From Mobula hypostoma (taxonomy: Eukaryota), in assembly GCF_963921235.1 (NCBI RefSeq), contig NC_086108.1, positions 77,750,001 through 77,814,000 on the forward strand: 64,000 bases of DNA, written 5' to 3'. The position numbers were made by a program, and so were the translations under genes. A model generated the notes under the pieces. That model saw only the letters and a list, made by a program, of their open reading frames with translations, was not told the origin of the DNA and made no database searches. Below are positions 1 through 64,000 of the stretch, one piece after another (positions within the stretch are counted from its first letter, which is position 1; every line of letters starts with the position of its first letter).

Positions 1-1914
1 AAGCCAGAATCCATGATCTTCATTCTTCCATCTTTCTGCTTACAGAATTCTTTTGGTAGTGATAAAATAGAAGTGGTGAAGGGGAGAGTGACAGTGAAAG
101 TGCTATGGCCTGGGGAGTCCTGTCAAATATACCTCGACAAGTTGTTTCAGTGCACCCTGTAGCTGGGACATGTAAGATTTGAGGAGAAGGTAGATACGTA
201 AGCAAATGGATGAGTGTTAATCAAACTTTCTTTTGGATAATGTCCAACATTTTGAGTATTATTAAGGCCTTCATCCATCAAAGCAATTAGAAAGTGTTTT
301 CTTTGCCTCATGGGACCTGGACATCATGACAAGATCACGGTGCCCTTGGGAATGTAGATGTAGTTTGCTTTCCAGCACCCCCACAGCCCATGTGGTAAAG
401 GTGCTCATGTGGGGCTGTTGGACAGGTAGTTCTAGGAATTAGCCTCATGACAATGTATGAGTAGAGAGGTACTTTAAAGGCAAACGGCATGAAATATTGT
501 ACAATCATAGAATCTTCTGTTAAGATAGCACCAAGCTGAGATGTCCATCAAGGTTGTGGTTCAGACATACAAAAGTTAGGGGCAAGTGATTGGAGTCTAG
601 CTTAGAGCACTGTATAATCAAAGGTTAGTAATACCCATGAACGGATGTTGGGCTGGCAGGCACTGAAGAAAAAGATCAGTAAGCCCTGTGGTCAATGGCC
701 AAGGTTGATGGCCCCATGGATGAGGCTAATGACCACCCCATAAGTTGGCAAGTCTTAGGGTTGAAGCCCATGTTTATCTGGAGGCTGAGATCCAGAGATC
801 AAAGTCATTTGATTGGCGAGTCATGGGGTTGATACCCAAAAGTCACTGGTTGAACTCCAGGGATTGGTGAGTCTGGAGGTTGAATCCTGACGGTCAAAAA
901 CCAAAGTTGGGATATGTTGAGGTTGATGCCCAAAAGTCAAAGCTCCTGGTCAGTATGTCCAAAGATTGGATGTCTGCGAGTCTGGACCAGGGACTGGAAG
1001 TTGGAGGCCCCATGTCCGTTCGATACACCCTCATTAGGTTAATGGCAATAGTAGATGTTTAAGGTGGTATGTTGGATCCTAATCAAGCAGTTGCTTCATC
1101 CTGAATGGAACTGGGCCTCTCAACATCAGCTGAAGCAGCACTCATTAAGGGAAGTAGAAAATATTCCATCATACCCTCAATCCATGTGCTGTAGATGACA
1201 GGAGACTGAGATGTAAGGAAGTATATCACTTTCTACAGAATGCCCAGCAGCTTATCTGCAATTATAGCTAGGATGTTGATGATCAAAGAAGCTAGTGATC
1301 CAATGCCACTAAATATTAAGGGATATGGTTATATTCTTTTCTTGCCGATCATGAGCATTGCTTAGTAGTTGTGCAGTATGAACATAGCTTGTCATTTATC
1401 AGCTTAAGCCAAAATGTTCTCCATTTGCTAAACGCAAGCACTGTTTTGTTATCTGAAGGAGTTGTACTTGCAAATGAATTCTGTGCTATTGTGAGCAAAG
1501 GCATGACGTCATTTCTGGCTGAAGATAAGCCTAGGACATTGCACTGTTATCAATACACTGGTGGTAGGGATTCAACATTAATGTTAAAGATTTCAGCAAC
1601 TAATACCCATCTTTATATCACCTCCATCGTGCTGATATGTCAGGTGGATGTTGCTGAAATATTTAGGAATATTAGCAGGTACCTGCATGGCCATGTCAGG
1701 TTGTTGCTCAGCAACCCCTTGTGAAAACTTTCCCAGCCAGTCCTCGAACAAAATAACTTAGTAGGTACAACTAGCTGCAGGAACATCGGTTGAGTTCTAA
1801 CTTAATGTTTAGATGAAAACGATGATCTATCTAACTTTTTCTGGCTCTATTTATTGCTGTTAAAAAATGACTAGTGGCTTATGTGTAGGTTTGGAAAGCA
1901 GATAACAGTCAGCT

Positions 1915-2120
1915 CAGAGATAAGAGAGGATAGGAGTCAGAGAGAGGTCAAATTGGGGATAGAATGCAGGTTTCCTTCCTTGAAGAGTGTAAGTGAACCA
2001 GCTGGATTTCACAATGATCCATGAACATCGGGGACTAATATTGATTTCATATTTTCTGAGACATAAAACTGAATTGACATTGTCAAACTTTACTGGTAGG
2101 ATCTGAGTTCCTTGGATCAC
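1915..2120 (-). mobile_element. Old degenerate SINE-like interspersed repeat
   Basis: Motifs 'tttccttccttgaagagtgtaagtgaaccagctggattt' and 'aactgaattg...gtaggatctgagttc'; a related degenerate copy appears on the + strand at ~10740-10937. Family recognised from memory of shark/ray repeats. Confidence 0.4.
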
Positions 2121-2629
2121 AGAATCACAGAGTCATAATATACAGAAGTAGGCACACTGGTCCATGATATCGATTGCGACCATCAAGTACTTATCTATAT
2201 TCATTATATTATTAGGACATCGATCAATAATTCAGCAACAAAGCCAATAAACACTATGATCAATCTTTGTACCAGCTTATAAAACATAGAAATATTCCTG
2301 TATACTTTCACTCTTTTTTGTTACAGCTTTTGGAGACCCTCTTGTATTTATTAACTTAAAGGTTGCATATAATGAAATTACTACTCACAGGCAATGTGGA
2401 GAAGATTGGCTAATTCCCCAGCCAATCAAATTTCCACAAAAGACTGTTTACTGTGAGGTCCAACAACTACTGATCTCCAACCACTACCCTTGCACCTCCC
2501 TGCCTCCCACTCCTTGGCTGCCACAGTGTTGTCAATTGAGAGTATTCTTAACAAAGTTGAAGGGTCCTACAAGAATATGTTCTTCACTTTTTAAATGTGT
2601 ATGTAAATGATACCAATAAACACAACTTT

Positions 2630-3000
2630 GTTGTGTGTGGAGGCTCGCTTGCCTCAATGACCAGGAGAGTCAGGACTTTATGCCTTGGCTCTTCATAGCG
2701 TACCCATGCCAAACAGGTCAAGGGGTAGAGACCAGGCTAAGAATGATCCACTGCTCCTCTAGGTTTGGGAGTTCAGCTCAGGGCTAACACCCTTCTCTGG
2801 TAAAATAAAATTGTTACAGAAACAGCAATGAAGAATCCTTTATCGGAGTGGGATAGTATTCCTGAGTCTCCACCTGAGACTTGCATAACTGACAGTAGTG
2901 AAAATCAAAAGGAAGTTGCTGACACAATGAAGGAAGCCATGAACACCACCAGAGATGGAGGATCTTCACTGCTGCCCTAAATGCTAGTGGCTTAACAGGA
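2630..3000 (+). mobile_element. Non-autonomous RTE-related short repeat
   Basis: Start 'tggaggctcgcttgcctcaatgacc...ggagtcaggac' recurs at the window end (63938-63992, 'tggaggcttgcgtgcctcagtgac...ggagtcagggc'); ends next to a (GA)n tract. RTE assignment is inference. Confidence 0.45.
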
Positions 3001-3714
3001 AAGAGAGAGAGAGAGAGGGAGAGAGTAGACACTGTACATGCCATTGAAGTAGCCAGGTCCAAATAGTCAGGATGGGAATGGATAACCACCATGCCATACA
3101 ATTTGGGGCCAGTTTTGCCACCTGTAAATTGGGCAATGACCAAGTCTTTTAATAAGTTGATATCCAGTGTATCTGGGCAGAGCAGCTACCCATGCAGTAA
3201 TTGTATTCTGACCTCTGTATTCTCCTGGGCAATCATGGTAAGCAGAAATGGCTGCAGTGGCTCCAAATACTACATTAATGTCCATTAGGGGCATTAGTGT
3301 CCAAATGGCCTTGACACAGAATTATTTAGCTCGGTTTCATGCTCAAGAAGTCTAAGTGAAGGTACTGAAAGATATAAAACTACATTGAAAGGTGCAGGAA
3401 ATCACTGCAGCAGCAAGTCATCTCAAAGAACCTCCAAGATTTATACCTGCTCAAAACACCAGGTGCACCAGACTATTTGTATTCTGGTCCTTTATGAAAC
3501 ATCAGTACCTGGGCAACTTCTGAAATAGTGTACCAACCTGTTTTAAAACTGATGATAGGATTTTACTGACTTTTATGATAGAAATCAAAAATGACATATA
3601 TTCTGTCTATGTGCTGTGTATGTTCTGGTTTAGAGAATCAGGGAAAGTCAGTCATCACTTTCTCAGTTGTGGATTGTACACCGTGCATTGATATATCATA
3701 AGGGGCATCTGTAA

Positions 3715-4842
3715 GGTATTGGGGTAAGGTATTGGTGTGGGTGGAGAATTGGTTAGCAGACAGGAAGCAAAGAGTGGGAATAAACGGGACCTTTTCAGAA
3801 TGGCAGGCGGTGACTAGTGGGGTACCGCAAGGCTCAGTGCTGGGACCCCAGTTGTTTACAATATATATTAATGACTTGGATGAGGGAATTAAATGCAGCA
3901 TCTCCAAGTTTGCGGATGACACGAAGCTGGGTGGCAGTGTTAGCAGTGAGGAGGATGCTAAGAGGATGCAGGGTGACTTGGATAGGTTGGGTGAGTGGGC
4001 AAACTCGTGGCAGATGCAATTTAATGTGGATAAATGTGAAGTTATCCACTTTGGTGGCAAAAATAGGAAAACAGATTATTATCTGAATGGTGGCCGATTA
4101 GGAAAAGGGGAGGTGCAACGAGACCTGGGTGTCATTATACACCAGTCATTGAAAGTGGGCATGCAGGTACAGCAGGCGGTGAAAAAGGCGAACGGTATGC
4201 TGGCATTTATAGCGAGAGGATTCGAGTACAGGAGCAGGGAGGTACTACTGCAGTTGTACAAGGCCTTGGTGAGACCACACCTGGAGTATTGTGTGCAGTT
4301 TTGGTCCCCTAATCTGAGGAAAGACATCTTTGCCATAGAGGGAGTACAAAGAAGGTTCACCAGATTGATTCCTGGGATGGCAGGTCTTTCATATGAAGAA
4401 AGACTGGATGAACTGGGCTTGTACTCGTTGGAATTTAGAAGATTGAGGGGGGATCTGATTGAAACGTATAAGATCCTAAAGGGATTGGACAGGCTAGATG
4501 CGGGAAGATTGTTCCCGATGTTGGGGAGGTCCAGAACGAGGGGTCACAGTTTGAGGATAGAGGGGAAGCCTTTTAGGACCGAGATTAGGAAAAACTTCTT
4601 CACACAGAGAGTGGTGAATCTGTGGAATTCTCTGCCACAGCAAACTGTTGAGGCCAGTTCATTAGCTATGTTTAAAAGGAAGTTAGATATGGCCCTTGTG
4701 GCTACAGGGATCAGGGGGTATGGAGGGAAGGCTGGGTTCTGAGTTGGATGATCAGCCATGATCATAATAAATGGCGGTGCAGGCTCGAAGGGCCGAATGG
4801 CCTACTCCTGCACCTATTTTCTATGTTTCTATGTTTCTATGT
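3715..4842 (+). mobile_element. Young 5'-truncated CR1 (HER1-like) LINE
   Basis: Open ORF2 C-terminal part with RT motifs SGVPQGSVLGP, FADDTKL and LVRPHLEYCVQFW; 3' tail (TTCTATGT)n at 4819-4842. Confidence 0.95.
3732..4742 (+). CDS. CR1 ORF2 reverse transcriptase, C-terminal 336 aa (truncated retroelement ORF, not a host gene)
   Basis: Uninterrupted frame in the ORF track with the RT FADD motif; no endonuclease or N-terminal RT because the copy is 5'-truncated. Confidence 0.85.
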   Translation: MVWVENWLADRKQRVGINGTFSEWQAVTSGVPQGSVLGPQLFTIYINDLDEGIKCSISKFADDTKLGGSVSSEEDAKRMQGDLDRLGEWANSWQMQFNVDKCEVIHFGGKNRKTDYYLNGGRLGKGEVQRDLGVIIHQSLKVGMQVQQAVKKANGMLAFIARGFEYRSREVLLQLYKALVRPHLEYCVQFWSPNLRKDIFAIEGVQRRFTRLIPGMAGLSYEERLDELGLYSLEFRRLRGDLIETYKILKGLDRLDAGRLFPMLGRSRTRGHSLRIEGKPFRTEIRKNFFTQRVVNLWNSLPQQTVEASSLAMFKRKLDMALVATGIRGYGGKAGF

Positions 4843-6799
4843 AAATTAGCACATTCGCCATAAGGTAAATCTTAATCATGGAACTATCTGCTGCAGCAAT
4901 AGTATGTAACTCCATTTCATTCTGGTAATCTATTATAATTATCACTTAATTATAATCCATGGACAATAATAGTCCCTTTAATGCTGCCATTCCCTTTAGG
5001 AATATTCTATGTGATTAAAGTGTCTACCACCACTTGGTCTTAAAGGTTCCAGAAAGAGGCCACTTAAAAGAAAACAACTGTAAGGATTTCTACAGGTGCT
5101 GGAAAATGGCCTATAAATAAAGTCACTGTGTTGATTATTTAAATCACTTTTTCCTGTTCCTGAGAGAATAAATAAGGGAGAAACTGAGACAGCTGTACTT
5201 TCAGAAAATCTAGATGAAAGTACCCAAAGACACAAGCCACAAGAATGAAAGTAGGAAACGACGTCATCTACAATTATGCACCAAGTTGCATCAAGAAGTC
5301 CCTGTTTAAGAGTTGAAACACAATCTGACCAAAAGATTAGATCTTTATGGTATATGTCATATTTGATTTCTATTACAGAAAATCAGTAAGAGCCGATCAT
5401 CAATTTTTAAACAGAGTGGTACATGATTTCAGAAGGTGTCTTAAGTATTGACGTGTCACTGCAAATTTAGGATATAAATTATGAAATAAACATTAATCAG
5501 AAGACTTTCTTCCAAGGCACAACCGTTCTACTCTATTTCAATTTTAACTCAGCAAAGTCAATTATTATAATTGCTCCATTTTATTTCTGGTGAGTCCAAG
5601 CATGCTTAAGAAGTACATACAGGTTATTTCATGTTTTAGTCTCAGGATCTAATACAAGCATTTATCAAAGGTTAAAGATCAAAAATTCAAATGTATTTTT
5701 CATCAAAAATATGTATGTCATGAAAAATGGATCAATTCTAATCCTTGTTTCTTAAAAAATATTGATGGCCAGCGAAAGATATAAATTCCTGCAGGAGTAG
5801 GAAAAAGTCTTTATCATGCAGTATTGAACAATAAATACTTGTTGAAATACATGATGCACCAGATGAAATGATATTATGTAATTGGATTCTGTCAACTGAT
5901 TGCATGTAGCACAAGCAGCTTCAATCATCTCTGCATCATTTATCAAAGGGAACAAAGTAAAGTTCACAATTCATTTTTGTTTCTTGAGTTGACCATGGAC
6001 ACGCAATGATAGTATTGGGAAAATCCACAGTCAACATCCTTTTAGTCTACCAGATGAAGAGATTAACACAAACTAACTTTGAAGACGAGGAAATAAGGAA
6101 ATGTTATTCTCAAAATATTGCCAAAATGAACTTCCTATTCTAAACTGTTTACCAATTTACAGTTGACCAATTGGATAAACTGGTTTAATTCACACAGTAA
6201 GGATTGAAATAATATGTTGCCAACTGAATTAAGATAGGAAAGTGATTTTGTTGGATAATATCTGATCTCTGTTAAAAAATTCTGGCTGGAAACTATCATT
6301 ACACACATGGTGAAAGGAAGTGGTCTATCTTTCTGCTAGTGGCAGTAATCATAAATGAAATACACTCATTTGCTTGACATCACTATTATAATTCATAAGG
6401 AATTCAGAGCCTCATCCATAGAGTATGCAATGGTAGTTAACCATGAACTGGAAATGCAGCTTATGTGTTTGAAACATTGTTGTGCCCAACTTAACTCTGA
6501 AATGGAACTTTATGGTGTGTGACCTTTGAGTTTTATGGTAAAATTAACCACAGAGTGTTTCAATCATTAAGGAATGTCATTCAACAAAGACCACAAATTA
6601 TTTGTCTGCAAAAGATGATTGGCACGTTATGACATCCTTCTCCTTGGCAGAATGGTTTAGGTAAGTAGTAGTGAAAGAGAGTTTGCCTCATGTTCTCATT
6701 CATGACTGAGGGCATGAAGTAAAAAGCTAGGTTAAGTTTGTAAGATATTACTTCCATGTGAGCTAGGAGAAGCAGAAATGATATCTCACGTAAGAGTCG

Positions 6800-8934
6800 C
6801 AGCCTGTGGAAAGCCACCAGTGAAGGAGTGGAGCTTTGAGGCTTTGACTCAAGAGATTCTGGCAGTTTTGGCAGTTGGACTGTGCAATCAAGTCAATCAA
6901 ATTTGAATAGCTCAGCAAAAAGCAGTTGATTAGACAATCAAGATTTGAAAAGCTTAGACTCAGCAGAAAGCAGCTGATTGGGCAATCGAGGTCAGGTGAC
7001 AAAGCAGTGAAAAGCTCAAATAAATAAATAGAAGGGTAGCTCAAGCAGAGCAGCCAGTGAGTGAGTGGCCCAGTGAAGGAGTGGAGCTTTGAGGCTTTGA
7101 CTCGAGAGGCTTCGATGAGAAGAGGCAGAGGACGAGCTTGTTCCCAGTTAGTCTTTACAATGCCTCCTAAGACGGTGATGTGCCTCTCATGTGAGATGTG
7201 GCAGTCTTGGGGAACCTCCCTCTCCCGCAGAGTCACATCTGCCAGAAGTGCATACGGCTGGGCGATCTGGAAGACCATGTAAGGAATCTGGAGCAGCAGC
7301 TGGATGACCTTTGACTCATAAGGGAGAATGAGGCAGTCATAGATGAGAGCTACAGGGAGGTAGTCACACCTAGGCTGCTGGAAGCAGGTCGTTGGGTGAC
7401 AGTCAGAGAGGGGAAAGTGGAGGTGAGCAGACAGGTAGTGCAGAGCACCCCTGTATTCATTCTCCTGAATAATAAGTTTACCATCGTGGATACTGTTGAT
7501 GGGGACGACCGACCAGGTGTGAGCCATGGTGGCAGGGCCTCTGGCAATGAGTCTGACGCTGTGGCGCAGAAGGGTGGGATGGAGAAGAGGAGAGTTGTCA
7601 TCATTGGAGACTCTATAGTCAGGGGAGCAGACAGGAAATTTTGTGGATGTGAGAAGGACACCCGCATGGTTTGTTGCCTCCCCGGTGCCAGGGTCTGGGA
7701 TGTCTCTGACCACGTGCACGACATCCTGGTACGAGTTCTTTGAGGAGGTGACCAGTCATATAGATGAGGGTAGTGCAGTGGATGTGATCGACATGGATTT
7801 TAGTAAGGCATTTGACAAGGTTCCTTACGGTAGGCTTATTCAGAAAGTCAGAAGGCATGGGATCCAGGGAAGTTTGGCCAGATGGATTCAGAATTGGCTT
7901 GCCTGCAGAAGGCAGAGGGTCGTGGTGGAGGGAGCACATTCAGATTGGAAGGTTGTGACTTGTGGTGTCCCACAAGAATCAGTTCTGGGACCTCTACATT
8001 TCGTGATTTTTATTAATGACCTGGATGTGGGGTAGAAGGGTGGGTTGGCAAGTTTGCAGATGACACAAAGGTTGGTGGTGTTGTAGATAGTGTAGAGGAT
8101 TGTCGAAGATTGCAGAGAGACATTGATAGGATGCAGAAGTGGGCTGAGAAGTGGCAGATGGAGTTCAACCCGGAGAAGTGTGAGGTGGTACACTTTGGAA
8201 GGACAAACTCCAAGGCAGAGTACAAAGTAAATGGCAGGATACTTGGTAATGTGGAGGAGCAGAGGGATCTAGGGATACATGTCCACAGATCCCTGAAAGT
8301 TGCCTCACAGGTAGGTAGGGTAGATAAGAAAGCTTATGGGGTGCTAGTTTTCATAAGTTGAGGGATAGAGTTTAAGAGTCGCAAGGTAATGATGCAGCTC
8401 TATAAAACTCTGGTTAGGCCACACTTGGAGTACTGTGTCCAGTTCTGGTTGCCTCACTGTACAAAGGATGTGGAAGCATTGGAAAAGGTACAGAGGAGAT
8501 TTACCAGGATGCTGTCTAGTTTAGAGAGTATGGATTATGATCAGAGATTAAGGGAGCTAGGTCTTTACTCTTTGGAGAGAAGGAAGATGAGAGGAGACAT
8601 GATAGAGGTATACAAGATATTAAGAGGAATAGATAGAGTGGATAGCCAGCGCCTCTTCCCCAGGGCACCACTGATCAGTACAAGAGGACATGGCTTTAAG
8701 GTAAAGGGTGGGAAGTTCAAGGGGGATATTAGAGGAAGGTTTTTTTACTCAGAGTGATTGGTGCGTGGAATACACTGCCTGAGTCAGTGGTGGAGGCAGA
8801 TACACTAGTGAAATTTAAGAGACTACTAGAAAGGTATATGGAGGAATTTAAGGTGGGGGTTGTATGGGAGGCAGGGTTTAACATTGTGGGCCAAAGGGCC
8901 TGTACTGTGCTGTACAGAACTATTCTATGTTCTA
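6800..8934 (+). mobile_element. CR1 LINE with 5' UTR, partial ORF1 and ORF2 RT 3' half; large internal deletion or chimera at ~7730
   Basis: ORF1 from ~7160 (CLSCEMW...HICQKC..LEQQLDDL zinc-finger/zipper; esterase-like [15 protein letters not shown]), then abruptly [46 protein letters not shown]; tail 'ttctatgttcta'. Frameshifts and stops present. Confidence 0.88.
6817..7103 (+). repeat. 34-bp perfect direct repeat in CR1 5' UTR (6817-6850 and 7070-7103) with degenerate subrepeats between
   Basis: ccagtgaaggagtggagctttgaggctttgactc occurs twice; 'gcag(t/c)tgatt..(g/a)caatc' units lie between. Confidence 0.85.
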
Positions 8935-8944
8935 CAACTCATAC

Positions 8945-9260
8945 AACATGAAGACAGGCCCTTCTGCCCATGGACTTTACAACTACCACCCATCTACACC
9001 AATTCTATAGTAGTAACCATTTTTTTTCTTTCCACTTTCTTATCAACTACTCCCAGACTCTACCGCTCACCTACACACTCGGGGCAATTCACTGTGCCCA
9101 ATTAACCCGGCAACTCGCATGATTTTGGAGTGTGTGAGGATACCTGATGAAATCCCATGTGGTAACTGAGAGAACATGCAAACTGCATACAGGAACACTG
9201 GAGGCCAGGATTGAACCAGGATCTCTGAATCTGTGAGGCCGTGATTTGACTGTGGTACCT
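8945..9260 (-). mobile_element. HE1/V-SINE-like tRNA-derived SINE
   Basis: Reverse-complement B-box-like 'ggttcaatcc' at ~9208-9218; conserved core 'gagaacatgcaaactgcatacag' and 'ggggcaattcactgtgcccaattaacc'. Confidence 0.7.
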
Positions 9261-9415
9261 TCCCTGCTGGCACAGTCTTCTCCTTCCTGCATCTGTATTA
9301 GCAATGTCCAATGCTAGATTGAAACTGGAACATTTCCTTGAGGATACTATGTCCCTTGAGTCCTGTTCCTGTTTTTGAACCTGCTTCCAAGACCTGACCT
9401 CATTCCTGCCAGTTT

Positions 9416-9600
9416 TTAAAGTTCAAAGTCAATTTATTACTTTTGTGTGTGTATGTCACCATGGACTACCTTGAGATTTATTTACTTATGGGAGTTCACA
9501 GTAGATACAAAGAAGCACAATAGAATCAATGAAAAACTACACACAAACAAATATGGACAAACAAACAAAGTGCAAAAGAAGGCAAATTGTGTAAAACAGT
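9416..9600 (-). mobile_element. Rex1-like LINE 3' end fragment
   Basis: Tail 'aaagttcaaagt' is the reverse complement of the (TTTGAAC)n tails at 15020-15033 and 21120-21133, with similar 3' UTR sequence. Confidence 0.6.
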
Positions 9601-10388
9601 TACATTCAATGGGTTACCTTCAGCACCCTGGAGCTCCTGGTTGCAATGCCCTTTAATAGCAGATCCAATTAATTACTTTGCAAAGACTGGGGACTTTCTA
9701 ATGGGGTGAAAATTGCGCCAAAAATGTAATTCAGTTTTCAGTTCTGCTGCAAACATTCAAAAGGGAGATCTTCAATCTTTAAGGTAACTTAAGATCAGCA
9801 TAATGGCTGGACTGAATGATTATCAGTTCATGATCAACCATTTCCTGCCTATGATAACCAAAATTTATTCATGCATATTATTAACAATAACTTCTATGCT
9901 TACACTACAAGGGGATTATTGGATGATTGTTGTAATATGGACGTGAATAGATTGTAACCTTCAGTAAAATAGAAGAGTATCGCGTGATCAAATTAAGGTT
10001 CAGCTGAGAATAATGTCAATAAGTAATCTTGATTTCCTATTCTGTCCAAATCGCCTTTTTGAGTTTCCCAAATATAATGGAAGGAGAATGCACCAAGTTA
10101 CGACTAGTCTCACTGTTCTTGTAGGAAGACCATTCCAATAAATGATACCTCTGCAGCCTGCTATTCTCCCCTGATCTTTTTTTCTTTTTCCTTTATTTTC
10201 CAAAATTCTCAGACTATATCCCTAGTTACACAAACCTGCTCAAGGACTTAACCCTTTAACCAAGAATGCAGTAACAAAATGGATATGTTACTGCAAAGTA
10301 ATTCAGAGGCTTTGACTAATGACTTCATTAAAACCCATTTAAAACACATTTGGCAAACATGTGTTTTAAATTCAGATAAGTAAATAAA

Positions 10389-10703
10389 GGCATCTGTTAG
10401 TCTTGCGAGACCATGGATCTGCGTCTGGATAGTCTTCACTCTCTTCCAGGGCGCAGGCCTGGGCAAGGTTGTATGGAAGACCAGCAGTTGCCCATGCTGC
10501 AAATCTCCCCTCTCCATGACACTGATGTTGTCCAAGGGAAGGGCATTAGGACCCATACAGCTTGGCACCAGTGTCGTCGCAGAGCAATGTGTGATTAAGT
10601 GCCTTGCTCAAGGACACAACACATGTTGCCTCATCTGGGGCTCGAACTCACGACCTTCAGATTGCTAGTCCAATGCCTTAACCACTTGGCCACATGCCCA
10701 CAC
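10389..10703 (-). mobile_element. tRNA-derived SINE with CORE-like domain, full length, 11-bp TSD
   Basis: Minus-strand A box TGGCCAAGTGG and B box GAGTTCGAGCC, then 'tgtgtccttgagcaaggcacttaatcac'; aagtaaataaa duplicated at 10378-10388 and 10704-10714. Confidence 0.85.
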
Positions 10704-11009
10704 AAGTAAATAAATGTATGAGAAAATATTCATATCAACAGTGGTGACAATGAAACCATCACATCAGCACAAAAAACAGTGAAACCTTTGGGAAAGAAAT
10801 CTGTCTGACACATACTGTAACAACTGATTCCTAGATTTCTATTCAAGTACTTTAGCTAAACTATTACTTTCAAGGGAAATTAGGAATGAAGAGTAAATGT
10901 TGGTTCTGCCAGAGCTATCTCATGTGAGTGAATAAAGCAAAGTCAAACTATTTGGGTCTTTAAGTGCCAACCACCAGTAAAAGTCAGAAGGAGAAGAAGG
11001 GTCTTTCTT

Positions 11010-11320
11010 GCAGCACAGTCAGAGCTGCAGTGCATCCATCTTCAGCGGCCTGTGTTCGATTCTAACCTTTGGCACTGACTGTGTGGAGTTTGCAATGCTC
11101 TGGTGTCTGTATGGATTTTGATTCATTCCTTTCTATATTCCAAAGACATATAAGCTGATAGGATAATTGACCAAGTTGGTCCTAGTGTGTAGGTCGGTGA
11201 TTGAATCTAGACAGCATTAATGAGAATATGGGGAAAATGGATTGTGGAGAAAAATAATGCCATTGCACAGAGTGCCAGTGTAGACTTGATGGGCCAAATG
11301 GCTTTCTACGATGGCATAAA
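11010..11320 (+). mobile_element. Degenerate HE1/V-SINE-like SINE
   Basis: B-box-like 'tgttcgattct', core 'ctgtgtggagtttgca', CR1-like tail 'gacttgatgggccaaatggc'. Confidence 0.6.
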
Positions 11321-13419
11321 AAAGTATGGATTTTTGCAATTATTTATTTGTCTTGCTTTTCTTTTGTCTCTCTTCTTTTTTCCCCTCGTATTGCTTTGCT
11401 TTTATTCCACATCCCTTTCATTTAGCCACCTACCTGGCTCTTTCCACCCTGCACTAGTTTGGTAGCCAAACCTTGTAATCTTATTTCCAACTTGCAATTC
11501 TTGGAGAAAGCAGACTCTGACAATTGCTCTAAAAATGGGCATAAAATATAGTATTTCAATGGTCTGCAGATTAACGTGCTCGGAGAAAATAGATAAGGAA
11601 GGAGATCACAGATTTAGTTAGTCCAATGACTTTTTAAAACTGCCAATAATAAAATCTTTTGAGGACAAAATTGTAGTGCCTATTCAGAGCAATTTCCTGC
11701 ATGTGTAAACCTGCAGTTATCAACCATCACAGATACTATCATGTTATGACTCAGCCTATAAATCTCAAGCTGTGAATCGAGTATTTCACATGAAAGAGAT
11801 AGTGTTTGATTAATTAATTATTTCTCTGCATGTTTCCACTAATACAATTCCAACATCATAAATTCAGTTGCTTAAGTTTCAAACTGCAAGCAGTAAAACT
11901 GGTAAAATATATTTCTAGTTCATTTGACCTGCACAGAATGGAGGAAGAAATGAAGGGCCTGAGTACAATGGAATTCAAAGACGTAGCTCAGGACAAATAC
12001 GTATTTTTCCAACAACAACCAACACTGGCTTAGACTTCCTAATGGATCTTGTTCTGGCACCGATGAAGAGTCATTTTCTAGCACGAGTTGAATTCAGAAT
12101 GGAACAGGGCAAGATAAGAAAATGGCAGCTGAATTATAATTGTCCAATAGTATAATGCAATATAAAAGCATCTTATCACAAGGGTGCATCACTGAAAAAA
12201 CTGTATCACTCCAGCAAATAATGGCAATAATGCCAAGAAAACTCAATATGCCCGATAGCAGTCATGGAAGGAGAAATACCATTAAAGATTGCATTTAGGA
12301 ATAAAATAAGATACTGATGAAGTAGGCTACGGAGGAGAGTCAGGAGAAATCAGTGGGAAAATTCAACTTTGTTCCCCAAATACGAAGGAAAGTTTCACCC
12401 ACTGGTGGTCCCCATCTCTGCACATTCACTCTCACGGCAGAAATGTTATTGAAAAAAATATAAACAACAAATGGTTAGTAGTAATTATAATGCAAGAACA
12501 GAATTACTGTATGTTCCGACCTCTGAGTAATTTTTGCCAACATGCTTGGTGTGTCAATGAATTGATCTAACAGAGTTCTACTCTGAGTTTGTGCATTAGT
12601 ATACTGAGTTAAAACCTTATTATTATAGCTTGTATCTACCAGAGGTAGAAAAATTCATTCGATTGCTTAAATCTGCCATTTTGAAATCCGCAACTATTAC
12701 CTGAAGCATGAAGAAACCTCAGTTTTATAGGTTTGAGGTGAGTATCACACCGATTACCTTGTAAATGCCAAAGCACTCCATGTTATATCAAAACCGCAAT
12801 TAAACACATTCCTTCTCTGTAGTTACTCATCAATGACTCATTGCTTTGCATTCCTGCTTAAGAAGACCTGTAATCACTTTCCTTGCTGCTCATCTCGGAA
12901 ATTTCCAGAAATCTCCAACCCACACAGCTCTGACTATGCCTTTCGTACATCCCAAATATTTTATTAAGTTCATTTAACTTATTTTCTGTGACTTCAGAAA
13001 AGAAATCCATTCAGGCATTTTCAATACTCTCTGTTGGATGAAAAGACAATCAGAGAAGATCAGCTAACCTGCAAAAGTAAAGCTAGAGAAATTGATCTGT
13101 GACTATGTTTTAGAAATTTGATGAGGCTACCCAGCTTCATTCTTAAATAGCAGCAAGTGCTGGTTTTGCATCAGTTAGTTTGATGTTCTATCTGATATTT
13201 GTGCACACACCTTGTGCAATGATTATAGTGCTTAAAAAGCACTAATAATACAAATTTTCTCATGAAAACACAATAACAAAGAGTAATTCCACTAGTACAT
13301 AGCACTATATCAATGTAACTGGAACTGACTGAAGAAAACATTGTAACATTTAAAGGGGTAGTTCTTCCTTGCTGGAAACAATTCACTCTGACAAGACTGA
13401 GTCATACATGGATGGAGAT

Positions 13420-13625
13420 ATTCAGTTCTCTGATTCTGAAAATATTAGGTTAAGAGGTAGAAACCATAAGCCAAGTTTTACGTGTACAGTTACCCCTTTA
13501 GATCTATTATGAAGGGCCAGTGCAAGGAGGCTTCCAGGAAAGTGGATGTCTCGAGCACAACCGCAATGATCCAGTTCCAATGCCGGAAGAAATTTAATGA
13601 CCTCACACACAGTAAGAGTCAATGA
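13420..13625 (+). pseudogene. Degenerate Myb/SANT-like (trihelix) DNA-binding domain remnant, probably Harbinger-derived
   Basis: A + strand frame not listed in the ORF track reads ...QCKEASRKVDVSSTTAMIQFQCRKKFNDLTH (QCRKKFNDL at 13578-13604); an FSDSE-like motif lies upstream at ~13426. Confidence 0.5.
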
Positions 13626-13749
13626 TCACATCAAAAACCACTCACACATTGTTGCCTGCATCACAGCTCTCTCATTCACAAAACAATAATCTTTATCAAT
13701 TACCACTGACTGACTGATTGGTAGTGCATTGTATCAGGTAATCAGTGCA

Positions 13750-13960
13750 AGACAACTTGTGAGGTGGAAAAGACCCTACACCCTCTCGAACTCAGGAGTT
13801 CCGGTCCAGTGTATGAGTAGTCATCACAAAAGCGTCCTTTCTGGTCGCAGTGGATGACCATAACTTTTTCTGTGCCTTGTCATGCTCTTCGCTCTCAATG
13901 AAGTGTTGCAGAACTGACTTCCTAGCTGTTGGATTTTACTGTTGATATTATCCAGAGCTG
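13750..13960 (-). mobile_element. Short interspersed repeat, possibly an RTE-type 3' end
   Basis: Resembles recalled ray repeats ('gtgccttgtcatgctcttcgctctc', 'gcagtggatgacca'); no internal second copy to confirm. Confidence 0.3.
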
Positions 13961-14194
13961 ATCACCACTAATTAATATTTATATATGCTTTCCCACAGGC
14001 ACAGACAATCTACTTCTTGTGCTCTCACACCTATATTTTACAGAATACTCTGGGCTGTTCAACCACGGTTGCCACATCACATAGGCGCAGTCCTGCATAA
14101 TTGCAAATGCTCTTCACTTTCCTATTCATTTCCACAGTCAGTTAGCAACAGGTACTATCAAACGACAATCTCTCACTCAACGTCAGCAAGAACA

Positions 14195-15033
14195 AGGCAC
14201 TGATTATTGACATCAGGAGGTCCATGGGCCAGTCCTCACTCGGGGATCAGAGGTGGAGAAGGTCAGCAACTTTAAATTCCTTGATGTTATCATTTCAGAA
14301 GGCCTGTCCTGGTTCCAGTGTGTAAATGTCATTATGAAGAAAGCAAGGCAGCATCTCTACTTCCTTAGAAGTTTGTGAAGATTTAGCATGTCATCGGAAA
14401 CTTGGACAAACTTCCATAGATGTGTAATGGAGAGTATATTGACTGGTTGCATTACAGCCTGGTATGGAAACACCAAAGTGCTTGAGCAGAAAATCCTATG
14501 AAAAGTAGTGGATGCAACCCAGTTGATCACTGGTAAAGCCCCCCCCCCCCCCATTGAGCGCATCTACATGGAGCCCTGTTGCTGGGAAGCAGCTTCCATC
14601 ATCAAGGAGCCCCCACCATCCAGGCAATGCATTCTTCTTGCTGCTGCCATCAGGAAGAAGGTGCAGGAGCCTCAGGGTCCACACCACCAGGTTCAGGAAC
14701 TGTTATTACTCCTCAGTTATCAGGCTCTTGAATCAGATGGGATAAATTCACTCCGCCTCTATCACTAAATATTTCTCTGAACTTATGGACTCACTTTCAA
14801 GGGCTCTTTATCTCATGTTCTCAATATTTATTGTTTATTTGTTTTTATTATTATTATTATTTTGTATTTCACAGTTTTTTGTCTTTTGCACATTGGCTGG
14901 CTGTCTGTCCATCCCTTTAGGTACGGTCTTTCATTGATTCTATTGGGCTTCTTCGAATTACTGTGTATGCCCACAGGAAAATGTACATGGCGATATATAT
15001 GTACTTTGATGATAAATTTACTTTGAACTTTGA
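14195..15033 (+). mobile_element. Rex1/Babar LINE 3' fragment
   Basis: Frameshifted VSNFKFL..KKARQHLYFLR..ESILTGCITAWYGN..LLPSGRR..TTRFRN; 3' tail tttgaactttga. Confidence 0.85.
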
Positions 15034-15044
15034 AAAGTTAGCAG

Positions 15045-15660
15045 GCAGCAAGTACTTAGGCACGTAAAAGGCATATTGGTCTTCACTGCAAGGGGATTGC
15101 TGTTCAGAAGTAATGTTACAATTATGCAATCTTGGTGTGGCAACACTTAATGATCTGTGTACAGTCCTGATGCTCTTCTTTTTAAAAAGAATGTATTAGC
15201 ATTGAAGGCAGCTCAAAGGATATTCACTGGGCCAATTCCTAGGATGAAAAGTTAGTTGTGTTAAAGATGCCAAAAGTTTAGACTGTATTCTTTGGAATTA
15301 AATGAATACAATTGAATGATAAGGGTATGATAAGGTGGGCTTGAAACTTTTACACTAAAGGAACGGAACCAAATGAGGCTACAGTGATAAAATAAAGCAG
15401 CTGTAATTTAAAACTGAGGGATTTTCTTCCTCAGGGTGGTGAATCTCTATAAGTTTCTATTACAGAGGGTTGTGGAGGTTGCATTATTGGGGGTATTTAA
15501 AGAATAGGTAGATGTGTTTTTGAAAGATCATGGAACTGAGGGCTGTGGAAATGGCACAAAAGTGGAGTTGAGGCCTTCAACCAACATCATAATAGTAACC
15601 GAATAGGCTTCAGAAGGCCAAGTGCCCTGGTATTATCCCTATTTTTTTATGTTCTTGTAT
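15045..15660 (+). mobile_element. Old CR1 3' fragment
   Basis: Degenerate 'agggtggtgaatctct', 'gggtatttaaag...gtagat' and tail 'ttatgttctt'. Confidence 0.65.
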
Positions 15661-16784
15661 TCAATGCTTCTAGAATTATTGTCCTGGAGGAGAGAATGTT
15701 TTCAGTCATGATAGTCAGATATCACAGAAACAAATTCCATTGGTGGACAGGAAGATGATGATTTGTTCCTATCTGTTCCCCTTCACATCTCTTTTCCTCC
15801 CTGTCACAATTCTTTACACTTCTCATTTACACCTTGTGTACTGGAAATGAATCTTGAATCTTGAATCTTCTTCTAATTCGTGAAATGCGGATGCCTTCAA
15901 CATGCCTTGCCTTTCTAATTGTCCTTTTAGACACACTTGGGCGCCATTTCTCGCACACCTTTTAAACTCACTGGGTCTTGTTTCCCATGCTCCCTACAAA
16001 CTCACCTGGTTTACTGGAAAAGTTATTGTACAGCTGTGAAGCAACTAAAACAAGTAAATTAAAAGTGTGTTCATTGATTAATAGGAGTAATATCCAGTTT
16101 TCTGGAAAAATTGCCAGTAAGGAACCAATAAATTCTGGAGAGTGCTAGATAATGAGTTTTACTCCATATTACTAATATATCCACAAGTTATTAGAAACAT
16201 TGCGAAGGACACAAACTTTATTTACTCTGGTTATAAATTTTACATCAGCATTCATGTCCATATATTGAAGATCCCAATTTTTAAGTTAATGATTTGGCCT
16301 GTCATCTTGGCAAAATGCATTGTAGAATCTATTCATGGATTTTATTCCGCAACATTCAAGTCTTCTGTTAAGCAGTACATGGATGATGGCAGCTTGACTA
16401 GACGCCGTTCTGCCCAACGTTACTGATAATTTCTTTGAAATATGTGACGCCTCACTCAGTAATGATGGAGGAAGAATTGTCTTGTCTAGCTACTGAATTG
16501 TAATGTGGTCTTCTTTAAGGTGCACCCATGCAACCTGGGTATGCCACTCCCTGAGTCCGTTAGCTAACTGCTGTGGCTTTCTCAAAGCTAATTTTGTTAA
16601 GGCACCAGAGATTCTTCACTCTCTGAGACTTACAGCAAGGTTTGCAATTTGTAGTCTGTTATCTGCTTTCTTCACTTTCACTGAATGGTCTTTTCTTGCT
16701 TAGTCCGCTACTTGGGATAAAAATCTAGTTCTTTTTTTGGTTCGTGGGTTGAAAGGATTAGGGATACCTGTGTAAGTGCATAGG

Positions 16785-17026
16785 TGTGGTAAACCATGTA
16801 TATAGGTTGTAACTGAGTTACCTGTCTGGACCTGCCTGGACACGCCCCTGTGCTGACTGCTCCTGTGGCTCCTCCCACAGACCCCTGAATAAAGGCGATT
16901 GTGCCACTGCTCCTCCCTCAGCCCAGGACAGATACTCAGCATGGACGTGGGTCCATTTTACTGTTAATAAAAGCCTTTCAGTATTTACTCTACTTCCAGT
17001 CTTTTGGAGTAATTGATAGTGCATCA
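16785..17026 (+). mobile_element. Solo LTR, 242 bp, 5-bp TSD
   Basis: TG...CA termini, atagg duplicated at 16780-16784 and 17027-17031, AATAAA ~60 bp from the 3' end. Confidence 0.85.
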
Positions 17027-17391
17027 ATAGGGTTGAAATTATGCTCCTTCATCACAGTCCTGATAAACTTCATGCACTGGCCCACAATTGTACAACCAGG
17101 TATCTACTTGGGGTGTCCCTCATTACAGCAAATTTGGAAATTCCTACCATGTTGACCCTGACAGAGTTCATAAGAATGAGTGCCATTTTTTTAAAGAGAT
17201 ATCAAAGTATGGTTGTTAGCTGATTCCCTTTTGTTAGGTGCAAAATCTGATGTTAACTCTTCATAGATCAGGATCTTGATCCCAGTCAGCCTATCTTCTG
17301 GGTCAGTCTGTAAATTTTTGTACTTATGCTTATACTAAACGTACAAAGCATCACATTAAGGTCAAAATTACAAGAATACCTGACATAGACA

Positions 17392-17521
17392 ATGAAAAAA
17401 TCTGTGGACGCTGGAAATCCAAGCAACACACACAAATTCTGAAGGAGCTCAGCAGGCCAGGCATCATCTTTGGAAAAGAGTAAACAGTCAACATTTTGGG
17501 CTGAGACCCTTCAGCAGGACT
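17392..17521 (-). mobile_element. Penelope-like pseudo-LTR 3' end remnant
   Basis: Reverse complement resembles 30483-30612 (gtcctgctgaagggtctcagcccaaaatgttgactg...gatgcctggcctgctgag); hammerhead core degenerate. Confidence 0.75.
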
Positions 17522-19461
17522 TAGGCGACCTGGTGAATAGCTGACATGGTAAAGATTCACCTTTTTCCCCCAACCATCCTTTTGGAATCTAACTTTTGGC
17601 AGCCAACAGATTACCAATGAAGAGGGCACCTACACCAAGTTCAAAGCAAATCTCTGAGGGTCCAGGACTGTTTATTTTGGTAACCACAATGATGGGTCTG
17701 TAACACTGTGATACCTGACATCACTCCACCATCAGTTATGCAAAATATAACCTCACATCTGCCCTACCAATTCGTGATTATCAATCAGATGGTTTATAAA
17801 CTAGCATCTCAATAAGGTGTTTACCTTTTCCTCAATCACTGATAAGTTAGGCATCACACATTCAAAATTAAACTTCAGTATCAACGAGCAGAAGTGTTGT
17901 TAAGCTGACATCACCCAAAAACTGCATAAAATATGAATATTACAGAATAACATCAGTGAATTTGTTAAGAAGCATCCAGAGTAGTAGTTGAATCAGCAAG
18001 ACTATAGACCAAAGATGGGTAAGAGGGAAGAGTATAGGCAAGTACAATGGTAGGCCTGTTTCTATGCTGCATGTTTATATAACTCTGCACTTGAATAAGG
18101 CAATGAGTTTTATTTTGTTTGTAACTTGCAGGACATAGTTTTGAAAATATTATCAGTTTACACAATTCAGCTCACATTGGAATGCAACTACGTATTACCA
18201 TTTCTACACAGATAAAACACACCATCCAGTGGGTGAGTCTGCATAACGTAGTTAAATTACTCTTTGCTTTACACTGTATAGATGGAATGTAAATTTATGC
18301 AACAAGTACAAGATAAACAGCAAATCCAACCCAAAATGACAATGTTCTGTTCTTGACAACAAGAAAGCTGAAATGTTGTAGCCTAAGCACGTACTATGCA
18401 AAATACTCAGCAATGTCTCAATATTATCAACAGGACTCAACTCCAATTTTGACACTGCCCAAGCAGAACCCTCTGGGCTTTTCTTAAAAGCTAAAGGCAG
18501 AAAAAGCCCAAAGTGGTACATTGTTATTGTTTTCCCTAAGAAGCCAAACATAACTAAAGAAGATTGTTGTCAGTCACTGTCTCAGAATGCGCTTAGAACT
18601 AACTCCCAGACCCAGCTTACCTAAGGAATTGCATCAGGTGGAAGGTCTCTGAGCTGCCTGCCTTCCTTTGAATGAAGCTCTGGCCATGGCATTGCAGCTC
18701 TGCCTTGTGGTAGCCCTACGTGTTGATCATGTGATAACAAATGTGATATCCCCTCAGATGTCTCTACATTTCCTCTGTAATGGTCAGTAATTTGTAGTTG
18801 ACTTTTAGTCACAGTGAGCAAGTTGGTTGCCTAAACAATGGCTTTTCCCTGAGAGATGCAAGGTAAAATGTAAGCATAAGTTCATTCTATTTATGCAGTA
18901 CATGTGACCAGCTGAGAAATCAAATTAAATACACACAATAATACATACAAATACATCCCCGAAACAGGTTACAATGTTGATAGAAGATTGGAAAAAGTAA
19001 ATGATCAAAAAAACCTGTTACAAATCAAACTGTGATCATCCTTTCTGAACAGACAATTAACCTCACCTTCAATGAGACATGTGATTATCCAGAAAGGAAT
19101 ACAACAAGCAATTAAGAAGGAAAGGGGCACGTTGGCCTCCACTGTGAGAACTTTAGATGACTGGTCAGGTATTTTTGTTAATGGTGAAGGCTCAATTGAG
19201 AGATAGATATGAGCCTAGCTGTCTAGTTGCTCCTATGCCTATTCTTTTTCTGAATTTTCATGTTTGAATAATTCCCTTACTTTGATTATATTTTGTATTT
19301 GGGGTTATAACTCCTATATCTCTTTTTCTGGTATTTATAATTACTTTAAAATAATCTGTACCAAGAATTTGCACCTCTTATAATTGAGAAACAAGCCTTA
19401 ATTAGGGAATTGAGCTTTTGGTGCTCATGACATTACGTGACATTTTCTAATGCCACAAAGC

Positions 19462-19895
19462 TATAAAACCATAAGAAATAGTAACAGAACTAGGCCATTT
19501 GACCCATTGAGTCTGCTCCACTACTCCATCATGGCTGATTTATAATCCCCCTCAACCCCAGTATCCCAACTTCTCCCCCAACACCTTTGACGCCCAAGAA
19601 CCTAATAACCTCCACTTTAAATATTCCCAATGACTTGGCCTCCACAGCTGTCTGTGACAATGAATACTACAGAATTGCCATCATCTGGCTAAAGAAATTC
19701 TTCCTCATCTCTGTTCTGAAAGGATGTCTTTCTATTCTGAAGCTGTGCTTGCTGGTTCTGGACTCCCCCACTATTGGAAAAAACCTCACCATGACTACTT
19801 CCCATCTAGGCCTTTCAATATTCTGTATACCCCCTCATTCTCCTAAACTCCACTGAGTACAGGCCCAGAGCTACCAGATGCACCTCATATGTTAA
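19462..19895 (-). mobile_element. Old CR1 3' fragment
   Basis: Tail 'ccataagaaatag', 'aagaaattcttcctcatctctgttct', 'gagtacaggcccag'. Confidence 0.8.
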
Positions 19896-20203
19896 TACAT
19901 TTATTACCCTGACAAGCCAGGTTATGTGAGGTTAACAATTATGACTGGATCCTCTCATCACTTAAGCCACACACAATGTTACATTACAGGATTTAACAAT
20001 TCATCAAAGTTGCAATGCCTTGTAAAATCCTTTAATGTAATAACATACTCACCTACTCTTTCTCCATTTGATTCTATGTGCGAAACTTAAAATAAATACA
20101 GATTACAATATTCCTCCAATGTCTGTTTAACTTCTACAAATGAAACTTACTCGACTTTCTGTTGAGACTACTTGTTCGCTCAGTGTTAAAAGAAAGTATT
20201 TGT

Positions 20204-21133
20204 TTCAAAATGGCGCTAGCGAATAATGCAGCCAACATGCAAGATGCTGCCGACAGTTCATAAAATATGATTCTACTACTAAGCCGCGCTTCTTTGGAAC
20301 TTGTGATTTACAGTTTGATGTGTGTTTTTGAGCTGATTCTGCGATCTGGCACTTTGTTCTCTCTGAAGGGGTTCAGTGAGGTTGAACACGGATTGTGCAC
20401 CTGGAGGCCTGGAAGCATGCACGCAGGGTGCAAGCCCATGATCAATTCCATTGCTTCCCTCGAATTGAGGCATTGGGCAATACTGAAGTCAATGAAGATG
20501 AGACCGGTGGACGGGCGGGTGTTCGGCGCCATCTGCCTGTGCTTGACCAGTTTTCCTCTCTCATTCGCTAGCTGCTGTCGGTGGAAAGTGCAGGAGTCTT
20601 GGGTTCCTCGTTGCCAAGATTGATAGGCAAGGGTCACAGCTGTGGGCTTGTTTTGGGGACCTTAAGGTTTATGTTACTTGCGCTTCAGGATTTTGGTTAC
20701 TTTTTTATTGCTGTTTTTGAGTGGTTTGATCGAGGTGATCAGTGAGGACCGGGGCGCTTACGTGAAGACTTGTCTCGATGGTCTGCAGTCGGCCAGCGGC
20801 ACCGAACTGAAAATCTGCAGGTGTTGGAAATTCAAAGCAACACCCACAAAATGCTGGAGGAACTCAGCAGGTCAGGCAGCATCTATGCAGGCAAAGACGC
20901 AGTCTCAATGTTTCAGGATGAAGCCCTTCTTCAGGACTCCTGGCTTGATGCTGATGTTCACTCCCATTTCGTTGTTTGCACAATTTGTTCTTTTTTGATA
21001 TGTTGGGTGTTTGATGTTTTTTCTACGAATGGGTTCCACGGTGTTTCTTTGTTTCTGGCTGCCTGCAGGAGGGCAAATCTCAGATTGGTATTCTGTATAA
21101 GTACTTCGATAATAAATGTACTTTGAACTTTGA
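20204..21133 (+). mobile_element. Non-autonomous Rex1-tailed element carrying a Penelope pLTR-end insert (~20810-20940, -)
   Basis: Starts AAAATGGCG (20207-20215) with a CpG-containing 5' half and ends in the same (TTTGAAC) tail as the Rex1 at 15033; insert 'aaatctgcagg..caaaatgctggaggaactcagcagg..cccttcttcaggac'. Confidence 0.65.
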
Positions 21134-22199
21134 ATGTTGAACTCAGAGAATAGTCTTCTTCTATTCATTTATGGCAGTCTTCTGTACCTGCACACTTTTA
21201 ACATGAACTTCAACCACATTTTTTTTTACAATGAAATTCTTCTTCAGTTTTTTTTAAAAACTGTTAAAAATAACTAGATTGCACACTTCCATGCTGCCTG
21301 TGCATTTTCTCTGTGCTTGAAGCATCTGTTTGTCCCATTTTCAATCTAGGCAATGACATTGCTCCTTTCAAGTCCTCTCTGCATCATTGTCTATTCTTCC
21401 CATGTCGAATTCTCCTGTCTCACAATCCTGCTACTTTTTTTAATTGCAGCTTCCTGTGCACTTGATACACCCTTCTGTGATGTCCCAAACATTCTGTAAG
21501 TGCAATTCCCTAAACTGCAAAGTTGGAAGGTAAACAGTTTCAGCGTATCAAGATCTGGCTGCTTATCTAAGATTAACAATTAACAACCATGTGTACTTAT
21601 ATCACATGTATGATGATGTTATTATGTACTGTGCACACAAGACTTTTGGTATTTTTACATATTAATATACCACAAACTTGTTTCCAGAGGCATGTTATTC
21701 CCTGCAGGAAAATTAGGAAAATGCCAGCAGATCATTCATTTATCCATTCTCATCAGCTGACTGACTTGCCCAACCTCAATGGAAAATGACAGTCTATTCT
21801 TCACTTAATACTCACAGGAAAATCATAATATATAAAAGCAGGTTGATATTTGTTTATAAGCTATAGATGACAGCTGAAAGATGCTTGATGGTAAAATGTA
21901 GCTACCCTCCCGAAGCTTGCTCCTCAGTTCAATCCAATTTGCTTAAAACCTCCAAAGTCAGCTTGCCTGTGTGTAATATGAAGCAAATTGCACGGGTAAG
22001 AAAAAAATCTGGTTTACTTTAATTTTAATCTACTTTGTTTCATGTACAGTATCTTGAAGGGAAAGTTCATGGGTGAATTTAAGACATTTCCAAGCAGAAT
22101 GTGCTCTGGATAATTCCAGTGATGACAGAATCAGAGGTGAAATAGCTGAAGTAGATTTGAAAATTAGATGAAATGATATTAGGAGAGACAAATTTTTCA

Positions 22200-22670
22200 A
22201 AAATTCATTAGTTCCCCATCAATATCCATTCATTCCTTCCATTAACATGATGTCACCATCTTTCCCCTCCCCCTTCTGCATTTTAAAAGAATCACAACCT
22301 CACAACACCCTGATCCAAATCACAATTGCTCACAAATCCCCTACCTTGCCTTCCGATGTTACCTCCCCAAATACTGAACTTTCACCTTCTCTCTTCCCAC
22401 CTTACTGAACCTTGAATACCCTTTTCAGATTGGACAGTGATTTAAAAGCATTTTTTTCAGTTTTGTAAAGATCTATTTACTGTTCACAATGTGACCTCCT
22501 TTATATTTGTGGGGACCGCTGTATTAAGTCAGTAAATATAATGCCTAAGCTTCTGGTTACTTGTTATCTCAGTACTTGGTCCAACTGCCATTCTGATCTT
22601 AACACACTCACTGTGCAATGTTGGAGCGTGAGGAACAAACCATGCAAATTTTAAATCCTTGTTCAATTCA
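22200..22670 (+). mobile_element. Highly decayed Penelope-like fragment (GIY-YIG region)
   Basis: Degenerate similarity to 29670-30180: 'catctttcccctcccc', 'tgttcacaatgtgacctcctttatatt', 'cattctgatct', 'gaggaacaa'. Confidence 0.55.
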
Positions 22671-23286
22671 AGTAACTACAGGTCAAATATTTTTATTTCA
22701 TTTAAGGGAAAAGTTCTAGAAGCAGCAATTAGAGTGACACTAGATGTCACTTGCTATGTATTAATAAAAAGAAAGCCTGCATGAAATTATTAACTGCTAG
22801 AGATTGTTGATGGAGTAATAGAGAGGATCAAAGAGGGAATTGCAGTCGATGTGGTATATAGAGAGTTCCAATAGACATTTAATTATGTGCAATATAACAG
22901 GGTTATTATGAAGATTGAAGGCTATGGAATAAGTGGGGCTGTGGCAGTCCAGCAATATTTAAAATTTTCACAGGTACTGTATAAATAGAGTAGAGAGAAA
23001 CTGTTCGCATTGGCAGATTAATCAGGATCAAGTGACATAGAATGAAGATAACTGACAAAACAACCAGAAGTAACATAAGGTATGAACTACTATATTTATG
23101 TTGCGATATGAAATATAGGTCTGAAGTAATACTAGAAGTTGATTCAATTGTTGAATACAAAAACAGCTGGATAAATACCTAAAGAGAAAGATGTAGCAGG
23201 ACTATAGGAGAGGACAGGGAGTAAGGCAAACCAAATTGCTCCTATATAGAGTCAGTAAAAATTTTAATCTACGTTCCTTTGTACTG

Positions 23287-24278
23287 TGTCATGATCCGGA
23301 TCAGGTTCCCTTTAAATTTACTTTGTTTTTGTGTTACGATCCGGACCGTTGACTCCCTGTTTCTCTTTAATTCCCTGTTTTCCCGTGTCCCTCGGGCTTG
23401 GTGATTAAAGGCAATTTACTCTCGACTGAACCAACAGTTCATAAGTCTCCAGCCTTCAGCCGTTTGGTACGAGAGCATATGGAGCATTAACAAAGTCCCG
23501 AAGCTAGTGCAAGCCAATGTCACCTGGCCGGAGCCAGCTAAGTTTCTTGCTGGAGCAAGCCAAGTCTCCTCCCGAAGCAAGTGCCAACAAGCCGCCTTCC
23601 CTTGCCAGAGCGGATCCGTCAAAGTTAACCCGCCGGGGTGAGTCAAGAGCTCGCCGCTGCTTGGAGCGCACTTGTGCCCAGTTGTAGTACTGGCTATCGT
23701 TGTGTGGTCTCCGTATCCATGTCCTGTGTCTAAAAGGGATCCCGGCTCTGTATCCTAGAACAATCCTGTCCCTGTGTCAAGAAGAGTCCCGACTCCGTCC
23801 TGTGTCTAAGGAGGATTCCTGGCTCAGTGCTTTTTGTCCTGTGTCTGAGTCTGTCCAATGAATAAGAAGAGAACCGACTCCGTCCTGTGTCTAAGGAGGA
23901 GTCCCAGCTCAGTCTTCTATGTCCTGTGTCTGAGTTCCAGGTCCTGGCTCCAAGGTTCAAGCATCAAGTCCTGGCTCTGAGGTTCAAGTATCAAGTCCTA
24001 GCTCCGGGGTCCAAGTACCAAGTCCCAAGCGCTGAGGTTTCAAGTATTAAGTCCCGGCTCCGATGTCCGAGCTCCGAGTCCTGGCTCCGAGGTCTGTGCT
24101 CTGAGTTCTAGCCCAGACCCTTAGTCCCAGCCTAGTCCAGGGCCTGTCCTTGTCCTTTACGCTTATTCCCACTTCCGCTTTGCTCTTCTTGTAATGAGTA
24201 ATAAACTCAATTTAGTTAACCCTATAAAATGTGCTTGTGTCCTGCATTTGGGTCCGCCCCAGTGCCCCCATTATGACG
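23287..24278 (+). mobile_element. Solo LTR (~990 bp, Gypsy-like) with internal tandem repeats
   Basis: Starts TGTCATGA, ends TTATGACG; tactg (or gtactg) duplicated at 23282-23286 and 24279-24283; AATAAA at ~24200; 'gtcctgtgtct' units at 23720-23930 and 'gtcctggctc..aggttcaag' units at 23940-24100. Confidence 0.85.
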
Positions 24279-25008
24279 TACTGAGAGAATTCTGTGATTC
24301 TGAACTTCTGTAAAATGAAGTTCACTGCAAGCTTGATCATTCAGCTGGACACATTATAGCACTCAGTATTCAATATTTTGTTCATGAGTTCCAGATAATG
24401 ATTCTGATATTTGCATTTATGCCTCTTCTGGAACGAGCTTTCATTCCTTTACTTGATCCACTACCATACCTATTGCTTTGCAACATTATTCCTTGAGTAA
24501 TTTATCTCTTTTCCCTTCCACTCTTCCACAGGTCTCCTTCCCAATCCCACTTTCTCTGCCTCTGTCGTGTTTAAGTTATGCTACACGTTGCTTCTCTACA
24601 AAGTGCCTTTACTTTTGTTCCATTCCAACTGCTCCATATTCTTGTCACCTCCAGTTGACTCTTCCAATGAACACCTGGCACATCCCTCATCCTTAATACT
24701 TCAACTCATCCAAATCTCTTGTTGAAACCCTTTAATGCATACCAGCCAGTTCACACAGCAGTCTGTCTTTTCTGAATATATTTGTTCCTGGTCTTTCAGC
24801 AGCTTCAAAAAGTACTTCATCATTGTGGATAATTCTCTGTGCAATCTTACACTCCTTGTCTCTGTCTGATTCTACAACCCTGAAACCCACATACAGAGCA
24901 GTCCAGACAATATCAAATACAGTAGATACATATGCTGAAATTGAGAAATGAAAGGAGAAAATCTGAAACTCTGAGACTCCCTGGTGTAGTCATACATACA
25001 TACATACA

Positions 25009-26607
25009 CAGTGCCTATAAAAAGTATTCCTTCCTCTTGGAAGTTGTTATGTTTTATTGTTTTACAACGTTGAATCACAGTGGATTTAATTTAGCTTTTT
25101 TGACTCTGTTCAAAAGAAAAAGACTTTCATGTCAAAGTGAAAACAGATCTCTACAAACTGTTCTAAATTAATTACAAATATAAAAACACAAAATATTCAC
25201 CCTGTTTAATATGACACACCAGATCATCACTGGTGCAGCCAATTGGTTTTAGAAGTCACCTAATTCGTTAACTGGAGATCACCTGTGTGCAGTCAAGCTG
25301 TTTCAATTGATTGTAGTAAAAATTGCACCCTGTAGCTAGAAGGTCCAACTGCTGGCGAGTCAGTATCCTGGCAAAAACTAGACCATGAAGACAAAAGAAC
25401 AATCCAAGCCACTCTGTGGGAAGGTTATTGAAAGGCACAAGTCAAGAGATGGATACAAGAAAATTACCAAGTCACTGAATATCACTTGGAGTAGAGTTAA
25501 TTCAAACATCAAGAAATAGAGTGAATATGGCACAGCTATAAATCTGCCTAGAACAGCTGTCCTCAAAAGCAGAGTGACCATACAAGAAGGGGACTAGTGA
25601 AGAAGGCCACCAAGAGACTTATGACAACTCTGGAAGAGTTACAAGCTTTAGTGGCTGAGATGGGAGAAACTGCACATTTGACAACTGTTGCCCGGGTGCT
25701 TAACCAGTTGCAGCTTTATAGAAGAGTGGAAAAGAGAAAACCACTGTTTAAAAAAGAAACTCACATGAAATCTCATTAGAGTTTGCCAGAAGGCATGTGG
25801 GAGACTCTGAAGTCAGCTGGAAGAAGGTTCTATGGTCTGATGAAACCAAAATTGAGCTTTTCAGCCATCAGACTAAATGTTCTGTTTGGCATAAGCCAAA
25901 CACCACACATCATCAAAAACACATCATCCCTATCATGAAGCAAGGTGGCGGCTGCATCATGCTCTGGGGATTCTTCACTGCAGCAGGCCCTGGAAGGCTT
26001 GTGAAGGTAGAGGGTAAAATGAATGCAGCAAAATACAGGGAAATCCTGGAGGAAAACCTGATGCAGTCTGCAAGAGAACTGTGACCTGAGAGAAGATTTG
26101 TTTTCCAGCAGGACAATCAACCAAGCATAAAGCCAAAGTTACACAAGAATGGCTTAAAACCGGCAAAGTTAATGTCTTGGAGTGGCCAAGTCAGAGTCCA
26201 GACCTCAATCCAATTGAGAATTTGTGGCTGGATTTCAAAAGTGTTGTTCACTCATGATCCCCATGCAATCTGACAGACCTTGTTCAGTTTTGTAAAGAAG
26301 AATGGGAAAAAATTGCAGTATCTGGATGCACAAAGCTGATTAAGACCTATCCACACAGACTGCTGCCAAAGGTTCATCTACTAAATACTGACTTGTAGGG
26401 GGTGAATACTTATGCAATTAATTATTTTATATTTTACATTTGTAGTTAATTTCAATCACTCTGTAGATATCTGTTTTCACTTTGATACGAAATAATTAGT
26501 TTCTGTTGGTCAGTGTCAAAAAAGCCAAATTAAATCCACTGTGATTCAATGTTATAAAACAATTAAACATAAAACTTCCAAGGGGTGTGGGTGACTGCTT
26601 TTATAGG
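25009..26607 (+). mobile_element. Tc1/mariner DNA transposon (IR/DR type, Passport-like), defective
   Basis: ~200-bp TIRs (25009-25205 and ~26400-26607, right tip lost); transposase 25385-26390 [48 protein letters not shown] with stops and frameshifts. Confidence 0.92.
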
Positions 26608-27657
26608 AGAAGTAAGAATATCTGGGGTGGGTGGGGTCTTTGATTATGTTGGCTGCTTTATCAAGGCAACAATGTGTGTAGACCGAGTCCATGGAGGGGT
26701 GGCTATTTTATGTGATACTCCCCAGCTCTCTGCTGTTTCTTGCTGTCTCAGACAGAGCAGTTGCCAGACCGAGTCCTAATGTACCTGGATAGGATGGTTT
26801 CTGGAGTGCATCTATCAAAATTGGAGAGGGCCAAAGTGTACATTAAACTTCCGTAAGCCTCTGTTGCGCATATCTATCTATTTTTGAATAATCCAGCAGG
26901 TCAGGGTCTACTGCGTAATCATTTTATTGCAGGTTAATTCAATGGAATTGTAGCATAGTTCAGTGAAGCATAGGTGGAGGGATTACTAAGGGACCATGCT
27001 GATGGCTGGTGGGCAAGTCACAATATCTTATTGCAACAGTAGGCTTAAATGGTTTAAATTGTCAACCTCTTAAATGATCCTTTACTGCCTTCATCTAACT
27101 CAGAAAATCCAGGTCCGTTTTTCCAAACTCAGGATGAAATATGCAGTCAGCTGTGCTGCTGCTAATCATGTCTGAGTGCTCAGGAACTCCAGGTAAAAGT
27201 GGAATGGGACTGATCATAAAGTCTATTATGGCAAAACAATAAGCTGCAAATCACGATCTGTATCAAAAACTACTACACTCAACTACCGTGCATCTTTGTA
27301 TAATAAAAAAATTAGCAAGAGTGGAGGTAGGGAATGGCAGTCATTGGACCAATTTTGGAATATGTTAATTATCTGAAAAGAAGAAGAAATTCTCTGACTG
27401 TTAATCATCCTTTGTTCCTCTCCCAACCTGCACCTACATGCAAAATAACCAGCTTCTGATATCATAGAGTCGGCAAGAAATGAGGATATAAAAATCCTGC
27501 AGTTCATGTGGAACGGACATGAACCAATAATTTTCAATAGGAGGCACAATAAAATATCTCAGGAATTTCAGTGGAAACCCCTCATGTAATCCAGGGGAAA
27601 TTTATCAAAATCAATACATTGAATCCTACCACCTGTGAAAAGCACAAGATTGAAAGT

Positions 27658-30612
27658 GCATGAACTTCGGATTGCCTCTGCCATTGATCTCGCCGGCTCC
27701 AACAACTCAGGGCATATTCAAAACCCGGACTCCAGCAACGACCATGGACACCTTCAAAGCGATTGCGAAACCACCAACTGCGACTCCAGCCTTGAACTCC
27801 AGGCCGGGTCTTTATGTGCTGCTATTGTGACTCCCGTCTCCCCTTCCCCCACCAATACTCTGCAATCCTTTCTCCCTCAGATCCCATCGTCAGCTCCTGG
27901 GTGCCCAGAGGCTCCATCTTCCTCTCACCCCAACCCTCCCCTCTCCACTGACACCCCCAGCCTCCCCCCTCCCCCCTCTGATCCCAGCTCTCATCCGTGC
28001 CGGGTTTTTACCATCCCCTCTGACCTTCAACTGTCAGAGGCAGAACGCTCTGTCCTCAGTAAGGGCCTCACCTTTGTCCCCCTTCGCCCACACCTCAGCA
28101 AGTTCCGTGTTCGCCATAATGAGGAACTTTTCTTCTGCCGTCTCCGTCTCCGAGCCTACTTCTTCGGCAAGGACTCTCTCACCCCCACCGATGATACCCT
28201 TCTCCTGTCTTCAACCCTCCTCTTCTTCATGGACACCCCGCTCTGGTCTTCTGCCTGCTCTGGATCTCTTTATTGCTAACTGCCGATGGGACATCAACCG
28301 TCTCGACTTCACCGCACCTTGTTCCCATTCCAACCTCACTCCTTCCGAACGCTCTGCTCTCCACTCCCTCCGCACTGATCCTAACTTTACTATTAAACCC
28401 GCCGATAAGGGGGGTGCTGTTGTAGTCTGGCGTACTGACCTCTACCTTGCCAAGGCACAGCGACAACTTGCGGATACCTCCTCTTATTTACCCCTCGATC
28501 GTGACCCCACTAAGGAGCACCAGGCCATTGTCTTCCACACCATCACCGACTTTATCCGCTCAGGGGATCTCCCATCCACTGCTACCAACCTTATAGTTCC
28601 CACACCTCGCACTTCTCGTTTCTACCTCCGACCCAAGATCCACAAACCTGCCTGTCCTGGCCGACCTATTGTCTCAGCTTGCTCCTGCCCCACCGAACTC
28701 GTTTCTGCATACCTCGACACGGTTTTATCCCCCCTTGTTCAATCCCTTCCTACCTATGTTCATGACACTTCTCACGCTCTTTAACTTTTCGATGATTTTA
28801 AGTTCCCTGGCTCCCACCGCTTTATTTTCACCATGGATATCCAGTCCCTATATACTTCCATCCCCCATCAGGAAGGTCTCAAAGCTCTCTGCTTCTTTTT
28901 GGATTCCAGGCCTAATCAGTTCCCCTCTACTACCACTCTGCTCCGTCTAGTGGAATTAGTCCTTACTCTTAATAATTTCTCCTTTGGCTCCTCCCACTTC
29001 CTCCAAACTAAAGGTGTAGCTATGGGCACCTGCATGGGTCCTAGCTATGCCTGCCTTTTTGTTGGCTTTGTGGAACAATCTATGTTCCGTACGTATTCTG
29101 GTATCTGTCCCCCACTTTTCCTTCGCTACACCGACGACTGCATTGGCGCTACTTCCTGCACACATGCTAAGCTCGTTGACTTTATTAACTTTGCCTCCAA
29201 CTTTCACCCTGCCCTCAAATTTACCTGGTCCATTTCCGACACCTCTCTCCCCTTTCTAGACCTTTCTGTCTCTATCTCTGGAGACAGCTTATCTACTGAT
29301 GTCTACTATAAGCCTATTGACTATCATAGCTATCTGGACTATTCCTCTTCTCACCCTGTCGCTTGCAAAAATGCCATCCCCTTCTCGCAATTCCTCCGTC
29401 TCTGCCGCATCTGTTCTCAGGATGAGGCTTTTCATTCCAGGACGAGGGAGATGTCCTCCTTTTTTAAAGAAAGGGGCTTCCCTTCTTCCACCATCAACTC
29501 TGCTCTCAAACGCATCTCCCCCATTTCACGCACATCTGGTCTCACTCCATCCTCCTGCCACCCCACTAGGAATAGGGCTCCCCTGGTCCTCACCTACCAC
29601 CCCACCAGCCTCCGGGTCCAACATATTATTCTCCGTAACTTCCGCCACCTCCAACGGGATCCCACCACTAAGCACATCTTTCCCTCCCCCACCCCTCTGC
29701 TTTCCACAGTGATTGCTCCCTATGTGACTCCCTTGTCTATTCGTCCCCCCCATCCCTCCCCACTGATCTCCCTCCTGGCACTTATCCTTGTAAGCGGAAC
29801 AAGTGCTACACATGTCCTTACACTTCCTCCCTCACCACCATTCAGGGCCCCAGACAGTCCTTCCAGGTGAGGCGACACTTCACCTGTGAGTTGGCTGGGG
29901 TGATATACTGCGTCCGGTGCTCCCGATGTGGCCTTCTATATATTGGCGAGACCCGACGCAGACTGGGAGACCGCTTTGCTGAACACCTACGCTCTGTCCG
30001 CCAGAGAAAGCAGGATCTCCCAGTGGCCACACATTTTAATTGCACATCCCATTCCCATTCTGACATGTCTATCCACTGCCTCCTCTACTGTAAAGATGAA
30101 GCCATACTCAGGTTGGAGGAAAAACCCCTTATATTCCGTCTGGGTAGCCTCCAACCTGATGGCATGAACATTGACTTCTCTAACTTCCGCTAATGCTCCA
30201 CCTCCCCCTCATACCCCACCCATTATTTATTTTAATACACACATTGTTTCTCTCACTGTCCTTTTTCTCCCTCTGTCCCCTTGACTATACCCCTTGCCCA
30301 TCCTCTGGGTTCCCCCCCCTTTTCTCCCTGGGCCTCCTGTCCCATGATCCTCTCATATCCCCTTTTGCCAATCACCTGTCCAGCTCTTGGCTCTATCCCT
30401 CCCCCTCCTGTCTTCTCCTATCATTTTGGATCTCCCCCTCCCCCTCCAGCTTTCAAATCCCTTACTCACTCTTCCTTCAGTTAGTCCTGACGAAGGGTCT
30501 CGGCCTGAAACGTCGACTGTACCTCTTCCTACAGATGCTGCCTGGCCTGTTGCATTCACCAGCAACTTTGATGTGTGTTGCTTGAATTTCCAGCATCTGC
30601 AGAATTCCTGTT
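27658..30612 (+). mobile_element. Penelope-like element (RT + GIY-YIG), 5'-truncated, with 3' pseudo-LTR and 10-bp TSD
   Basis: LSKGLTF, IKPADKGGAVVV, PKIHK..GRPIVS, MDIQSLYTSIP, GVAMG, RYTDD, VIYCVRCSRCGLLYIGET; gattgaaagt at 27648-27657 and 30613-30622; frameshifted. Confidence 0.95.
30483..30518 (+). ncRNA. Minimal type I hammerhead ribozyme motif in PLE pseudo-LTR
   Basis: agtc-CTGACGA-agg(gtctcgg)cct-GAAA-cGTC-gact: stem I agtc/gact, both core boxes, GUC site, palindromic ACGT in place of stem III. Confidence 0.75.
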
Positions 30613-31271
30613 GATTGAAAGTTTCAATTATTTTATATCAAGTAAATCAGATTTCCAGTGATTCTATTAGTCTAAGGATTATTTTATAGTCCTTTCTTGT
30701 TACCAGTAGTAATGCTCAGCCAATATTAAATTGTACTTACATGTTTCTTTTAGTCTTTTTATTTCAAAAATAGACTAAATTCAGAAAAAAATATACAAGT
30801 ATTACAAGGCCAAACAGTACATTAATTTCCTGACTTTCATAGTTTTACTGTGTCTAAACATTTTTTTGTTAAAATTCTTGCAGTGTTGGGCACCATTGTC
30901 ACCTATCTAGCCACGTTGAACAATATACGTTTCAAGTGCTTGAGAGGCTTTTCCACGGGACTCAGCCCTCACAATCCAGAGCAGTCCTTCCCCACAAAAC
31001 CTTTACATTGGCTACATCAGCTTTCAGTGTGTCTCCTAGCATACACTTCTGCAGCATGGAATGTGCGAAATGACAATAATCCCTTAAGGACGTTGTGCTG
31101 TACTTGGAAGACCAAGAGGTTTTGGGTGGATGAAACAGCATATTTCACTTAGTTAATGATCTTCTAGCAGCACTTGATATTTGTCTTTTAATTAATTATT
31201 CTGCTGCTGTCACATCAAGGAAGCCAAGAGCAGCAACACTGAATGGAGTTCTTCATTAATCCATACATACA

Positions 31272-31553
31272 GTAAGACCATAAGACATAGGAGCAGAATT
31301 ACACCATTCGGCCCATTGAGAGTCTGCTCCACCATTCCATCATGACTGATTTATTTTTGCCCCCAACCCCATTCTTAGTTTACATAGCATGCCCACGGTT
31401 TACCTGTATGTTTTTGGAATGTGGGACGAAACTGGAGCATCCAGAGAAAACACAGGATCACGGGGAGAAGTACAATCTCCTTACACACAGCCGTGGGTAT
31501 TGAACCCAGGTCACTAGCACTGTAAAGTGCTGTGCTAACCACTATGCCACCAT
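31272..31553 (-). mobile_element. CR1 3' tail plus HE1-like SINE
   Basis: 'taagaccataagacataggagcagaatt' tail; SINE core 'ggaatgtgggacgaaactggagcatccagag'; B-box reverse complement 'attgaaccc'. Confidence 0.7.
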
Positions 31554-32745
31554 GTAGGTTAACACATTATCATTATTCTTTTATCATCTTTTTGAGGATA
31601 CAATAGGGTCTTTCAAATAGGTACATGGAGCCCTAGAAAATTAGAGGGCTATGCAGTAGGAAAATTCTAGGCAGCTTCTAGATTAAGTTACATGGTCAGC
31701 ACTATATTGTGGGCCGAAGGGTCTGTAATATGCTGTAGATTACTATGTTTCTATCATTGTTACTTTACTGAGTGAACTATTTTGGAATTATCCATGGACT
31801 ACCATCTCAAAGCAAAAATCACATCAGATCCGGATTCTCATTTTGAGAAATAACTTAAAGAAGGACACTTATAGGTGCTAGGAGGAACAAAACCATCCTT
31901 ATTGGCCCAATAGAAATAAAGTAGGCTCTGTAATCTTGGGATATATTCTCTGTTATTGCTAATGCCATTATTCCACCCACTCCACTATCTCTCTTCATTG
32001 ATACCAAACAAACAACCAAAATATCAAACCAGTCAGAATCTGTGGGATGGTTTCATGACCCTCACTAGACAGCAAGTTGTTTTTGAGGCCAAAAAATTAG
32101 GCTTTGATTCGCCTACCTTATGCCCACTAAAAAGGCAGAACCAAATTAATCTTCAACCAGTTTCTCACAGCCATGTGGAGATACACGCTTGTTACTTTTC
32201 AATTGTTCTTCCAAAAAAAAATTAAGAAGGAATTAAATTAGCAGCATTAAAAATCACTTTCTTGACATTTGCATCCTTGGTGCTTTTCCATTGCCTGAAA
32301 ATTTATTAAAAGCAGGACAGATATTAAAAGTTTCCTGGCCTGGAGCTGATTTTACCTTTTATGAGACAAGCCTCAACAGTACTGAATGCCTACATGGGCA
32401 GTGAATTCTGGCTGCAATTTTGAGTCCGAAGTTTTAATATTGAATTGGCAAAATGTAGATGACTGAGCAACTGTTCTACTAAATTAACTCCCAATTTCAG
32501 GTTCCTGGAATACCCAAAGGATGCGTGCGGGAACAGCTACTACTACTACTACTACTAATAATACAACCAATGGCTAAATATGGAACACATAAGTATCTGG
32601 GATATCAACGAGCAAAGAAAATAGATCGATTGCAATAAAGGGAAAACATTTGACAAAATTTACTTCATGGCTTAAGAAAATCAGCCAAATAGAGCTCAAT
32701 AGTAAAAAATATAATAAAGTCAAAAAGCACCTTTGCTATACCCAT

Positions 32746-33365
32746 GTAAGACCACAAGACCATAAGATATAGGAGCAGAATTAGGCCCTTTGGCCCATCA
32801 GCTCCACCTTTTCATCATGGCTGATCCACATTTCCTCTCAGCCCCAATCTCCTGCCTTCCTCCCATATCTCTTCAAGCACTGACCAGTCAAGAATCTATC
32901 TACTTCTGCCTTAAATATACATAAAGACTTGACCTCTACAGCTGCCTGTGGCAACGAATCTCACAGAATTCATTACTATGTGGCTAAAGAAATTCCTCCT
33001 CATCCATTCTAAAAGGACACTCCTCAATTCTGAGGCTGTGTCCTCTGGTCTTGGACTCTACCAACATACGAAACATCCTCTCTGAATCCACTCTTTCAAA
33101 ACCTTTCACCATTCGAAATGTTTCAATGAGGACACTCCTCACTCTTCTGAATTCCAGAGAATACAGGCCCAGAGCCATCAAATGCTCTTCACATGGCAAG
33201 CTGTTCAATCCTAGAATCATTTTCATGAACTTCCAGTTTCAGCACATCCTTTCTAAGAAGAGGGGCCCAAAACTCCTCAAATTACTCCAAGTGAGGCCTC
33301 ACCAGTGCTTTATAAAGCCTCAACATTACATCCTTGCTTTTATAAGTCCTCTTGTAATGAATGTG
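32746..33365 (-). mobile_element. CR1 3' fragment nested in R4/Dong
   Basis: ORF 32984-33226 LGLYSLEFRR..TRGHSL; tail 'taagaccacaagaccataag'. Confidence 0.85.
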
Positions 33366-33558
33366 ATATCTTGGTCTGAAACTGATCTGGAAAATTTACA
33401 AAGTAAAATAAGAAATGAAATACATATTTTAGAAAACACTATGTACACTCGAACGCCCTTGGATTAACACTACCTAGGACAGAAAGAGGAAGAGGAATAA
33501 CAGACATAAAAAAATTACACGAAGGTCAGATAAAACTTCTAAGGATATACTTTCATCA

Positions 33559-33838
33559 GCGATTCAGGAATAGCTTCTTCCCCTCTGCTATCCTATTCCT
33601 AAATGAACTTAGAAGTTTTAGACACTATCTCACTTTCTTTAAGATATATTTCTGTTTTTGCATATTTTTAATAATCTATTCAATATACATAATTGATTCA
33701 CTTGTTTATTTATTATTATGTCTTATTTTTTTTCTCTCTCTCCACTAGATTATGTACTGCTTTGAACTGCTGCTGCTAAGTTAACAAATTTCACATCACA
33801 TGCCGGTGATAATAAACCTAATTCTGATTCCGATTCTG
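33559..33838 (+). mobile_element. Rex1-like 3' end nested in R4/Dong
   Basis: 'gattcaggaatagcttcttcccctctgc' and tail aataaacc(ATTCTG)n. Confidence 0.75.
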
Positions 33839-34462
33839 AAAAACTTGATTCAGCACACCACATGAGTATATGCAATTCAGATAAGAGGTCCACACCATTC
33901 AACTTAAATGAAAGCACAACCCAGAAAAATAAAGAAATTATCACCATAGAAGAGAAGTTTAACCAATGGAAGAGCATGACCCTCCATTGAAGACGTCCCC
34001 ACAATCTGAGCAGACTAGGTGTCGACAAGTGTTAAACGCTTGGCTCAAAGTTGGAGTTCTCTTCGCAGAAAGAGGGGTTCCATGGGACAATACAGGATCA
34101 GGTGGTTAACACAGAAGATTATAATAAATGACCAACAAATTCAAGATGATAAATGCAGAAAATGCCAAGAGAAACCAGAAACAATCCAATATATTGCAGG
34201 ATCCTGTAGAAATTTAACTCAATCTGATTAAATACACAGGCACAATCAAGTGGCAAACATCATTCACCAAAATCTTACTTTAAAATACAAACTCATAAAA
34301 GACAATATACCCTACTATAAATACAAACCTGATCCAGTTTTAGAGTAAAGGTCCTACAAATTATATTATATCAATTACTACAGTTAGGACAATCCATAAT
34401 AACTGCTGGATAAACATGATAAACATGCAAGAATAAATATAGTCATTCCAAACATATATAAT

Positions 34463-35333
34463 TGTAGCCTGGGGAAAAGTACACACTCAAGACAACAAAG
34501 ACTTTATTGGGTTTTAATTCCTTTATCTGTTTTAGATGTTTAAGTGCCAGAAGAGGGTCGCAAAGCAAAACAAATGAATTTACAACCAGTTCTTGCCGCT
34601 ACAATCTCAGTTTAACTTTCGACTCACACCCTTGTGTATGGACAGAATTGCGTATGTAATATAAAAAATACTAGAACAAATACAGTACTAACACAGTAGT
34701 GGCAATTCTGAAGGAACACAATACAAACAACATTAGAATCCCACCCACCCTGCATCTTAAACATAACAGCGAAAAATGTAAGCAAATACATCCCATCTAA
34801 GACATACACACGTGCTGAACTTCCGAACAGAGACTAAACATTCACATTACGCGGTTGCATGCACAATCAGTCCTGATACAATAAAGTTAGACAAAAGGTA
34901 CACTTTGGCACAACTTTTACAAGATATTGCTTGGTAGTTAAATTACAGGAAGACTGACCTACTTGGCTGGTGAGGAACTTTGCCCAAGCCACGCAATCCA
35001 GCGTTGAGTTATTTACTGGATCAAGCCTAAAGCATCCACATGTATAACATTTCAAATTACTGATATTCTTGATCCTCCAACAAGCATAAACAAATTCACA
35101 TGGATATTGTCAATTAATGCTCACCTTTCCTCACCATGCCCAGCCTCGGGAGGAACCCGATTCCAACGCCTTATCACGTCTTCAGCAGAAAACAAAATGG
35201 TCTTCCCACTATCCCACGCATGCATAATGACATCACCGTAAAAGGCACAGACAACTATTCTAGCATTACCCGGATGGCAGCCTAAGTACACTTTTAACGA
35301 TACTGAATAAGATCCGACAGTCACCCGGTTACA
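34463..35333 (-). mobile_element. Solo LTR, 871 bp, 4-bp TSD, nested in R4/Dong
   Basis: TGTAGCC...GGTTACA termini; taat duplicated at 34459-34462 and 35334-35337; minus-strand AATAAA near 34503. Confidence 0.85.
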
Positions 35334-38231
35334 TAATATACAGAAATCAATGTGAAAAACAACAAAAATATGCTGAATTAAAAGAGGAAATTAAAAGACT
35401 ATGGAACATGAATAGAGTATACATCGTCCCAGTAGTAAGATCCACAACTGGTATCATTCCAAGTCACTACACAATAGCATTAAACAAATAGGCTTACACA
35501 GCAATATTTATGTAAATCTCTAGAAAGCTACAATATTAATCACCACCAGAGTAATCTGCAAGTTCCTTGCATTTGAGAAATAGAATACTTAGCTATATTT
35601 GTACCTCAGGTTTTACCAGCTTGAGCTGAGAAAAAAATAACGAAATGATAACAACAAGTTATTTATAGAGAACTTTTCATACCAACAATGTCATTCAAAG
35701 TGCTTTATAATGGGATAAAGTGCAAATATGAAATTGAATTAGAATATAAAAATAAAAATAAATATGAAAATAAAAGACAAAAAGAAGATAATTAAAAGCA
35801 AAGTTAAAAAGCAAATAAGCAGTTTTAGATCTGGCATTTACAAGTGTCAACTGAGTCTGCATCACATATAGTTTTGAATTCCACAGATTTGGAACATAGT
35901 TCAAAAAAGCCGACCTGCCAATTACCTTTTGAAGGAAATCATTTAAATTTAAGAGACCAGCAGAAAGAGACCTGAGAGCTCGAGCAAGATTATGAAACAA
36001 AAACAATTCTGTGATGTTCTCTGGTCCCAGACCATTGAGAGCTTTAAAAACAAGTAAGAGAACTTCAAAATGAATTCTAAAAGATACAGGAAGCCAATGC
36101 AGGGTAGCAAGTATGAGAGTGATATGCTCCCTCATCATGGTTTTAGTTAAAAGTCTAGTAGTGGCATTCTGAATGAGTTGAAGTTTAGCAGTAGATTGAT
36201 TTGGAATGCCAGTAATCTAGTCTATTCGATATAAAGGCGTGAATTAGTTTTTCAGCATCATTACATGACAGACATATTTCTTAAGTGTAGAAATGCATCC
36301 CTGGTCACTGTCATTATGTGGGATTTAAAATTCAAATCTGAATCAAGGATAACACCCAGGCTAGTTACTTCTGATTTTACAAGGGGAGCCAAGTTCCCAA
36401 GTTAATCAAGAAGTTTATCTCTTTTGGGTTTGGGACCAACCAAAAGCATTTCAATTTTATCTTCATTTAGTTTTAGGAAATTATTGTTCACCTATTTGTC
36501 TATTGTAGCTATACCAGAAATCAGAGAAGGTAGAGTGTTATCATCATCAGGGTCAACCGAGATATACAATTGTGTATCATCTGCATAAATGTGGAAATCA
36601 AGATTACTCTCTCTAATGATGTCTCCTAAAGGGAACATGAATATGGACAAGAGTAGGGGACCAAGACAGCTTCCTCAGGCAACACCAAAATGTACCTTGA
36701 ATCTCTTAGAAAATTGGTCTCCAAGACATACAAAATACTTTCTCTCTAAGGCATATGAATGAAACCAATTAAGGGCACTACCAGAGAGGACAACCTATTT
36801 CTCAAGACAATCTTGGAAAATGTTGTGGCAGTTGTGTCGAAGGTAGCACTTAGATGCAAAAGAATTAGAACTGAGACTCTGTCGGCACACGTGCTGAGCC
36901 TAAGGATACTGACAATTTTGTTACGGGCTGTTTTCATGCTGTGGCTTGCTCCAAAATCTGAAATTTTCCAATATATTGTTCTCATTCTGAAAGTTGTTGA
37001 GTTGGTTGAAAATGACTTTCTCAGGAATCTTGCCCAGAAGTAAGTAATCCATTTTGAGTGCTGTGGGGAGGGGGGGACAACCTACCTGGGGGAAGCAAAA
37101 GAGAAACATAGTTGGTAGTTCGCCTCCAAGGTGCCAGGGTCCACTATATTTCTGAACGTATCCACAATATCCTAAAAAGGAAGGGTAGGCAGCCAGAAGT
37201 TGTCGGACATATTGGTACCCATGACACCAGTAGAAAAAGGTAGAAGGTCCTGAAAACAGAGTACAAGGAGTTTGGAAGGAAGCTAAAAAGCAGGACCACA
37301 AGGTTACTAATATTGGGAATGCTGCCTGTGCCACGTGACAGTGAGGATACGAACAGAATGAGGAGGTGGATAAATGCTTGACTGAAGATTTGGAGCAGGG
37401 GAGAAGGATTCAGATTTCTGGCTAATTGTGACCTCTTCTGGGGCAGGTGTGACCTGTACAAAATGGACGGATTACACTTCAATCCAAGAGGGACCAATAT
37501 TCTTGCAGGCAGGTTTACTAGGGCTGTCGGGAGTGGTTTCAAATAATATGGCGAGGGGGTGGGAACCAGTATGATAGAACTCAGGATGAGCCAGTAGGCC
37601 TACACGTAGATGATGGATATAACGTGAATGTAAGGAAGGACAAGATGATGATTGGGTTCAAATACAGACAGAGCAAAGAGTTAAATTTTACCACGGAGGC
37701 AAAATTCAAAAGGGTGAAGAATGCAGGACTGAAGGTGCTGTATTTAAATTCACATAGCATTCAGAAAAAGGTGGATGCGCTCATAGTACAATTGGAGATT
37801 GGTCAGTATGATCTTGTGGGCATCACTGGCTCATGGCTGAAAGAAGGCCATAGTCGGGAGCTCAATATCAAAGGATATACTTTGTATCAAAAGGACAGGC
37901 AGTAACGCATAGACGGTGGTGTGGCTCTGTTGGTAAACGATGGAATTACATCTCTAGAAAGATGTGACCTAGGGACAGATGTTGAATCTTTGTGGGTGGA
38001 GTTCAGAAACTGCAAGGGTAACAAAAAAAATTATGAAAATCATATATAGGCCTCCAAATAGTAGCCAAGATGAAGGGTTGAGATTGCAAAGAGAGCTGGA
38101 AAAGGCATGTAATAAGGGAAATGATACAATTGTAATGAGGGACTTCAATATGCAGGGGGATTGGGAAAATCAGACTGGTGTTGGATCATAAGAGAGAGAA
38201 TTTGTTGAATGCCTACAAGATAGTTTTTTTA

Positions 38232-38440
38232 GTAACACACACAAAATGCTAGAGGAACTCAGCAGGCCAGGCAGCATTTAGGAAAAGAGTACAGTCAAAG
38301 TTTGGGACACTTGCTGAAGGGTTTCAGCCCACAACTTTGACTGTACTCTTTTCCCAGATGCTACCTGGCCTGCTGAGTTCCTCCAGTATTTTGTGTGTGT
38401 TGCTCAGATTTCCAACATCTGCAGATTTTCTCTTGTTTGT
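38232..38440. mobile_element. Hairpin mini-element made of two inverted Penelope pLTR ends
   Basis: Arms ~38234-38302 and ~38333-38401 are reverse complements; the extra tail is on the right only; degenerate duplication agatagttttttt / agatggcttttt on the flanks. Confidence 0.8.
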
Positions 38441-38485
38441 GAGATGGCTTTTTAGAGCAGCTTGTGCTTGAGCCTACTAAGGGAA

Positions 38486-38691
38486 GGGAGGGAGGGAACG
38501 TCGACTCAGACCATGAGAGGCCTGCGTCGGGCATTTTCATGCCTTACAAGGCACAGATTGGAAGTCTGTGTGGGGCTCCACTCAAACAGATACTAGAGCA
38601 ATGTGTGGTTAAGTGCCTTGCTTAAGGAAACAAACACGCTGCCACAGCTGAGGCTCGAACTAGCGACCTTCAGATCACTAGATGAACTCCT
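38486..38691 (-). mobile_element. 5'-truncated tRNA/CORE-like SINE, 8-bp TSD
   Basis: B box 'tagttcgagcc' and core shared with 10389-10703, different 3' part; taagggaa at 38478-38485 and 38692-38699. Confidence 0.8.
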
Positions 38692-40409
38692 TAAGGGAAA
38701 GGCTATCTTAGATTGGGTGTTATGTAATATCCTAGATCTTATTAGGGAGCTTAGGAACTCTTAGAAGACAGTGGTCATAATATGATTGAATTAATACTGC
38801 AATTTGAGAGGAAGAAGCATGTATCAGTATCACAATAGAATAAAGAGAATTACAGAGGCATGAGAGAAGTGCTTGCCCAGATGGGTTGGAGGAGGCTACT
38901 GGTGAGGATGATGTCAGAGCAGAGATGGCTGAAGCTTCTAGGAATATTTCACAAGGCGCCGGATAGATATATCCCATAGAAGAAGTTCTCAAGTGGCAGG
39001 GATAGGCTACGTGGCTGTCAAGGGAAGTTAAGGACTTCATAAAAGTCAAGGGAAGGGCATATATGGTAGCAAATGTGTGTGGGAAATTGGGTGATTGGGA
39101 AGTTTTTAAAATCCAATAAAAGACAAGAAAAGCTATAAGGGAAAAATGAAATATGAGGACAAACTAGACAATAATATACGGCAGAAAACCGTAAGTTTTT
39201 TCAGTTATATAAAAAGTAAAATGGAGGTGAGAGTTGATATTGGACCACTGGAAAATGATGCTGGTGAGGTAGTAATTGGGGCAAATAAATGGCAGATGAA
39301 CTTAATGAGTACTTTGCATCAGTCTTCACTGTGGAATACACCAGCAGCATGCCAGAGGTTCATGAGTGTCAGCGAGCAAGAGTGAGTGCCATTGCTCTTA
39401 CAAAGGATAAAATGCTAGGCAAACTCAAAGGTCTTAAGGTCGATAAGTCACCTGGACCAGATGGACTATATCCCAGAGTTCTGAAAGAAGGTACTGAAGT
39501 GATAATGGATGCATTGGTCACGACCTTTCAAGAATCACTTGATTCTGGCATGGTCCCTGAGGACTGCAAAATTGCAAATGCCAATCCACTCTTTAAGAAG
39601 GGAGGAAGGCAAAAGAAAGAAAACTGTAGGCCAGTTAGCCTAACCTCAGTGGTTGGGAAAGTGCTGGAGTCTATTATTAAGCATGAGGTTTCAAGGCACT
39701 TGGAGACTAATAATAAAATAAATCAAAGTCAGCATAGTTTCTGTAAAGGGAAAACTTGCCTAACAAATCCGTTAGAGTTCTTTGAGGAAGTAACAAGCAG
39801 GGTGGACAGCAAAGAGGCAGCTGATGTCATTTACTTGGATTTTCAGAAGGCGTTTGATAAGGTGCCACACATGAGGCTGCTTAACAAGATAAAATCTTAT
39901 GGCATCACAGGAAAGATATTGGCATGGATAACGGAATGGCTGACAGGCAGGAGGCAGCAAATGGGAATAAAAGTGGTCAGTATTGGGAGTGCTGCTTTCA
40001 CATCATTTGTCAATGATTTGGATAATGGAATTGCTGGCTTTGTGGCAAAGTTTGCGGATGATGCAAAGATAGGTGGAGGGGTAGGTAGCGCTGAGGAAGC
40101 AATGTGATTACAGCAGGACTCAGTCAAATTGGAAGAATGAGTAAAAAATGGTAGATGGAATACAGTATTGGGAAATGCATAATAATGCATTTCAATAAAA
40201 AGAACAATAGTGCAGACTATTATCTAAATGTGGAGAAGGTTCAAACATTGGAAGTGCAGGGGAACTTAGAGGTTCTCATGCAAGACTCCCAGAAGGTTAA
40301 TTTACAGGTTGAGTCTGTGGTAAAGAAGGCAAATACAAGGCTGCCATTTATTTCAAGGGAAATAGAATATAAAAGCAAGGAGATAATGCTGAGTCTTTAT
40401 AAGACACTA

Positions 40410-40692
40410 GTCAAGTCAAGTCAAGTCACTTTTTATTGTCATTTTAACCATAACTGCTGGTACAGAACATAGTAAAAATGAGACAATGTTTTCCAAGACC
40501 ATGGTGCTACGTGAAACAATACAAAAACTACACTGAACTACGTAAGAAAAAACACAAAAACTACACTAGACTACAGACCTATCCAGGACTGTATAAAGTG
40601 CACAAAACAGTGCAGGCACTACAATAAATAATAATAAATAATAAACAAGACAGTAGGCACAGTAGAGGGTATAGTAGGAGGGTATAGTATAG
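40410..40692 (-). mobile_element. Rex1-like 3' end with (GACTT)n tail
   Basis: Same family as 52094-52366 (gtcaagtc..tttttattgtcattt..gctggtacag..gaccatggtgctac). Confidence 0.75.
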
Positions 40693-42149
40693 CAGGCTGC
40701 ACTTGGAGTATTGTCAACAGTTTTGGACCCCATATCTCAGAACAGATGTGTTGTCATTGGAGAGAGTCCAGAGGAGATTCACGAGGATGATTCTGGGAAT
40801 GGAAGGGTTAAAATATGAGGAGCATTTGGCAGTTTTGGGCCTGTATTCACTGGAATTTAGAATAATGCGGGGGGGTTGGGGGAATCTCATTGACACCTAC
40901 TGAATGTTGTATGGACAAGATAGGGTGGATGTGGAGAGGTTGTTTCCTGTGGTGGGGGTAATCCGGATCTAGAGGGCACAGCCTCAAATCTGAGGGGCGA
41001 CCTTTTAGAACAGAGCTATGGAGGAATTTTTTTAGCCAGAGAGTAGTGAATCTGTGGAATGCTCTGCCACAGACTGTGGTGGAGGCCAAATCCATGGGTA
41101 TATTTAAAGTCGAAGTTAATCGTTTCCTGATTGGTCAGGCCTTCAAAGGATATGGCAAGAAGGCAGGTGCATGGGGTTGAGTGGGATCCAGGATCAACCA
41201 AAATGGAATGGCGGAGCAGATTCGATGGGCTGAATGGCCTAATTCTACTCCAATGTCCTATGGTCATATGATCTTGTGGAAGGGAAGATTTGACATAGAC
41301 CTGTAGTTAGCTAGTACCTCACTATCAAGAAGATATGGCTTTTGAAATAGAGGTTTAACAGCCCTCATTTTTAAAGCATCTGGATAAACTCCACTTTCAA
41401 GGGATATGTTAATAATGTTCCTGACAAAATTGAAAACACCAGTAAAAGAGTCCTGAAAAAATGTGATGGGGCAGGGTCAAGACAACAAGTAGATGGTTTA
41501 CTCTTTGTTACAATCTTATAGAATTCTAAATCAGAAATACTTGTAAATTTTGACATGCTTGTCTCCTTTATACGAGTTTGGTTATAGAGGTTACCTACAA
41601 ACTAATGGAAGTAATTTTGTTGATAAAAAATATTGTGAATTCAGCGCAATCATAACATTGGAAGGATGATTGTAAGTACTCAGTGGATCCTTTATCCCAA
41701 ATTGTTGGGCCAGGATTGACAAAGATATCCTAAACTTAGCTTGTCCAGCCCTTTTTTGTTACGTGGCCTATGGAACTGAATGGAGCATGCATGGCCTTCA
41801 GTCTGAACAGACCTGCTGAAAAATAAACCCTAATATATACATTCAAAAGACCCTATTACATGCATCCAATGACAGACAACCCCTTAGTAAATATTTGCCA
41901 GCCTCCTTGTTGGTGTTATTGAAGTAATAATGTTATCATCTTGCTAAGTCTCAATGATTGATTGAAATGAATATTGACTTTACAGGTTCAGCATGCAGCA
42001 TTTTCTCCCTCTCAGCGCCAAGATATGGTGACATTTACAGGACTTAAATTCGAGGCATTCCTGATTCAACTGATATTAAAATAACAAAATGAGCTGACAT
42101 AATATTACAGATAAATGCAAGGTCTTATCTGCTGAGTGCAGGCATACAT

Positions 42150-42652
42150 AGCTACCATGTCACAGAGCCATAGAGTTGTCTGAGTCTGAGGCCTCCGTTG
42201 GTCAGAGTCAATTGTGGATATTGCATCCTAGCCATTGAGACACGCAAGCTTGGGGAGCACAATATGGAGAGCAAGTTGTTGCCCATGTAGCAAGCTCTCC
42301 CTCTCCATGCAACTGGTGAACCCAAAGGAACAGCAGAGACCAATACCAGCAGTATCACAGGAGTTGCCTGTCAGCATTGAACTCAATGTAGGCCTGCCTT
42401 GGGGACTCCAGCTCCGGATTTTTCCCTCGGAGTTTACACCCAAACCATTCCCCATGAGTGAGTATAGCCACAAGGCAGTGAAGGTTTGATATCAGAGTTT
42501 TCCTTCTCCAGGATGAGCTGCCAACCATGGCTGACAAGCCCCATGTACCCGAAGCGATTGGTTTTAAAGTGCCAATAACCTGCCTTTGCCCCTTCTCCTG
42601 TCAGTAGTAATGATTCTGCGGGGCTTAATAGCTAAGCCACACATGAAGGCTA
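42150..42652 (-). mobile_element. Non-autonomous RTE-related repeat
   Basis: 'ggggactccagctccggatttttccctcgg' and a block shared with the SINE at ~10487-10520; RTE assignment is inference. Confidence 0.5.
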
Positions 42653-43341
42653 ATTGTACAGCACAGAAATGGACTCTTTCCTCTCACTTTAAATATATGT
42701 CCGTTTGTTTTTGATACCTTAGCCTTGGGAAAAGATTCTATCTACCTATCTATGCCTCTTATAAGTTTGTATTCCTCCATCTGGTCATTCCTCAGCCTCT
42801 TTTGTTCCAGGGAAAACTAACCTGGTTTATCTAATCTCTCCCCATATCTATAATCCGCCATTCCAGGCGGCATCCTGGTTAATCCCCTCTGCACTCTCTC
42901 CCATTCAGCCAACTCGTTCTTATAGTGTGGCAGCTAGGACTGTACATAATACTCTAGTTGCAGTCTATCCACCGATTTATAAAACAGCAACATAATGTCC
43001 CAGTTGTATATCCTGTTCCCTTTCCTATGAAGATAAGTATACAATATACCATCTTTAGTGTCTATATGTGTTGCTGCTTTCAGGGTACTATGGACTTGAA
43101 CCCTATGGATGTTCTCATTAACCTTAGTTGGCACCCTAACATTTATTGTGTACTGAATACTCTACCCCCATTGACTTTCCAATGCAATGATTCTGCACAA
43201 CTTTCCAACTAAACTTCCTACTAAGTCTATGTAGACTTAGAAAAGCTTACTTTCTATCCATAATACCATCACTTTTGTGTCATCCATGAACTTACTGATC
43301 ATAGCTCCTACATTCACATCCCAGTTTTGTTTGTTTGTTTG

Positions 43342-46103
43342 TTTTTTATGGACGTAGCTGGGACCTTGATGGAAAGTTTTGCATCTCTTTTTTAGTCACA
43401 GATAGTCATAGTCATAGTCATAGTCATTGTCATACTTTATTGAACCAATTTCCCCTGGGATCAATAAAGTATGACATAGAAACATAGAAACATAGAAAAT
43501 AGGTGCAGGAGTAGGCCATTCGGCCCTTCGAGCCTGCACCGCCATTTATTATGATCATGGCTGATCATCCAACTCAGAACCCCGCCCCAGCCTTCCCTCC
43601 ATACCCCCTGACCCCCGTAGCCACAAGGGCCATATCTAACTCCCTCTTAAATATAGCCAATGAACTGGCCTCAACAGTTTCCTGTGGCAGAGAATTCCAC
43701 AGATTCACCACTCTCTGTGTGAAGAAGTTTTTCCTAATCTCAGTCCTAAAAGGCTTCCCCTCTATCCTCAAACTGTGACCCCTCGTTCTGGACTTCCCCA
43801 ACATCAGGAACAATCTTCCTGCATCTAGCCTGTCCAATCCCCTTAGGATCTTATACGTTTCAATCAGATCCCCCCTCAATCTTCTAAATTCCAACGAGTA
43901 CAAGCCCAATTCATCCAGTCTTTCTTCATATGAAAGTCCTGCCATCCCAGGAATCAATCTGGTGAACCTTCTTTGTACTCCCTCTATGGCAAAGATGTCT
44001 TTCCTCAGATTAGGGGACCAAAACTGCACACAATACTCCAGGTGTGGTCTCACCAAGGCCTTGTACAACTGCAGTAGTACCTCCCTGCTCCTGTACTCGA
44101 ATCCTCTCGCTATAAATGCCAGCATACCATTTGCCTTTTTCACCGCCTGCTGTACTTGCATGCCCACTTTCAATGACTGGTGTATAATGACACCCAGGTC
44201 TCATTGCACCTCCCCTTTTCCTAATCGGCCACCATTCAGATAATAATCTGTTTTCCTATTTTTGCCACCAAAGTGGATAACTTCATATTTATCCACATTA
44301 AATTGCATCTGCCATGAATTTGCCCACTCACCCAACCTATCCAAGTCACCCTGCATCCTCTTAGCATCCTCCTCACTGCTAACACTGCCACCCAGCTTCG
44401 TGTCATCCGCAAACTTGGAGATGTTGTATTTAATTCCCTCATCCAAGTCATTAATATATATTGTAAACAACTGGGATCCCAGCACTGAGCCTTGCGGTAC
44501 CCCACTAGTCACCGCCTGCCATTCTGAAAAGGTCCCGGTTATTCCCACTCTTTGCTTCCTGTCTGCTAACCAATTCTCCACCCACACCAATACCTTACCC
44601 CCAATACCGTGTGCTTTAAGTTTGCACACTAATCTCCTGTGTGGGACCTTGTCAAAAGCCTTTTGAAAATCCAAATATACCACATCCACTGGTTCTCCCC
44701 TATCCACTCTACTAGTTACATCCTCAAAAAATTCTATGAGATTCGTCAGACATGATTTTCCTTTCACAAATCCATGCTGACTTTGTCCGATCATTTCACC
44801 GCTTTCCAAATGTGCTGTTATCACATCCTTGATAACTGACTCCAGCAGTTTCCCCACCACCGACGTTAGGCTAACCGGTCTATAATTCCCCGGTTTCTCT
44901 CTCCCTCCTTTTTTAAAAAGTGGGGTTACGTTAGCCACCCTCCAATCCTCAGGAACTAGTCCAGAATCTAACGAGTTTTGAAAAATTATCACTAATGCAT
45001 CCACTATTTCTTGGGCTACTTCTTTAAGCACTCTAGGATGCAGACCATCTGGCCCTAGGGATTTATCTGCCTTCAATCCCTTCAATTTACCTAACATCAC
45101 TTCCCTACTAACATGTATTTCGCTCAGTTCCTCCATCTCACTGGACCCTCTGTCCCTTACTATTTCTGGAAGATTATTTATGTCCTCCTTAGTGAAGACA
45201 GAACCAAAGTAATTATTCAATTGGTCTGCCATGTCCTTGCTCCCCATAATCAATTCGCCTGTTTCTGTCTGCAGGGGACCTACATTTGTCTTTACCAGTC
45301 TTTTCCTTTTTACTTATCTATAAAAGCTTTTACAGTCCGTTTTTATGTTCCCTGCCAGTTTTCTCTCATAATCTTTTTTCCCCTTCCTAATTAAGCCCTT
45401 TGTCCTCCTCTGCTGAACTCTGAATTTCTCCCAGTCCTCAGGTGAGCCACTTTCTCTGGCTAATTTGTATGCTTCTTCTTTGGAATTGATACTATCCCTA
45501 ATTTCTCTTGTCAGCCACGGTGCACTACCTTCCTTGATTTATTCTTTTGCCAAACTGGGATGAACAATTGTTGTAGTTCATCCATGCAACCTTTAAATGC
45601 TTGCCATTGCATATCCACCGTCAATCCTTTAAGTGTCATTTGCCAGTCTATCTTAGCTAATTCACGTCTCATACCTTCAAAGTCACCCCTCTTTAAGTTC
45701 AGAATTAACTATGTCACTCTCCATCTTAATGAAGAATTCCACCATATTATGGTCACTCTTACCCAAGGGGCCTCTCACGACAAGATCGCTAATTAACCCT
45801 TCCTCATTGCTCAAAACCCAGTCCAGAATAGCCTGCTCTCTAGTCGGTTCCTCAACATGTTGGTTCAAAAAACCATCCTGCATACATTCCAAGAAATCCT
45901 CTTCCTCAGCACCTTTACCAATTTGGTTCACCCAGTCTACATGTAGATTGAAGTCACCCATTATAACTGCTGTTCCTTTATTGCACACATTTCTAATTTC
46001 CTGTTTCATACCATCTCCGACCTCACTATGACTATGACTATTTGTGGCTAAAAAAGAGATGCAAAACTCTCCATCAAGATCCCAGCTATGTTCATAAAAA
46101 AAA
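43342..46103. repeat. Interrupted palindrome: left arm 43342-43443; right arm 43461-43475 plus 46027-46103
   Basis: 46026-46101 is the reverse complement of 43342-43417 with ~6 mismatches; core gtcatactttattga / tcaataaagtatgac. Confidence 0.85.
43474..46026 (-). mobile_element. Young CR1 LINE (endonuclease C-terminus + RT), 5'-truncated; same family as 3715-4842
   Basis: ORFs 45683-46144 (IMGDFNL, SDHN), 44201-45253 and 43574-44173; CGA>TGA stop at 44201-44203; (TTCTATGT)n tail at 43474-43498. Confidence 0.95.
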
Positions 46104-47349
46104 ATCACTAAGTTGCAAAATTCTCCATCAGGGCCCCTTCCCACAGCGTTCTGGGGTCGATCTCTGTTAGCTTCGGTTTTATCAACCTATGTACATGCCA
46201 TCACACCCAAAATTTTTTCCTTCTTAATACAGATCTGCTCCAGATTATACACACATCCCTCTCTGAATTCATTACCTTCCATGTCCTTCCATTTGGTGAA
46301 TACTAATGAAAAGTATTAAATTAGGGGCCCAACCACATCACCTGGCTCCATACATTCTAGAGATTACCCGTTTGGTCCCTGAGGAAACCCAGCCTTTCTT
46401 TCGTTCCTGATATAGAATGTCTTGGGATTCCCCGTAATCTCACCTGCTAAGGGTATTTCGCAGCCCCTTTTTCTGTCATACTAGTTCATACCATAAATTC
46501 TCTCCTGCTTACTCGATATTCCTTCGTGACGATAGTTGCCTTTATTTGTCAATTTTTTCCTTTTATTCCATTATCAAAACTTTAATATCCTTTGTAATCC
46601 AAGGCTCCCTTCCCTAATCTTACCATCTTTTCCACATGTGCCGGAACTGAAGTCTTACTAACTCTGTTTTAAAAGGCTCACACTTGTCTGCCATTGCTTT
46701 ATCTTCAAGCATGTGTTCCCAATCCAGTTTTGCCACGTTCTCTCTTATGTTATTGAAATTCAAGATCTTAAGTTGCGGAGAGCATTATCCCTTTCCATAA
46801 CCACCTTTAAACTTATATAAATATGGACACTTTTCCCACGGCATTCCCATTGACCTCCCTCCACCTGACCAATTTCATTTCTTCATCTCTAGCAAGACTC
46901 TGTATACACTCAGTAATCACCTTATTAGATACCTCCTGCATCTAATAAAGTGGCCACTGAGTGTACGTTTGTGGTCATCTGCTGCTGTAGCCCATCCACT
47001 TCAACATGTTGTACAGAGATGCTCTTCCACACACCACTGTTGTAATGCGTGGTTACTTAAATTACTGCTTCCTTCCTGTCGGCTTCAACTAGTCTAGTCA
47101 TTCTCCTCTGACCTCTCTCATTAACAAGAAATTTTTACCCACAGAACTGCTACTCACTGGATCTTTTTTGTTTTTCACACCATTCTCTGTAAATTCTACA
47201 GGCTGTTTGTGAAAATCTTAAGAGATCAGCTGTTTCTGAAATACTCAAACTACCCTGTCAGGCAACAACAATCATTGCATGATCAAAGTTACTTAGATCA
47301 CATTTCTTCCCCATTCTTACATTTGGTCTGAACCACAACTGGACCTCTT

Positions 47350-49800
47350 TTTTTTATTTTAATATAATTTTTATTGAGTTTTCAAAGTAAATACATGAGA
47401 AAATAATATCTACCCTCCCCCCTCCCCTTAACCCTCCCCACCCCCCGATATATACTCCTACCTAAGAAAAAAGAAAAAAAGAAATAAAAAGGAACCGTCT
47501 GAATATTGGAAGGTTTGCACATGCTCCATGGGATTAAAAATAAATTTTATATATATTTGTTACTTTCCCCAAGGAAACAAGATCTTTATCATCGGAGCTG
47601 TAAATAAGGGCTCCAAATATTCAAAAATGTTTCGTATTTATCTCTTAAAATCTAAAACATTACTTAGCTTCTCGACTCTCATAGTTCCCTGGGGAATCTC
47701 TTCGAACTTCACCATGTTGCTATGTGTTTCCCTCCCAATCATCCAGGCAAAAAGAAAAAAAAAGGTAGATAAGATACAAAAAAAGAAAAAACAAAATACC
47801 CCCCTACTAATGTTGTGAATGAAAAGGTACACAACACTACCCCCCTCCATTGTGCGGGTCATGGCTATTGCCACACTTGCACACATGAATAACGTAGCGA
47901 TTGGTCAGTGTTTCTTCCAGCTCCCCGGTAACAAAAAATTGTATATATATAACAAAAAAATTAATATCATCATTCCCAGCTAATATTCCTCAAATTTTAA
48001 CCTTTCTTCCCCTCCCTCATATAATTCATAATATATTTATATATTCATCCGCCTAAAAATCCAACAGGCCTAATCCTTGATCCAGTCTTCAACTTCAATC
48101 CATCTCGTTCCCCTAGGTTTGTTCTTGTATCTGGTGAATATTCAAAGAATCTCACACAACCTCCATCTATAGGAAGAGGCGCAGTCAACGTTTCAGGCCG
48201 AGACCCTTCGTCAGGACTAACTGAAGGAAGAGTGAGTAAGGGATTTGAAAGCTGGAGGGGGAGGGGGAGATGCAAAATGATAGGAGAAGACAGGAGGGGG
48301 AGGGATAGAGCCGAGAGCTGGACAGGTGATAGGCAAAAGGGGATACGAGAGGATCATGGGACAGGAGGTCCGGGAAGAAAGACAAGGTGGGGGGGGGTGA
48401 CCCAGAGGATGGGCAAGAGGTATATTCAGAGGGACAGAGGGAGAAAAAGGAGAGTGAGAGAAAGAATGTGCGCCTCTTCCTATAGATGCTGCTTGGCCTG
48501 CTGCGTTCACCAGCAACTTTGATGTGTGTTGCTTGAATTTCCAGCATCTGCAGAATTCCTGTTGTTCACACAAACTCCTCCGCTTTCTGGTAATCATCAA
48601 AAAATGTTTTTTCTCCATCAGCCAAAAAAATCTTCAAGGTTGCAGGATAACGCAATATAAATTGATAACCGTGATCCCATAGGGCTTTTTTCACTGGATT
48701 AAATTTCTTCCTTCTCTTCAAAAGTTCATAACTTATATCAGGGTAGAAAAAAATTTTCTTCCCTTCTATCATCAGTGGCCCTTTTCTCTTCTTGGCAGCT
48801 TGGACAGCCGCCTGTAGAATCCTTTCTTTGTCTTGAAATCTTAAGAATTTTATGAAAATTGATCATGGATATTGGTCATCTTGTGGTTTTGGTCTTAGAG
48901 CTCTATGTACCCGTTCAATTTCAATTGATCGGTCTTCCTCCTTCATTTGCAAGATTTTCGGAATCCATTTTTGAAAAAATTCTATTGAATTATCTCTCTC
49001 TATACCTTCTTTAAGACCAACAATTTTAATATTATTAAGTCTACTAAAATTTTCCAACACGTCCACTTTCTCCAAGAGTCAATTTCTTTCCGTGTTCCAG
49101 ACAATCACATCATTTTCTGTTTTTTCCACTCTATCGTTAATATGCTCCATTGTTCTTTCCATCTTCTGAAGTTTCTTATCCATTTTATCCTGTCTTTTCA
49201 TAGCTTTATCATAGCACATTCTCACGTCTCTAAGCTCTGTTCTTAATTTTCTTAGTTCAGCCGTTAATTGCAATAAAGCCTCTCTTATGTCTCCGTCATC
49301 TCCTTTACTTCCAGTCTCTTCCAGTTCTTCCTCCTCTTCTTCATCTGTATTCTCTGCGGTATCCAATTCTGACTCTGAGTCACTTTCAGTTGCAGTGGCC
49401 GTCGGTCCTTGTAGTTTAAGTTGTGTCGATTTGTGCGTGCGTACTTCTTTGCGCATGCGCATTTCTGGCATTTTCTTCCGAGAGACCACTACCGCCGCCA
49501 TTGCTCCCTGTTCTTCTATGCCAGAGATAAAATGCATCTCCTCCAAAGGAGATCCAACCTGAATCCAAGGCTCCATCGCTGCAGTAGGCCCTTTTTTCTT
49601 CCCATCTCGCGGCGACTTCACAACAACAGACTTCTTCTGTTGCGGTTTACGAGGCATATCGTAGAGTAGTCTTATGAAGTTTATAAGTAGTTTTCGGAAA
49701 GTATTTATTAACTTTACTTTGTTTAAACGGTACTTTGCTGATTTTTTACGGGAGAGCTGGAATTACACGTCTCAATCCCACGTCATCACGTGACGCCCCC
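47350..49800 (-). mobile_element. L1-clade element retaining 5' UTR, ORF1, 3' UTR and poly(A) but lacking ORF2 (HAL1-like); 15-bp TSD
   Basis: 5' end gggggcgtcacgtgatgacg; ORF1 pieces 49079-49657, 48863-49075, 48566-48772 (coiled coil; ENFSRLNNIKIVGLKEG, IERVHR, FYPDIS); AATAAA plus poly(A) at 47348-47375; acaactggacctctt at 47335-47349 and 49801-49815. Confidence 0.88.
48165..48565. mobile_element. Penelope pseudo-LTR insertion with inverted 3' end, nested at the end of L1 ORF1
   Basis: Minus-strand copy of ~30240-30537 followed by the plus-strand 3' end; short IR atctataggaagaggcgca / tgcgcctcttcctatagat; tcacacaa(c/a)ctcc duplicated on the flanks; hammerhead motif at 48183-48218 (-) with GUU site. 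Confidence 0.88.
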
Positions 49801-50324
49801 ACAACTGGACCTCTTGACCACATCTGCATGCTTTTATGCATTCAGTTGCTGCCACGTGATTGGCTGATTGCATTACTGAGCAGGTGTACAGGTGTACCTA
49901 ATAAAGTAGCCACTGAGTGTATAGGTAATGAGTTTCAGCTATATTGTGACATAACAGTATTCACTTCATTTAAATTTGTCTTCTTCCCTTAGTCTTTCAA
50001 TGTGCATGCATTCACATTGAAAATTTTAGGTAATTTCCAAAGAAATTACCCCACAAGTAAACCCAATATTGTTCCTGCCAGAATGTGGTTGAATTAGAAA
50101 CCCCACCTCAAAAATACACATTTAGTGTTAAACAATTTTGCATGTTGCTTTACTTCCTAAATATCAATGACCTATGAAGCAGAACCAACATATGTTGTAA
50201 ATATGAAATAAGAACAGAAAATGCCAAAATATTCATCTGCTTAGGCAGCAAATCTGGAGAAAGAAACAATAAGACCTTTGATATTATATATTAGCTGCTG
50301 TCATCTCACATTTGGGAAGCTGAA

Positions 50325-50980
50325 GTTGAATTGAATTTAATTGAATTGACTTTATTCCTTACATCCTTCACATACATAAGGAGTAAAAATCTTTGTTAAG
50401 TCTCCGTCTAAATGTGAAATGTGCAATCGTAGTAATTTATAGTAGTTTATAATAATTTATAATAAATAAAACAGTCAATGTAACTTAGAAATACAGCGCG
50501 AGTTAATCAGTCTGATGGCCTGGTGAACGAAGCCTGTTGGTCCTGTCTTTTATGCTGCGGTATCATTTCCTGGATGATAGTAACTGGAATAGATTGTGGT
50601 TGGGGTGACTCGGATCCCAGATGATCCTTCGGGCCCTTTCTTCACACCTGCCTTTGTAAATGTCCTAGATCATGGGAAGTTCATAACTACAGTTGCGCTG
50701 GGTTGTCCGCACCACTCCATGCAGAGTCCTGTGATTAAGGGAGGTACAGTTCCCATACCAGGCAATGATGCAGCCTGTCAGAATGCTCTCAGTTGTGCCC
50801 CTGTAGAAAGTTCTTAGGATTTGGGGGCCCATACCAAACTTCTTTAACCATCTGAGATGAAGGAAGCGCTGTTGTACCCTTTTCACCACATAGCTGATGT
50901 GTACAGACCACGTGAGGTCCTCAATGATGTGGATGCCGAGGAAATTAAAGCTGTTCACCCTCGCAACCCCAGATGATGGA
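50325..50980 (-). mobile_element. Rex1/Babar LINE 3' fragment
   Basis: VNSFNFLGIHIIEDLTW..QQRFLHLRWLKKFG..ESILTGCIIAWYGN; tail (TTCAA)n. Confidence 0.85.
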
Positions 50981-51257
50981 AGAGATATAGTAATGTAACA
51001 AACGTGACTCACACAAAATATTGGAGGAACTCAGCAGGCCAGGCAGCAACTGTGGCACACAAAATGCTGGAGTAACACATTAACAAACTGTGCCAGGGTA
51101 TTGGCACCTGTATACAAATTGTGCACTATTTTAATGACGGTCTCAGATTTGGTGAAAATTACAAGATTGGAGCTAGGTAGCATCATGAAACCACCACTCT
51201 TTTCTGTTTTGATGGCTTGTTGCTCTTGAAAGCACTTTATTGCTTTTGGTCCTAATC

Positions 51258-51786
51258 GTCGTGGCTATCCCTCGAGGTTGAGGATGATGATCTTCGTTCT
51301 GTTGATCTACTTATGAGCTTTCAAGTGGCTTATGAGTCCAACCTTGGCTTTGAAAGCTCTTCTGCATTCAGGACAGGTAGTTCCAGATGGCAGATCGGGC
51401 TTTGGTTGTTGCTGCCTCTCTTTCCATTTTCTTCTCTTTTCTTCTATTTCTGCACATCTGTTGGCTTCGAAAGTTGCTGTTCCTTCTCGGATGATGGCTT
51501 GCCAGAGTTTCCTGTCCTTGGCATTGGTTTCCCAATTGTTGATGTTGATGTTACATTTCTTCATGTTGGCTTTTAAGACATCTTTGAATCTCTTCTGTTG
51601 TCCGCCTCTTTTACGTTCTTCTTTACGCCTTCTTTAAGCTGGGAGTAGAAGATTTGTTTCAGCAGACGTTCATCTTTTATCCGAACAACATGACCACTCT
51701 ATCTTAGTTGGTTCTTGATGACATAGGCTTCAATGCTCGTTGTTTTTGCTTCATTTAGCACACTGACGTTGGTTCTTCTATCTTCC
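51258..51786 (-). mobile_element. RTE-clade LINE 3' fragment flanked by a ~222-bp direct duplication
   Basis: WEDRRTNVSVL..QLR*SGHVVR..KQIFYSQL..GGQQKRFKDVLK..DRKLW..CPECRRAF..GLISHLKAH; repeats at 51035-51257 and 51787-52008. Confidence 0.9.
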
Positions 51787-52057
51787 CAGGCCAGGCAGCA
51801 ATCGTGGCACACAAAATGCTGGAGTAACACATTAACAAATTGTGCCAGGGTATTGGCACCTGTATACAAATTGTGCACTATTTTAATGACTGTCTCAGAT
51901 TTGGTGAAAATTACAAGATTGGAGCTAGGTACCATCATGAAACCGCCACTCTTTTCTGTTTTGATGGCTTGTGCTCTTGAAAGCACTTTACTGCTTTTGG
52001 TCCCAATCACTGCTCATATAATATATATTCTTATTGGACTAAAAATTAGCTTCCTTT

Positions 52058-53217
52058 AAAGATTAGCTTTATTTGTTACATGTACATCAAAATGTCAAGT
52101 CAAGTCGCTTTTTATTGTCATTTCGACCATAAACTGCTGGTACAGTACACAGTAAAAATGAAACAACGTTCCTCCAGGACCATGGTGCTACATGAAACAA
52201 CACAAAACTACACTAGACTAAGTGAGACAACACAAGGCTACACTAGACTACGTAAAACAACACAAAAACTACATTAGACAACAGACCTACACAGGACTAC
52301 ATAAAGTGCACAAAACAGTGCAGGGCAGTACAATAAATCATAAACAAGACAATAGGCACAGTAGGCATATCGAAACATACAGTGGAAAATGTCAATTGTG
52401 TCAAACCCAGTCAGCAGGGATTGTGCTGGAGACAGTCCGCAATTGTCACCACGCTTCTGGGACCAATGTACACCACTTACTAACCCTAACCTAAAGTCTT
52501 TGGAATGTGAGAGGAAACCCTTGTGGTCACAGGGAGAACATTACAGGAGCAGTGAGAATTGAACCCAGGTAGGTTAGATTATTAGATTAGATTAGATTAT
52601 GAGGACACGCAGTCCTCTTTTATTGTCATTGAGTAATGCATACATTAAGAAATGATACAATATTCCTCCAGTGTGATATCACAAAAACATAGGACAGATC
52701 AAGACTGAAAAACTAACAAAAACCACATAATTATAACCTATAGTTACAACAGTGTAACAATACCATAACTTAATGAAGCACAGGCCATGGCACAGTAAAA
52801 AAGTTCAAAGTCTCTCGAATGTCCACATCTCACGCAGATGGGAGAAGAAAGAAAACTCTTCCTGCCATGCTCGACCACAGTCCGACTCTGAGTCGTCCGA
52901 AAACTTCGAGCCTCCGACCAGCCCTCCGACACCGAGTACCAAGCACTATCCGAACGATTCGACCTCAGCCTCGGTCGCCAGCAACAGGCAAAGCCTGGAA
53001 TTTTGGGGCCTTCCCTCCAGAAGATTCCCGATCGCCCAGTAACAGCAGCAGCGAAATGGCATTTCAGAAATTTCTCCATATGTTCCTCTGTGCCTTCACG
53101 TCTGTCTCCATCAAATCAGAGTTGTCCATGGCCCCTACTTAACAGAAATGATATCATTTTCAGGTGATTGATGGCATTGTAAAATAATGTGCTAACTGCT
53201 ATCTACCATTCTGCCCT
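52058..53217 (-). mobile_element. Old tRNA-derived SINE interrupted by a Rex1-like tail (52094-52366) and by the element at 52571-53160
   Basis: SINE core 'tctttggaatgtgagaggaaacc', B-box reverse complement 'attgaaccc', head resumes at 53161 with caggt duplicated. Confidence 0.6.
52571..53160 (-). mobile_element. Non-autonomous (AATCT)n-tailed retroelement, slightly 5'-truncated
   Basis: Reverse complement of most of 56760-57411. Confidence 0.85.
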
Positions 53218-53424
53218 CGCTGGTAATATTCCTCTGTCAAAACTTCTGTAATTTCTGTGCAAGGGCTACGCCATGTGCAAAGATCCACGCACAGGCATCT
53301 TCCACCTGTCTAAAAATAGATTGGCAGCAAATTACCCTCGATTCTGAACCCTAATTCGTTACAGACAGCGAAGAGTTTTAATGTAGAAGATACAACCAAT
53401 AAAGGGAAAGAAATATTTCGGGAA

Positions 53425-56073
53425 CACTCATAACACGCTGGAGGAACTCAGCAGGTCGGGCAGCATCCATGGCAAAGATCGGTCGACGTTTCGGGCTGGA
53501 ACCCTTCGTCAGGACTGTAGGGGGAAGGGGCAGAGGCCCTATAAAGAAGGTGGGGGGAGAGTGGGAAGGAGAAGGCAGGTAGGTTCCAGGTGAAGAACCA
53601 GTAAGGGGAAAGATAAAGGGGTGGGGGAGGGGAGGCAGGGAGGTGATAGGCAGGAAAGATGAAGAAGGAATAGGGGAAAACACAATGGGTAGCAGAAGGA
53701 GGCAGAACCATGAGGGAGGTGATAGGCAGCTGGGGGAGGGGGCAGAGTGACATAGGGATAGGGGAAGGGAGGGGGAGGGATTTACCGGAAGTTGGAGAAT
53801 TCTATGTTCATACCAAGAGGCTGGAGACTACCTAGACGGTATATGAGGTGTTGCTCCTCCAACCTGAGTTTAGCCTCATCATGGCAGTAGAGGAGGCCAT
53901 GTATGGACATATCTGAATGGGAGTGGGAAGCAGAGTTGAAGTGGGTGGCTACTGGGAGATCCTGTCTGTTTTGGCGTACGGAGCGGAGGTGCTCGACGAA
54001 GCGGTCCCCCAATCTGTGTCGGGTCTCACCGATGTAGAGGAGGCCGCACCAGGAGCACCGGATGCAATAGATGACCCCAACAGACTCACAAGTGAAGTGT
54101 TGCCTCACTTGGAAGTACTGTTTGGGGCCCTGAATGGTGGCAAGAGAGGAGGTGTAGGGACAGCTGTAGCACTTGCGCTTACAGGGATAAGTGCCAGGTG
54201 GGAGATCCGTGGGGAGGGACGTGTGGACCAGGGAGTCGCGGAGGGACCGATCCCTGCGGAAGGCGGAGAGGGGTGGAGAGGGAAAGATGTGCTTAGTGGT
54301 GGGGTCCTGTTGAAGGTGGCGGAAGTTGCGGAGGATAATGTGTTGGATCCGGAGGCTAATGGGGTGGTAGGTGAGGACAAGGGAAACTCTGTCCCTGTTG
54401 TGGTGGCGGGAGGATGGGGCGAGAGCCGAAGTGTGGAAAATGGAGGAGATGCGGGTGAGGGCATCATTGATGACAGCAGAAGGGAAACCACGATCCTTAA
54501 AGAAAGAGGACATTTGAGATGTCCTGGAACGGAAAGCCTCATCCTGGGAGCAGATGCGGCGGAGACGGAGGAACTAGGAATAGGGAATGGCATTTTTGCA
54601 TGTGGTGGGGTGGGAAGAGGTATAGTCAAGGTAGTTATGAGAGTCAGTGGGCTTGTAGAAGATGTCAGTGGACAGTCTGTCTCCAGAGATGGAGACCGAG
54701 AGATCGAGAAAGGGGAGAGAAGTGTCCGAGATAGACCAAGTGAATTTGAGGGCTGGGTGGAAGTTAGAAGTAAAGTTGATGAAATTGACAAGCTCAGCAT
54801 GGGTGCAGGAAGCAGCACCAATGTAGTCGACAATGTACCGAAGGAGAAGTTGGGGAGCAGTACCAGAATAGGTTTGGAGCACAGACTGTTCCACATAACC
54901 AACGAAGAGGGCCTATGCCAGTTCCCATAGCTACACCCTTGGTCTGAAGAAAGTGGGAAGAGCCAAAAGAGAAGCTATTGAGTGTGAGAACCAAGTCCGC
55001 CAACTGGAGGAGGGTAGTGGTGGTGGGGAACTGGTGAGGTCTATCATCCAGAAAGTAGTGGAGGGCTTTGAGGCCTTCTTCATGGGGAATGGAGGTGTAT
55101 AGGATTGGACATCCATAGTGAAAATGAAGCGGTTGGGACTGGGGAACTGGAAGTTATTGAAGAGGTGGAGAGCATGGGATGTATCCCGGATGTAGGTGGG
55201 GAGAGACTGAACTATGGGTAACAAAATGGAGTCCAGGTAGGCAGATACAAGTTTGGTGGGACAGGAGCAGGCAGAAACTATGGGTCTGCCGGGATAGTCA
55301 GGCTTGTGGATCTTGGGGAGGAGGTAAAACCGAGCGGTACGGGGTGTGGGAATTATGAGTTTAGTGGCTGAGGATGGAAGGCCTTCAGAGTTGATAAGGG
55401 CGGTGATGGTACGGGAGACAATGGTTTGATGTTTTTTGGTGGGGTCCTGTTCCAGGGGTAAGTAAGAGGAGCTGTCAGAGAGCTGCCGCCAAAACAGACA
55501 GGATCTCCCAGTAGCCACCCACTTCAACTCTGCTTCCCGCATTCAGATATGTCCATACATGGCCTCCTCTACTGCCATGATGAGGCTAAACTCAGGTTGG
55601 AGGAGCAACACCTCATATACTGTCTAGGTAGTCTCCAGCCCCTTGGTATGAACATAGAATTCTCCAACTTCTGGTAATTCCCTCCCCCTCCCTTCCCCTA
55701 TCCCTATGTCCCCTCTGCCCCCTCCCCCAGCTCCCTGCCACCTCCCTCTTGGTTCCGCCTCCTTCTACTACCAATTGTGTTTTCCCCTATTCTTTCTTCA
55801 CCTTTCCTGCCTATCACCTCCCTGCCTCCACTCCCCCATCCCTTTATCTTTTCCCTTACTGGTTCTTCACCTGGAACCTACCAGCCTTCTCCTTCCCACC
55901 CTCCCCCCGCCTTCTTTATAGGGCCTCTGCCCCTTCCCCCTACAGTCCTGAGGAAGGGTTCCGGCCCGAAACGGCGACCGATCTTTTCCATGGATGCTGC
56001 CCAACCTGCTGAGTTCCTCCAGCGTGTTGTGAGTGTTGCTTCGACCCCAGCATCTGCAGATTATTTTGTGTTT
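53425..56073 (-). mobile_element. Penelope-like element (second subfamily) with inverted pseudo-LTR; 13-bp TSD
   Basis: Minus-strand PKIHK..GRPIVS, MDVQS, GVAMG, VIYCIRCSWCGLLYIGET; ~550-bp inverted arms 53425-53976 and 55487-56037; aatatttcgggaa at 53412-53424 and 56074-56086. Confidence 0.95.
53481..53517 (-). ncRNA. Minimal type I hammerhead ribozyme motif
   Basis: gtc-CTGACGA-agggttccagccc-GAAA-cGTC-gac; the partner in the other arm (55944-55979 +) has GGC instead of GUC. Confidence 0.7.
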
Positions 56074-56419
56074 AATATTTCGGGAAATTTCTTTCACCTT
56101 CTTAAAACTGTACTATTTGTTATGTGTGCCTCTGCTCCTCACAAGTGGTTTAATTCACATTTCTTCTTCAGGATTTCTTCTTCTGAGTAGATTGTGTTGA
56201 TACACCAAAGAGAGGATGTGAATTGGCTTTGTGCTCAGTAAACCTAGGGGTCAACACAATGCGGCATAATATTTTCTTTGTACTTGAGAGTGGTATCTTG
56301 TAGAATCACCTACATTAAAACAATGACTTACTCTTCAAAAATACATCACTGGCTGATGAGCATTGGGGAAGTTCTGAGAGAGACATGAAAGGTGCACATC
56401 TTCTGTTCTCTGTTCTATT

Positions 56420-57865
56420 GTGTGGCATACTGGCATAGCTAATGGAATTGTTGTCTCACAGCTCCATCAGTCTGAGTTCAATCCCATACTCACTGGAGTT
56501 CAGAATACTGAGGGAGGGTCTCATTGAAACCTATAGAATATCGGAAGGTCTAGAGAGGGTGAACATAGAGAGGATGCTTCCAATAGTGAGTGAGAATAAA
56601 AGGACATTCCTTTAGAACAGAGATGAGGTGGAATTTCTTTAGCCAGATGGTGGTGAATCTGTGAAATTCTTTGCCAATGACTGCTATGGAGGCCAAATCA
56701 TTGAGTATATCATTGGGAGGAGAGGAGAAGATGGCGACGCGACGCAGCGTGCGCGGCCGCTCCAAAATGATATCGTATTTGTTAAATAGGGGCCATGCAC
56801 AATCCTGATTTGTTGGAGACAGACGTGAGAAGCACGGAGGAACATCTGGAGAAACTTCTGAAATGCCCGGTTTGCTGCCGCTGCTACTGTGCGATCGAGA
56901 ATCTCCGGAGGGAAGGCCCCAAATCCTCGGCTTTGCCTATTGCCTGTTGCCGGGGCCGGGGGTCGAAGCGCTCAGCAGAGATGGTGTTCGGTACTCTGTG
57001 TCGGAGGACTGGTCGAAGGCTTGAAGTTTTCAGGCGGACAGAAGAGTCGGCTGTGGTCGGGTGCTTCCAGGGTGCTGCATCAGCAAGTTTGCGGTGCTGG
57101 AGGTTCATGGCAGGGAGAGTTTTTTTTCTTCCTTCTACCGTCTGCATGAGATGAGAGGACTTTCAAGAGACTTTGAGACTCTTTTTTTTACCGTGCCCAT
57201 GGTCTGTTCTTTATCAAATTACAGTATTGCTTTGCACTGTTGTGACTATATGTTATAATTATGTGGTTTTTGTCAGTTTTTCAGTCTTGATTTGTCTTGT
57301 GTTTCTGTGATACCATTCTGGAGGAACATTGTATCATTTCTTAATGCATGCATTACTAAATGACAATTAAAGAGGACTGCGTGTCCTCATAATCTAATCT
57401 AATCTAATCTAATATTTAAAGCAGAGGTTGATAGGTGCTTGATTAGTAAGGGAAACAGAGATTATGGGGAGAAGGCAGAAGAATGGGGTTGAGAGGGAAA
57501 ATAAATCACCCATGATTGAATGGTGGTGCAGACTTGATGGGCCAAATGTCTTAACTCTACTCCTATGACTTGCAATCTTTTTTTACATCCCAAAATCCTG
57601 GGGGTTGATAGATAGATTAACAACTATAAATTGCCCCTAGTGTGTAAATTAGTGTGAGGTGGGAGTTAATGGGAATGTTGGAAGAATTAACATTCTTATA
57701 GCTTAAGAATATAAGCTATATTTTTATATAGCTTATAAGAATATATAAACTATATATAGGTTATATATAGCTTAAGGTTTGACCGGTGCAAATGGATGCT
57801 TGATGTTCTGCAAGAATTTGGTCAGGCAAACAGCCTATTTCTGTGCTCTCCATGACTCTATGACA
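56420..57865 (+). mobile_element. HE1-like SINE split by a CR1 3' fragment (56490-56710 + 57412-57580)
   Basis: Head with 'gagttcaatcc' at ~56474; CR1 'tcactggagttcagaa..gtggtgaatctgtg'; SINE resumes 'catcccaaa..aaattgcccctagtgtgt'. Confidence 0.65.
56711..57411 (+). mobile_element. Full-length non-autonomous retroelement with CpG-rich head and (AATCT)n tail
   Basis: AAGATGGCG at 56728-56736, no ORF of known homology, tail aatctaatct; second copy at 52571-53160. Confidence 0.85.
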
Positions 57866-57994
57866 GCACATTTTGGTACATTTCTTCCAACTCCGTCAAA
57901 GTTGATATCTCATGTACAATCAATGCAATTGTGGTTGTGTTATTGAGTAGACTGAATGGCAATACATGGCATAAAGCACTTATTTGAGTCAATA

Positions 57995-58445
57995 TCAAAA
58001 CAGAAAATTCTCGATCAGGTCAAGTAGCATCTATGAAAAGAGAGCCAGATTTAATGTTCCACTTTGAAGCCTCTTCATCAGAACCGGGAAGAAGGGAAAA
58101 TGAGGTAGTTTTAATAACAGATAGGGCAAAGGGAATTTCTCTGAAAGAGTGATGTCAAGTTTGCCGTCAGGTTAACTTACACAAATCATTCAATAGATGG
58201 GTTAATGGGAAAGAGTTAGAGAGAAAATGGACAAGAGCTATGAAATGACAACAGCTAGTCTCAGAGGTAATCCTTTTGCCCTAGCCTTCTCTCCCCTACC
58301 TTCACTGCAAATTAAAGCTAACTTTTTTTCTCTCTTTCCCATTTCTGACAAAGGGTCTTCACTTGAAATATTTATTATTCTTTTTCTTCTACTGTGTTTT
58401 CAGACTTTTCGGTTATTTATTCAGATTTCCAACATCTGCCACTTT
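57995..58445. mobile_element. Old Penelope-derived inverted remnant
   Basis: 'tcaggtcaagtagcatctatg..cttcatcagaac' on the left and 'ttctgacaaagggtct..cagatttccaacatctgc' on the right. Confidence 0.5.
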
Positions 58446-60424
58446 ACAATTTTGAGTTATTTAAGTGAAAGCTTTTGTGAGATATACTGAGAAATCAGTA
58501 ATGCATGAGTAATATTTTGCACGTACTTGTGTGCTCTCTGCTAACATGCCCTTTATATGCCATAACATGCTGAGTGAATCACCAAACATAAAGTTGAGTG
58601 GGACTGGCGTGATCCCAAAGAAATGCCAGATGAAGTTATTTTCAAACATTTTTACCAAATCTTTGGAAGCTACACCAAGCTCTGGTTAAAATGCATGGGG
58701 AAATCTGGGAAATCCAGGCCACTGCACATTGTGTATTTCAAATTGCAGTGCATCTCCTTTGAACCAAATCTTATTTTGTATGTTATAGAATTTAGTTTGA
58801 GAGCAGATGTAGAATCAAACCTGGTATTTTGCTTTAGGTACTGTATTCTGTTCGGATCTGAACAACTTTTCTGTTTGAACATGAATGATACATCACTTGT
58901 AGCATAACAGCAACAACTCCAGTACAGGAAACAAAAATCAATAGGAACATGCCAGACCTGAAGAAGTTGAGTGATCCTTAGTAAAGATATTGTAGTCTTT
59001 GTCATTTCTTGCCAGCTCTTTACAAATGAGAAGAAATTGCAAAGGACAAGAAATAATATCAAGTTCTAATGAGTTATAAATATAAGATTTTTCCCCATTT
59101 TATGCCCAATACATTATTTGCATCAGTTTGCAATAAAAAATAAATGTGCTTGTGCGACATGTCAGTTTGGAATGAAATGGCATCTTTAACATTAAGGAAT
59201 GATCAAGCCACCTTACATAAGCTTAGTTAAAGAACAGACTGCAGCAGAGCCAAATCTTGGGCAAATAGATGTACTGTGCAAATGTGGACTTAAGGAGGTT
59301 CCTAAGGTTGAGGAGTGAGAGGATACACACATTTAGACAGGGTTACAGAAAATGAAGCAGAGATAGATGACAGAGAAACCACCAAAGGCAGAACGAAAAA
59401 GAAGAGTTTGCGTTAGAGAAGCAGACCACGGGTAGAGATTATTTGGGCCACAAAAGGGAAGAAGAATAGAAATTTGAAATGTCAGGGAGGAATTTATTGC
59501 ATTGGAGCACTGAAATATAAGAACACAGGAACCAATGGGAATGATGTACTCTGGGATGGTTGTGAGCTGCAGACCTTTGTGTAAGATGATATTTATAAAA
59601 TTGAGAGAATCGCCTATTGCAAATCTTCTCCAACCTTTTTAGTCTTTGCTGTATCTAGCAAGCATACCAGTCATGTCATGCAGTTGCTATTTATCTAGAT
59701 TCTTAACTCAGAATTTGAGAGAATTCTTTGAAAAATCATTTGAATTGTGTGTGACAGAATTCCCAAATAAACAAGAGATGACTGACTGCATGCATGTACT
59801 GTAGCAATCAGAACACTGAATGAGAAGGTAATAGCCATAGGTGTCATTATCAAGGAAATAAAGGTATTTACTGTAGAACATTTCTATTCTATTCTGCATG
59901 AAGTATTGTTATTTAACAACCTTGTCGTTTCAATGTTCAATCAGCAGTAAGCTTTAAAAAAAAACCAAGAATGATATTTTCTAAAATTAAAAAAACTTTG
60001 CAAATTAACCCCGCAATTTTGCATTGTAGTTGCTGGAACCCTAGTCACACTTTTTAAAAATGTCTACATTGATGCAACTAATGGAACGAATGGAACCTGT
60101 ATTATGTATAGAAAGAAACAGTTTTGAAACTTCAGTATTGCAATATTTCAGTGGAAACATAGAGTATATAGATCCTTTCCGTATAAATAAATCACTTGTG
60201 AATCAGAATCTTGAGATAATCATGGTAATGATTTCCTGTTTAGGTTGATATTGATGTCTTGGTATAGGAGGTGAATTCTGTCCAGGATCAAATTTCCAAT
60301 GAAACACAGAAACAAACACAGTACAGACCTTTTATCCTACTCTATGATTAATTTAATCTTTCCCTCCTGCATAGCCCTTCATCTTTTTATCATCCATGTA
60401 CCTATCTAAGTGTTTCCTAAATGC

Positions 60425-60712
60425 CACTGAGACATCGAGCAACAAATAGGGAGGCAGCTTTTGGAAAGGCACCAAAATAACAGGGTTGTTGTCATGAGTA
60501 ACTTCAACTTGGCACCTCCTTTATGCAAAAGGTTTCAATGGGGTGGAATTTGTTGGGTGTGCCCAGAAGGATTTCTGACACAATATGTAGATCAGCCGGC
60601 TTGAGAAGAGGCCATTCTGGATCTGGTACAAGGCAATGAATCAGGTCAGGTGACAGATCTTTCAGTGGTGAGCACTTCCCAGACAGTGACCATAGCTCCC
60701 TGACCTTTACCA
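60425..60712 (+). mobile_element. CR1 endonuclease fragment
   Basis: Degenerate VVMSNFN, FLTQYVD, AILDLV, DSDHS motifs. Confidence 0.7.
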
Positions 60713-61369
60713 AAGAGTACTTGGAGTTCATGGGCTTTGCATCAATAAAACTAGTCTATCTTTGCTTTTTGGAGTATGCCTGCATTTTACTTTTGAACCA
60801 GTTTATTTATTTTTTGATTTGCTACTGTGCATGAGAAACATCGCTGTACAATTTTGTTCCGGATGATAGTCAGGTAGCTATTGGCTTCCTGAACTCATCC
60901 ATTGATATATAGGAACTACTTGACAGATGCTGAGCTGTTCTTTTCGAGCCCGATGTAGAGTTACCTCTTTGAAATAAATTGCCCCTTCAGGTGCTATTAC
61001 TGGTTGTCTCTGAACTGCAAGTTATTTTTAGGCTTCCACTAAAAGCATTCAAAAAGCTTAAAACTCAGCAGTGATTGGCAGAGTCTGAATAGCATACATC
61101 TGGCAAACAATCCACACATCTGCTGTGTAAATCTCATATTGGGTTGCAATCTTGTGTGGATCCCCCCCGCCCCCCCACCACCAGAATATTGCGGTGTTGC
61201 GGATTGGACATAAACATGTACATTTTTACATATTGGCTGCTAGATTTTTAGATATTAGAGGATTAAAAAGTTGAGGCTAGAGCAGGGAAATTGCACTAAT
61301 GTGAAAGATGAACCATGATCTTACTGAATAGTGGGGGTGGTACAAGGTATTGAATGATATACTTTTGCC

Positions 61370-61957
61370 TAGCTCCTCGGGAGGGCTTCTTGCCACTGCA
61401 CGAGACTGGCAGCTCCAAGTCGATCTAGGGAGGCAGCTCAAGTTCCCAGAGAACGTCACAGCCATTCTGCTCCACCGGGACATGGTGCTAATATTGGAGT
61501 CTACAAAGCAAGTGGTCCTGCTGGAACTTACTGTCCCCTGGGAAGACTGGATTGAAGAGGCCAACGAGCGCAAGAGGGCTAAATACACGGCTCTTGTTGC
61601 AGAATGTCGGAGCAATGTCTGGAGAGCTCACTATCAGCCAGTCGAAGTTGGGTGCTGGGGCTTTGCTGGTCATTCATTACAGCGGACTCTAAATCTCCTT
61701 GGAGCTAAAGGACTGCAGTGCAGAAGAGCCACCAAGACACCAAGAACATTCTGGAGGCTGCTGAAAAGGCCTTGCAGTGGCTGTGGATCCGGAGGGGGGA
61801 TCTGTGGATTAGTGTGCCACTTGGACACGTCGGGGGCTGACCACCCCCGGCTGGGTCGACCGGGCGAGGGTGTCTGACGATTAAAGACTCGAAACACCCT
61901 TTGACCCCGGGTTCATCACTGAAGACGTGTCCAAGTAGCACCAGAAGGTGGATTCTA
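61370..61957 (+). mobile_element. Hero-like RLE-type non-LTR retrotransposon 3' end
   Basis: DWQLQVDL..FP..DMVL..KQVVLLELTVPWED.IEEANERKRAKY..PVEVGCWGF (restriction-like endonuclease); structured 3' UTR. Confidence 0.85.
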
Positions 61958-62094
61958 CAACTGCTTATAGTACTTATATTTCTGCATCCTTATGAATGTT
62001 CCCAATGGCCTAACCATTGTAGAATTTGACATAAAGCACAAAGTCTTCACTGCAGATAACGTGTGCAATTTTTTTCTGAATAAAGGTAAGCAAG

Positions 62095-62420
62095 CAAGCA
62101 TGTTTATTGAATTAGCACTTTTCAAACTCAAGGCAATTCAAAGAGCTCTACGTAGAACCAGATATAAAAATCAAACATCAAATTTCAGACAACATCTAAG
62201 AGAAGAAAATCACACAAAAATAGATATGATAACTAGAAGTTACTGTGCAAGAGATTCTAATTAAGAACTACAGCGTAAAGAAAAGTTTTAAGCCTCAATT
62301 TCAAAGAGCACAAAGTTGGGGCAGACTTTAGATCCTCTGGAAGGTTATTAGGTTATTCCAGATATGTGAAGCATAGTAACTAAAAGCTGCCTCACCATGT
62401 TTAGTTTCAATCCTGGAGTC
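62095..62420 (-). mobile_element. L2 3' end fragment
   Basis: 'tttattgaattagcacttttca..aattcaaag' and 'ttccagatatgtgaagcatag..aaaagctgcctcacc', paralleling 35660-35910. Confidence 0.65.
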
Positions 62421-63925
62421 AAATTTTTAAAAAAACATAGATTCTTAGTTAAATTGAATTAAGTTATACATTCTTTATGAGCAGAGTAGCCTGGTAAAAG
62501 GGAGGGTGTTGGGTTGGAAAGATAGTGTTGGATTGGTAAATAGAGAGAGGATTGAACAGGAGAGTTAATGCGTTAGAAGGCAGGGGAGAAATCAAACTGG
62601 TGAAAGGGTTGGAGGGTGACTGGGACAGGAAAGGAGAGAAGGTGGCAACATGAGTGGTCATGTGGTAAAAGATGTCAGGGTGGGGTGGGCAGCGTGGGTA
62701 GGCAAAATCAACACTTGTGAGAGAAAGGGGACAAGGAGTGAATGCAGCTTGGGGTAGGTGTGAGAAATGGCAGGAGGTTTACATTATGAGTAGGAGGATC
62801 TGGCCCACAGGCAAAACTTGTTATTTATCTGCTGGATCCAGTTGCTCTGCACACTTGAGCTGCCAGGTTTCAAATTCCTGGAGAACCCTGCTGCTGATTG
62901 ATAAATTTAAATTTGACTCTCTCAATTAGAATAGGGGAAGTTAACTTTTCTACTCATTTGCAGGATGTGAGTGTTGAAGATAAGGTGCCTCTCCCTAATT
63001 TCCCTTCAAATTATGGCAGTGAGCCAACTCTTGAACTGCTGCAGTCTTTATGGGGTGAACTTACGATCACAGTGCAGTTACACAGGGAGTTGCAGGATTT
63101 TGACGGAGCAGATATGAAAAAAAAATGGCAATCTATTTCCCAGAGAGAAAGGCGTGTGACATAAAGAAGAATTTTCAGGAGTAGGATACTCATTCACATA
63201 TTACTCTTGCTCTTCTAGGAGGCAATTATTATTGAGGGTATCTTGCTGATTTAATACAGGGTTTCTTATAGATTGTGTATACCATTGCCACAATACATAA
63301 ATAGTGGAGGAAGCTAATGTTTAATGTGGTAGGTGTGTTGCTTTGTCCTGAGCCAAGGATAGAATTTAGAGCTAATTCTGGAGCACAATCACAAACTTAA
63401 ATATTATGATGAGATATCCTGCCTCTCAAAAGTGGAAAATTCTCAAGGCCACAACACACTACTATTAAAATTATAATTAATGATCATAAAATGATTTCAG
63501 GATTGGCTCCCCTTCTTTATTTTTAGCCCTTTATCCACTTGTTACATTTAGTTTATTTCAATGAGCATAGCTGGCATGTTAGTATCATTTTATCAATCTA
63601 CACTTTATTTTTGAGGTCATGTTCTTTCATTTGAGACGTGACTGTTGGCAATGGTTTCTTATTCTAGATGTTAGTATATTGAGAATGGTTCTAGATTCCA
63701 ATCCATCTAGCTCTCACTCTCACATGAACTTTGGGTTTTGTTCTCTGACTTTCTCCTGCATCCTTTTCTTTTTGTCATCATTCCTTCAAATTTCTCTGTG
63801 TGCCTGATTTGGAGGGAGGGGGTAAGGTGGGCAGGCCTCAGGACTTTGCTTCCTCTCATTTGAAGGGAAGCACATGCACTTAACAATCTTGGGCATATGT
63901 CTACATCCTTCTAAGAGAACCACTA

Positions 63926-64000
63926 CCTTGTCTTGGTTTGGAGGCTTGCGTGCCTCAGTGACTTCGACAGCTATGCTGGCTGGAGTCAGGGCATTGTACT
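63926..64000 (+). mobile_element. Start of a repeat of the 2630-3000 family (runs off the window)
   Basis: 'tggaggcttgcgtgcctcagtgac..ggagtcagggc' matches 2638-2678. Confidence 0.55.

Follow-up and report, generated by a model that had tools for sequence, protein, structure and literature searches.

Half-L1 elements of mammals (HAL1) were reportedly described by Smit in 1999 and by Bao and Jurka in 2010, and the latter are said to have found HAL1 ORF1 under selection while the family spread. Such elements are a natural test of the cis requirements of L1 RNA. If ORF1 is needed from the same RNA whereas ORF2p may come from another element, any genome with an active L1 should be open to parasites that carry ORF1 alone.

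According to the accessible portions of the sources cited here, HAL1 arose several times independently (PMC5753468), and its short length lets copies keep their promoter (PMC8535693). A scheme in which ORF1p serves its own RNA while ORF2p is borrowed is given for HAL1 as well as for HeT-A and Ag-Sponge (PMC5786205, PMC5753468, PMC8535693), and the ORF1p of the latter two is proposed to multimerize with the proteins of the partner (PMC5786205). The L1 elements of fish have a 5'UTR of 165 ± 42 nt (113 to 267), a spacer of 536 ± 132 nt (311 to 730) and a 3'UTR of 167 to 2157 nt, and the function of their long spacer is left open (PMC5381506).

The window, the 64-kb stretch of Mobula hypostoma DNA analysed here, contains an L1 copy that lacks ORF2. 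The evidence favors its being a dead full-length copy of a HAL1-like nonautonomous L1 family of myliobatiform rays, a reading that we hold to be likely though well short of certain. It shares with HAL1 its derivation from L1, the presence of ORF1 alone, the retention of both ends, an A tail and a target duplication (HAL1 as portrayed in the accessible text of PMC5753468, PMC5786205, PMC8535693 and PMC4859970). In contrast to HAL1, it belongs to a cartilaginous fish, has a separate origin and stems from a fish-type L1 with a 141-nt 5'UTR and a long spacer; it retains the parent's spacer, last ORF2 codons and 3'UTR, and is known here from one locus plus contigs. It is a real ORF2-less L1 and probably a separately arisen ray counterpart of HAL1.

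HeT-A (Jockey clade) and Ag-Sponge (CR1 clade) likewise consist of 5' and 3' LINE parts joined by an internal deletion with ORF1 kept, as far as the available text of PMC5786205 describes them, but both belong to other clades and HeT-A is telomere-bound, whereas the ray case is an L1 in a MITE. The 5'UTR, spacer and 3'UTR of the ray element fall within the fish L1 ranges, and its 2,035 nt plus a 3.77-kb ORF2 equal the fish L1 mean of 5.8 kb; unlike fish L1, it is without ORF2, and its ORF1 of 1,149 nt exceeds the fish range of 780 to 1,059 nt (accessible part of PMC5381506). Our literature search, with Repbase, Dfam and most subscription papers beyond its scope, found no ORF1-only L1 outside mammals and no such ray L1. 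The ray HAL1 lineage, if true, would be the first outside mammals in the literature searched. A ray family with a surviving parent and a base-exact break would make the cis requirement testable across a long divergence, the span involved being 400 million years. Were the deletion a single event, this would be an unremarkable locus.

Structure and insertion history of the element

Public sequencing runs were compared with positions 47325-48163 of the window (839 bases, free of the nested insert described below). Four runs were examined: two of contigs, X1 from organism A and X5 from organism B, and two of raw reads, X21 and X22.

The L1 lies on the minus strand and is two-ended. It spans 2,449 bp, of which the nested insert accounts for 414 bp, leaving 2,035 bp net, in agreement with the ~2.05 kb estimated in the original prediction. 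From 5' to 3', the features are as follows.

49799..49815, minus strand: 5' copy of the target duplication, 17 bp, or 15 bp if two G are assigned to the element; one of an identical pair
49658..49798, minus strand: 5'UTR, 141 nt, with a G-rich start and CACGTG and TGACGT words
48566..49657, minus strand: L1 ORF1 codons 1 to 364, dead, with TGA at codons 193, 265 and 364 and no frameshift
48165..48565, no strand assigned: nested repeat, 401 bp, with its own target duplication and a 91 to 96% copy at 30240-30613
48095..48151, minus strand: ORF1 tail, codons 365 to 382 and the true stop, to which the C-terminus of P0002/P0004 aligns
47650..48094, minus strand: inter-ORF spacer, 445 nt kept of about 467
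47649..47650, minus strand: deletion junction, at which the spacer has lost its final 21 nt and ORF2 almost its entire length; loose ends on both sides, bridged by one contig (record 9)
47599..47649, minus strand: C-terminal remnant of ORF2, LRDKYETFLNIWSPYL plus part of one codon, in frame with PLEKITY of the parent
47598..47599, minus strand: second deletion, 24 nt, which took away the final 6 codons of ORF2 together with its true stop; loose ends in both contig runs
47356..47598, minus strand: 3'UTR, 243 nt, with a T tract (47463-47494), a G tract (47412-47446) and AATAAA (47370-47375)
47350..47355, minus strand: short A tail of 6 A, read from the sequence
47333..47349, minus strand: 3' copy of the target duplication, identical to the 5' copy
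46903..49923, no strand assigned: host element of 555 bp, inverted-repeat and TA-bounded, split by the L1, from the repeat analysis

The marks of an L1 insertion are all present: a 17-bp target duplication, a 6-A tail and a bottom-strand cut context of TCTT/GA, which fits the L1 endonuclease consensus YYYY/RR and is among its listed variants (accessible part of PMC4859970). The direct repeat flanking the element (47333-47349 and 49799-49815, a 100% identical pair) is exact, as had been predicted, while its length is 17 bp and comes to the predicted 15 bp only if two G are given to the element. The G-rich 5' end, the spacer and AATAAA are likewise as predicted; the predicted poly(A) exists, but amounts to the 6 A of the tail, adjoined by the 2 A that open the target duplication. 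From its sequence, we infer an internal promoter in the 5'UTR. No second copy of the L1 part was found within the 64-kb window.

The G tract at 47412-47446, at which the family has depth in both contig runs, distinguishes the 3'UTR of the ray element from that of fish L1. A conserved poly-G tract of the 3'UTR has been called mammal-specific (accessible text of PMC5381506).

The host element has 30-nt inverted arms and TA ends, from which we label it a putative Tc1/mariner-like MITE. Since the L1 sits in the MITE and the nested insert sits in the L1, the order of insertion was MITE, L1, nested insert. One end of the MITE (46902-46968) folds as a hairpin with a sub-threshold Rfam match to mir-9256 (34.8 bits against a gathering threshold of 80), which probably reflects a MITE-derived model or chance.

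The nested insertion recognized in the original prediction was borne out, with its limits at 48165-48565 and its 91 to 96% copy elsewhere in the window. Its target duplication is exact over 8 bp (48152-48159 and 48566-48573) and extends to 13 bp if one mismatch is allowed, and three X5 contigs without the insert pass from 48159 directly into ORF1. We take the nested repeat to be putatively Penelope-like, the label given in the original prediction as well. It has an inverted two-part build, and shorter relatives lie at 17398-17521, 20805-20938, 38231-38437, 53482-53781 and 55944-56060.

A dead ORF1 with ray relatives

ORF1 starts with the ATG at 49657 and stays in one continuous frame as far as 48569, codons 193 and 265 being TGA. 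Codon 364 is TGA in both copies of the target duplication of the nested insert; therefore, ORF1 was most simply dead before that insert arrived. The tail carries TAG at codon 377, private to the window copy (78 to 81% of contig depth has a sense codon at 48115), and ends with the true stop at 48095-48097, giving 382 codons in all. The near-complete ORF1 that had been predicted is present, but four in-frame stops take the place of the predicted frameshift. In the alignment, the three TGA stand opposite arginine in P0002, and these putative arginine-to-TGA changes are as CpG decay would give.

Pfam Tnp_22_dsRBD matches ORF1 at 22.6 bits (cutoff, 22.2), and a profile of 14 ORF1 relatives matches the human L1 ORF1p structures 2YKO/2YKP with an E value of 1.3e-13. 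Judged by its sequence, the ORF1 product is an L1 ORF1p. The search for relatives gave 15 matches among 2555 candidates, the nearest from Mobula hypostoma, followed by Hemitrygon, Hypanus and Narcine. Within Mobula hypostoma, P0003 matches at 88% over 65% of the query and P0002 at 74% over the whole query. P0002 is an intact 367-aa ORF1p of the same lineage, matched by 4073 representatives at E 0.001, and it cannot be tied to either the joined (ORF2-less) or the uncut L1 form. Descent from mammalian L1 was considered and ruled out, since the nearest ORF1p are ray proteins (74 to 88%); the origin is separate.

None of 143 stretches of viral contigs held an ORF1 relative, and the one hit among 331 stretches of metagenome contigs, at 28% identity, was set aside. 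Among 4083 candidates, no gene model of the ORF1-ORF2 kind (a longer protein with this ORF1p) was found. The placement in the L1 clade rather than in Tx1 rests on the ORF1 type, AATAAA and the A tail, because the element is without a reverse transcriptase and none was retrieved for the parent.

The ORF2 remnant and the deletion breaks

There is no ORF2 between the spacer and 47649. What follows is probably the end of ORF2, to judge from its open frame and its likeness to such an end. The original prediction had put this remnant at about 19 C-terminal codons; it exists, but 16 whole codons plus part of a 17th are left (47648-47599). It has no Pfam match, and a search for the parent ORF2 by this C-terminal remnant returned no candidate.

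Contigs of the uncut parent reveal what adjoined the two sides of the break. Upstream of the remnant, at 47649, they continue with PLEKITY, in frame with LRDKY (three X1 and four X5 contigs), and downstream of the spacer they continue with 21 nt and then an ATG opening M-T-N (four X1 contigs). To judge from these three codons and their position, M-T-N is the probable start of ORF2. The ATG at 47660, previously proposed for this role, reads M-F-stop and lies in the spacer, the parent ATG standing 21 nt past the break. The main deletion has an inferred size of about 3.7 kb, with 1 base shared at the break. A second loss concerns the very end of the frame: other copies carry 24 additional nt at 47598/47599, which close it with IGWHI-stop. 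The LR-stop that had been read as the end of ORF2 is 3'UTR read-through, because the 24-nt deletion removed the true end. The uncut form is seen on both sides of the break in X1 and on one side in X5, and represents a putative autonomous partner in the same lineage.

The joined form in public sequencing runs

Words of the element were present in 20 of the 24 runs listed, under four organism labels; runs guessed to be RNA hold 0.20 to 0.34 of them. Over the 839 bases, 2104 contigs of X1 and 1396 of X5 match, which show a many-copy L1 family in organisms A and B. From the raw-read runs X21 and X22, only 7 and 5 reads matched, all of low complexity, and the family was not seen in those organisms. 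The window copy diverges by 2.5 to 4.8% from the family majority, and at least 19 of the 40 places listed differ from the window in at least 75% of the depth in both runs. Three of the 15 rows of loose ends listed (of 206) sit at 47649. Loose-end contigs number 3 to 4 at the junction and 3 to 5 at the 24-nt site; given these similar counts, uncut copies are common.

Among the 16 of 3501 records listed, one spans the break. This contig, X5 record 9, has 242 nt and a depth of 72.4 and covers 47602-47840 at 91% identity, with 17 other letters, 5 gap letters, and 48 and 191 letters on either side of the break. If the distance column reports the best contig, record 9 is gap-free across the break. 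Without gaps, the uncut sequence has 11 of 30 identities to the joined form at the break and therefore cannot pass for it. Through end distances of 33, 73, 102, 76 and 36, record 9 was matched to 47634, 47674, 47703, 47765 and 47805, and on the same condition it has the majority letter at all five testable window-private places (the sixth of the six such places is not testable). Record 9 thus pairs an identical break with mutations of its own, which argues against a junction confined to the window locus. From this contig, the joined form is likely to occur beyond that locus.

Relative to its neighbors, the junction bin has a depth of 0.81 in X5 and 0.35 in X1, against 0.25 expected with 31-mers if all copies were uncut; summed contig depth, on which these ratios are built, does not measure copy number and differs over tenfold from bin to bin. 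The ratio of mean spacer depth to 3' depth is 0.87 in X5 and 0.68 in X1. Such near parity suits a short form, because 5' truncation is expected to thin out a spacer that lies 4 kb away from the 3' end. The depth data suggest that the joined form is frequent in organism B. It is unproven in organism A, with no bridging contig among the X1 records listed. The single bridging record, which is without flank, offers no second target duplication or flank for the joined form, and a search of metagenome contigs, where rays are hardly to be expected, gave 0 matches to the junction pattern.

The original prediction had left the choice between a family and a one-off deletion. A family is favored, though not proven, by the uncut parent, the exact break and the one bridging contig. 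That a single autonomous L1 lost ORF2 during insertion (by a template jump) or later, the organism B contig representing the orthologous locus, we regard as unlikely. Just one record bridges the break, the X1 depth profile fits mostly uncut copies, and the window copy has also undergone the second, apparently minor deletion, so such losses happen. The orthology of record 9 is not directly readable, because the window's own locus is absent from the matching contigs of both runs (0 depth for its letter at five places in X1 and four in X5). However, an orthologue should share the mutations that predate the species split, and record 9 shares none of five private ones; the chance of this is 0.33 when the two copies had a fifth of their history since insertion in common, and 0.03 when they had half of it in common. 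Moreover, the depth of record 9 exceeds that of six of the seven other X5 records listed (27.2 to 59, and one of 103.7), and X5 depth has no dip at the junction.

Multiplication of the joined form at the DNA level, within the host MITE or a segmental duplication and not by retrotransposition, is improbable. Although the L1 sits between intact-looking terminal arms of the 555-bp element, depth drops from 44,059 and 96,314 to 747 and 1,127 at the bin of the A tail and flank, so next to no contig enters this flank; the test is a weak one, with 25 flank bases compared. That faulty assembly of the window or of the bridging contig produced the gap is very improbable: contigs of many-copy repeats can be chimeric paths, but two independent assemblies share a base-exact join at a site with one common letter, and an assembly path needs 31-letter words across the join. 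Retrotransposition of a spliced L1 RNA, with an intron-like loss of ORF2, would leave both ends and the target duplication intact, as found, but is hardly credible for a lost piece that starts with GG or TG and ends with AT or AA in the sense direction and is not GT-AG on the other strand either.

For the HAL1-like ray family that we prefer, the following course may be proposed. A deletion of about 3.7 kb would have struck a master L1, beginning 21 nt ahead of the ORF2 start and ending 23 codons short of the ORF2 stop; the retained 2-kb remainder comprises the 5' end, ORF1, spacer, 3'UTR and poly(A) signal. The shortened element would be transcribed from its own 5' end, its ORF1p would coat the resulting RNA, and the uncut parent would lend the ORF2p that copies this RNA by target-primed reverse transcription, priming on the A tail. 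The window copy landed in the MITE, drifted, lost ORF1 to four stops and then received the nested insert.

Predicted pairing of the 5' end with the spacer

Two further features concern a possible RNA structure.

49741..49796, minus strand: 5' arm of an RNA duplex of 48 bp that is predicted to form with the spacer
47879..47939, minus strand: 3' arm of the duplex, resembling in inverted form the 56 nt that open the element

The predicted pairing of the first 56 nt with the spacer comprises 48 pairs, 5 of them G-U, at -59.1 kcal/mol; shuffled spacers give -35.4 ± 3.4 kcal/mol and 0 of 300 reach -59.1, statistics that are post hoc, the pair having been first found and then tested. Across the 5'UTR and ORF1 it is the strongest of 39 windows (z of -8.2, the next at -4.2, with 12 shuffles each). 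The duplex is predicted to be stronger on the sense RNA than on the antisense RNA (-59.1 versus -47.0), and the family majority letter at 47927 (93 to 96% of depth) restores one pair lost in the window copy. When the two arms are simply aligned as DNA, their similarity is weak, and 26 of 2000 shuffles score as high. The spacer folded alone is no better than its shuffles (z of +1.33), and its 88-aa frame has no Pfam match.

The pairing is probably also a trait of the uncut parent. The predicted duplex may reflect an RNA stem that encloses ORF1 at long range, a promoter copied in inverted orientation, or a relic. No such pairing was met for fish L1, the word "inverted" occurring 0 times in the main text, as available, of PMC5381506. 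The predicted pairing suggests a specific function for the long spacer that fish-type L1 elements have. A bolder proposal, which is doubtful at present, is that the ray HAL1 lineage is long-lived, with many copies in some species and ORF1 under selection, and that its first 56 nt fold onto the spacer and close ORF1 in a loop, as a cis signal for ORF1/ORF2 translation or particle assembly; this would explain why the spacer was kept when ORF2 was lost.

Other ray ORF1 proteins and repeats of the window

Outside the window, P0005, P0017 and P0018 (XP_072890665.1, XP_059827035.1 and XP_059827034.1) join the RING, B-box and coiled coil of a TRIM protein, in one frame, to a complete L1 ORF1p. These TRIM-ORF1p proteins are 95% identical between Hemitrygon akajei and Hypanus sabinus, and the arrangement recalls TRIMCyp. 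As read from gene models alone, this is a candidate fusion, on which nothing was found in the literature searched. ORF1 exons in host genes are treated in PMC12129022, in whose accessible part no stingray or TRIM gene is named. The ray ORF1p P0002, P0006 and P0007 occur in RefSeq models named as TADA1, ADAT1 and STXBP6 isoforms, and in P0006 a host N-terminus is joined to ORF1p. L1 exons in the gene models of ray hosts look common.

Two inverted repeat pairs were also observed in the window. One (28460-30210 and 53769-55489) is 77% identical; the other (3715-4842 and 43474-44608) is 97% identical and overlaps a 370-aa reverse-transcriptase-like frame at 44201-45313.
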